Source of the DNA: Eubacteriales bacterium
GTDB lineage: Bacteria > Bacillota > Clostridia > Oscillospirales > QAKW01
Length of the DNA: 37,801 nt
Reading direction: 5' to 3'
NCBI GenBank assembly: GCA_045576575.1
Contig: JAZNGR010000183.1
Location: 1 to 37,801 of the forward strand
Shown: positions 1 to 37,801 of the stretch, one piece after another
Layout of the letters: each line of letters starts with the position of its first letter
Numbering within the stretch: position 1 is the first letter of the stretch
The notes under the pieces: generated by a model
What the model was told of the DNA's origin: nothing
The model's database searches: none
Seen by the model: the letters and a program-made list of their open reading frames with translations, nothing else
Position numbers and translations under genes: made by a program

Positions 1-432
1 TACTGCAAGGGTACAGCCCCGTTCCGCGGCAAATTCCGCCAATTGCCGAAGGCTCTCTTTGGCATAGGCCAACCGCTCGGGGCGATCCTTTTCTTCGATG
101 GGCTCTGCGCTGGGATGAACCACAAAGACCTTGATTCCCACTGCCGCTCCCCGGCGGATCATCTCCCGATCCAATTCCACCGATCTTTTCCGCCGCCCCT
201 CATGGGGATCGGCAATATCAATGGGCAGCTTGGAGGAAAAGGGCAGATGGAAGGACCAAAGGGTCACTCCCGCCTCCTTGGCAAGACGCGCCGCCCGCTC
301 AAAATCGAATGCTTCACATTCGGCGGCAGGCACAGAGATCTCCGCTACCTCGATGCCGGCGGCCTTATAATCCAAAAAAACGGAATCCTTATTCAGTTTA
401 TTCCCACAGGTGGATAATCCGATTCGATACAC
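1..432 (-). CDS. Sugar phosphate isomerase/epimerase (AP endonuclease 2 / xylose isomerase-like TIM barrel), 5' part only; runs off the window
   Basis: Not in the ORF track; translated by hand from GTG at 432, preceded by a GAGGAG RBS: MYRIGLSTCG...AGIEVAEIS...GVTLWSFHLPF...VFVVHPSAEP...GCTLAV. Open to position 1. Confidence 0.8.
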   Translation of the reverse strand, partial: MYRIGLSTCGNKLNKDSVFLDYKAAGIEVAEISVPAAECEAFDFERAARLAKEAGVTLWSFHLPFSSKLPIDIADPHEGRRKRSVELDREMIRRGAAVGIKVFVVHPSAEPIEEKDRPERLAYAKESLRQLAEFAAERGCTLAV

Positions 433-714
433 TTAATAGTTCTCCTCAAACAGCAGTAATTTTTGTTGCAAAGTATGGTTGATGGTCACCGCTTGAATCC
501 GCATATAAATAATGGTAAACAGCACCGTAATCAAGGTGAGCACCGCAGTAATGGGGATATTCTTCAGCCACAAACCACTCACCAATAAAATGGCGATTGC
601 CGCCGCTGCTCCAACACCCAACACCAAAAGAACACGCTTGAGTTTTTTGGCGCGGTATTCCTTCATCAAGCTTTTTCGTTTTTGTTGATACTCTTCAAAA
701 CGCTTAGGGTCCAT
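433..714 (-). CDS. Small hypothetical membrane protein (2 TM segments, ~93 aa)
   Basis: ORF 433..723; ATG at 714 follows a GAGGTG RBS; basic N-terminus followed by two hydrophobic segments. Confidence 0.7.
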   Translation of the reverse strand: MDPKRFEEYQQKRKSLMKEYRAKKLKRVLLVLGVGAAAAIAILLVSGLWLKNIPITAVLTLITVLFTIIYMRIQAVTINHTLQQKLLLFEENY

Positions 715-733
715 ACTTTTCACCTCAAAGAAA

Positions 734-761
734 ATTATACCATTCTCCTATTAAATGTCAA
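734..761 (-). promoter_or_regulatory. SigA promoter
   Basis: Minus strand TTGACA-N16-TATAAT with TG extension. Confidence 0.75.
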
Positions 762-795
762 ATAAAAAAGGCCCTCATAGAGGGCCTTTTTTATT
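761..795. terminator. Intrinsic terminator of the first ABC operon
   Basis: Perfect 16-bp inverted repeat AATAAAAAAGGCCCTC-ata-GAGGGCCTTTTTTATT at the stop codon of the ATPase gene. Confidence 0.85.
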
Positions 796-1567
796 AGTTA
801 CCACACTCAATACTGATCTTATTAAACAGATCCAACAGATCTTCGGTGGTGGTCTTTTCTTTTTCTTCGCCTTTGATATCCAGGATCGCCTGACCCTTAT
901 CCATCATCAGCAAGCGAGAGCCATATTCCACCGCATAGCGAAGGTTATGGGTCACCATCATGGCGGTGAGGTTTTTCTCCTTCACGATCTTATCGGTCAG
1001 TTCCATAATCATCTCGGCGGTATGGGGATCCAGGGCGGCGGTATGCTCATCCAGAATCAGAAATTCCAGCGGCGTAAGGGTGGCCATCAACAGCGCCACA
1101 GCCTGACGCTGACCGCCCGAAAGGGAGCCTACCTGCACATTCATTTTATCCTCCAGCCCCAGCCCCAAGGAAGCCAACTGCTCCCGATAAAAGGCGGCGC
1201 GCTTGCGGTTGACACCCACCGAAAGCCCGAAGGGCTTTCCTTTATTATCTGCCATAGACATATTCTCTAAAATGGTCATATGAGGGCAGGTACCGGCGCC
1301 GGGATCCTGAAAGACCCGCCCGATCTTGCGATAGCGGAAGAATTCTTTTTCCTTCAGAATGCTTTTGCCGTTGATGCGGCAATCGCCTCCGTCTACGGGA
1401 ATGGAGCCGCAGATGATATTCAGCAACGAGGTCTTTCCGCTGCCGTTGCTCCCCACAATGGAAACAAACTCGCCTTTTTCCACCGTCAGGTTAAAATCAT
1501 CGAAAAGGCACATTTCCGTTACGGTGCCGGGGTTATAGATCTTGGTAATATTCTTCAGTTCGATCAT
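794..1567 (-). CDS. ABC transporter ATP-binding protein (putative tryptophan transporter, TrpXYZ-type)
   Basis: Walker A GSNGSGKT, signature LSGGQRQ, ILDEHTAALDP, H-loop VTHN. Confidence 0.9.
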   Translation of the reverse strand: MIELKNITKIYNPGTVTEMCLFDDFNLTVEKGEFVSIVGSNGSGKTSLLNIICGSIPVDGGDCRINGKSILKEKEFFRYRKIGRVFQDPGAGTCPHMTILENMSMADNKGKPFGLSVGVNRKRAAFYREQLASLGLGLEDKMNVQVGSLSGGQRQAVALLMATLTPLEFLILDEHTAALDPHTAEMIMELTDKIVKEKNLTAMMVTHNLRYAVEYGSRLLMMDKGQAILDIKGEEKEKTTTEDLLDLFNKISIECGN

Positions 1568-1570
1568 CGG

Positions 1571-2518
1571 TTAACCCCTCTCTTTCCACATTTTGGAATG
1601 CTTATTCATAAAGGCGGTCACCCGCTCATTGAAAATGAGGATCAGCGCAAACATCACCGCATTGAGCAGTTTAAGATAGATGCCGTTGCTATCCACCAGC
1701 ACCAGATAGTTCAGACAGAGGGAATAGATCACCGCGCCGATGATCACAGCGGTGGTATCCTTCACAAAACGGATGCGGGAGAAGACCGCAATTCCGATGA
1801 TGACCGACGCCAGGGCCATCACCACCTTGCCGCTTCCGCTATCGTTATCATAGGAGCTGAACAGATTGGCATAAACTGCGCCTGCCACAGCAACAAAGCC
1901 GTTTGCAAGGGCAAGACCCAGAATCTTATAATTGCCGCTGTCCCGCCCTAAAAGCACCACCAGCTTTTCATTATCGCCGGTTGCCCGCAGCATATAGCCC
2001 AGCTTGGTCTTTAAGAAGAGATCGATGATCAACTTAAAGGCGATTACCAACACCAATTCCACCAAGAGGATCATATAATCCTCCCCCTTCTTCCCAAAAG
2101 AAGAGATGAGAGCGCCATCAAAAAGACCCTGCAGATTCTCGCTGCGGAAGGAGAAGATGGTGGTGGTCATGCCGTTTTTGGTCAGCAGCATGGTGGAGGC
2201 CAGAGTCACCGAAAGCAACGCGGTCATCACAATAATACCCGCCAACAGATTGGAGATCTTAAACTTCACATGAAGCACACCGGTTACGGTACCGGCCAAA
2301 AAGCCCACCGCAAAGCTGAGGATGATGGACAAAAGGGGCGGCAGGCCCAATTTCAGCATCAGAACGGTGCAAAAGACCCCGCCCAGCGGGAAGGTACCGT
2401 CTACCGAAAGATCGGGAAAATCCAGAATGGAAAAAGAAATATAAACACCCAGGGCTAAGATGGCAAAGCAAAGACCCATCTGCAGCCCATCAATGGTTGT
2501 GCCGAAAAACAATTGCAT
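1571..2518 (-). CDS. ABC transporter permease (BPD_transp_2 type; putative tryptophan transporter)
   Basis: Multi-TM protein with DFPDLSVDGTF and LRATGDN motifs; lies between the binding-protein and ATPase genes. Confidence 0.9.
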   Translation of the reverse strand: MQLFFGTTIDGLQMGLCFAILALGVYISFSILDFPDLSVDGTFPLGGVFCTVLMLKLGLPPLLSIILSFAVGFLAGTVTGVLHVKFKISNLLAGIIVMTALLSVTLASTMLLTKNGMTTTIFSFRSENLQGLFDGALISSFGKKGEDYMILLVELVLVIAFKLIIDLFLKTKLGYMLRATGDNEKLVVLLGRDSGNYKILGLALANGFVAVAGAVYANLFSSYDNDSGSGKVVMALASVIIGIAVFSRIRFVKDTTAVIIGAVIYSLCLNYLVLVDSNGIYLKLLNAVMFALILIFNERVTAFMNKHSKMWKERG

Positions 2519-2542
2519 TTTAAAATGATCCTTTGAACAAAA

Positions 2543-3493
2543 TTATGCTACATCGGTAGCGGAAACGGTGGTGGGAACGGTCAGACCCAGAGCGGCGCAG
2601 ACCTTGCTGTTATAATAGTTATCAGGCTCGGTGATGGTGGCAACGGGGATGGAATCCGCCGCGGTACCGCCCAGAATCTTGGCAGCAGCCTCGCCTGCAG
2701 CCTTACCTACATTGATATACTCAATGGAAGCGCTGGCGGCACAGCCCACCTTCACCTGCTCGATCTCGGAGCCGAAAACGGGAACACCTGCATCGTTGGT
2801 CAGAGGCAGGATATTGGTCTCCAACTTACCCACAACGGTATTATCCAGCAGGTTCACAAAGCAGTCTACCTCTTTGGCCAAAAGATCGTTGACCTTGGTA
2901 TCGATGGTATTGATATCGGCCACCGCGCTATCGAGGATCTCCATACCGGCATATTTCTTGGCCGCTTCCTTCAGGTTGGAGACCTGAATGGGAGAACTGG
3001 ATTCCTCGGTGGAATAGAGAACGCCGATCTTCAGATCGCTCTTATTCATAAAGGCGGTAACGACCTCCAGCTGCTTCTCGAAATTGGGGATATCGGAGGA
3101 GCCGGTCACATTCTCATAATTGGCCATAACCGAAGAGTCGGTAATAGCGCAATAAACAACAGGCACATCCCCATCGGCGGGGGGTGCGGCGGCAACCGCA
3201 GAAGGGGTTGCGATGGCGATGATCACTTCCGCCTGCTTATTGACCAGATTATTGGCCTGGGTCTGGGAAACGCTGGCATCGAAGTTGCTGTTGACATATT
3301 CAACCGTATAATCCTCAACCGCAATTCCGGCCTCTTCCAAGCCCTTCATAATGCCCTCATAGCAGTTATTCAGCGAAGCATGGGAGCCGAACTGAATAAT
3401 ACCGATCACCGGCTTACTTGCGCCGCAGGCGCAAAGGGCCAGCAGCATCGCGGCGATCATCACAATTGCTAAAATTCTTTTCACGGTTTTCAT
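2543..3493 (-). CDS. ABC substrate-binding lipoprotein (ABC_sub_bind family; putative tryptophan-binding)
   Basis: Lipobox LCAC; IIQFGSHASL and IAIATPSA motifs; Trp T-box upstream. Confidence 0.88.
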   Translation of the reverse strand: MKTVKRILAIVMIAAMLLALCACGASKPVIGIIQFGSHASLNNCYEGIMKGLEEAGIAVEDYTVEYVNSNFDASVSQTQANNLVNKQAEVIIAIATPSAVAAAPPADGDVPVVYCAITDSSVMANYENVTGSSDIPNFEKQLEVVTAFMNKSDLKIGVLYSTEESSSPIQVSNLKEAAKKYAGMEILDSAVADINTIDTKVNDLLAKEVDCFVNLLDNTVVGKLETNILPLTNDAGVPVFGSEIEQVKVGCAASASIEYINVGKAAGEAAAKILGGTAADSIPVATITEPDNYYNSKVCAALGLTVPTTVSATDVA

Positions 3494-3514
3494 GGTTCAT
3501 TCTCCTTTATTGAA

Positions 3515-3800
3515 AAAAATAAAAATCCCATACTTCCCTTGCGAGAAGTATGGGACAGAAAACAAAATTTCTGCGGTGCCACCCAAATTGATGAAAGCTC
3601 ATCCGCTTAATCCGCACAATCATGCGGTGCGCTACGGTAACGGGCGCGCTCCCCGTCAACTGCTACTGACGAAATTTCTTTCGCGTTCGGTTGCCCTCGC
3701 AAGTCCATTCAGAATTCCTTCCACTACCGCAATCCCAGCACCTGCGGCTCTCTTGGAGCTTTCGAAACTCTTACTTACTCTTGCTCATCGGTTTCAAATG
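3515..3800 (-). ncRNA. T-box riboswitch with Trp (UGG) specifier
   Basis: Minus strand: AGTA...AGAGAG...GGTGCTGGGA stem I; GAA-TGG-A specifier (3705-3707); T-box AATTTGGGTGGCACCGCAG (3571-3589); terminator TCCCATACTTC/GAAGTATGGGA (3526-3555) followed by a U-tract. Confidence 0.92.
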
Positions 3801-3809
3801 TATGAATCT

Positions 3810-3838
3810 AATTTAGCACATCCGCAACAAGATGTCAA
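3810..3838 (-). promoter_or_regulatory. SigA promoter of the T-box leader
   Basis: TTGACA-N17-TAAATT with TG extension. Confidence 0.7.
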
Positions 3839-3865
3839 GACCTTTTCAAAAAAATCTTTATCGCT

Positions 3866-4660
3866 TTAGCTCAGCAAAGCGCGGTCGTTGGCAAACTCGG
3901 TGCCGCTGCTCTGGCTGAACTTCTCCATCAGGTCGTCTACGGTGAGTTTCTTCTTTTCCTCCCCGGAAACATCGAAGATAATTCTGCCGTTATGCATCAT
4001 TACCAGGCGGTTGCCATGCTTGATGGCGTCTTTCATATTATGGGTGATCATCAATGTGGTCAGGTGATCCTTTTCCACGATCCGATCGGTCGCATCCAAT
4101 ACCTTGGCAGCGGTTTTGGGATCCAGTGCCGCGGTATGCTCATCCAAAAGCAGCAGTTTGGGCTTTACCAAACTTGCCATCAGCAAGGTCAGCGCCTGAC
4201 GCTGACCACCGGAGAGCAGACCCACCTTGGCGGTAAGGCGATCCTCCAGGCCCAGATCCAAAAGTTTCAACAATTCATAATATTCCTCCCGCTCGGCAGA
4301 GGTGATTCCTCTTTTCAGACCGCGGCGCTGACCGCGGCGCTTTGCCAGCGCCAGATTTTCTTCGATCTGCATGGTAGCGGCGGTACCGGTCATGGGATCC
4401 TGAAACACACGACCCAAATATTGAGCACGCTTATATTCAGGCATCATGGTGATATCCACACCATCTAAGAGGATGGTGCCTTCGGTGGTGATAAAGGTAC
4501 CCGCCACCGCATTGAGCATGGTGGATTTACCGGCGCCGTTGCCGCCGATAACGGTACAGAAATCGCCTTCATTTAAATGAAGATTCAAGCCGTTGAGGGC
4601 GATCTTTTCATTGATGGTACCGGCATTGAAAATTTGAGTTACATCTTGAATTTTCAGCAT
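3866..4660 (-). CDS. ABC transporter ATP-binding protein (paralog of 794..1567)
   Basis: GGNGAGKS, LSGGQRQ, LLDEHTAALDP. Confidence 0.9.
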   Translation of the reverse strand: MLKIQDVTQIFNAGTINEKIALNGLNLHLNEGDFCTVIGGNGAGKSTMLNAVAGTFITTEGTILLDGVDITMMPEYKRAQYLGRVFQDPMTGTAATMQIEENLALAKRRGQRRGLKRGITSAEREEYYELLKLLDLGLEDRLTAKVGLLSGGQRQALTLLMASLVKPKLLLLDEHTAALDPKTAAKVLDATDRIVEKDHLTTLMITHNMKDAIKHGNRLVMMHNGRIIFDVSGEEKKKLTVDDLMEKFSQSSGTEFANDRALLS

Positions 4661-5604
4661 TTTGCCGCGCCCTCCTTTGCTTTTTTATGATGATGCTGCG
4701 CCAAGGCGCCTTTCCAATAAGGAACGGCCAAGAAGATGGCAACAACTGCGGCAGTGAGGAGCTTGAGATCGTCGGTAGAAAGACCCAACCGCAACACAAC
4801 CTGGATTACCACATAATAAATGATACCACCCACCACGCAAGCAAACAGTTTCAAGCCGAAATTGCGGAATACTTTGCTAAACAACACTTCACCGATAATG
4901 ACCGCTGCCAAACCGATCACAATGGCACCGCGACCCATATTAATATCGGAGAAGCCCTGATATTGGCTCAAAAGAGCACCGGAGAGGGCAACGATTCCGT
5001 TGGAGATCATAAGCCCCAAAACCTTCGCGCGATTGGTATTGATTCCCTGAGCGCTTGCCATTCGCTGATTGGCGCCGGTGGCACGCAGAGAGCAACCGAT
5101 CTCGGTACCGAAGAACCAATAGAGCAGGAAGATCACCAGAGCGCAGGCAAGCACCAACACGATCAGCGGGTTCTTCAAGGTCCAACTCAGTACATAGCGG
5201 GCAGAGACCAAAATCTTATACTTATCCACGCTGATGGGCAGGTTGGCTTTTCCGTTGCCGGTTCCCCAACCCATGATTCGCAGGTTTACAGAATACAGCG
5301 CCAACTGAGTCAGAATACCTGCCAAAATAGCAGGGATACCGCAACGAGTATGCAAAATGCCGGTCACAAAGCCCGCCAGCATACCGGCGATCAATGCCGC
5401 GATCATAGAGATCCCAACGGGAACACCGTTTAAAGTCAGGATGACGCAGACTGCCGCGCCGGTGGTGATAGAGCCATCCACTGTCAGATCCGCAATATCC
5501 AGGATCCGATAGGTGAGATAAACACCAATCGCCATAATACCCCAGATCAAGCCTTGGTTTAAGGCACCGGGCATGGAATTGATTAAAGACATCAAAAAGT
5601 CCAT
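4654..5604 (-). CDS. ABC transporter permease (paralog of 1571..2518)
   Basis: DIADLTVDGS and LRATGAN motifs; multiple TM segments. Confidence 0.9.
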   Translation of the reverse strand: MDFLMSLINSMPGALNQGLIWGIMAIGVYLTYRILDIADLTVDGSITTGAAVCVILTLNGVPVGISMIAALIAGMLAGFVTGILHTRCGIPAILAGILTQLALYSVNLRIMGWGTGNGKANLPISVDKYKILVSARYVLSWTLKNPLIVLVLACALVIFLLYWFFGTEIGCSLRATGANQRMASAQGINTNRAKVLGLMISNGIVALSGALLSQYQGFSDINMGRGAIVIGLAAVIIGEVLFSKVFRNFGLKLFACVVGGIIYYVVIQVVLRLGLSTDDLKLLTAAVVAIFLAVPYWKGALAQHHHKKAKEGAAKC

Positions 5605-5648
5605 TGACTTTCCTCCAAAAAACGTAATGATTATATAATACAGAAATT

Positions 5649-5676
5649 GGCGGAAAAAGGCAAGCCTTTTTCCGCC
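5649..5676 (-). terminator. Intercistronic stem-loop after the binding-protein gene (partial terminator or mRNA stabiliser)
   Basis: GGCGGAAAAAGG-caag-CCTTTTTCCGCC. Confidence 0.6.
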
Positions 5677-5697
5677 GTTATTTCATTTTCGCAGAAA

Positions 5698-6672
5698 TTA
5701 CTCCATCACAATGGCTTCATAGCCGGCAGGAGCGGCGATACCAAGAGCCTCGCAGTTCGCTGCATTATACTTCTTGGTCACTTCGGAAACGATAGCAACA
5801 GGCATGGTCGTTACATCCGCGCCTTCTACCAAAATCTCATAAGCCATTTCACCGGTGGCATAACCCATATCATAGTAGTCGATGGACAGGGTTGCAACAC
5901 CACAGCCCTTGCAGATGCCTTCTTCGCCGGCGATAACCGGCTTCTTAGCAGGCAGAACCACATTGGCGATCGCCTCGGTATTGGAAGCGGCGGTATTATC
6001 GGTGGGAATATAAATAACATCCATCTCATCACAAGCCGTTTGGGTAACGGAAGCAACATCATTGGTATCGGTGAAACCGAACCACTTTACTTCCAGCCCG
6101 TCTGCCTTCAGGAACTCTTCCACCTTGGTGCACTGATAAACCGAGTTGGGCTCGGTGGTGCAATAAAGCAGACCCACCTTCTTGGCATCGGGGAACATCT
6201 CTTTGATCATGGCTGCCTGCTGATCCAAAGGAGCCAGATCGGAAGCACCGGAAACATTGGTGCCGACCGTACCGGTCCAGTTATCAATCTCCAGAGCGGT
6301 AGCATAATCAGTAACGGAAGTGCCCAATACAGGGATATCTGCGGTAGCGGCAGCCGCTGCCTGCAGAGGAGCGGGTGCATTTGCCATAATCAGATCTACC
6401 TTGCCGGCAACAAAGCCATTGACGATGGTGGAGCAGTTGGCGGAATCGCCGGAAGCGTTCTGCTCATCAAACTTCACTTTATCTTCGCCCAGTTTATCAA
6501 TCAAAGCCTGCTTAAATCCTTTGGTTGCAGCATCCAGCGCATCATGCTGAACCAACTGGCAGATACCGATTTTATAAACGCCATCATCCCCGCCACAGGA
6601 GGTCATGGCGACCATACCGGTCAGCAACATGGCAAAAATTGCCAATACAGAAACTACTCTTTTCATTTTCAA
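5698..6672 (-). CDS. ABC substrate-binding lipoprotein (ABC_sub_bind family, aromatic amino acid-type)
   Basis: Lipobox MTSC; ICQLVQHDALD and IYIPTDN motifs; start is TTG 6672 or ATG 6666. Confidence 0.88.
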   Translation of the reverse strand: MKMKRVVSVLAIFAMLLTGMVAMTSCGGDDGVYKIGICQLVQHDALDAATKGFKQALIDKLGEDKVKFDEQNASGDSANCSTIVNGFVAGKVDLIMANAPAPLQAAAAATADIPVLGTSVTDYATALEIDNWTGTVGTNVSGASDLAPLDQQAAMIKEMFPDAKKVGLLYCTTEPNSVYQCTKVEEFLKADGLEVKWFGFTDTNDVASVTQTACDEMDVIYIPTDNTAASNTEAIANVVLPAKKPVIAGEEGICKGCGVATLSIDYYDMGYATGEMAYEILVEGADVTTMPVAIVSEVTKKYNAANCEALGIAAPAGYEAIVME

Positions 6673-6707
6673 AAATCTCCTTTTTTCACTCGGGTATAAA
6701 CCCGAAA

Positions 6708-6753
6708 CACTTTAACTATTTAAGATTTTAACGCTTTTATGTGTTAAAGTCAA
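6708..6753 (-). promoter_or_regulatory. SigA promoter overlapped by tandem HisR/TrpR-like operator half-sites
   Basis: TTGACT(6753-6748)-N17-TAAAAT(6730-6725); 8-bp periodic CACTTTAA/CTATTTAA/GATTTTAA/CGCTTTTA/TGTGTTAA followed by AGT. Confidence 0.6.
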
Positions 6754-6763
6754 GAGTTTTTTT

Positions 6764-6804
6764 AAAAAAAGAAGGAATTTTTGTTTTGGGCAAAAATTCC
6801 TTCT
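6764..6804 (-). terminator. Intrinsic terminator of the mre/pbp2 operon
   Basis: AGAAGGAATTTTTG / CAAAAATTCCTTCT stem with a U-tract on the minus strand. Confidence 0.75.
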
Positions 6805-6807
6805 ATA

Positions 6808-8850
6808 TTATAATAACGTGTTCTCGGGAGTAACGGGATCGGCGACGGTCACATCGGCAAAATAGGCATCAAAGATATCTCTTGCCACCGAGCCCACATA
6901 GTTGCCATGGGCACCATGTTCCACCACAACACAGACCGCAATCTTCGCATTCTCGGCAGGAGCAAAAGAAACAAAGATCCCGTTGGCAGTTCCGCTGGGC
7001 ACCGAAGCGGTACCGGTTTTAGCGCCGGCGGTGATCCCATAAGAATAACCGAAGACACCTGCGGCGGTACCGGTAAGGGCACATTCCACCATACCGTCCA
7101 TGATGGCATGATAGTTCTCATCCTTCATCTCAAGGCTATCGAGCGCCTTGATCTGCTCCGGCTGCAGGCAGACACCGCTGACCGCATCATAAACGCCCTG
7201 CACCAGATGGGTTTGATAGCGAGTGCCGCCATTGACAATGGTTGCCACATAGTTGGCAAGTTGCAACGGCGTAAACAAATTATCAGACTGACCGATTGCC
7301 GCTTGAAGAGTATCACCGGGATACCAGATTTCATCAATGGACGCCCGATAGGCAGGTCCTGCCAACAATCCGCCGGATTCGCCGATCTCCACACCGGTCT
7401 TGATACCGAGCCCCAATTTGATGCAATAGCGGTTCAAGGCGTCGATCCCCAAGCGGTCTGCCGCTTCATAGAAATAATAATTGCAGGAATTCTTCAGCGC
7501 CGCCACAATATCCTGAAGTCCATGACCCCGCCCGTAATCGGAATAAACCCAGCAACGAGGGCTATAGCCTTGGTATTTCACATAAATGCCTGTATCGCGG
7601 ATCTGCTCACGAAGCCCCACCGCCCCTTCTTCCAACGCGGCGATTCCGGTAGCCATCTTAAAGGTGGAGCCGGGCGCATAGGTGCCGAAAAAGGCACGGT
7701 TCCAAAGAGGTTTCATCTCATCTGTTGCCAAGGCACTATAATTATTATTAAAATCTGTTTGGGTATAAGTGGGATAGGTGGCGCTGGCCAAAATTGCCCC
7801 GCTGTTTACATCCACAACCACCACTGCTCCCGCATTGGCGTCTTCCCCATCCCGCCCCGGCTCATAGGCGCGGCGGGCGATGGTCTCAATACAATTCTTC
7901 AAAGAGTTTTGAGCAATTTTCTGCAGATTGCTATCAATGGTCAGCACCACATTATTGCCGCTTTCCGCTTCTTTCAAAACGGTAACATTCAACACCTTAC
8001 CGGAGGAATCCCGCTCAATGACGCGGGTACCGTCAGAACCCTTTAGAACTTCTTCCATAGCTCTTTCGATCCCGGTTTTTCCCACCGAGTCGTTCATGCT
8101 GTAGCCCTTTGCTGCCATCTCCGGGTATTCCTCTGCCCAAATCTTATCCACATAGCCTAAGATATGAGGCGCAATAGCGGGGTCCGTATAATAGCGAATA
8201 GGTTCGGTATCAATATCTACACCGGGGTATTCATCGGAGAGTTGCTTGACCATTGCAACCAACTCCACGCTGACATCTTTGGCAAATTCATAAGGAACCG
8301 ACAGCGAAAAACCTGCCAACTTCATTTCATATCGCACACCGGCGATCTTGCGCTGTTCCTCCGGCGTATATTGCTCCAATTCAAACTCTTCCACCAAAGC
8401 AGCAAAGGTCTCTTCAGCGGTGGGCGTTCCTTCTAATTTGAGGGTCTTAAACAATTGCTTCAGCGCGGCATCTTCTGCCCCTGCGGTATAGCCATAAGGG
8501 GCTTCCGCCGCCAAAGGTAAGCGGTCATAATACCCCGCTTGATACTGCTCCATCAAGCGGATCAACCGCAAGATAATATCATTTTGCTGATCCCGCGGCA
8601 TCAATGCGCGGGTAAATTTAATGCAATAGCCGGTGGTATTGGTTACCAGACTGACTCCGTTGCAATCATAGATACTGCCGCGAGAAGCGGTAATGGTCTC
8701 GGTGGAATAGATCTTTTGCTCCGATTGCTCTTGATAATACTCACCATCCACCAATTGCAGACGGATCAGGGTAATCAGATAACTGACAAACACCAAAACT
8801 ACCGCCGCAACAATCAGCGTATAACGCAGTTTTCCGTTCTTGAAGGTCAT
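6808..8850 (-). CDS. mrdA: Penicillin-binding protein 2 (class B, elongasome transpeptidase)
   Basis: N-terminal TM, RGSIYD, PGSTFK (SxxK), SCN (SxN), KTGT; follows mreD. Confidence 0.9.
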   Translation of the reverse strand: MTFKNGKLRYTLIVAAVVLVFVSYLITLIRLQLVDGEYYQEQSEQKIYSTETITASRGSIYDCNGVSLVTNTTGYCIKFTRALMPRDQQNDIILRLIRLMEQYQAGYYDRLPLAAEAPYGYTAGAEDAALKQLFKTLKLEGTPTAEETFAALVEEFELEQYTPEEQRKIAGVRYEMKLAGFSLSVPYEFAKDVSVELVAMVKQLSDEYPGVDIDTEPIRYYTDPAIAPHILGYVDKIWAEEYPEMAAKGYSMNDSVGKTGIERAMEEVLKGSDGTRVIERDSSGKVLNVTVLKEAESGNNVVLTIDSNLQKIAQNSLKNCIETIARRAYEPGRDGEDANAGAVVVVDVNSGAILASATYPTYTQTDFNNNYSALATDEMKPLWNRAFFGTYAPGSTFKMATGIAALEEGAVGLREQIRDTGIYVKYQGYSPRCWVYSDYGRGHGLQDIVAALKNSCNYYFYEAADRLGIDALNRYCIKLGLGIKTGVEIGESGGLLAGPAYRASIDEIWYPGDTLQAAIGQSDNLFTPLQLANYVATIVNGGTRYQTHLVQGVYDAVSGVCLQPEQIKALDSLEMKDENYHAIMDGMVECALTGTAAGVFGYSYGITAGAKTGTASVPSGTANGIFVSFAPAENAKIAVCVVVEHGAHGNYVGSVARDIFDAYFADVTVADPVTPENTLL

Positions 8851-9371
8851 ACCAAGTCCTCCTCGATCCGGAATTTTTGATCATAATGCTTCATGATCCC
8901 ATAAAGCGGGAAGGCGCAAAGACCGGTAAAGAAAAAGATGGGCAGGATCCGATCCACCAAAGCGATCTTGAAAGGAACGCTATCCCAAATCAAAACCCGA
9001 TATAAATATTGCAACAGTTGCTGCATTGCCACCCCGCCTAAGCAGATGGAGAGATAAACAAAAAACTGCCGTTGCAATACCAATTCCAGCGCCACCGCAG
9101 TGAAAAAGCCGATGAACATAAAAAGGATTCCGTCCAACCCCACAATGGTGGAGGTAGTCAACTCCGCCAAAAGACCTGCCGCCAATCCGAACCACGCGGC
9201 AAAGGCAGGAGACTCAAAAAAGGACACCCCAACGGTCAGCAGCAGCAAAAGAGAAGGCGCACACCCTAAAAAGCGCACGCCGAATGCCGGTACGCTCTGC
9301 AACAGAAAGCATACCAGAGTTAAAATCACATATTCAAGAAATTTCCAATAATTTCCCGATCTGCTGAACAT
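8847..9371 (-). CDS. mreD: Rod shape-determining protein MreD
   Basis: 174-aa multi-TM protein between mreC and pbp2. Confidence 0.8.
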   Translation of the reverse strand: MFSRSGNYWKFLEYVILTLVCFLLQSVPAFGVRFLGCAPSLLLLLTVGVSFFESPAFAAWFGLAAGLLAELTTSTIVGLDGILFMFIGFFTAVALELVLQRQFFVYLSICLGGVAMQQLLQYLYRVLIWDSVPFKIALVDRILPIFFFTGLCAFPLYGIMKHYDQKFRIEEDLV

Positions 9372-10210
9372 CAGTTCTCACTTTCAAAATTGGTAATCAC
9401 AAAAACGGTGGACACCGCATTGACATTCACTGCCGGTTCCAATACCGCATATTGGGAGATGCCATGGCTCTCGGTCTTTAACTCTCTTACACGACCCAGC
9501 AAAATGCCTTTGGGAAAAACACCACCAACACCGCTGGTCTCTACTGCATCTCCGCTGCTGAGCACGACCCCTGCGTCTAAATACGCCAGTTTCAAAAGTC
9601 CGCTCTCCGAAAGGGCATAGTCCCAATCCAGAACACCCACATCACCGGTGGCAGTCACTATGGCACCCATTTCGCAAGAGGAATCCAAAACTGTCGTCAC
9701 CTTGCACCAGGTCAGCCCCAATTCGTTGATATAACCCACCACACCGTCTGCCGTCATTACCAGATCTTTTTCCTGCAAACCGTCGGCAGAGCCCTTATTG
9801 AGGGTCAAGGTATGGGAATAGCCGTTTTGATCGCTGCCCACCACCGTACAGGCGGCAAACTCAAAATCCGCATGCTGCTCGGCAATACCCAGCATGGCTT
9901 TGAGGCTTTTATTCTCATCCACATAACTTTCGGCATCCCGCAATAATTGCGCGATGGTCACCAGCTCGTTTTTGAGTTTTTCATTTTCTTCCTTCAGCGC
10001 ATCGTATTCGGTATAGGCCTCCACCAGATTTCCGCCGTAGCGGATCACGGTGGTGCAGAAATTCTGCAACGGAGTAATCAACGTACCGCCGATGTTCTCC
10101 AAAAAATTCATATGCCCGTCAGACGCGGTATCCAATACCATCATTCCCAACAGCAAAGCGGCAACAATGCAGATGGCAATAAAGGTATGGCTTTTTAAAA
10201 ACCCTTTCAT
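9371..10210 (-). CDS. mreC: Rod shape-determining protein MreC
   Basis: TM segment, coiled coil (LKEENEKLK), LNKGSADG, TSGVGGVFPKGI. Confidence 0.92.
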   Translation of the reverse strand: MKGFLKSHTFIAICIVAALLLGMMVLDTASDGHMNFLENIGGTLITPLQNFCTTVIRYGGNLVEAYTEYDALKEENEKLKNELVTIAQLLRDAESYVDENKSLKAMLGIAEQHADFEFAACTVVGSDQNGYSHTLTLNKGSADGLQEKDLVMTADGVVGYINELGLTWCKVTTVLDSSCEMGAIVTATGDVGVLDWDYALSESGLLKLAYLDAGVVLSSGDAVETSGVGGVFPKGILLGRVRELKTESHGISQYAVLEPAVNVNAVSTVFVITNFESEN

Positions 10211-11811
10211 CTGCGGGTGAGGGATGCCCAGAGAACAGGATTCTCTAAGCTCTTACCGGTACCCAGCGCAACACAATCCAAGGGATCCTTGGCAATATAA
10301 ACCGGCATACCGGTAGTCTTGCTGATCAGGGTATCCAAGCCGCGCAAAAAGGCACCGCCGCCGGTAAGGGTAATACCATGGTCAATAATATCCGCCGACA
10401 ATTCGGGGGGCGTATCTTCCAAGGTCTGCTTGATGGCGTCGATCACAATCTGCACCGATTCTGCCAGTGCTTCCCGAATATGAGCAGCACTGATGCTGAT
10501 ATTCTTAGGCAGACCGGTGATAAGGTCGCGCCCGCGCACGCTCATCTCCCCTTCTCCATCATAAGGATAAGCGGAGCCGATCTCAAACTTGATCTCTTCT
10601 GCGGTGCGGTCACCGATCAAAAGATTGAAATGCTTTTTCACATAAGCCACAATTGCGGCATCAAAGGCATCTCCCGCCACGCGAACCGAGCGAGAGGAAA
10701 CGATTCCGCCCAAGGAGATTACTGCTACCTCAGAGGTACCGCCGCCGATATCAACCACCATGCTGCCGGTAGGCTCACCCACAGGCAATCCGGCACCGAT
10801 GGCAGCCGCCAAAGGCTCTTCAATGATCCGAACATCCTTGGCACCGGTCTCATAAGCGGCATTTTCTACCGCACGATGCTCTACATCGGTTACACCGAAG
10901 GGAATACAAATCAAAATTCTCTTTTTGGTGAAAGCACTATTGCCCATGGTCTTACGAAGGAAAAAGCGCAGCATGGCAGAGCCGCTCTCAAAATCGGCAA
11001 TAACGCCTTCTTTCAAGGGGCGGACCGCACGGATACTATCGGGCGTTCTGCCGATCATATCCTTTGCTTCCTGACCAACAGCAACAACCCGATTCTGCAC
11101 TGTATCAATGGCGACCACGCTGGGCTCTCTCAACACAATGCCCTTGCCGCCGCGATAAACGATGGTATTGGCGGTTCCTAAATCAATGCCGATATCGGTA
11201 TAATTCCAAAATTTCAAGGTGTTCAAACCTTTTTTCAGTTTGTTCATAATTCCCTCGTTCTTATTCTCGTTCATTCTTTCACACTCTTTCTGAAAACGCT
11301 CTGTGGGGAAACCCATAACAGTATGATAACTGCCGCGGATCTTTTCCACAAACCCACTGTCTTGCACTCCGTATGCACCCGCTTTATCATAAGGCGAACC
11401 GGTGGCGATATAATCGGTGATCTCCTGCTCCGAAAGAGCACGGAATACCACCTCTGCTTGATCCACAAAGACCCGCTCCGCCGTTCCTTTACGCAGGTAT
11501 ACCCCGGTATAGACCCGGTGAGGCTTTCCCGATAGACGGCGAAGGGTGGCAAAGGCTTCCGCCTCGTCCTTGGGTTTGCCCAGAATCTCCCCTTCATAAA
11601 CCACCACCGTATCGGCGGCGACCAGCAAAGCGCCCTTCGTGCGCTCCACCGATTTCCCTTTGCCTGTTGCCAAGGCTTTCACATAATCGGCAGGGTCGGC
11701 AATCTGAACTGCCGCCTCATCAAAATCAGGCTTTATAACGGTAACTTGATGCCCCAATTCTTCCAGCAATTGCTTGCGGCGGGGCGAGGCGGATGCTAAT
11801 AGGATCCTCAT
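10207..11811 (-). CDS. mreB: Maf (N-terminal) - MreB (C-terminal) in-frame fusion ORF; MreB alone may start at ATG 11247
   Basis: 534-aa ORF with no internal stop. Maf motifs ILLASASPRR, AADTVV, DKAGAYGVQ; MreB motifs IGIDLGTAN, EPLAAAIG, VDIGGGT, LTGGGA. Confidence 0.88.
   Translation of the reverse strand: MRILLASASPRRKQLLEELGHQVTVIKPDFDEAAVQIADPADYVKALATGKGKSVERTKGALLVAADTVVVYEGEILGKPKDEAEAFATLRRLSGKPHRVYTGVYLRKGTAERVFVDQAEVVFRALSEQEITDYIATGSPYDKAGAYGVQDSGFVEKIRGSYHTVMGFPTERFQKECERMNENKNEGIMNKLKKGLNTLKFWNYTDIGIDLGTANTIVYRGGKGIVLREPSVVAIDTVQNRVVAVGQEAKDMIGRTPDSIRAVRPLKEGVIADFESGSAMLRFFLRKTMGNSAFTKKRILICIPFGVTDVEHRAVENAAYETGAKDVRIIEEPLAAAIGAGLPVGEPTGSMVVDIGGGTSEVAVISLGGIVSSRSVRVAGDAFDAAIVAYVKKHFNLLIGDRTAEEIKFEIGSAYPYDGEGEMSVRGRDLITGLPKNISISAAHIREALAESVQIVIDAIKQTLEDTPPELSADIIDHGITLTGGGAFLRGLDTLISKTTGMPVYIAKDPLDCVALGTGKSLENPVLWASLTRR
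11272..11811 (-). other. maf: Maf nucleotide pyrophosphatase moiety of the fusion ORF
   Basis: LASASPRR, ADTVV, GKP, LSGK.H.VYTG, DKAGAYG.Q, VMGFP. Confidence 0.88.
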
Positions 11812-12194
11812 GAACCGAACCCGATCTGACCCATTTCATACTGCTTCAGCCGATCGCGGAGTTGGGCATTCTCCCGCTCCAGTTTTTCCATTTCCTGCTC
11901 ATGGGCCTGACGCAGTTTAAACTGCTCGGCACCCATGCCCTCGATCTGCACCAAATAACGGCGCATCTCTTCCCGAAGGCGCGCGCAGGACTCTCGATTC
12001 TTTTCATTTTCATCGCAAAGATCCAGGCAGACCAAAATAGAAGCTAAACCGGTGCTCAGTTTGGGACTTTCGGTCAAAAGGGCGCGGATCTTACTATCAA
12101 CCTTCTGCGCCAAAGACAAGGTATAGTCCCGCGCTTCATCGGTGGTAACAACAAATTCATTTCCCGCAATGGAAACACTGATTTTATTACTCAT
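11808..12194 (-). CDS. zapA: Cell division protein ZapA
   Basis: KISVSIAGNEF...LAQKVDSKI...ILVCLDLCDE followed by a C-terminal coiled coil; ATGA overlap with maf. Confidence 0.8.
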   Translation of the reverse strand: MSNKISVSIAGNEFVVTTDEARDYTLSLAQKVDSKIRALLTESPKLSTGLASILVCLDLCDENEKNRESCARLREEMRRYLVQIEGMGAEQFKLRQAHEQEMEKLERENAQLRDRLKQYEMGQIGFGS

Positions 12195-12227
12195 AAAGGT
12201 GACCCCCTATTATATTATCACTTCTCT

Positions 12228-12293
12228 ATTATATAGCATATATAAAAAGATTTCAAGATAATAATTGACAACTTTCACTGAAATCATTATGAT
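12228..12293. promoter_or_regulatory. Divergent SigA promoters (zapA operon and AEC transporter)
   Basis: Minus: TTGAAA(12256-12251)-N17-TATAAT(12233-12228). Plus: TTGACA(12265-12270)-N17-TATGAT(12288-12293). Confidence 0.65.
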
Positions 12294-12322
12294 ATTAAAA
12301 GAAGTTTGAAAGGAGTGTTTTC

Positions 12323-13258
12323 ATGAGCGCATTTTTGGGATATATGCTGACCGCGTTCTCCCAAGTTTTAATTTTGGCCATTTTGGTTTCGGTAGGCTAT
12401 ATCGGTGATAAGACCGGGCTTTTTACTGAAAAAACCGCGAGAGCCTGCAATAATCTGTTGTTTTATATTATAACCCCCGCGGTGATCGTCAACTCCTTTT
12501 TGAATGTGGAATTTAATCCTGCAAACGGAAAAGGCTTTTTATGGTCCTTCCTCATTGCGGCAGGCTTCCATGCCGCCGTTGCCCTGCTCCTGCCCCTGCT
12601 CTACCGAAAAAGCGGCGAAGATCGCCCCATCTTCCGCTTCGGAACTATGTACGGCAATGTGGGCTATATGGGGCTTCCCTTGGCTCAGGCAGTGGCAGGC
12701 GATATCGGCGTTTTTTATACCTCGGCGGTAGTGGCCGTCTTTAATGCCTTCGCTTTTACCCACGGGATCCAGACCATGAAGGAAAGCAAGGAAAAATTCA
12801 ATTGGAAAAAGCTGTTGCTGAACCCCGGCTCCATCGGCATCCTGATCGGTCTTCCCCTCTTTTTGCTGAAAATCGACCTGCCCGCGGTAGTGGAAACCCC
12901 CATCGCCTATTTGGGCAGTCTGAATACCCCTCTTGCTATGCTGATGTTTGGCACTTATCTTGCCCATACCGACCTGCCGGAAATGTTCCACCGCAAGGAA
13001 AACTATCTGGCGGCTTTTTTGAAATTGCTGGCCTTCCCCCTTGCCACCATCGGCGTTTTATGTCTGCTGGGTGTGCGGGGCGAGCTGCTGCTGACCTCGG
13101 CGATCTTCACTGCGGCGCCCACCGCCAATAATACGGTGATGTTTGCCGCCAAATATAATAAAAACACCGGAACCGCCGGAAAACTCAGTGGTTTCACCAG
13201 CATCATCTCCATCCTGACCATGCCGATCTGCATCGCCATTGCCAATTTAATAGGCTGA
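12323..13258 (+). CDS. AEC (auxin efflux carrier / Mem_trans) family transporter
   Basis: About 10 TM segments; GNVGYMGLPL, LLNP, PLAML and APTA motifs. Confidence 0.9.
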   Translation: MSAFLGYMLTAFSQVLILAILVSVGYIGDKTGLFTEKTARACNNLLFYIITPAVIVNSFLNVEFNPANGKGFLWSFLIAAGFHAAVALLLPLLYRKSGEDRPIFRFGTMYGNVGYMGLPLAQAVAGDIGVFYTSAVVAVFNAFAFTHGIQTMKESKEKFNWKKLLLNPGSIGILIGLPLFLLKIDLPAVVETPIAYLGSLNTPLAMLMFGTYLAHTDLPEMFHRKENYLAAFLKLLAFPLATIGVLCLLGVRGELLLTSAIFTAAPTANNTVMFAAKYNKNTGTAGKLSGFTSIISILTMPICIAIANLIG

Positions 13259-13260
13259 AC

Positions 13261-13300
13261 AGAAAGCCCCGAAGCATTCCGCTTCGGGGCTTTCTTTTTT
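13261..13300. terminator. Intrinsic terminator between convergent genes
   Basis: AGAAAGCCCCGAAGC-attcc-GCTTCGGGGCTTTCT followed by a T-tract. Confidence 0.85.
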
Positions 13301-13332
13301 AAACAATGTACACGATTTAAAAACGAAGAGAA

Positions 13333-13743
13333 TTATGCCTTTACTTCACTGCTGTAAGCCGTGATGGTTTCGCTGGCGGTTCCGCTGTAAACGGTAAAGA
13401 CAACCTTCAAACGATAGGTGCCGCCACCCACCGAAACGGTTTCGGTATGATCCAGCGTATGAGTATAAATACCATAAGTATAGCTCCACGCTTCCGACCA
13501 ACCGAAAAGGCCCTTCTTTTGCAAGATCATCTCAGCATTGATGCGGGTGGTAGTGCCGGAATAACCCTTCAAATAGGCCTTGCAGGTGGCTGTTCCACCG
13601 GAAATGCTTAATGTCGAACTACACTCACTTGTATAATTATAGCAAGGCATAATCTTCGTTTCATTGGAAAGGGCAAAGGTATTTGCCGCCATTGAAGCCA
13701 TAAGCACCAACATCAACACCACCGATAAGATCCGTTTTTGCAT
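13333..13743 (-). CDS. Small secreted beta-rich hypothetical protein
   Basis: AAGGAGG RBS; signal peptide ending TFA; Ser/Thr/Tyr-rich mature part with 3 Cys. Confidence 0.75.
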   Translation of the reverse strand: MQKRILSVVLMLVLMASMAANTFALSNETKIMPCYNYTSECSSTLSISGGTATCKAYLKGYSGTTTRINAEMILQKKGLFGWSEAWSYTYGIYTHTLDHTETVSVGGGTYRLKVVFTVYSGTASETITAYSSEVKA

Positions 13744-13785
13744 CTCGATTCCTCCTTTCGTTCTTTATTTAGGGAAACCCCTATC

Positions 13786-13818
13786 TTTATATAACGAATG
13801 AGGAACGCAATTTTAAAC
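13786..13818 (-). promoter_or_regulatory. Candidate ECF-sigma promoter, copy 1
   Basis: GTTTAAAA-N14-CGTTATATAAA; same motif and spacing at 15143-15175. Confidence 0.65.
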
Positions 13819-13841
13819 TGAAATTTTAAAAAAATTACATT

Positions 13842-14531
13842 TTATTCCAAAGGAATGGATTCAGCGATCCGGATCAGTTCCGTCTCATCAATGGTACCGC
13901 TTACTGAAAACTCACACTTTTCGGTAGCAAAAAGAATAGCGGTACTCCCCAGTTTAAACCTTATGACCCCTTCATACCCATTGATAGTAATGGTTCGGTA
14001 ATCAACATCTTTCATATCAATATGTATTCCCCCATCGATTATAACGGACTGACGATAACTAAGTTCTCCCCTTTGTTTTCCGGAATAATCATAATAGGTT
14101 TTGGAGAACGCCAATTCATCTTTGCTGATTTCTTTTCCGATGAATCCTTCCGGAATATAAGTCGGTTCTACCGGGGTTATGGTGGCGGGAACCCGTACAT
14201 CCTCGTGCTCCATCCGCACGATTGCAAAGGTTTCAAAGAATTCGACCACAAAATCGATCAAAGATTCCCGCCAGGCTTTCACACTAAAGGTTGTAACCGC
14301 CAAGCCCAAAACCACAAGCAAAGCCACCATGGCAACGCGCTTGGCAATGGTATTAAACCAAAAATAATAGAATTTTTCATGATCGCGGATCATTCGCTCC
14401 ATCCGCTGCTCAAAACGAGGAGAAAAGGTGATCTCCTTGCATTCTTCTTCGGCGGGAAGCAACGCATTGATTTTACGCACCGAAAGTGCCAACGCTTCTT
14501 TTAAAACCGCATCATTCAAATCCGCGTTCAT
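13842..14531 (-). CDS. Putative anti-sigma factor (single TM, DUF4367-like C-terminal domain)
   Basis: FSPRFEQRM, one TM segment, PTYIPEGF, TINGYEG, ELIRIAESI; ATGA-coupled to the sigma gene. Confidence 0.75.
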   Translation of the reverse strand: MNADLNDAVLKEALALSVRKINALLPAEEECKEITFSPRFEQRMERMIRDHEKFYYFWFNTIAKRVAMVALLVVLGLAVTTFSVKAWRESLIDFVVEFFETFAIVRMEHEDVRVPATITPVEPTYIPEGFIGKEISKDELAFSKTYYDYSGKQRGELSYRQSVIIDGGIHIDMKDVDYRTITINGYEGVIRFKLGSTAILFATEKCEFSVSGTIDETELIRIAESIPLE

Positions 14532-15070
14532 ACAACAGTTTTCTCCTTTTCCAATTCTTCTTGAAGCTGCACTTTGGCTCGATCCAATCGTTTATAGACC
14601 CCCTGTAAAGAGATCCCCAGTAGCGATGCAATTGATTTATTGGGCAATTCAAAATAATACTTCAGAAGCAACGCTTCATGATATTTAGAAGGTAATCGCT
14701 CGATGGCCTCCCATACTGCCCGCACATTTATATCTGCCATCATATCAACATGGATCGCCGCATGCTTTGGATCCACCTTTTCCAATTCTAACGGACAGAA
14801 TGTATGATTTCGGCGCAGCAGATCTTTGCAGGTATTTTTCACGATCACCGTTAAAAAAGCGGCAGTGTCATCGCTGATCGGTTCTCGGATGTTTGGGAGT
14901 ACCTTGATCAGCTTTTCAAAGGAATCCTGCAGGGCATCTTCGGCATCCGCTTCATTCCCCAACATCTTTATGGCAATATATTTCATCCGATGCCGATATT
15001 CATTATAAATGAGTGTGAATTTTTCACGATCGGCCGGTGTATCGATCATGTTCAAATAATAAATCAGCAT
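14528..15070 (-). CDS. ECF-type RNA polymerase sigma-70 factor
   Basis: Region 2 DAEDALQDSF...IVKNTCKDLLR; region 4 LPSKYHEALLLKY...IASLLGIS...VYKRLDRAK; ATG 15070 follows an AGGGG RBS. Confidence 0.9.
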   Translation of the reverse strand: MLIYYLNMIDTPADREKFTLIYNEYRHRMKYIAIKMLGNEADAEDALQDSFEKLIKVLPNIREPISDDTAAFLTVIVKNTCKDLLRRNHTFCPLELEKVDPKHAAIHVDMMADINVRAVWEAIERLPSKYHEALLLKYYFELPNKSIASLLGISLQGVYKRLDRAKVQLQEELEKEKTVV

Positions 15071-15142
15071 GATTGTTCCCCTTTTGATTTTTCGATGAAA
15101 ATATTCTATCATCGAGTCATCATTTCGTCAATAAACACCCTT

Positions 15143-15175
15143 TTTATATAACGTTTGAAACATGCGTTTTTAGAC
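15143..15175 (-). promoter_or_regulatory. Candidate ECF-sigma promoter, copy 2 (autoregulatory)
   Basis: GTCTAAAA-N14-CGTTATATAAA. Confidence 0.65.
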
Positions 15176-15218
15176 AAAAAATCGAAAAATTTAATAAAGA
15201 AAATTTGAGGCAAAATCG

Positions 15219-15247
15219 TTGTCAAAATCAGTTTTTTTTGATAGAAT
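15219..15247 (+). promoter_or_regulatory. SigA promoter for the 15478 operon
   Basis: TTGTCA-N17-TAGAAT with TG extension. Confidence 0.55.
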
Positions 15248-15477
15248 GAATGTAGAAAATCAAAAGCGCTTTTGAGATTAAAAATTCATTTAAAGGAAGA
15301 ATGAGCCATGCAAATCCATGTGTTTCATTTTGGCAATTCTGCCAGGGCGAGACCCATTTCCATGCGCTATGGTGCACTGGTCTTGTCCCTTTCCGGCGCA
15401 GAAGGCTTTCTTTAAAAAGTTATTTTGCGCCCTTTTGCTCCCATCAAATCCAAATATAAAGGAAAGGACTTAAGTCA

Positions 15478-16548
15478 ATGAAATTACATCTCAAAAGAAA
15501 ATCCATCGCATTGCTTTCTATTTTAGCAATGCTGCTCTCAGCCATGTACTTTGCCCCAGTTGCTTCTGCTGCAGATAACAACGAATCTGAAAGCAATAAC
15601 ACTTGCGCCACAGCGGATGTAACTTATAATGATTATAATAATTACGGTACAATCGGCAGTTCTACCGATATCGACTGGTGGAGATTTGTTCCAACGCAAT
15701 CAGGCGTAATCAACATTTGGATGGGCAACATTCCCAGCGGATGTAATTACTATTTGTATTTTGCCGATTCCTCTGGTGCATTGCTTGCCTCTTCCGACAA
15801 TTCATCGAACTCGAACGAAGATATGCGCGTCCGTGTGTATGCGTCCCACATATACTATCTTAAAGTCGGTTGCACAAGCGGGTATAGTTCTGCCTCTCAA
15901 TACCTTATGCGCTTAAAAATGTATGACTTAAAGAAAGGCCGAATTTTCACTTCTACAAGTAGCGGAAATAACTATCAACCGGCCGCTACAAACTCCTTGC
16001 CGTATTTATGGCAAATGGGTTACGACTCTCAACAATACATTCACAATACCGCAAAAACGGCATATAATTCCATACCAACTTCTGATATTTTTGTTGCACG
16101 AGGACATGGTACTGCCGGTGCCATGGCATTTTACCATCAATATGGCGACTCATCTGGAATTTATGGTTATCATTCCAGTTTATCAAGTTCTAGTTCCAGT
16201 GTATCGATGGCGGCCACTTCTTACGGTGCATTTAGCGATGTTTCGTTGATAATTTATTGTGGTTGTAAAACCGGAGCCACAAGTGAATCTTATCAAAACC
16301 TAGTCAATAATACGTATAGCAAAGAAGCACGCTGTGTAATTGGTTGGACAGTAAACACCTTCGTTGAGCCCGGAAATGAATGGATAGAATACTTCTTTGA
16401 GGCTTGTGCATCGGGTAAAAACGTTTCATTAGCAGTAGACTACGCGACAGAAAAAATCATCGATAATTATCCGTTCAACTCTGAATATCAGTCTGCCATG
16501 GCAAGTACCTATATTGCAGGCAACTCAAATGGCATCATTTTGGGATAA
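15478..16548 (+). CDS. Secreted protein: PPC-like N-terminal domain plus putative caspase/gingipain-fold (His/Cys) peptidase-like domain
   Basis: Signal peptide ending ASA; ESESNNT and GTI...DIDWWRF (PPC-like); FVARGHG...LIIYCGC.TG...CVIGW motifs. Confidence 0.6.
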   Translation: MKLHLKRKSIALLSILAMLLSAMYFAPVASAADNNESESNNTCATADVTYNDYNNYGTIGSSTDIDWWRFVPTQSGVINIWMGNIPSGCNYYLYFADSSGALLASSDNSSNSNEDMRVRVYASHIYYLKVGCTSGYSSASQYLMRLKMYDLKKGRIFTSTSSGNNYQPAATNSLPYLWQMGYDSQQYIHNTAKTAYNSIPTSDIFVARGHGTAGAMAFYHQYGDSSGIYGYHSSLSSSSSSVSMAATSYGAFSDVSLIIYCGCKTGATSESYQNLVNNTYSKEARCVIGWTVNTFVEPGNEWIEYFFEACASGKNVSLAVDYATEKIIDNYPFNSEYQSAMASTYIAGNSNGIILG

Positions 16549-16580
16549 CCGAACTTACACTTAGAAAGGAGATAATAGTT

Positions 16581-17435
16581 GTGTTTAAAAGGAATATTTT
16601 TGCAGTAATACTGTTGGCATTTTTTGTTCTTGGCATGACCAGTTGCAAAAGAACAGATGAAGAACAAGCGCGAATAAACGAACTTAACGCTGCAGGTGGA
16701 GATACTTCTTTCACTGCCGATTCTAAAGAGGAAATAAACACAGAAAAAACAAACTTAAATAAGTTGCCGAAATTGGCCCTATCATCCAATGGCAAAAACA
16801 TCGAACAAACAGTTGTCGCCTTGGCTGACCAAACGGAAGTTTCTATTGCTTTCAGTGAATCTAATACACATTCTGACACTTATTTAGACGAAGCAAAAAA
16901 CAAATACTCCTTCAATACATCCAATGAATTGGTCAGCTATTCAGCATCTGGCATGAGCACAGTTTCCGAAACGATCCTTTCAGAAAAACAAGTTGATGAA
17001 ATTGCTCGGGAACATATTGCTAAAATGTATGGCGATCATATTCTCGATGGATATGTTTTAGATGTGTGCCAAGATCGCGGAATTGACTACAATGTGCAAT
17101 ATATAAAAAAATATGGTTCAAGCGATATGGTCAACGGCGAATTATGTATCGTTTTTGTCAACTATGATGGAAAGATTAAGTATAGTAACGTGATGTCCTT
17201 TGGACGATTTGATGATTTTGATGAAAATCTTCTTGACGGGATCACCGAAGAAACAATTCAAAGTTTTGCAAACCAACAAACTGTAGCCATGTATCCAAAC
17301 AATTCGTATAGTTGCCTTATTGAAAGTATCTGGTTACACGAAGGAGAGGGAGGCTATTATCTAAATATTTCCGTCACCCTGACTGACAGCGAAGACCATA
17401 TTCTGCCTGCCGAGTACACCTATTCTCTTAGATAA
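16581..17435 (+). CDS. Hypothetical lipoprotein (possible PepSY/YcdB-like domain)
   Basis: AAAGGAG RBS, GTG start, lipobox MTSC; acidic; LSEKQVDEIAREHI and IVFVNYDGKI segments. Confidence 0.65.
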   Translation: MFKRNIFAVILLAFFVLGMTSCKRTDEEQARINELNAAGGDTSFTADSKEEINTEKTNLNKLPKLALSSNGKNIEQTVVALADQTEVSIAFSESNTHSDTYLDEAKNKYSFNTSNELVSYSASGMSTVSETILSEKQVDEIAREHIAKMYGDHILDGYVLDVCQDRGIDYNVQYIKKYGSSDMVNGELCIVFVNYDGKIKYSNVMSFGRFDDFDENLLDGITEETIQSFANQQTVAMYPNNSYSCLIESIWLHEGEGGYYLNISVTLTDSEDHILPAEYTYSLR

Positions 17436-17543
17436 AACAAAAGTGTGACCAAAAGAGCGGGAGCTGTCAAATCATTAAAAAAACTTAAGTTGTATTTTTT
17501 TCAAAAAATGATATCCTTGATGAATGAAAGGAGCATCATTTTT

Positions 17544-18218
17544 ATGAAACGAACAAAACTCAGAGATCGTCTTTTGCCCGATTATACGCGGGGGGAAGAG
17601 ATCTTCAATATGGTGTCTCATATCGTGGGCGGAGGTTTTGGCGTTATCGCGCTGGTCACCTGCCTTTTGAAAGCCATTTTTACCGATGCGGGGGGCTTCG
17701 CCCTTGCAGGATCCATTATCTACGGCGCATCCATGGTAGTTCTTTATACCATGTCCAGCATTTATCACGGGCTGAAACCGCCCATGGCGAAGAAGGTCTT
17801 TCAGATCATCGACCACTGCACCATTTTTATCCTTATTGCCGGCACCTACACCCCCATTCTGCTAAGCGCCGTTCGGGAAGAAAACCCCTTGGTCTGTTGG
17901 GTCGTTTTCGGCGTTGTTTGGGGCGCCGCCGCTTTGGGTGCCACCCTCAACGCCATTGATCTGAAACGCTATTCCCTTCTTTCCATGGTGCTGTATCTGG
18001 TGATGGGCTGGTGCATTGTTTTGACCGGCAAAACCGCTCTTGCGGCGATGGGGATACCCTGCTTCCTTTGGATCTTGGGCGGCGGAGTTTCTTATACCGT
18101 TGGTGCTGTTTTCTATGGCGTTGCCAAAAAGGTGCGGTATATGCACTCCATTTTCCATCTTTTTGTTGTTCTGGGAAGTATTTTGCAATATATCGGCATT
18201 ATTTTTTATATAATTTAG
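17544..18218 (+). CDS. Hemolysin III / PAQR family membrane protein
   Basis: EEIFNMVSH, SSIYH, DHCTIFILIAGTYTP, HSIFHLFV; ATG 17544 follows AAAGGAG. Confidence 0.92.
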   Translation: MKRTKLRDRLLPDYTRGEEIFNMVSHIVGGGFGVIALVTCLLKAIFTDAGGFALAGSIIYGASMVVLYTMSSIYHGLKPPMAKKVFQIIDHCTIFILIAGTYTPILLSAVREENPLVCWVVFGVVWGAAALGATLNAIDLKRYSLLSMVLYLVMGWCIVLTGKTALAAMGIPCFLWILGGGVSYTVGAVFYGVAKKVRYMHSIFHLFVVLGSILQYIGIIFYII

Positions 18219-18246
18219 TTGACAATTTTTTTAAGGATGTTATAAT
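18219..18246 (+). promoter_or_regulatory. Strong SigA promoter
   Basis: TTGACA-N16-TATAAT with TG extension. Confidence 0.8.
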
Positions 18247-18260
18247 TAAAAGCGAACATA

Positions 18261-18339
18261 AGGCACAAGAGATTTTGAGAGTGCACAGTAAAAATCAGGG
18301 CAACGCTGTCCTCTTTTTTACTGTGCATTTTTTGTGCCT
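18261..18339 (+). promoter_or_regulatory. Long structured 5' leader hairpin
   Basis: AGGCACAA/TTGTGCCT, TGCACAGTAAAAA/TTTTTACTGTGCA and AGGGCA/TGTCCT nested stems. Confidence 0.6.
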
Positions 18340-18360
18340 AAAATAGAGGAGGAAAAAACC

Positions 18361-19473
18361 ATGGCAAACAAAAACATTGTATCCTGGGACGTGATCACCA
18401 ACTTCGTCATCGACGCGTTCAAGGGCTACGGCATCCCCGAGGAGGATGCAAAGATCTGTGCGGATGTCCTTCTGGAGTCCGACAAGCGGGGCATTGAGTC
18501 CCACGGTGTTAACCGCTTCAAGCCGGTTTATCTGGACCGCATCAAAGCCGGTATCCAGAACCCTGTTACCAACTTTGAAATCGTAAAAGAGACCCCCACC
18601 ACCGCTGTTATCGACGGTCACGACGGTATGGGTCAGGTTATCGGCTATAAGGCTATGAGAATGGCCATTGATAAGGCGAAGGAATACGGCATGGGTATGG
18701 TCGTTGTGCGCAACTCCTGCCACTACGGTATCGCCGGTTATTACACTTCCATGGCTGCCAAAGAAGGTTGCATCGGCCTGACCGGTACCAATGCCCGTCC
18801 CACCGTTGCTCCCACCTTCGGCGTTGAAGGTATGTTCGGCACCAACCCCCTGACCCTCGGCGTTCCCACCGATGAAGAGTTCGACTTCAACTTTGACGGC
18901 GCTTCCTCCACCTACCAGAACGGTAAATTGGAATACTACGCTCGTATCGGCAAGGATGCCCCCAAGGGTTCCTTGATCTGCGTGGACGGCAATGAGTTTG
19001 TCGGCTCCTCCGCAGATGCTCTGAAGACCATGGCTCGCCGCGAGGCTGCTCTTTGCACCTTGGGTGGACCCGGTGAGGAGCAGGCCGGCTATAAGGGCTA
19101 TGGCTACGCCATGTTTGTGGAACTGCTTTCCGCTGTTCTGCAGGACGGTAGCTACGGTAAGAGCCTGACCGGTCTGGATGAGAACGGCAATAAGGTTCCC
19201 TTCCGTCTCGGTCACTTCTTCATCGCTATTGATACCGATCACTTCATGGGCGAAGATGTTTGCCGCAAGAAGGCCGGCGACATTTTGCGTGATGTTCGGG
19301 CTTCCAAGAAAGCTCCCGGTGAAGAGCGCATCTACACCGCAGGCGAAAAAGAGCATCTGGTTCGCCTGGCCCGTAAAGACGGTGTGCCCATCAACGAGTC
19401 TGTTCAGGCCGAGATGAACGCTGTTCGCGATGAGTTGGGTCTTACCCAGTATGTATTCCCCTGGGAGGAGTAA
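18361..19473 (+). CDS. Ldh_2 family oxidoreductase (malate/L-lactate/sulfolactate dehydrogenase-like)
   Basis: DKRGIESHG, DGHDGMGQ, VRNSCHYG, GTNP, GYKGYG, GHFFIAID; GAGGAGG RBS. Confidence 0.9.
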   Translation: MANKNIVSWDVITNFVIDAFKGYGIPEEDAKICADVLLESDKRGIESHGVNRFKPVYLDRIKAGIQNPVTNFEIVKETPTTAVIDGHDGMGQVIGYKAMRMAIDKAKEYGMGMVVVRNSCHYGIAGYYTSMAAKEGCIGLTGTNARPTVAPTFGVEGMFGTNPLTLGVPTDEEFDFNFDGASSTYQNGKLEYYARIGKDAPKGSLICVDGNEFVGSSADALKTMARREAALCTLGGPGEEQAGYKGYGYAMFVELLSAVLQDGSYGKSLTGLDENGNKVPFRLGHFFIAIDTDHFMGEDVCRKKAGDILRDVRASKKAPGEERIYTAGEKEHLVRLARKDGVPINESVQAEMNAVRDELGLTQYVFPWEE

Positions 19474-19477
19474 GAAT

Positions 19478-20650
19478 ATGGATATCAGACAGGAATCCCT
19501 GAAAAAGCACTATGAATGGAACGGCAAGATCGAGGTAGTTACCCGCTGCCCCATCGAGACCCGCGAGGATCTTTCTTTGGCTTATACTCCCGGCGTTGCC
19601 GAGGCTTGCCTGGAGATCCAGAAGGACTATAATAAAAGTTATGAATTGACCCGCCGCAACAACATGGTTGCCGTTATCACCGACGGTACTGCTATTTTGG
19701 GTCTCGGCGACATCGGTCCCGAAGCCGGTATGCCTGTTATGGAAGGCAAATGCGCCCTCTTTAAGGCCTTCGCCGATGTAGACGCCTTCCCCATCTGCAT
19801 CCGCAGCAAGGATGTAGACGAGCTGGTACGCACCATCTATCTCATTTCCGGTTCCTTCGGTGGCATCAACCTGGAGGATATCGGAGCCCCCCGTTGCTTC
19901 GAGGTAGAGCGCAAGCTGAAAGAGATCTGCGATATCCCCATCTTCCATGATGACCAGCACGGTACCGCCATTGTGGTCGCCTCTGCGCTGATCAATGCGC
20001 TGAAGGTAGTCAAGAAAAACATCGGTGAAGTGAAGGTTGTTATCAACGGTGCCGGCTCCGCCGGTATCGCTATCGGTAAGCATCTTCTGAACATGGGTGT
20101 TAAGAACCTGACTATGGTAGACCGTTTCGGGATCATCTGCAAGGGCATGCCCGAACTAAACGAGGCGCATGCCGAGATGGCAGAGATCACCAATTTGGAT
20201 CATAAGATGGGCAACCTTGCCGACGCAATGAAGGGCGCCGATGTATTTATCGGTGTATCCGCCCCCAATATCGTCAGCGAAGAGATGGTCGCCTCCATGG
20301 CAACCGATGCCATTATGTTCCCCATGGCCAACCCCACCCCCGAAATCATGCCCGATAAGGCAAAAGCCGCCGGCGCACGGATCGTGGGTACCGGTCGGTC
20401 CGACTTTCCCAACCAGATCAACAATGTTTTGGCTTTCCCCGGCATCTTCCGCGGCGCTCTGGATTGCAGAGCCTCCTGCATCAACGAGGAAATGAAGGTC
20501 GCCACCTCCTATGCGCTGGCCGCCCTCATTCCCGACGAAGAACTGAACGAGGAAAATATCATCATCGGTGCTTTGGATAAGAGAGTGGCACCCGCTGTTG
20601 CCGAAGCAGTCATCGAGGCTGCTAAGAAAACCGGCGTCGCCCGCATCTGA
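19478..20650 (+). CDS. NAD(P)-dependent malic enzyme
   Basis: LAYTPGVA, DGTAILGLG, MEGK, INLEDI, FHDDQHGTA, GAGSAG, ANPTPE, GRSDFPNQINN. Confidence 0.95.
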   Translation: MDIRQESLKKHYEWNGKIEVVTRCPIETREDLSLAYTPGVAEACLEIQKDYNKSYELTRRNNMVAVITDGTAILGLGDIGPEAGMPVMEGKCALFKAFADVDAFPICIRSKDVDELVRTIYLISGSFGGINLEDIGAPRCFEVERKLKEICDIPIFHDDQHGTAIVVASALINALKVVKKNIGEVKVVINGAGSAGIAIGKHLLNMGVKNLTMVDRFGIICKGMPELNEAHAEMAEITNLDHKMGNLADAMKGADVFIGVSAPNIVSEEMVASMATDAIMFPMANPTPEIMPDKAKAAGARIVGTGRSDFPNQINNVLAFPGIFRGALDCRASCINEEMKVATSYALAALIPDEELNEENIIIGALDKRVAPAVAEAVIEAAKKTGVARI

Positions 20651-20681
20651 TAAAACAGCGCAGACTGCTAATGAATAATGT

Positions 20682-20708
20682 AGGCTCCCCGCAAGGGGAG
20701 CCTTTTTA
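20682..20708 (+). terminator. Intrinsic terminator
   Basis: AGGCTCCCC-gcaa-GGGGAGCCT followed by a T-tract. Confidence 0.88.
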
Positions 20709-20710
20709 TG

Positions 20711-20775
20711 TCTTTTCGTCGATGTGACCGCTCCACGTATCGCATCTCAACAAAATCCGCATCCTTTTTGGTCTG
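20711..20775 (-). repeat. Degenerate, internally deleted, inverted copy of the 100-bp hairpin element at 23237-23444
   Basis: CGTCGATGtgACCGcTCcaCGTATCGCAT matches the reverse complement of copy 1 at 24/29; after a 15-nt gap CTCAACaAAAtCcGCATCC matches at 16/19 (manual alignment). Confidence 0.75.
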
Positions 20776-20790
20776 ATTTTTGACTTTCTA

Positions 20791-20819
20791 TTGCTTATGC
20801 ATTCTTTTTTTGGTATAAT
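20791..20819 (+). promoter_or_regulatory. SigA promoter of topB
   Basis: TTGCTT-N17-TATAAT with TG extension. Confidence 0.7.
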
Positions 20820-20847
20820 TTAAAAAATGAAAGTGAGGTGAAAAAAG

Positions 20848-22941
20848 ATGATTCTGATTATTGCGGAAAAGCCCAGTTTGGCAAGAAATATTGCAGCGGG
20901 CATCGGGAAGGCTACCCGTCGGGACGGGTATCTGGAATGTCAAGGATATCTCATCACCTGGGCCTTTGGTCATCTTTTTTCTCTTTGCGATATCGAGGAT
21001 TATACCGGTCCCACCGCCAGCGGGCGATGGTCCATGGAAAACCTCCCCTGCTTCCCCGAGTCTTTTCGGTTTCAACTGAAAAAAGGGGCAGATAAGCAGG
21101 TAGATCCCGGCGTGCAGCGGCAGTTCGATACCATTCGGACGCTTTGCATGCGCCCCGATGTGGACCGCATTGTCAACGCAGGAGACGCGGATCGGGAGGG
21201 TGAAATCATCATCCGCCTTTGCGTGGAGCATACCGGGGTGAAGGACAAGCCGTTTTTACGGCTTTGGCTCCCCGACCAAACCCCCGAAACAGTTGCCGAA
21301 GCGCTAACGGTTATGAAGGATGAAAGCGCCTACCAAAACCTTGCTGACGAAGGCTTTGCCCGTACCTATATAGATTGGCTCTATGGGGTCAATCTCACCC
21401 GCTATGCCACCTTAAAGACCGGCATGCTTTTGCGGGTGGGGCGAGTGATTGTGCCCATTGTGAAAGCGATCTATGATCGGGATAAATCCATTGAAAACTT
21501 CACGCCGGAACTTTATTATGCGGTGGTCAGCAACGCCGAGACCAAGGGCGAGCCCATCGAACTGACCTCTAAGGAAAAATTCGATAAAAACAGCAAGGCA
21601 AAAGCGGAAGAATATGCCGCGCGTCTCAACGGATGCGAAGCGGTAGTCACCGAAAAGAAGAAAAAAAAGACCACCCTCCAGCCCGGCAAACTCTATTCCC
21701 TTTCCAAACTGCAAAATGCCTTGGGCAAAAAATATAAAATGCCTATGGAAGAAAGCCTGAAACTGACCCAAGAACTATATGAAGCAGGATATATCACCTA
21801 TCCGCGCACCAATTCCGAGTACTTGGCGGAGCAAGAAAAGGGCAAGATCAAAAAGATTTTGGAATCGGTGAAAAATTTAGGCTACAACGTGAAATTTCGA
21901 GATGGAAAGACCATCTTTGACGATAGCAAGATCGAATCCCACTCCGCCCTCACCCCCACCTATAAAATCCCTCGCAAGGACCAATTGACTGAACGGCAGA
22001 TGATCGTTTATCAGATGATCTTTCGGCGATTTGCCGCTGTTTTTTGCGCAGAAGATTGCTTGGCAGAGAAGGCTGAAATGGTCATCAAAGTGGGTGATAT
22101 TGAAGAATTTCGCCTCAAAGGGACAATGATCCTCCAACCCGGCTGGATGAAATACGACGACGGCGGGCAAAAAAATAAAACCCTACCCCCTTTGGAAAAA
22201 GGAGATCGGGTAGAGATCGACTTTTCTCCCAAAGAAAAAGAGACCTCCCCGCCCCGCCATTATACCATCGAAACCTTAAACAATTATCTAAAAAATCCCT
22301 TCCGCGAAGATAAGGCGGCAGCGGAAGAGACCGATGATCGAGAAGAATACCGCGCCATGTTTGAGGGGCTGGAACTGGGCACCGAAGCCACCCGCACCGG
22401 CATTATCGGCAATGCCATCAAGAGCCAGTATATCGCCCTTAAAAAGGATACCTATTATCTCTTGCCCGGCGGTGCATACCTCATTGAAGAACTGACCCGT
22501 ATGGGCATTTCCATGGATAAATACAAAACCAGCCAATTGGGTCAAGCATTGAAAAAGGTCTATCGGGGTGAAATGCCCATTGCCGATAGCGTGGCTTTGG
22601 CGAAAGCCGAGATCCATGAGGTTTTTCATCCCGCACCCCAAACCCCTGAGACCGATACCGATACCGGTCTCTACGGCGACGAAGTGGGCACCTGCCCCCT
22701 TTGCGGCGGCAAGGTGGTGAAAGGGCGCTATGGTTACGGTTGCCTCTCTTATAAAGAGGGCTGTAAATTCCGCATCTACAGCACCATCTGCGGACGCACC
22801 ATCCCCATTTCCGCTGCAAGAGAACTGCTACAAAACGGCAGAACAAGAAAGCTTGCTGGGTTTATTTCCAAGAAAGGAAACCCCTTTGAAGCCTATTTGA
22901 AATTAGAGGATGGAAAAGCCGTTTTTGATTTTAACGACTAA
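20848..22941 (+). CDS. topB: Type IA DNA topoisomerase (topoisomerase III-like)
   Basis: IAEKPS, GHL, DADREGE (TOPRIM), catalytic ITYPRT, LGTEATR, C-terminal CPLCG...C...C zinc ribbon and GFISKKG repeat. Confidence 0.9.
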   Translation: MILIIAEKPSLARNIAAGIGKATRRDGYLECQGYLITWAFGHLFSLCDIEDYTGPTASGRWSMENLPCFPESFRFQLKKGADKQVDPGVQRQFDTIRTLCMRPDVDRIVNAGDADREGEIIIRLCVEHTGVKDKPFLRLWLPDQTPETVAEALTVMKDESAYQNLADEGFARTYIDWLYGVNLTRYATLKTGMLLRVGRVIVPIVKAIYDRDKSIENFTPELYYAVVSNAETKGEPIELTSKEKFDKNSKAKAEEYAARLNGCEAVVTEKKKKKTTLQPGKLYSLSKLQNALGKKYKMPMEESLKLTQELYEAGYITYPRTNSEYLAEQEKGKIKKILESVKNLGYNVKFRDGKTIFDDSKIESHSALTPTYKIPRKDQLTERQMIVYQMIFRRFAAVFCAEDCLAEKAEMVIKVGDIEEFRLKGTMILQPGWMKYDDGGQKNKTLPPLEKGDRVEIDFSPKEKETSPPRHYTIETLNNYLKNPFREDKAAAEETDDREEYRAMFEGLELGTEATRTGIIGNAIKSQYIALKKDTYYLLPGGAYLIEELTRMGISMDKYKTSQLGQALKKVYRGEMPIADSVALAKAEIHEVFHPAPQTPETDTDTGLYGDEVGTCPLCGGKVVKGRYGYGCLSYKEGCKFRIYSTICGRTIPISAARELLQNGRTRKLAGFISKKGNPFEAYLKLEDGKAVFDFND

Positions 22942-22956
22942 AAGGAAGTTCTTTTT

Positions 22957-23157
22957 ATGATCAGATTTGACCGCTTATGGACGACCATGAATGAGAAAAA
23001 TGTATCGACCTATCAGTTGCGGGAGCGTTGCGGCATTGATAGTAAAACCATTCGCCGTTTGCGCGCAAACGATAATATTGAAACCAAAACACTCAATAAA
23101 TTATGCGCCGCGCTAAACTGTAAATTATCGGACATCGCAGAATATATTGAAGATTAA
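22957..23157 (+). CDS. Small Cro/C1 (XRE, HTH_26-like) DNA-binding protein
   Basis: 66 aa; TYQLRERCGIDSKTIRRLR...TLNKLCAALNCKLSDIAEY. Confidence 0.85.
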   Translation: MIRFDRLWTTMNEKNVSTYQLRERCGIDSKTIRRLRANDNIETKTLNKLCAALNCKLSDIAEYIED

Positions 23158-23160
23158 ACA

Positions 23161-23193
23161 AAAAAGAGGTACACATCAATGTGTACCTCTTTT
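23161..23193. terminator. Bidirectional intrinsic terminator
   Basis: AAAAGAGGTACACA / TGTGTACCTCTTTT inverted repeat between convergent genes. Confidence 0.85.
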
Positions 23194-23212
23194 AATTTCA
23201 CTCGGTTTGATT

Positions 23213-23444
23213 GCCGTTTTCAACGGTTCTCGGTTCGACCGTTCAAAACGGATGCAGGTTTCGTTGAGGGAACCTGACGACGTATGCGATACGCCGAACG
23301 GTTTCATCGACGGAAGATGCGCCGTTTTCAACGATTCTCGGTTCGACCGTTCAAAACGGATGCAGGTTTTGTTGGCGCGACCCGAAGTCGTATGCGATAC
23401 TACAAGCGGTCGCGCCGACAGAAGATGCGCCGTTTTCAACGGTC
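23213..23444. repeat. Tandem 108-bp repeat: two 100-bp hairpin elements with 15-bp terminal inverted repeats plus one extra end (MITE/REP-like)
   Basis: GCCGTTTTCAACG recurs at 23213, 23321 and 23429; elements 23237-23336 and 23345-23444; element 2 is bounded by GACCGTTCAAAACGG / CCGTTTTCAACGGTC; 8-nt spacer CTCGGTTC. Confidence 0.9.
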
Positions 23445-23450
23445 TACACC

Positions 23451-25361
23451 TTACTCCGTCCTTAACGCCACCACCGGGTCTTTCTTGGCGGCCACCCTTG
23501 CCGGGAATAACCCTGCCGTTACGGTCAGCAGCACGCTGATCACCACCAATAATACGCCGCCCTGCCAAGGCAGAACCGCATTGAGGGTGGGTATACCGGT
23601 GACGGCATGGAGGATCAAGTTAATGATCACATTAAGTCCTAAGGTTACCAAAATACCAAGGGCGCCGGCGGTGAAGCCCACCAGCAAGGTCTCGGCATTG
23701 AAGACGCGGGAGATATCCCGCTTGGATGCGCCGATGGCGCGCAGGATACCGATCTCTTTGGTCCGCTCCAAAACCGAAATATAGGTGATGATCCCGATCA
23801 TAATGGAGGAGACTACCAGCGAGATGGCCACAAAGGCGATCAGCACATAGGAGATGGCATTGATAATGGTGGTCACCGAAGACATCAGCAAAGCCACATA
23901 ATCGGTATAGGTGATTTGCTGTTCTTCCTCTTTTCCCTCATTATATTGCTCGATCACATCGGCGATATGATCCTTATCCTCAAAGGTGGCGGCAAACAAA
24001 TGGATGGTGGAGGGGCTCTCAATATCCACATACCCTAAGGTCTTGAGATTCTCTTTCAGCGAACTCTCGGAATGAGAAGGCGGCATATACCGATCATAAT
24101 AATCTGCCAATTGCGCCTCGGTATAAGCAGGCGCCGCCTGATCCAAAGCACCTGCCAATGCGGCAGAAGGCAACGCAGAAAGTTGCTTACCGGTGGCTTC
24201 GGCATATTGAGCAGAGATCTGCTTTTCCATCTCTTCGCGAATATAGGCAAAGAGGGTTTCATCATCCATGGAGGAGATATACTCCTCAATGGTCGCTTCA
24301 TCCATATTAGAAGACTCCACAGCGGCGGCTTTTAACTGCGCCTCAACGGTGGCGCGATCCATTCCCGCCAACATCCCGTCGATGGTTTTATCCAGATACT
24401 CTTGGGTGGGGGTCGTCATGATCGCGGTATACAACTCCGCCTTGGCAGCAGCATCCAATCCCGCAATATACGCCTTGAAGGATTCGGCTTTTTCGGCATT
24501 GGTCGGCTCTACTTCTTCACCGGTTGCAAAAGGAAGACCATTGAAGATATCGGTTTTTTCATCTTCCAACTGCGCCTTCACGATCTCGCGTTTTGCTGTT
24601 TCTTCTTCAGCATAACGGGTCAGGGCGGCGGTATAGCCGATGGACCCGCTCATCATAGAAGCCGCGGCATCCTCATTGGGACGCAGGATACCAACGATTT
24701 GCAGTTCGATGCCGTTATCATACAGATACTTCATCCCGGTCTCGGTTTCGGAAATATCGGTCACAATCCCGCTTGCGGCATCGTATTGATAGTGGTCTGC
24801 TGCCAAAATCAGTTTGAACCGACGGGCGCAGATCTCTTCATAACTCCAGCTTTTTTGGGTAGTATCAATTTCGGTGCCGGTGAGATAAGCTTCCATTACC
24901 GAGGTCATATACTCTTCGGATTCCAGACCCAAAGCATAAAGGCAGATATCGCTGACTTCATTATTGGGATTGAGGATCAGCACCAATTCATGATGGGCGG
25001 TAGGCCAATGACCGTAGATCAAATCATATTGATCCTTTAAAAGCGGGTTGATAGGCTCGCCATTTTCCCCTTCCAGCATCTCTTCCCAAATATTGAAGGA
25101 TTGGGAATAGCCTTGCATCATACTACTGTTGGTGACGGTGCTGTTCATATTCCCGCCTACCATGTTTTCCATCAGTTCCATCACATCGGATTTTACGATT
25201 TTTTCACTCTCATCCTTGGTGAAGATATCAAACTGCAGGTCATAGGAATACTGCACCGCGCTGAGATAGGGATCCAAACCGCTCTCTTCGCTTTCAATAA
25301 AGGCTTTGAAGGCTTTAAGGTCGTTGGTCTCCGTCTCGGCGCCGGTAAGGGCATTCATCAT
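23451..25361 (-). CDS. MacB/FtsX-type ABC permease, C-terminal part of an apparently frameshifted ATPase-permease gene
   Basis: ISVLERTKEIGILRAIGA and DPVVALR motifs, 3 C-terminal TM segments; no N-terminal signal or TM segment. Confidence 0.75.
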   Translation of the reverse strand: MMNALTGAETETNDLKAFKAFIESEESGLDPYLSAVQYSYDLQFDIFTKDESEKIVKSDVMELMENMVGGNMNSTVTNSSMMQGYSQSFNIWEEMLEGENGEPINPLLKDQYDLIYGHWPTAHHELVLILNPNNEVSDICLYALGLESEEYMTSVMEAYLTGTEIDTTQKSWSYEEICARRFKLILAADHYQYDAASGIVTDISETETGMKYLYDNGIELQIVGILRPNEDAAASMMSGSIGYTAALTRYAEEETAKREIVKAQLEDEKTDIFNGLPFATGEEVEPTNAEKAESFKAYIAGLDAAAKAELYTAIMTTPTQEYLDKTIDGMLAGMDRATVEAQLKAAAVESSNMDEATIEEYISSMDDETLFAYIREEMEKQISAQYAEATGKQLSALPSAALAGALDQAAPAYTEAQLADYYDRYMPPSHSESSLKENLKTLGYVDIESPSTIHLFAATFEDKDHIADVIEQYNEGKEEEQQITYTDYVALLMSSVTTIINAISYVLIAFVAISLVVSSIMIGIITYISVLERTKEIGILRAIGASKRDISRVFNAETLLVGFTAGALGILVTLGLNVIINLILHAVTGIPTLNAVLPWQGGVLLVVISVLLTVTAGLFPARVAAKKDPVVALRTE

Positions 25362-26389
25362 TTCATATTGGCAGAACTGGAATAGACCTTATCGGTTTCA
25401 TGGGTCAGTTCGCCGGGGTCGGTATTCATCACATTTTGCAGCACCGAGGAAAGATCCACCGTTTCCGCTTCAATCGTGACAGGATAGGAAGAAAGGGTAT
25501 CCTCCTGCACCATATCAATATAGGTTTGCACGCCCTGAGAAACCGAAAGGATCAGCGCAATGCCGATAATGCCAATGGAGCCTGCAAAGCAGGTCATAAA
25601 GGTTCTTCCCTTTTTAGTCATCAGATTATTAAAAGAGAGAGAAAGGGCGGTCCAAAAACTCATGGAGGGTTTTTTGGCGGTCTTCTCAGTGCGGGCGGAG
25701 ATATTTTCCGGCTCATAAGGATCGGTATCACTGACCACCTGCCCATCTAAAAGACAGATGATGCGGGAGGAATACTCCTCGGCAAGATCCGGATTATGGG
25801 TCACCATAATGATCAGTTTATCGGCAGAGATCTCCTTTAAGATCTCCATGATCTGGACGCTGGTTTCGCTATCCAGCGCACCGGTAGGCTCATCGGCAAG
25901 GATGATCTCAGGATCATTGACCAGGGCGCGAGCAATCGCCACCCGCTGCATCTGACCGCCGGACATTTGATTGGGGCGTTTATGGATCTGATCGGCAAGC
26001 CCCACTCGGGTCAAAGCGTCGATAGCGCGCTTACGACGCTCCGCTTTAGAAACGCCCGAAAGGGTCAGCGCCAGCTCCACATTGGCCAGCACCGACTGAT
26101 GGGGGATCAGATTATAACTTTGGAACACAAAGCCCACCGAATGGTTCCGATAGGCATCCCAATCGCTATCACGGAACTCCTTGGTGGAGCGCCCGTTGAT
26201 CACCAGATCCCCTTCGGTATAACTATCCAAGCCGCCAATCAAATTCAAAAGGGTGGTTTTTCCGCAGCCGGAGGGTCCCAAAACCGAAACAAACTCGCTT
26301 TTGCGAAACCGCATGGAAACGCCACGAAGCGCTTCTACGGTACTATCACCCATCACATAGGTTTTTACAATATTTTCCAAACGCAGCAT
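25358..26389 (-). CDS. MacB-type ABC ATPase plus first TM segment, N-terminal part of the split gene
   Basis: GPSGCGKT, MSGGQMQR, ILADEPTG, followed by TM GSIGIIGIALIL; stops early in the extracytoplasmic domain. Confidence 0.8.
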   Translation of the reverse strand: MLRLENIVKTYVMGDSTVEALRGVSMRFRKSEFVSVLGPSGCGKTTLLNLIGGLDSYTEGDLVINGRSTKEFRDSDWDAYRNHSVGFVFQSYNLIPHQSVLANVELALTLSGVSKAERRKRAIDALTRVGLADQIHKRPNQMSGGQMQRVAIARALVNDPEIILADEPTGALDSETSVQIMEILKEISADKLIIMVTHNPDLAEEYSSRIICLLDGQVVSDTDPYEPENISARTEKTAKKPSMSFWTALSLSFNNLMTKKGRTFMTCFAGSIGIIGIALILSVSQGVQTYIDMVQEDTLSSYPVTIEAETVDLSSVLQNVMNTDPGELTHETDKVYSSSANMK

Positions 26390-26413
26390 ATTTTAACACT
26401 CCTTATTGACCAA

Positions 26414-26442
26414 ATTATACTGCCGATCTTACGGAATTGCAA
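26414..26442 (-). promoter_or_regulatory. SigA promoter
   Basis: TTGCAA-N17-TATAAT. Confidence 0.7.
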
Positions 26443-26470
26443 CGGCTGAAATCAAGAGTTCAAGAAATGT

Positions 26471-26992
26471 TCACAATAGAATGTCGATTTTTTGATCCCA
26501 TTCCTCCATGGGCAAGTCTTCCACAAATTGACAAGCATAGCCGATGCCACAGCAGCAAGGGCGCACCGCGAGGTTCGCCAAATAGCGGTCATAAAAACCG
26601 CCGCCATATCCCAACCGAGCGCCATTCTTCCCAAAAGCAAGCCCCGGCACCAAAAGGAGATCATCCTTGGTAGGCACCACCTCTTCCCCGCCCATCGGCT
26701 CGGGGATGCCCCGATATCCGGGAACCAGGGTGTCTCCTGCGAAGAACCGCAGTTCCTTGCCGAAGACCTTGGGATAGGCAACTCTTTTTCCTAAATCCAT
26801 CGCCTTCTCGGCGATGGCTTGGGTGGGAAACTCACTGCCATAAGAAGCATAGAGGAAGACAGTTTTCGCCTTTTGGAAGGCGGGCAGGGCAAACAGCCGC
26901 GCCAGCACCGCTTTTTCCTCGGTCTCCCGCTGATATAAAGAAAGAGCGGCACGCCGCTCTTTCATCTTTTTTCTCAAAGCAATTTTATCCAT
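26471..26992 (-). CDS. 5-formyltetrahydrofolate cyclo-ligase
   Basis: KIALRK, GIPEP, LLVPGLAF, RLGYGGGFYDRYL. Confidence 0.93.
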   Translation of the reverse strand: MDKIALRKKMKERRAALSLYQRETEEKAVLARLFALPAFQKAKTVFLYASYGSEFPTQAIAEKAMDLGKRVAYPKVFGKELRFFAGDTLVPGYRGIPEPMGGEEVVPTKDDLLLVPGLAFGKNGARLGYGGGFYDRYLANLAVRPCCCGIGYACQFVEDLPMEEWDQKIDILL

Positions 26993-27774
26993 TAAAAATT
27001 CTCTTTATTCAGGAAGGCCTGGGTCTTGGGGCTCTTAGGATGATCAAAGACCTCCTCGGGAGTACCCCATTCCTCGATCACGCCATCGGCCATAAAGATG
27101 ACCTTATCGGCCACATGCTTGGCAAATTCCATTTCATGGGTCACCACAATCATGGTGCTATCGGAATTTTTCAAGCCGCGGATCACCTTCAACACCTCGC
27201 CGGTCAATTCGGGATCCAGCGCCGAGGTAGGCTCATCGAAGCAGAGGATATCCGGCTCCATGGCAAGGGCTCTTGCGATGGAGACCCGCTGCTGCTGACC
27301 GCCCGAGAGTTGTTGAGGATAGTTGGTCATCCGATCCGCAAGACCCATACGAGTGAGCAAGGCTTTCGCCTGCTCTTCAATCTCCTCATGGATGGCTTTT
27401 TTATTGGTTTTATAATCGGGGCGCTCCTTGGCAAGAAGCTCCTTCGCCAGCATGACATTTTTCAGCGCGGTATATTGAGGGAAGAGGTTAAAGGACTGAA
27501 AGACCAGACCGAAATGCAACCGCTTTTTGCGGATCTCGTCTTCCTTATGGGTCGCCTTATCAGCGGCATCAAAAAGAGTTTCTCCATTCAATTGGATGGT
27601 ACCGTTATCGGGGGTCTCCAAAAAGTTCAAGCAACGCAAGAGGGTCGTCTTTCCGCTGCCGGAAGAGCCAATAATCGCCAAAACCTCCCCCTTTTCCAAG
27701 GTGAAGGAGATATCCTCCAATACGCGAGTGGAACCGAAATGCTTTTCAATATTACGAATCTCTAAAAATGACAT
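26992..27774 (-). CDS. Polar amino acid ABC transporter ATP-binding protein
   Basis: [28 protein letters not shown]. Confidence 0.92.
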
Positions 27775-27786
27775 CTCGACACCCCC

Positions 27787-28476
27787 TTATGCCTGGAAAT
27801 AACTGAGTTTCTTCTCCAATTTGCCCAAAATAATGGTGAGCACACCGTTGAAGATCAGATAATAAATACCGGTAAAGAACAAGGGCCATACCAAGCCCGA
27901 AAGGCCGCGGGAGCCCTTCATAAAGGCCTCGCCCGCCCAGATGACCTCCTGCAGGGAGATGATCCGCGCCAGGGAGGTATCCTTCACCAGGGTAATGATC
28001 TCATTGGACATGGGCGGCACGATCCGCTTCACCATCTGCATCAGGGTGACCTTAAAGAAGATTTGCCCCTTCTTCATGCCCAACACCTGACCTGCCTCCT
28101 GCTGGCCACGGGGAACTCCCTCGATGCCGCTGCGGTAGATCTCGGAGAAATAGCAGGCGTAGTTTAAGATAAAGGCCACTGCCGACGCAATAAAGCGCCC
28201 GCTTTCGCCGCCGCCCCAAGGATTAAAGCCGAATAAGAGGCCGGGGCCATAGAAGATGATCATCAGCTGAAGCATCAGCGGACTGCCCCGCACGATCCAA
28301 ATGATGGTCTTGGTGAGATATTTCAACGGCGCGAATTTGCTCATGGAGCAAAAGGAAATCAAAAGACCCAGCGGCATGGCACCCAAAAGGGTGACAGCGA
28401 AAAGTTTCAAGGTCTGCAGAAATCCACTGTTCAGCGCGTCGATGACAATGGGAAGTTGCTCTAAAAACTGTTGCAT
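27787..28476 (-). CDS. Polar amino acid ABC transporter permease
   Basis: RGSPLMLQL, SEIYRSGI..V..GQ.EA (EAA loop), LVKDTSL. Confidence 0.92.
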   Translation of the reverse strand: MQQFLEQLPIVIDALNSGFLQTLKLFAVTLLGAMPLGLLISFCSMSKFAPLKYLTKTIIWIVRGSPLMLQLMIIFYGPGLLFGFNPWGGGESGRFIASAVAFILNYACYFSEIYRSGIEGVPRGQQEAGQVLGMKKGQIFFKVTLMQMVKRIVPPMSNEIITLVKDTSLARIISLQEVIWAGEAFMKGSRGLSGLVWPLFFTGIYYLIFNGVLTIILGKLEKKLSYFQA

Positions 28477-28502
28477 TTCAATAATCCTTACTTACAGCCT
28501 AA

Positions 28503-28533
28503 AAGCAGAGGGGTGCAAAACACCCCTCTGCTT
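28503..28533 (-). terminator. Intercistronic stem-loop after the binding-protein gene
   Basis: AAGCAGAGGGGTG-caaaa-CACCCCTCTGCTT perfect 13-bp stem. Confidence 0.65.
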
Positions 28534-28553
28534 AAGGTTATTTTTTAAAAATC

Positions 28554-29342
28554 TTATTTCTGCTCGATGACGTTATCGGCGATCTTATAAGTATTGCCCA
28601 GCTCGGCAATGGTGCCGTCGGCATAAGCGCTTACAAAGAACTCATTGAGCTTGGCAACCAGATCGGAGCCCTTACGGAAGCCGACACCGTATTCCTCGCT
28701 GTTCAGTTCCAAAGTATAAACCAGATCGGCATAATCGGTGCCTTCACCGATCATGGCGCCTGCCATCAGCATATCGATGATGGCGGCATCGCTGGTACCG
28801 GACTTGACTTCCATCAGAGTCTTGGCCTGATCCTCAACGGGAACGGTGGTAAAGCCATTGGCCTCGGCCATCTCTTCACCGGCGGAGCCATCCTCCACGG
28901 CAAAGCGCAGATCCTTCATGCTCTCAACGGTGGTATACTTGGCGGCATTCTCCTTGCTCATCACAACAACCTGAGCGTTCTTGCAGTAAGCATTGGAAAC
29001 ATCCATTACAGCCTTCACATCGTCGGTAATGGTCATACCGTTCCATACCACGTCGATGGTCTTGGAAGCCAGTTCATTATGCTTCTGACCCCAGGTGATG
29101 AGGGAAAATTCAACATCTACACCCAAAGATTCGGCAAAAGCCTTGGCAAGATCTGCATCAAAGCCGACCCATTCGCCATTGGCATCTTGATAATCCATGG
29201 GAGCAAAATCGGTAATACCGACAACCAATACGCCCTTATCCTTCACATACTCGGAATCGGTCTTATCACCGCCGCAGGCGCACATGGTTACTAACATTAC
29301 AGCAATCGCCAGCAGAGCCAGCACTCTTTTCATCATTTTCAT
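28554..29342 (-). CDS. Polar amino acid ABC substrate-binding lipoprotein (SBP_bac_3; possibly histidine or another basic amino acid)
   Basis: Lipobox MCAC; FAPM, GFDADLA, WNGMTIT, EEYGVGFRKG; ATG 29342 lies 8 nt after GGAGG. Confidence 0.9.
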   Translation of the reverse strand: MKMMKRVLALLAIAVMLVTMCACGGDKTDSEYVKDKGVLVVGITDFAPMDYQDANGEWVGFDADLAKAFAESLGVDVEFSLITWGQKHNELASKTIDVVWNGMTITDDVKAVMDVSNAYCKNAQVVVMSKENAAKYTTVESMKDLRFAVEDGSAGEEMAEANGFTTVPVEDQAKTLMEVKSGTSDAAIIDMLMAGAMIGEGTDYADLVYTLELNSEEYGVGFRKGSDLVAKLNEFFVSAYADGTIAELGNTYKIADNVIEQK

Positions 29343-29364
29343 TGGTTTATCCTCCAAATTTTAT

Positions 29365-29418
29365 TGCTTTACTTCGCTAAAGTGTTATCATAATAACATG
29401 CTTCTCACCATTTGTCAA
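29365..29418 (-). promoter_or_regulatory. SigA promoter with a HisR-like palindromic operator at the transcription start
   Basis: TTGACA(29418-29413)-N17-TATTAT(29395-29390); TGCTTTACTTCGCTAAAGTG at 29365-29384. Confidence 0.7.
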
Positions 29419-29445
29419 CACCTTTTTGAAAAAAATTTTATAAGA

Positions 29446-29478
29446 GAAAAAAGCGCTGTTTTACAACAGCGCTTTTTC
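29446..29478 (-). terminator. Intrinsic terminator of the met operon, overlapping the metH stop codon
   Basis: AAAAAGCGCTGTT-ttac-AACAGCGCTTTTT. Confidence 0.75.
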
Positions 29479-31839
29479 GGCATAACGGACCGCTTCCATC
29501 GCATCTTTGCAGTAATGATCGGCGCCGATTCTCTCGCCATACTCCTTGGTCAGCACCGCGCCGCCCACTACGATCTTGCACCATGGCGCTTTTTCTCTTA
29601 AAAGGCGGATGGTTTCTTCCATCGCCGGAACGGTGGTGGTCATCAAGGCACTGAGACCCACCAAGGGGGCATGCAGTTCTGCCGCCTTTTCGGCAATGAT
29701 CGCGGGAGGAACATCCTTCCCCAGATCCACCACCTCATAACCATAATTCTCCAGCAAAAGTTTGACAATATTTTTTCCGATATCATGGATATCACCATAA
29801 ACCGTTGCCAACACAAAGATCCCCTTGCCTGCCCCTTTTTCACTTGCGCTCATATGGCATTTGATGACTTCAAAAGCGCTCTTTGCCGCCTCGGCACTCA
29901 TCAGCAGTTGGGGCAGGTAAACGGTCTTCTTCTCAAAACCCTCTCCAACCGTATTCAAGGCGGGAATGATCTCGCGGTTCACGATCTCCAGCGGAGCAAT
30001 TGTTTGGAGCAAGACTTTGGTTTGCTCCGCCGCCTGCTCTTTAAAACCCTTCATAATGGCTTTTTGCAACCCACTTCCCACTGCCTCACCTTTGGCTTGG
30101 GGCGCTGCACTGAGGGCGGCAGTAAAAAGATGGGCATGGTTGATATAATCACCGCAGTTGGAATCCAAGCCCTTCAGTGCCCGATAGGTATAGTAGGTAC
30201 GCATCATATCAACGGAATGAGGATTCATAATGGCAGCGGAAAGCCCTTCTTGCAACGCAAGAGCAAAAAAGGTGCTGTTGATGGCATCCCGATTGGGAAG
30301 TCCAAAGGAAACATTAGAGACTCCCAAGGAAGTATGGCATCCAAGGGTATTCTTGATGGCTTTAAGCGAAGAAAGGGTTGCAAGGGCTGCCTTATTATCG
30401 GCGCTCACCGTCATGGCAAGGGGATCAAAAATAATATCCTTTTTCTCAATCCCATAGTTGCCCGCGACCTTTAGGATCTTTTGGGCAATTTGAACTCTTT
30501 CCTCGGCGGTGGCAGGGATTCCTTGTTCATCCAAAGTCAGCGCCACCACCAAGCCGCCGTATTTTTTCACCAGCGGGAAGACCGCATCCATACTTTCTTT
30601 TTTGCCATTGACGGAATTGACCATGGCTTTTCCGTTATAACGGCGCAATGCCCCTTCCATGGCAACAGGATCGGCGGTATCAATTTGCAACGGCAGATCC
30701 AAAACCGCCTGCAGTTCGCAGACTGCCTCCTGCAACAAAGCAGGCTCATCCACTTCGGGAAGACCTACATTTACATCTAAAATATGCGCGCCGCTCTCTT
30801 GCTGGCGCACCCCTTCGGCAAGAATATAATCCATATCCCCTTCCAAAAGCGCTTGCTTGAATCGCTTTTTGCCGGTAGGATTGATTCGCTCTCCAATCAA
30901 AACGGGAGCAACTCCGAACTCTACCGCATGGGTATAAGAAGAAACCAATGTATTCATCTTCTTTTCAAGGGGTTTTGGCTGCAGACTTGCGGTCTGCTTC
31001 ACCAAGGCTTGAATATACGCAGGAGTTGTACCGCAACAGCCGCCCACAACCCGCAGACCTTTTTTCACCAGATCCGCCACCTCGGCGGCAAATTCCTCGG
31101 CGGTGATATCAAAAACGGTCTTTCCGTTTTCAAGTTTGGGGAGCCCCGCATTGGGTTGCAGCAAAACCGGCACCGAGGCATAGTTCAGCAGTTCCTCGGC
31201 AACGCCACGCAATTGCTTGGGGCCCAAAGAGCAATTGGCGCCCAAGGCATCCACTCCCAAGCCCTCCAGCATGGCAACCATGGCAACGGGATCGGCACCG
31301 GTCATCAACTTGCCGTCTTCTCCATACGCATTGGATACCAAAACGGGCAAGTCGCTATTCTCTTTCGCCGCAAGGACTGCCGCTTTGGTTTCATAACTAT
31401 CGTTCATGGTCTCAATTAAAATGAGATCCACGCCGTATTTCACACCCAGCCGCACCGTTTGGGCAAAAATCGCCACCGCCTCTTCAAAATCCAAATCCCC
31501 CAAGGGCTTCAGCAGTTTTCCGGTGGGACCGATATCAAGAGCAATAAACTGAGCCTTCCCTTTTTGCTTGGCCTCTTTGGCATTGGAAACGGCGGCAGCA
31601 ACAATCTCTTCCAACTCCTCGGCAGAGAATTTCAACCGGTTGGCGCCAAACGTATTGGTGGTCACCACATTGCTCCCTGCTTCAAAATAGGCGCGATGGA
31701 TCGCGGTGATCACCTCGGGATGACTGAGATTCCAGCGCTCAGGCAATTCTCCGGGCAACAGCCCTTTTTCCTGCAACAGCGTTCCCATACCGCCGTCTAA
31801 ATACACGATTTTTTCTTTTAAAAACTGCAAAAAAGTCAT
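29461..31839 (-). CDS. metH: Cobalamin-dependent methionine synthase (homocysteine, pterin and B12 domains; lacks the activation domain)
   Basis: LDGGMGT, GANCS, GGCCGT, IGERINPTG, DIHDIGKN, GLSALMTT. Confidence 0.93.
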   Translation of the reverse strand: MTFLQFLKEKIVYLDGGMGTLLQEKGLLPGELPERWNLSHPEVITAIHRAYFEAGSNVVTTNTFGANRLKFSAEELEEIVAAAVSNAKEAKQKGKAQFIALDIGPTGKLLKPLGDLDFEEAVAIFAQTVRLGVKYGVDLILIETMNDSYETKAAVLAAKENSDLPVLVSNAYGEDGKLMTGADPVAMVAMLEGLGVDALGANCSLGPKQLRGVAEELLNYASVPVLLQPNAGLPKLENGKTVFDITAEEFAAEVADLVKKGLRVVGGCCGTTPAYIQALVKQTASLQPKPLEKKMNTLVSSYTHAVEFGVAPVLIGERINPTGKKRFKQALLEGDMDYILAEGVRQQESGAHILDVNVGLPEVDEPALLQEAVCELQAVLDLPLQIDTADPVAMEGALRRYNGKAMVNSVNGKKESMDAVFPLVKKYGGLVVALTLDEQGIPATAEERVQIAQKILKVAGNYGIEKKDIIFDPLAMTVSADNKAALATLSSLKAIKNTLGCHTSLGVSNVSFGLPNRDAINSTFFALALQEGLSAAIMNPHSVDMMRTYYTYRALKGLDSNCGDYINHAHLFTAALSAAPQAKGEAVGSGLQKAIMKGFKEQAAEQTKVLLQTIAPLEIVNREIIPALNTVGEGFEKKTVYLPQLLMSAEAAKSAFEVIKCHMSASEKGAGKGIFVLATVYGDIHDIGKNIVKLLLENYGYEVVDLGKDVPPAIIAEKAAELHAPLVGLSALMTTTVPAMEETIRLLREKAPWCKIVVGGAVLTKEYGERIGADHYCKDAMEAVRYAEKALL

Positions 31840-31848
31840 CTGATCCCT

Positions 31849-32421
31849 CTATCTTCCCATCAATGCCGTCACCGATTTGGTGGGGGACATCAATAGGCTT
31901 TCATTTAATGTAACGCCGATTCGCTTGCTGCAATCCAAGAGTCCAACGATCTCTTTTTGAACCACCATGGAAAGGTCCCCATAGCCGGGGCTGAAGCGAG
32001 GTTTCTTTCCGCCCATCTCGGCGCAAAAAGCATCGCAAAGAGCTTCCACCCGCTCCGCGCCAATGGCTTGAAACATCAGCGCTTTTGCAGGAGAGAGGCG
32101 GCTATAACGCGCGATCAACCGATCAGGCACCACTCCAACGGTGGCGGCAAATAATACCACTTCGCAGCAACCTGCTAAATTTTTGGCAAGATCTTTGGAG
32201 CAGATCCGAAGAACACCAAGATCGCAAAAGTCCCCCTCCACAGTCAGCTCGAAAGTGCCATAGCAGACTTTATAAGTCCATGCTCCTTCGATTTCGGCTA
32301 GGCAATCTTCCAGCAACGCCAAGACGGACTCATCGACGTCCTTACAGCCTGCATAACGCAGGATCTCCCTTTTATTTATAGGAAGATCTTCATAGGTTTT
32401 TACTAAAATGGGTCCACTCAT
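31849..32421 (-). CDS. Stand-alone methionine synthase activation (AdoMet-binding) domain protein
   Basis: EILRYAG, LFAATVG, RFSPGYGDL, LMSPTKSVTA; adjacent to metH. Confidence 0.88.
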   Translation of the reverse strand: MSGPILVKTYEDLPINKREILRYAGCKDVDESVLALLEDCLAEIEGAWTYKVCYGTFELTVEGDFCDLGVLRICSKDLAKNLAGCCEVVLFAATVGVVPDRLIARYSRLSPAKALMFQAIGAERVEALCDAFCAEMGGKKPRFSPGYGDLSMVVQKEIVGLLDCSKRIGVTLNESLLMSPTKSVTALMGR

Positions 32422-33296
32422 TTGCCCAAAATATCCGAAAGGTTGCTTTGAATCTTAGCCGCCACATCAGGCTTATTCATAGAATAAACATGCACATTGG
32501 TAATGCCGTTGGCGTAAAGATCAATAATCTGATCGGTGGCATAAGCAATGCCCGCCTGCTTCATGGCGGCAGGATCGGAACCGAATTGATCCACCAGACT
32601 CTTGAAGCGCTGGGGCATAAAAGAGCCGGAAAGTTTCATGGCACGCTCCACCTGATTGGCATTGGTAATGGGCATAATGCCGGGGATGACCGGAACAGTG
32701 ATGCCCGCCTCTCTTATTTTATATAGGAAGTTATACAATAGATTATTATCAAAGAACATCTGGGTGGTAAGGAAATCACAGCCCGCTTCCACTTTTTCTT
32801 TCAAATAGCGAAGATCTTCTTTTTGGTTTACGCTCTCGGGATGGATCTCAGGATAGCAAGCACCGCCGATGCAAAAATCGGCTCCGGATTCCTTCAGTTC
32901 GCGCACCAACTCGATGGCATGATGATAATCCCATTGGCTACGGTCTGCAGATTGAAGTTCCGCGGGGATATCGCCTCTCAACGCCATGACGTTTTGGATC
33001 CCCGCAGCCTTGATGGCGGCAATCCGCTCTTGCACGGTACCTTTAGCAGAAGAAACGCAGGTAAGATGCGCCAAAGAGGGCACATTGTATTTCTGCTTGA
33101 TCTGCTTGGCAATATCCAAGGTATATTTACTGGTTCCGCCGCCTGCCCCATAGGTAACGCTCATAAAAGCGGGGCGCAGCTTGGCGATCTCCTCGGTGGC
33201 TTCCCGCACACTCTCAAAGCCGCTCTCGGTCTTGGGCGGAAAGACCTCAAAGGACAAGGTCAATTTATGTTGGTGAAGCAAATCAATGATCTTCAT
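32418..33296 (-). CDS. metF: 5,10-methylenetetrahydrofolate reductase
   Basis: SFEVFPPK, SVTYGAGG, AHLTCV, ALRGD, CYPEIH, TQMFFD; ATG 33296 follows GGAGGT. Confidence 0.95.
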   Translation of the reverse strand: MKIIDLLHQHKLTLSFEVFPPKTESGFESVREATEEIAKLRPAFMSVTYGAGGGTSKYTLDIAKQIKQKYNVPSLAHLTCVSSAKGTVQERIAAIKAAGIQNVMALRGDIPAELQSADRSQWDYHHAIELVRELKESGADFCIGGACYPEIHPESVNQKEDLRYLKEKVEAGCDFLTTQMFFDNNLLYNFLYKIREAGITVPVIPGIMPITNANQVERAMKLSGSFMPQRFKSLVDQFGSDPAAMKQAGIAYATDQIIDLYANGITNVHVYSMNKPDVAAKIQSNLSDILGK

Positions 33297-33325
33297 GAGT
33301 ACCTCCAAAGTATTGGTCTTTTCAC

Positions 33326-33355
33326 ATTATACACCCTACCCACCGAAAAAATCAA
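33326..33355 (-). promoter_or_regulatory. SigA promoter of the metF operon
   Basis: TTGATT-N18-TATAAT. Confidence 0.55.
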
Positions 33356-33357
33356 GT

Positions 33358-33387
33358 GCACCGCTTTTCAAGGGCGTGCATACCATA
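33358..33387 (+). promoter_or_regulatory. SigmaK-type sporulation promoter
   Basis: AC-N17-CATACCATA matches AC-N16/17-CATANNNTA; spoVF is a known sigmaK target in Bacillus subtilis. Confidence 0.7.
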
Positions 33388-33460
33388 AGGTAGAGCGTAA
33401 ATCCGCCTTTTTGAGACGAAGTTTGGATATTTCGTTCTACCCTAAACCAGAGGTGAGCAT

Positions 33461-34243
33461 ATGCGATTTCATATCATGGGTGGAGATGTTCGCCAGCGGT
33501 ATCTCGCCGCCTACATCGCCGCCAAAGGCTTTGAGGTAACAACCTCATATTTGGGAGAGGACACTTCACCCGATTGGGAAGCAGATACGCTGATTCTGCC
33601 GCTCCCCACCAGTCGCGACGGTGATTGGCTCCATACTCCCTTATCCAAAAAAAGAATCCCCTTGGAGGAGATCCAAGAACGCAACCGCAGTCGGTTTCTT
33701 TTCGGCGGGATGCTACCAAAAGGCTTTTGCGGCACCGATTATTTTGACGCAGAAGAGGTAACCCTCGCCAACGCAGTTCCCACCGCAGAAGGTGCCCTTG
33801 CCCTCGCTATTGCCAATACTCCGTTTACCTTGGGGGGAGCGTCGGCTTTGATCTTGGGTGGCGGGCGGATCGGGCAGATCCTTACCTTAAAACTGCGTGC
33901 TTTGGGAGCCGATGTTACTGTTGGGGCGCGGCGGGCAGAGACCCTCGCCCTTTGCCGCACTCTTGGTGCAAAAGGCTGTTTTTATGAGGATCTTCCCTAT
34001 CATCGGTTTCGCTTGATCTTCAACACGGTACCTGCCACCATCTTGGATGAAGAACGCTTGAAAAAATTCCCCCAAGGTGCCTTGCTGATGGAACTTGCCT
34101 CCGCGCCCGGTGGATTCGATCCCACCCTTGCGGTCTGCCAAGGACTTACCGTTCTTAATGCCCAAGGGTTACCGGGCAAATATGCACCCGAAACCGCCGC
34201 CAAGATCATCGGCGACTACATTTTAAAGGAGATAGACCATTGA
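33461..34243 (+). CDS. spoVFA: Dipicolinate synthase subunit A
   Basis: GGDVRQ, NAVPTAEGA, LGGGRIG, FNTVP, ELASAPGG, GLPGKYAPETA. Confidence 0.92.
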   Translation: MRFHIMGGDVRQRYLAAYIAAKGFEVTTSYLGEDTSPDWEADTLILPLPTSRDGDWLHTPLSKKRIPLEEIQERNRSRFLFGGMLPKGFCGTDYFDAEEVTLANAVPTAEGALALAIANTPFTLGGASALILGGGRIGQILTLKLRALGADVTVGARRAETLALCRTLGAKGCFYEDLPYHRFRLIFNTVPATILDEERLKKFPQGALLMELASAPGGFDPTLAVCQGLTVLNAQGLPGKYAPETAAKIIGDYILKEIDH

Positions 34244-34809
34244 ACAAGACCCCTATCGGCATTGCGCTGACCGGTTCCTTTTGTACGTTTAATACGGTAC
34301 TGGACGCCCTTTTGCCTTTAAAGGATGTTTATGAACTATACCCCATCATGTCGCCCGCAAGTTATACCTGCGACACCCGTTTTGGAACTGCCGCAGAGTT
34401 TCGGCAGCGGTTAGAGACCCTTTGCGGCAGAGAGATTTGGCATACCATTCCCCAAGTGGAGCCCATCGGTCCCAAAAAAATCATTGAGGCGCTACTGATC
34501 GCCCCCTGCACCGCCAATTCCTTGGCAAAGCTTGCTCTCGGCATTGCCGATACAGCGGTGACCATGGCAGCAAAATCCACCTTACGCAACGACCGACCGG
34601 TGATCCTTGCCCTTTCCACCAACGACGCCCTTTCCGGCGCCGCTAAAAACATCGGTGCGCTACAGGCGACCCGCAACTATTACTTTGTTCCCTATAATCA
34701 GGATAACGCCAAAGAAAAACCCCGCTCCTGCGTAGCGCATTTCGATCTGCTGTTGCCAACGGTGGAGGCGGCGCTTCAAGGAAAACAAATACAGCCGATT
34801 CTGGCATAG
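34240..34809 (+). CDS. spoVFB: Dipicolinate synthase subunit B
   Basis: ALTGSFCT, DTRFG, EPIGP, IAPCTAN, STNDAL, QIQP. Confidence 0.94.
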   Translation: MNKTPIGIALTGSFCTFNTVLDALLPLKDVYELYPIMSPASYTCDTRFGTAAEFRQRLETLCGREIWHTIPQVEPIGPKKIIEALLIAPCTANSLAKLALGIADTAVTMAAKSTLRNDRPVILALSTNDALSGAAKNIGALQATRNYYFVPYNQDNAKEKPRSCVAHFDLLLPTVEAALQGKQIQPILA

Positions 34810-34840
34810 AAAAAACCACCTGCAAAGCAGGTGGTTTTTT
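34810..34840. terminator. Bidirectional intrinsic terminator
   Basis: AAAAAACCACCTGC-aaa-GCAGGTGGTTTTTT. Confidence 0.88.
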
Positions 34841-34841
34841 A

Positions 34842-35636
34842 TTATTCATCAATTGCTTTACGCATCTTGACCATGGCGGCATACAGCCGACGGCACCATT
34901 CCTCATAAGACAGCTTGCCGTAAAGTTCTTTCTGGCGCTCATTCTTTTCGTTGCTGAAAATACTCTCGGTCAGCAAGGTCCCCTGATAGCCGCTCTTTTT
35001 AAAGCGAGCGATCACCCCATCGAAATCCAAAACACCGTCATAGGGGATCAGATGGTCGTCATTGGGATAGCCGGAATTATCATGGATATGGGTACAAAGC
35101 ATCCGCTTGCCAAACAATCCAAGAAAATCATATTTGGAATCGGTATAGCAAACCTCATGTCCGCTATCATAACAATAGCCCGCTTCGGGATACCGCTCCA
35201 TCACATAGGCGAGATTCGCAAGCTTGCGAATATTCTCATAAGCCAGCTTCACTCCTGTTTTAGCGGAATGAGCCATCAGGCGATCTAAGCGCTCCTTGCC
35301 GATATCCGTAACAAAGGGAGCGTCAAAGCCGCTATCCAAATGCACAACGATCTTCTCCACACCACATTCGGCGGCAAGATCCAACTCCGCCATCAGATCG
35401 TCAATAAAGGCATCGCCCTCAGCGCCTTCCTGCCAGATGGAGTTGATGCCCCGAAAACGCCCATGGATATGATCGATCACCAAACCAAGCTCCACCGCCT
35501 TTTTGCAGGCCGCTCTCTTATCGAGAACGGGGGTGCTGATTCCAACCGCCTCAAAGCCAATCTCTTTGATCACCTTTAATTGCTCTTCGATGGTAAGCCC
35601 CTCCACAGGGGATAATGCAACGCCGATTTTTCTCAT
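34842..35636 (-). CDS. Sugar phosphate isomerase/epimerase (AP endonuclease 2 family)
   Basis: HIH, VVH, AYEN, CYDSGH, THIHDN, DDHLIPYDG. Confidence 0.88.
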   Translation of the reverse strand: MRKIGVALSPVEGLTIEEQLKVIKEIGFEAVGISTPVLDKRAACKKAVELGLVIDHIHGRFRGINSIWQEGAEGDAFIDDLMAELDLAAECGVEKIVVHLDSGFDAPFVTDIGKERLDRLMAHSAKTGVKLAYENIRKLANLAYVMERYPEAGYCYDSGHEVCYTDSKYDFLGLFGKRMLCTHIHDNSGYPNDDHLIPYDGVLDFDGVIARFKKSGYQGTLLTESIFSNEKNERQKELYGKLSYEEWCRRLYAAMVKMRKAIDE

Positions 35637-36190
35637 TGTTCATTTCCTTTCTTAAAGAGATCCTCATCCAAAACGACCTCCATGATCTTTTGGTAATAGC
35701 CGGCGGAGTTTTCTTTAAACCGCTCCGCCACATAATAGGCATCTTTTCGATCGGGCACCAGCACTTGATAGGAAAGCATCACTTCGCCGCCTTCTTTGAC
35801 GGTGCAGGTGACCAAAAAACCACTCTCCGAAGGTTCAATCTCGGTATAGACCGATTCATCCTCTTGCTTTTGCTTGAGCAGAGCATTCAGCGCCGCCAAC
35901 GTCTTGCTTTTAACATTATGGGGCAGCCGCTGTTCATATTCTTTTTCCACTTCCGCGCCCTTGGCAGTGATGCGATAACTGCTCATCTCTTCCAAAGAAG
36001 CAATATCCATCATTCCATCCATCAGCAGTTGCTCTGCCGCCTGGGCATAATCAAAATATTCCACCAATCCGTCTGCCATCATCACATCGGTCAGCTGGCT
36101 ATCTTTTAAGATACATCCTGCTTCCTTCAGCAAATAGAGGATCAAGGCTTTCACATCGGGAATTTCATGTAATCCGCCTAATTCGGGCAT
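35633..36190 (-). CDS. DUF4364-like winged-helix protein
   Basis: KALILYLL...LTDVMM..GLVEYF...YRITAKG pattern. Confidence 0.7.
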   Translation of the reverse strand: MPELGGLHEIPDVKALILYLLKEAGCILKDSQLTDVMMADGLVEYFDYAQAAEQLLMDGMMDIASLEEMSSYRITAKGAEVEKEYEQRLPHNVKSKTLAALNALLKQKQEDESVYTEIEPSESGFLVTCTVKEGGEVMLSYQVLVPDRKDAYYVAERFKENSAGYYQKIMEVVLDEDLFKKGNEQ

Positions 36191-36259
36191 AGGGCTACTC
36201 CTTTAATCTTTAATAACCTTATTATAATACGATTTTTTAGATAAAGCAAGAGAACAGCA

Positions 36260-36288
36260 TTGCAAATCAAGAACTTTTTTATTATAAT
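36260..36288 (+). promoter_or_regulatory. SigA promoter
   Basis: TTGCAA-N17-TATAAT. Confidence 0.65.
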
Positions 36289-36308
36289 ACTTAAAAGAGG
36301 TGATCATC

Positions 36309-36908
36309 ATGAAAATATTAACGATTCCTTATGGGAAACTGCCCCAAGAGCCTTCGGGGTATATCGACAATTATATGTGGGACTCCACCGGCTACTGCCC
36401 CAAAGGAGAACTCTATCTTTCTTATGATAAAGAAAATTTGTACATTAGACTTTTTGCGCCCATCACCGAAGAACTGACCATTCTCACCACCCAAGACAAC
36501 GGTCCGGTTTGGGAAGACAATTGCTTGGAATTTTTCTTTGCTCCCTTTGGCGCGGAAGACGATTATCTGAATATCGAATGTAATCCCGCCGCAGCCATGG
36601 TTATCGGCAAGGGAAACGGGCGCCATGATCGTGCCTCGGTTGTGGCTTTTCTCAAACCCCTTCTTGCACCCAAGACCGAGATTTTGCCGGGTAAGGGCTG
36701 GAGCGTAACCTATGCCTTCCCCTTTGCGGCCATCCGCGAGATCTTCGGCAAGCCCTTTATGGCCGAGAAAGGCGCGAAATTCTATTTCAACGCCTATCTT
36801 TGCGGGGAAAAGACCCCCATCATGCATTTTGGATCCTGGAGTCCCATTGAGACCGAAACGCCCGATTTCCATCGTCCCGAATTTTTTGGGTTGGGAGAAC
36901 TGGGCTGA
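36309..36908 (+). CDS. Carbohydrate-binding family 9-like (CBM9/DOMON-like) protein
   Basis: VWEDNCLEFF, YLNIECNP, NAYLCG, SWSPI, PDFHRPEFFG. Confidence 0.85.
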   Translation: MKILTIPYGKLPQEPSGYIDNYMWDSTGYCPKGELYLSYDKENLYIRLFAPITEELTILTTQDNGPVWEDNCLEFFFAPFGAEDDYLNIECNPAAAMVIGKGNGRHDRASVVAFLKPLLAPKTEILPGKGWSVTYAFPFAAIREIFGKPFMAEKGAKFYFNAYLCGEKTPIMHFGSWSPIETETPDFHRPEFFGLGELG

Positions 36909-37225
36909 TGGGATTTTTTAAAAAGAAAAAAGAGGGAGATGAAAACCTCACCCTCTTAAAGAAATTAGATAATCGGGGGCTTTCCTCCATTGCCCTTCGA
37001 GATCCTGTTACCTATCAGGAGCGGATCATCGGACGCAGTGGTGCCTTCAGCATTGCCGACAATACGCTGATCGTTTGCTGTAACAACGAGATTGTTTTTC
37101 GCCATCCTTTAAAGGACATTAAGGCGGCGGAATTGATGAACCTTTCGGGCATCATCTTAAGTGTCGGTAACGAGCGCTATATCGCTTACTATACCGACGG
37201 AAATATCAGGAAAGGAAATCCATAA
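36908..37225 (+). CDS. Hypothetical protein
   Basis: TGATG overlap with the upstream gene; GGGAG RBS. Confidence 0.65.
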   Translation: MGFFKKKKEGDENLTLLKKLDNRGLSSIALRDPVTYQERIIGRSGAFSIADNTLIVCCNNEIVFRHPLKDIKAAELMNLSGIILSVGNERYIAYYTDGNIRKGNP

Positions 37226-37226
37226 T

Positions 37227-37664
37227 ATGAAAAAAATCCTCTCTATATGCTTGATCCTCACCCTTAGCCTGACTCTTTGGGGCTGCAAGGAGACAAAAAA
37301 AGACCCTGCCGATCCCTTCGGGATCGCAAGCTATGAATGGGAATTTTCCCACGTGCAGGATGAGACGGGCGCTATTGTTTATTGCGCTAAGGAGAATACC
37401 GACCAATACCCTAATGCGCAGGTTTTGGCAGTGGATTGCACCGAAAAAGACGGCGCCATCCTATTGAAATGCGAGGGACAAAGTTGGTCGCTTCCTTACA
37501 GTGAATATACCGGCGGTCCCAACGGTACCATCTATATGCTGACCACCTCCGACGGATCGGTGGCACTGGCGCAGGTAAACCTTACCGACTTCGAGGACGG
37601 AACCGCCAAATACACTCTAACTGTTGCCGCAGGAACCACCGCCCTTTATTTCTACGAAAAATAA
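37227..37664 (+). CDS. Hypothetical lipoprotein
   Basis: AAAGGA RBS; MKKILSICLILTLSLTLWGC signal with lipobox. Confidence 0.75.
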   Translation: MKKILSICLILTLSLTLWGCKETKKDPADPFGIASYEWEFSHVQDETGAIVYCAKENTDQYPNAQVLAVDCTEKDGAILLKCEGQSWSLPYSEYTGGPNGTIYMLTTSDGSVALAQVNLTDFEDGTAKYTLTVAAGTTALYFYEK

Positions 37665-37666
37665 CA

Positions 37667-37701
37667 AAAAAGTCACGAACCTTTGGTTCCGGAACTTTTT
37701 T
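37667..37701. terminator. Imperfect bidirectional terminator
   Basis: AAAAAGT..CGAACC / GGTTCC..ACTTTTTT between convergent genes. Confidence 0.45.
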
Positions 37702-37801
37702 ATAAAATATTTCGAATCTCCAACAGAGAATCCACAATATGATCGGCAACTGCGCCCTTTTCGCGAGGGGATTTGCCAAAATTAAACCAACAAGTAGCAA
37801 T
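37700..37801 (-). CDS. C-terminal end of a probable HAD-family hydrolase (YjjG-like), starting beyond the window
   Basis: Hand translation IATCWFNFGKSPREKGAVADHIVDSLLEIRNIL*, which resembles HAD C-termini; not in the ORF track. Confidence 0.6.
   Translation of the reverse strand: MATCWFNFGKSPREKGAVADHIVDSLLEIRNIL

Follow-up and report, generated by a model that had tools for sequence, protein, structure and literature searches.

Positions 23213-23444 of the window, by which we mean the whole 37,801-nt stretch of DNA that was analyzed, are best read as a two-unit tandem array with a leading half-site, belonging to a genus-restricted family of palindromic extragenic repeats that function at gene ends, a reading to which we assign a probability of about 0.6. 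The family is a new one within the class of REP/BIME-like and BOX/SPRITE-like gene-end repeats, its likeness to BOX/RUP/SPRITE and Efa elements being drawn by description. A repeat search and reading of the sequence resolve the region into the half-site and two hairpin units of 100 nt that recur every 108 nt. The 108-nt copies at 23213-23320 and 23321-23428 are 83% identical, and a 15-nt arm occurs three times at 108-nt spacing, at 23213, 23321 and 23429. Units 1 and 2 are likewise 83% alike, the changes between them are mostly compensatory, and both carry the apical GTAT-GCG-ATAC hairpin. The tandem 100-bp hairpins, the compensatory differences and the invariant apex described in an earlier, sequence-only reading of the window are thus all present. 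The features of the region and its surroundings are collected in Table 1.

Table 1. Coordinates of the repeat units and neighboring features in the window
Feature	Position	Strand	Basis and remarks
Third family member, degenerate long form	20641..20777	-	nhmmer E 1.6e-4; truncated apex, embedded terminator hairpin
66-aa Cro/C1-type HTH gene	22957..23157	+	Pfam PF13443, E 1.1e-16; convergent with permease gene
Bidirectional intrinsic-terminator hairpin	23162..23193	.	15-bp perfect arms, A tract before, T tract after
Leading 3'-arm-type half-site	23213..23227	+	Repeats the 3' arm of both units in direct orientation
9-nt spacer, half-site to unit 1	23228..23236	+	Recurs at 23336-23344
Unit 1, short form	23237..23335	+	Model R1, 95 bits, E 3.4e-22
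9-nt spacer, unit 1 to unit 2	23336..23344	+	Reading of the sequence
Unit 2, short form	23345..23444	+	Model R1, 113.3 bits
FtsX-type ABC-transporter permease gene	23451..25361	-	Pfam PF02687, E 6.7e-19; stop codon 23451-23453

Unit 1 is built, in order, of a 5' arm, the GGATGCAG box, stem P2, a small internal loop, the apical hairpin, P2', the GCGCC box and a 3' arm. The half-site in front of it is either a remnant of an earlier unit or an array junction; its counterpart in the sister species G022 follows on the final bases of a unit interior, and the orthologous array there is without unit 1. The first spacer can form a small junction hairpin with both of its flanking arms. At the other end of the array, the 3' arm of unit 2 stops 6 nt short of the permease stop codon, and it is to this gene, which has an orthologue in all 30 genomes of the genus, that the array is anchored. 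The terminator hairpin beyond the half-site is common to the HTH gene on the plus strand and the permease operon on the minus strand (the terminator scan flags the minus strand) and is, bar one arm hairpin of five pairs, the sole terminator-like site between the two genes. No promoter-like site was seen in 22900-23600, and for 22800-23900 no RNA run is listed as containing the sequence; one run of presumed type contains a fraction of 0.05 of the region's words. The genes in the window are housekeeping genes only, and a Pfam scan of its 40 ORFs returned no transposase or recombinase, as the sequence-only reading had stated. That reading had passed over the third copy in the window, whose 3' arm carries a conserved TCA that is the TGA stop (20648-20650) of a plus-strand malic-enzyme gene (identified from Pfam PF00390 and PF03949; stop offset -10), as well as the long forms with a terminator and the placement at stop codons in a fixed orientation.

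Beyond the window, a genome-wide nhmmer search gives 41 matches with E < 1e-3. Model R1 has 41 matches at 37 places in the genome, four of them being the other strand of the same place and seven being limited to the apical core within a second repeat family; the family proper is found in about 30 places of the 1.96-Mb metagenome-assembled genome (MAG) that holds the window (G000). Units are 100-165 nt long with about 41 pairs, the long forms measuring about 135-165 nt, and, aligned over 100 nt, the best copies reach 115 bits with a single model. In every bounded copy the partner arm lies within about 250 nt with no ORF between. At E <= 0.001, model R1 finds the family in 26 of the 29 other species of the genus, in 1 of 7 and 2 of 12 genomes of two sister genera (3 of 19 together), and in none of 16 genomes from other families of the order. 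The three species of the genus that lack it are G011, G014 and G019. The search of the host genome and related MAGs proposed earlier therefore yields a dispersed family, and the suggestion of a multi-copy, non-autonomous MITE/REP-like repeat is borne out by its copy number and its range. Nor is it an already catalogued Rfam family, the outcome that would have removed its novelty: Rfam (release 15) was searched over 22800-23800 with E allowed up to 10 and at 14 other loci with E up to 1, and nothing relevant came out. Plasmid and phage collections gave no match to the repeat, and no paper describing this family, or REP-like repeats in uncultured Oscillospirales, came out of a literature search.

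Structure is conserved over sequence in this family, in keeping with the first inference from the two window units. Double changes occur in 25 of 41 pairs among 11 copies of G000 itself and in 32 of 41 pairs among 34 copies from 20 species; in the latter set 94.8% of cells pair, against 40-48% with the partners slid, and none of 500 shuffles reached any of five covariation measures. The terminal arms, 14-16 nt in length, covary between copies and keep a conserved C-C mismatch. The GGATGCAG/GCGCC box that follows holds a bulged A (32/34) beside an invariant T-G pair (33/33), and above it a stem that covaries freely leads through a small purine loop to the invariant apical hairpin. On its 5' side the internal loop reads G (31/34), A (31/34) and A (26/34), on its 3' side G (29/34) and A (34/34); the window units are each a single-base variant of this family loop, and one subfamily is without any internal loop. 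A K-turn or loop-E reading of the loop was dropped by eye because the would-be three-base bulge is paired in the consensus and one subfamily has no loop at all.

The same loop bears on the proposal of a guide-type RNA (bridge RNA, omega RNA or similar), in which a constant scaffold would carry programmable internal-loop strands. Such a reading was prompted by the window units, which differ beside the apical hairpin, and by the internal loop that the hairpin does contain. What had been taken for variable loop strands of 6-7 nt are, however, mostly covarying pairs of the lower apical stem together with the small conserved loop, whose bases rank with the best-conserved positions in the 34 copies. 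Moreover, neither IS110 (PF01548) nor TnpB (PF07282) has a match in G000, the window holds no transposase or recombinase, and some 30 copies stand behind unrelated housekeeping genes. A guide-type RNA is contradicted by the conserved loop, and we consider it hardly credible.

The placement of the copies is strict. When an opposite-strand ORF of at least 80 aa is scored as anchoring if its stop starts -15 to +6 nt from the element 3' end, 21 of the 24 copies in G000 and 16 of the 19 copies of relatives are so placed, two of the three misses in G000 lying at contig ends; mirror-image placement was found for two copies in each set (2 of 24 and 2 of 19). At four loci two convergent genes have their own inverted copy each, with a terminator in the center. 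The anchoring genes are core genes, present in all 30 genus genomes and kept in place. About half of the bounded copies contain an embedded bidirectional terminator hairpin, which forms the third branch of the long forms and reads A tract, hairpin, T tract in all 15 examined, on both strands; in short forms a terminator stands just beyond the element. In the short-form units of the window the inner stem is followed by a run of just four T, and neither unit is called by the terminator scan. Decayed copies are reduced to arms-only or terminator-only hairpins, and empty orthologous sites have native simple terminators.

It could be argued from these positions that the elements are ordinary intrinsic terminators, alike by chance and without common descent or spread. 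They do occupy terminator positions, their arms have A and T runs, the long forms hold canonical terminators, and the sub-threshold Rfam matches, all far below gathering scores, are terminator, hairpin or attenuator-like leader look-alikes. Chance likeness is contradicted, however, by the sequence features the copies share: the 100-nt alignment with scores up to 115 bits, the conserved unpaired bases, the boxes and the apical hairpin. The elements also range over one genus and a few neighbors, and form tandem arrays, and the empty orthologous sites show the simple terminators just mentioned. We therefore judge look-alike terminators very improbable.

As repeats functioning at gene ends, the elements would act as gene-end modules: the 3' arm borders the stop codon of an opposite-strand gene or itself provides it. 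With its 3' arm at the stop codon, an element thus lies in, or in place of, the terminator region of that gene. In the window the array sits between the permease stop (23451) and the only terminator (23162-23193), and it should therefore be co-transcribed as a 3' untranslated tail of the permease operon. In single-stranded form the hairpin at the gene end may block 3'-to-5' RNA decay; alternatively or in addition, it may help termination or insulate convergent genes from one another. REP/BIME, ERIC, BOX and SPRITE repeats are thought to act as hairpins at gene ends in such ways. The family would probably spread and turn over as repeated DNA, by recombination at the arms, no dedicated transposase being in evidence.

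Folding of the two strands gives a result that fits this 3'-tail reading less well. As RNA, each unit forms one long hairpin, with -42.6 kcal/mol (z -5.24) for unit 1 and -56.9 kcal/mol (z -8.24) for unit 2, and none of 200 shuffles equals them; folded as DNA, the two units come to -22.2 (z -3.0) and -30.6 (z -5.87). The opposite strand folds more weakly as RNA (-37.3 for unit 1 and -49.4 for unit 2). The element strand is the more stable one in 19 of 24 copies (Wilcoxon p 0.002), and the paired columns hold 114 G-T against 13 A-C combinations, or 81 against 13 without the invariant pair. Three to five columns with a common ancestry account for most of this G-T excess, which is weaker in long forms (51 versus 35 G-T pairs, summed over copies). 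The better-folding element strand is antisense to the anchoring gene. The best-folding strand is thus not the strand expected to be transcribed, and this conflict counts against the 3'-tail reading. The embedded terminators, with 68 A before and 54 T after the hairpin in 15 copies, have A and T runs too symmetric for the transcribed strand to be called from them. Weighing further against the gene-end reading are the lack of a promoter-like site in 22900-23600, of a mobilizing enzyme among the families sought, of a consistent target duplication in 44 copies and of any sign of recent transposition, as well as the short T run of the window units.

In an alternative reading the repeats would be stand-alone structured small RNA genes transcribed from the element strand (the plus strand in the window), present in many copies per genome and with the conserved loops as a protein-binding or catalytic core. 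The preponderance of G-U over A-C on that strand speaks for this, as do the invariant U-G pair beside the bulged A, the conserved purine loop and apical hairpin, the conservation between species above that of neighboring coding sequence (see below), and the terminator that follows the main hairpin on the element strand in long forms. Against it stand the lack of a promoter-like site upstream in the window and of any upstream sequence conserved among copies. In about 10 of 25 copies the upstream neighbor is on the other strand, so that nothing obvious would drive element-strand transcription. A long-form transcript ending at the terminator would, moreover, lose the 3' arm, the covarying partner of the 5' arm; the internal loop is missing in one subfamily; Rfam offers no match; and the strict anchoring to stop codons would be left without a reason. 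Small RNA genes are, on this balance, quite doubtful, and we retain the reading of repeats that function at gene ends.

Between species the elements are at once conserved and changeable. Three orthologous copies in G000 and G022 differ by 3 substitutions in 342 aligned nt, whereas the adjacent coding sequence of the two species has 160 substitutions in 1800 nt, with 54 of 200 third codon positions differing. In the window, the block 23321-23450 (the 3' arm of unit 1, spacer, unit 2 and 6 nt) is identical to G022 at 129 of 130 nt, the adjoining 600 nt of coding sequence at 533. At the permease site seven species have the element and two have remnants; G000 and G022 differ in element content at five of seven comparable loci, and the C247 locus has a presence/absence difference at an orthologous site. 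These differences at orthologous sites are shared with MITEs, as are terminal inverted repeats, here in the form of the covarying arms. In one subclade the usual C-terminus of a protein is replaced by element-encoded residues, and at one orthologous site the arms are identical and the interiors between them exchanged. Between loci, the closest copies share about 83% identity in G000 and 90% in G024, where the median over 15 copies is 75%; with no near-identical copies at different loci, there is no sign of recent transposition.

One filled/empty pair is clean. The short form at G000:C20:15820-15926, absent from G022, has a 9-nt stretch of native coding sequence directly repeated on its two sides; its outer arm is an inverted copy of the flanking repeat, and it supplies a new stop codon. 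The C226 copy is laid out likewise, with a direct repeat (here of 14 nt), a spacer and an inverted arm. The comparison with empty sites for target duplications, proposed from the window alone, thus gives one pair with a direct repeat, and the flanks of 44 copies show no consistent duplication. Arrays follow a grammar of (3' arm, spacer, 5' arm, core), repeated and then closed by a final 3' arm.

Enzymes that might mobilize the repeats were sought by profile. The Y1/RAYT domain (PF01797) has no match in G000, a MAG that is 87.6% complete. It matches 12 of the 30 genus genomes without tracking the repeat: it is absent from five repeat-rich genomes of 94-99% completeness (G024, G022, G003, G016 and G017) and present in G011, a genome without the repeat. 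The association with RAYT/IS200-type or IS110 genes that the sequence-only reading proposed to look for is accordingly not found in G000. The GTAG tag read at the outer end of the window copy is really there; as a family feature it fails, since on the opposite strand it lies near the 3' end of 3 of 44 copies, the window copy among them, and at the 5' end of one of the 44, and with no Y1/RAYT gene in the genome and Y1 unlinked to the repeat across the genus, the assignment to GTAG-type REPs is not upheld. For integron integrases, TIGR02249 scores no higher than 64.4 bits, the cut-off being 265. Seven tyrosine recombinases are encoded in G000. No parent insertion sequence with the same ends was seen in a search of this incomplete MAG restricted to Y1, TnpB, IS110 and tyrosine recombinases.

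These searches and the filled/empty pair together bear on a further alternative, namely that the repeat is a site- and orientation-specific mobile DNA cassette that folds as a single strand, is excised as a circle and is moved by a putative host or phage recombinase. The joined arms would then make a palindromic junction recombining with arm-like sequence at a gene end, and the cassette might be handled much as integron attC sites or IS200/IS605 ends are. The attC sites of integrons are imperfect palindromes of similar length that lie directly behind or overlap the stop codon of an ORF; they keep structure over sequence, with conserved unpaired bases and a variable center, and their folding strand is the opposite of the coding strand of the ORF. 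A cassette would agree with the one clean pair between G000 and G022, the layout of the C226 copy, the array grammar, the better folding of the strand opposite the coding strand, the interiors swapped between identical arms, and the retention of a mismatch, a bulge and a wobble pair, as expected of protein recognition marks. On the other hand, Y1, TnpB and IS110 are without matches in G000, Y1 is untied to the repeat in the genus, and no integron integrase exceeds the cut-off. The clean empty site is the only one, the direct repeats are equally explained by unequal crossing-over and decay of tandem units, copies at different loci are never near-identical, and the plasmid and phage collections are without a match. 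The neighbors, unlike those of attC, are core genes fixed across the genus and not cassettes, the copies are dispersed and not gathered on one platform, and the arms, which we take to lack the attC core-site consensus, differ in this respect as well. On the whole we hold a mobile cassette to be unlikely, though worth keeping in mind.

In a fuller version of this idea, which we put forward with considerable doubt, the repeats would be both the sites at which an undescribed gene-end cassette system of Clostridia recombines and the cargo that it carries. A single unit would leave as a circle, its joined arms making the palindromic junction; the strand opposite the coding strand would fold, the mismatch, bulge and wobble pair marking it for the recombinase; and integration would take place at arm-like sequence within the last codons of a gene. 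The insertion would bring a stop codon and, in long forms, a bidirectional terminator, such that the native gene end is replaced.

Taken as gene-end repeats, the elements have several relatives by description. EFAR elements are said to be modular and to lie 0-20 bp from stop codons, their insertion reportedly replacing terminator-like stem-loops. Efa elements of E. faecalis occur near the 3' ends of coding sequences (PMC1590033). Like the present family, Efa and EFAR are Firmicute palindromic repeats larger than REPs; their hosts belong to another class. According to the REP survey, REP/BIME elements of Proteobacteria are likewise many-copy, extragenic imperfect palindromes clustered at gene 3' ends, found singly, in arrays and as inverted pairs and varying in presence between related species; their termini can overlap the stop codon of a flanking ORF or provide it, and their presumed action is as RNA hairpins within co-transcribed messages (PMC3733652). 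The CGTC REPs of the same survey have no dedicated transposase, as here (PMC3733652). REPs are single stem-loops of about 20-40 nt in that account (PMC3733652), whereas the units described here are three to five times longer at 100-165 nt and are built with boxes, a loop and an apical hairpin, to which a terminator branch may be added; a further difference is that no RAYT gene was found in the genome and that Y1 shows no correlation across the genus. The main text of the survey does not contain the word Firmicutes (PMC3733652), and the host here is a genus of Clostridia.

Closer in host are the BOX, RUP and SPRITE repeats of Streptococcus pneumoniae, which are described as Firmicute repeats enriched at gene 3' ends, shorter than 200 bp, tightly folding and favored between convergent genes (PMC3049150). 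In the same account BOX is built from modules, of which the middle one may be missing or occur more than once; SPRITE ends in A and T runs, looks like an over-long terminator and shows no clear target duplication; and the spread of all three appears old and slow (PMC3049150), likenesses that we list without claiming descent. Compared with these descriptions, the placement found here is much stricter, with the stop within -15 to +6 nt and in one orientation, the hairpin is longer at about 41 pairs, and the conservation between species is stronger, exceeding that of adjacent coding sequence (PMC3049150 for the pneumococcal repeats).

Gene-end palindromic repeats are well studied in Proteobacteria and pneumococci and are hardly described in uncultured gut Clostridia. 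Uncultured Clostridia dominate animal guts. With about 30 copies in 2 Mb, strict placement and orientation, strong covariation and no RAYT-type transposase, the family offers a clean case for study. Its units are conserved between species about ten times more tightly than neighboring coding sequence, yet they are gained, lost and swapped, and such repeats can replace native terminators and even rewrite the last residues of a protein. The conflict between the folding strand and the transcribed strand poses a concrete question for experiment. The repeats also break the contigs of the MAG, so that assemblies end in them, and in scans they could pass for RNA genes or guide RNAs.

The array at 23213-23444 is positioned between the convergent HTH and permease genes (see the table below), and a repeat search of the window returned two 108-nt copies of 83% identity together with three copies of a 15-nt arm at 108-nt spacing. 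Each unit forms a single long hairpin far better than shuffled sequence, with RNA folding energies of −42.6 kcal/mol (z −5.24) for unit 1 and −56.9 kcal/mol (z −8.24) for unit 2, and with DNA-fold z scores of −3.0 and −5.87, respectively. On repeat search, sequence layout and folding z scores, the tandem hairpins proposed in the sequence-only reading are real, and the compensatory differences between units and the invariant apical hairpin quoted there are present in the sequence.

Features of the window and of related loci. Positions are those of the window unless a contig is named; G000 is the window's own MAG and G022 its closest sister species.
Feature	Position	Strand	Remark
534-aa open frame	10207-11811	-	Maf domain (residues 2-178), then complete MreB (205-524); maf and mreB either fused or separate genes with no in-frame stop in between
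Third family member in window, degenerate long form	20641-20777	-	Arm supplies the TGA (20648-20650) of the malic-enzyme gene
Cro/C1-type HTH gene, 66 aa	22957-23157	+	Convergent with permease gene
Terminator hairpin	23162-23193		Perfect 15-bp arms; after HTH gene
3′-arm-type half-site	23213-23227		Read from sequence
9-nt spacer	After half-site		Identical spacer again between units 1 and 2
Unit 1	23237-23335
Unit 2	23345-23444		Array end 6 nt short of the permease stop codon (TAA)
FtsX-type ABC-transporter permease gene	23451-25361	-
Window block aligned with G022	23321-23450		Unit-1 3′ arm, spacer, unit 2 and 6 nt; 129/130 identical (adjacent 600-nt CDS 533/600)
C16 copy aligned with G022			114/116 identical (adjacent 600-nt CDS 562/600)
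C226 copy aligned with G022			96 aligned, 0 substitutions, two small indels (adjacent 600-nt CDS 545/600)
575-aa protein gene	G000:C20:15915-17639	-	Orthologues at L237-L265
Second repeat family (G000)	C254:4257-4480, C43:7516-7740, C10:1870-2095, C67:1809-2030, C1, C56, C272		Loci L052-L055
Third module, ~125 nt, two hairpins	G000:C20:15595-15720, G000:C283:3970-4095		Loci L056, L057

When the MAG that contains the window (1.96 Mb in 283 contigs, completeness 87.6%) was searched at the DNA level, the expected multi-copy character was borne out by many further copies at 75-83% identity. An iterated nhmmer profile gave 41 matches at E < 1e-3, and R1, a covariance model derived from 11 short copies, gave 41 matches at 37 places, four of them being the opposite strand of a place already counted and seven comprising the apical core only, inside a second repeat family of about 230 nt. 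All bounded copies have a single architecture in common, which runs from a 5′ arm of 14-16 nt through a GGATGCAG box, a stem of freely varying sequence, a small purine-rich internal loop and an apical GTAT-loop-ATAC hairpin to the returning stem, a GCGCC box and the 3′ arm. Long forms of 133-165 nt make up about half of the bounded copies (15/26 aligned); in these, the returning stem and the 3′ box are separated by a terminator-like hairpin, preceded by an A tract and followed by a T tract, so that a three-way junction results. In one subfamily a perfect long stem replaces the internal loop, a further module of about 125 nt is found inside or next to two copies, and arrays reach four or five units (contig C165). 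The second family has the apical core hairpin and loop of the main family, different outer stems and its own terminator; its copies, 83-97% alike, lie behind unrelated genes, often at contig ends, and one was found in G022 too. The module of about 125 nt replaces the apex in one long-form element and is appended beside another element, while the G022 orthologue of the C20 long-form element has a plain apex and no such module there.

Changes on both sides with pairing kept were found at 25 of 41 predicted pairs among 11 own short forms. When 34 copies from 20 species (33 distinct rows) were aligned, double changes occurred in 32/41 pairs and standard pairs occupied 94.8% of cells, versus 75.7% in column shuffles and 40-48% with partners slid by 1-3 columns; none of the five measures was reached by any of 500 shuffles. 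This alignment was fitted to the model and so favours the structure, but the slid controls and an independent RNAalifold result argue that the covariation signal is real. The structure of the element is under selection, and its conservation via compensatory change, as claimed from the two units, extends to these 34 copies. Several positions that are unpaired or otherwise unusual are conserved as well: C opposite C in the arms (28/34 and 29/34), a bulged A (32/34) adjoining an invariant T-G pair (33/33), and the bases of the internal loop (5′ side G-A-A, 3′ side G-A), kept in 26-34 of 34. Because the loop positions are conserved across the 34 copies, the variable two-sided loop of the sequence-only reading dissolves; the bases in which the units differ belong mostly to covarying pairs at the base of the apical stem, and each window unit carries a one-base variant of the conserved family loop. 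The guide-type RNA idea is not supported.

The A-tract/hairpin/T-tract branch is present in all 15 long forms examined and, judged from its sequence, could act as a bidirectional terminator; short forms have a terminator just beyond the element. Between the HTH and permease genes the only terminator is the 23162-23193 hairpin, flagged on the minus strand by the scan, and a site scan returned no promoter-like site in 22900-23600. The simplest expectation would be that the permease operon transcript runs through the array and stops at this hairpin. Paired columns of the alignment of 34 copies hold 114 G-T against 13 A-C pairs (81 against 13 without the invariant pair), an excess that comes largely from three to five columns shared by descent and is weaker in long forms, and in 19/24 copies the element strand gives the more stable fold of the two strands. 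Together these point to the strand antisense to the anchoring gene. The strand favoured by folding thus differs from the one expected to be transcribed, and this is the main unexplained point. Purely as ideas, the conflict could be reconciled by a single-stranded DNA form, by a function in countering antisense read-through that arrives from the convergent side, or by selection favouring mismatches in the sense transcript.

Read in its own orientation, the element has its 3′ arm against or across the stop codon of an opposite-strand gene. With ORFs of 80 aa or more, defined simply by longest frame and not by a gene finder, the opposite-strand stop starts −15 to +6 nt from the element 3′ end in 21 of the 24 bounded or array-terminal own copies, two of the three misses being at contig ends, and the mirror arrangement, in which a same-strand ORF ends at the 5′ arm, occurs in 2/24. 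The 19 copies taken from 17 other species comprise 16 with the opposite-strand stop placement and 2 with the mirror arrangement. The stop codon used, TAA in 15 cases and TGA in 6, is either made up of the outermost arm bases or is the TCA at the mismatch position of the arm, the C-C mismatch giving TGA in both arms on the gene's strand. Convergent genes can each have their own copy, inverted, around a common central terminator (C247, C7, C49 and C221).

Orthologous copies in G022 are almost unchanged from those in G000, with 3 substitutions in 342 nt over three pooled element blocks versus 160 in 1800 nt of adjacent coding sequence; in the CDS beside the window block, 54 of 200 third codon positions differ. 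Eight G022 copies were compared with G000, one of which lies at contig ends in G000, and at five of the seven comparable loci the element content differs, by unit number, one truncated copy, a different interior between identical arms, an extra unit and an extra outer arm. At the permease site G000 (two units), G022 (one), G045, G024, G004 (two), G043 and G041 (long form) have the element, G042 and G044 retain remnants of it, and the other species examined lack it and have a plain terminator or an overlapping gene instead; on the permease tree, this distribution requires at least two or three gains or losses. Presence and absence at orthologous sites, both at the permease site and between G000 and G022, show that units are gained, lost and swapped between species. 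The HTH gene is missing from the orthologous position in G022, which has a terminator of the second family's type upstream of the array where G000 has this gene. In many species of the genus the C-terminus of the 575-aa protein reads ...VEPKLPVEEIK or nearly so, with variation in the last five residues, and in one subclade this tail is replaced by element-encoded residues or shortened by an element-borne stop; its C-termini differ among close species because palindromic elements entered the last codons and supply new stops. Just after this gene in G042 (L239), an arms-only hairpin and a T run stand where relatives have the full element, which suggests that elements can degenerate into simple terminators or originate from them. 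In G000, the copy that follows one gene of the C247 locus is most like the copy that follows the opposite gene in two other species. Between loci of one genome, the highest identity of two copies is about 83% in G000 and 90% in G024 (median 75% over 15 copies), and given this divergence within genomes no recent burst is seen.

Y1/RAYT transposase, TnpB and IS110 genes were not found in G000, Y1 genes occur in 12/30 genus genomes without relation to the repeat, and no integron integrase scored above the cut-off. G000 has seven tyrosine recombinases; none of the 40 window ORFs is a transposase or recombinase, in agreement with the earlier statement. No consistent target duplication was found. 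The one clean filled/empty pair is a G000 short form (C20:15820-15926), missing in G022. A 9-nt stretch of native coding sequence stands on either side of it as a direct repeat, and its outer 5′ arm is an inverted copy of that repeat; the C226 copy has the same layout with a 14-nt repeat. These junctions would fit a one-unit circle integrating by recombination at arm-like sequence, and would equally fit decay of tandem units from unequal crossing-over, the palindrome being extended by templated repair.

At E ≤ 0.001, R1 matches 26/29 other species of the genus, with up to about 33 matches per genome among the matches listed and at most 80-96 candidates scored, as well as 1/7 and 2/12 genomes of two sister genera and 0/16 genomes from other families of the order. 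An exact-pattern scan for the apical core, with one genome per species, gave at least 80 matches, and the 80 listed are all records labelled as MAGs of uncultured Eubacteriales, Clostridia, Oscillospiraceae or Acutalibacteraceae, some of ruminant-gut origin; plasmid and phage collections held no match to the element. The element is of a familiar kind, that of small, structured repeats found in many copies at the ends of genes. REPs are described as extragenic palindromes whose termini can provide stop codons, some classes having no dedicated transposase (PMC3733652), and pneumococcal BOX, RUP and SPRITE as Firmicute repeats below 200 bp, enriched between convergent genes and near gene 3′ ends, BOX being modular and SPRITE similar to a terminator, with A and T runs at its ends (PMC3049150); Efa elements of E. 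faecalis are placed near the 3′ ends of coding sequences (PMC1590033). By analogy, the element appears to work like these REP/BOX/SPRITE/Efa-type repeats without membership in any named family: it departs from RAYT-type REPs in the defining tag, enzyme and size, shows only some defining features of MITEs, and is not in Rfam. We conclude that it is a real, well-defined family of known kind, apparently undescribed, and on present evidence not a new type of system. Its strict placement, strong conservation, terminator branch, gene-end rewriting and strand puzzle make it a good model. Another intergenic repeat type, made of reiterated AGTGATATT-like words and short hairpins (G022:C141:33480-33800, L291; G020, L252), is located at gene ends, in intergenic regions that in other species contain a plain terminator or the main element.
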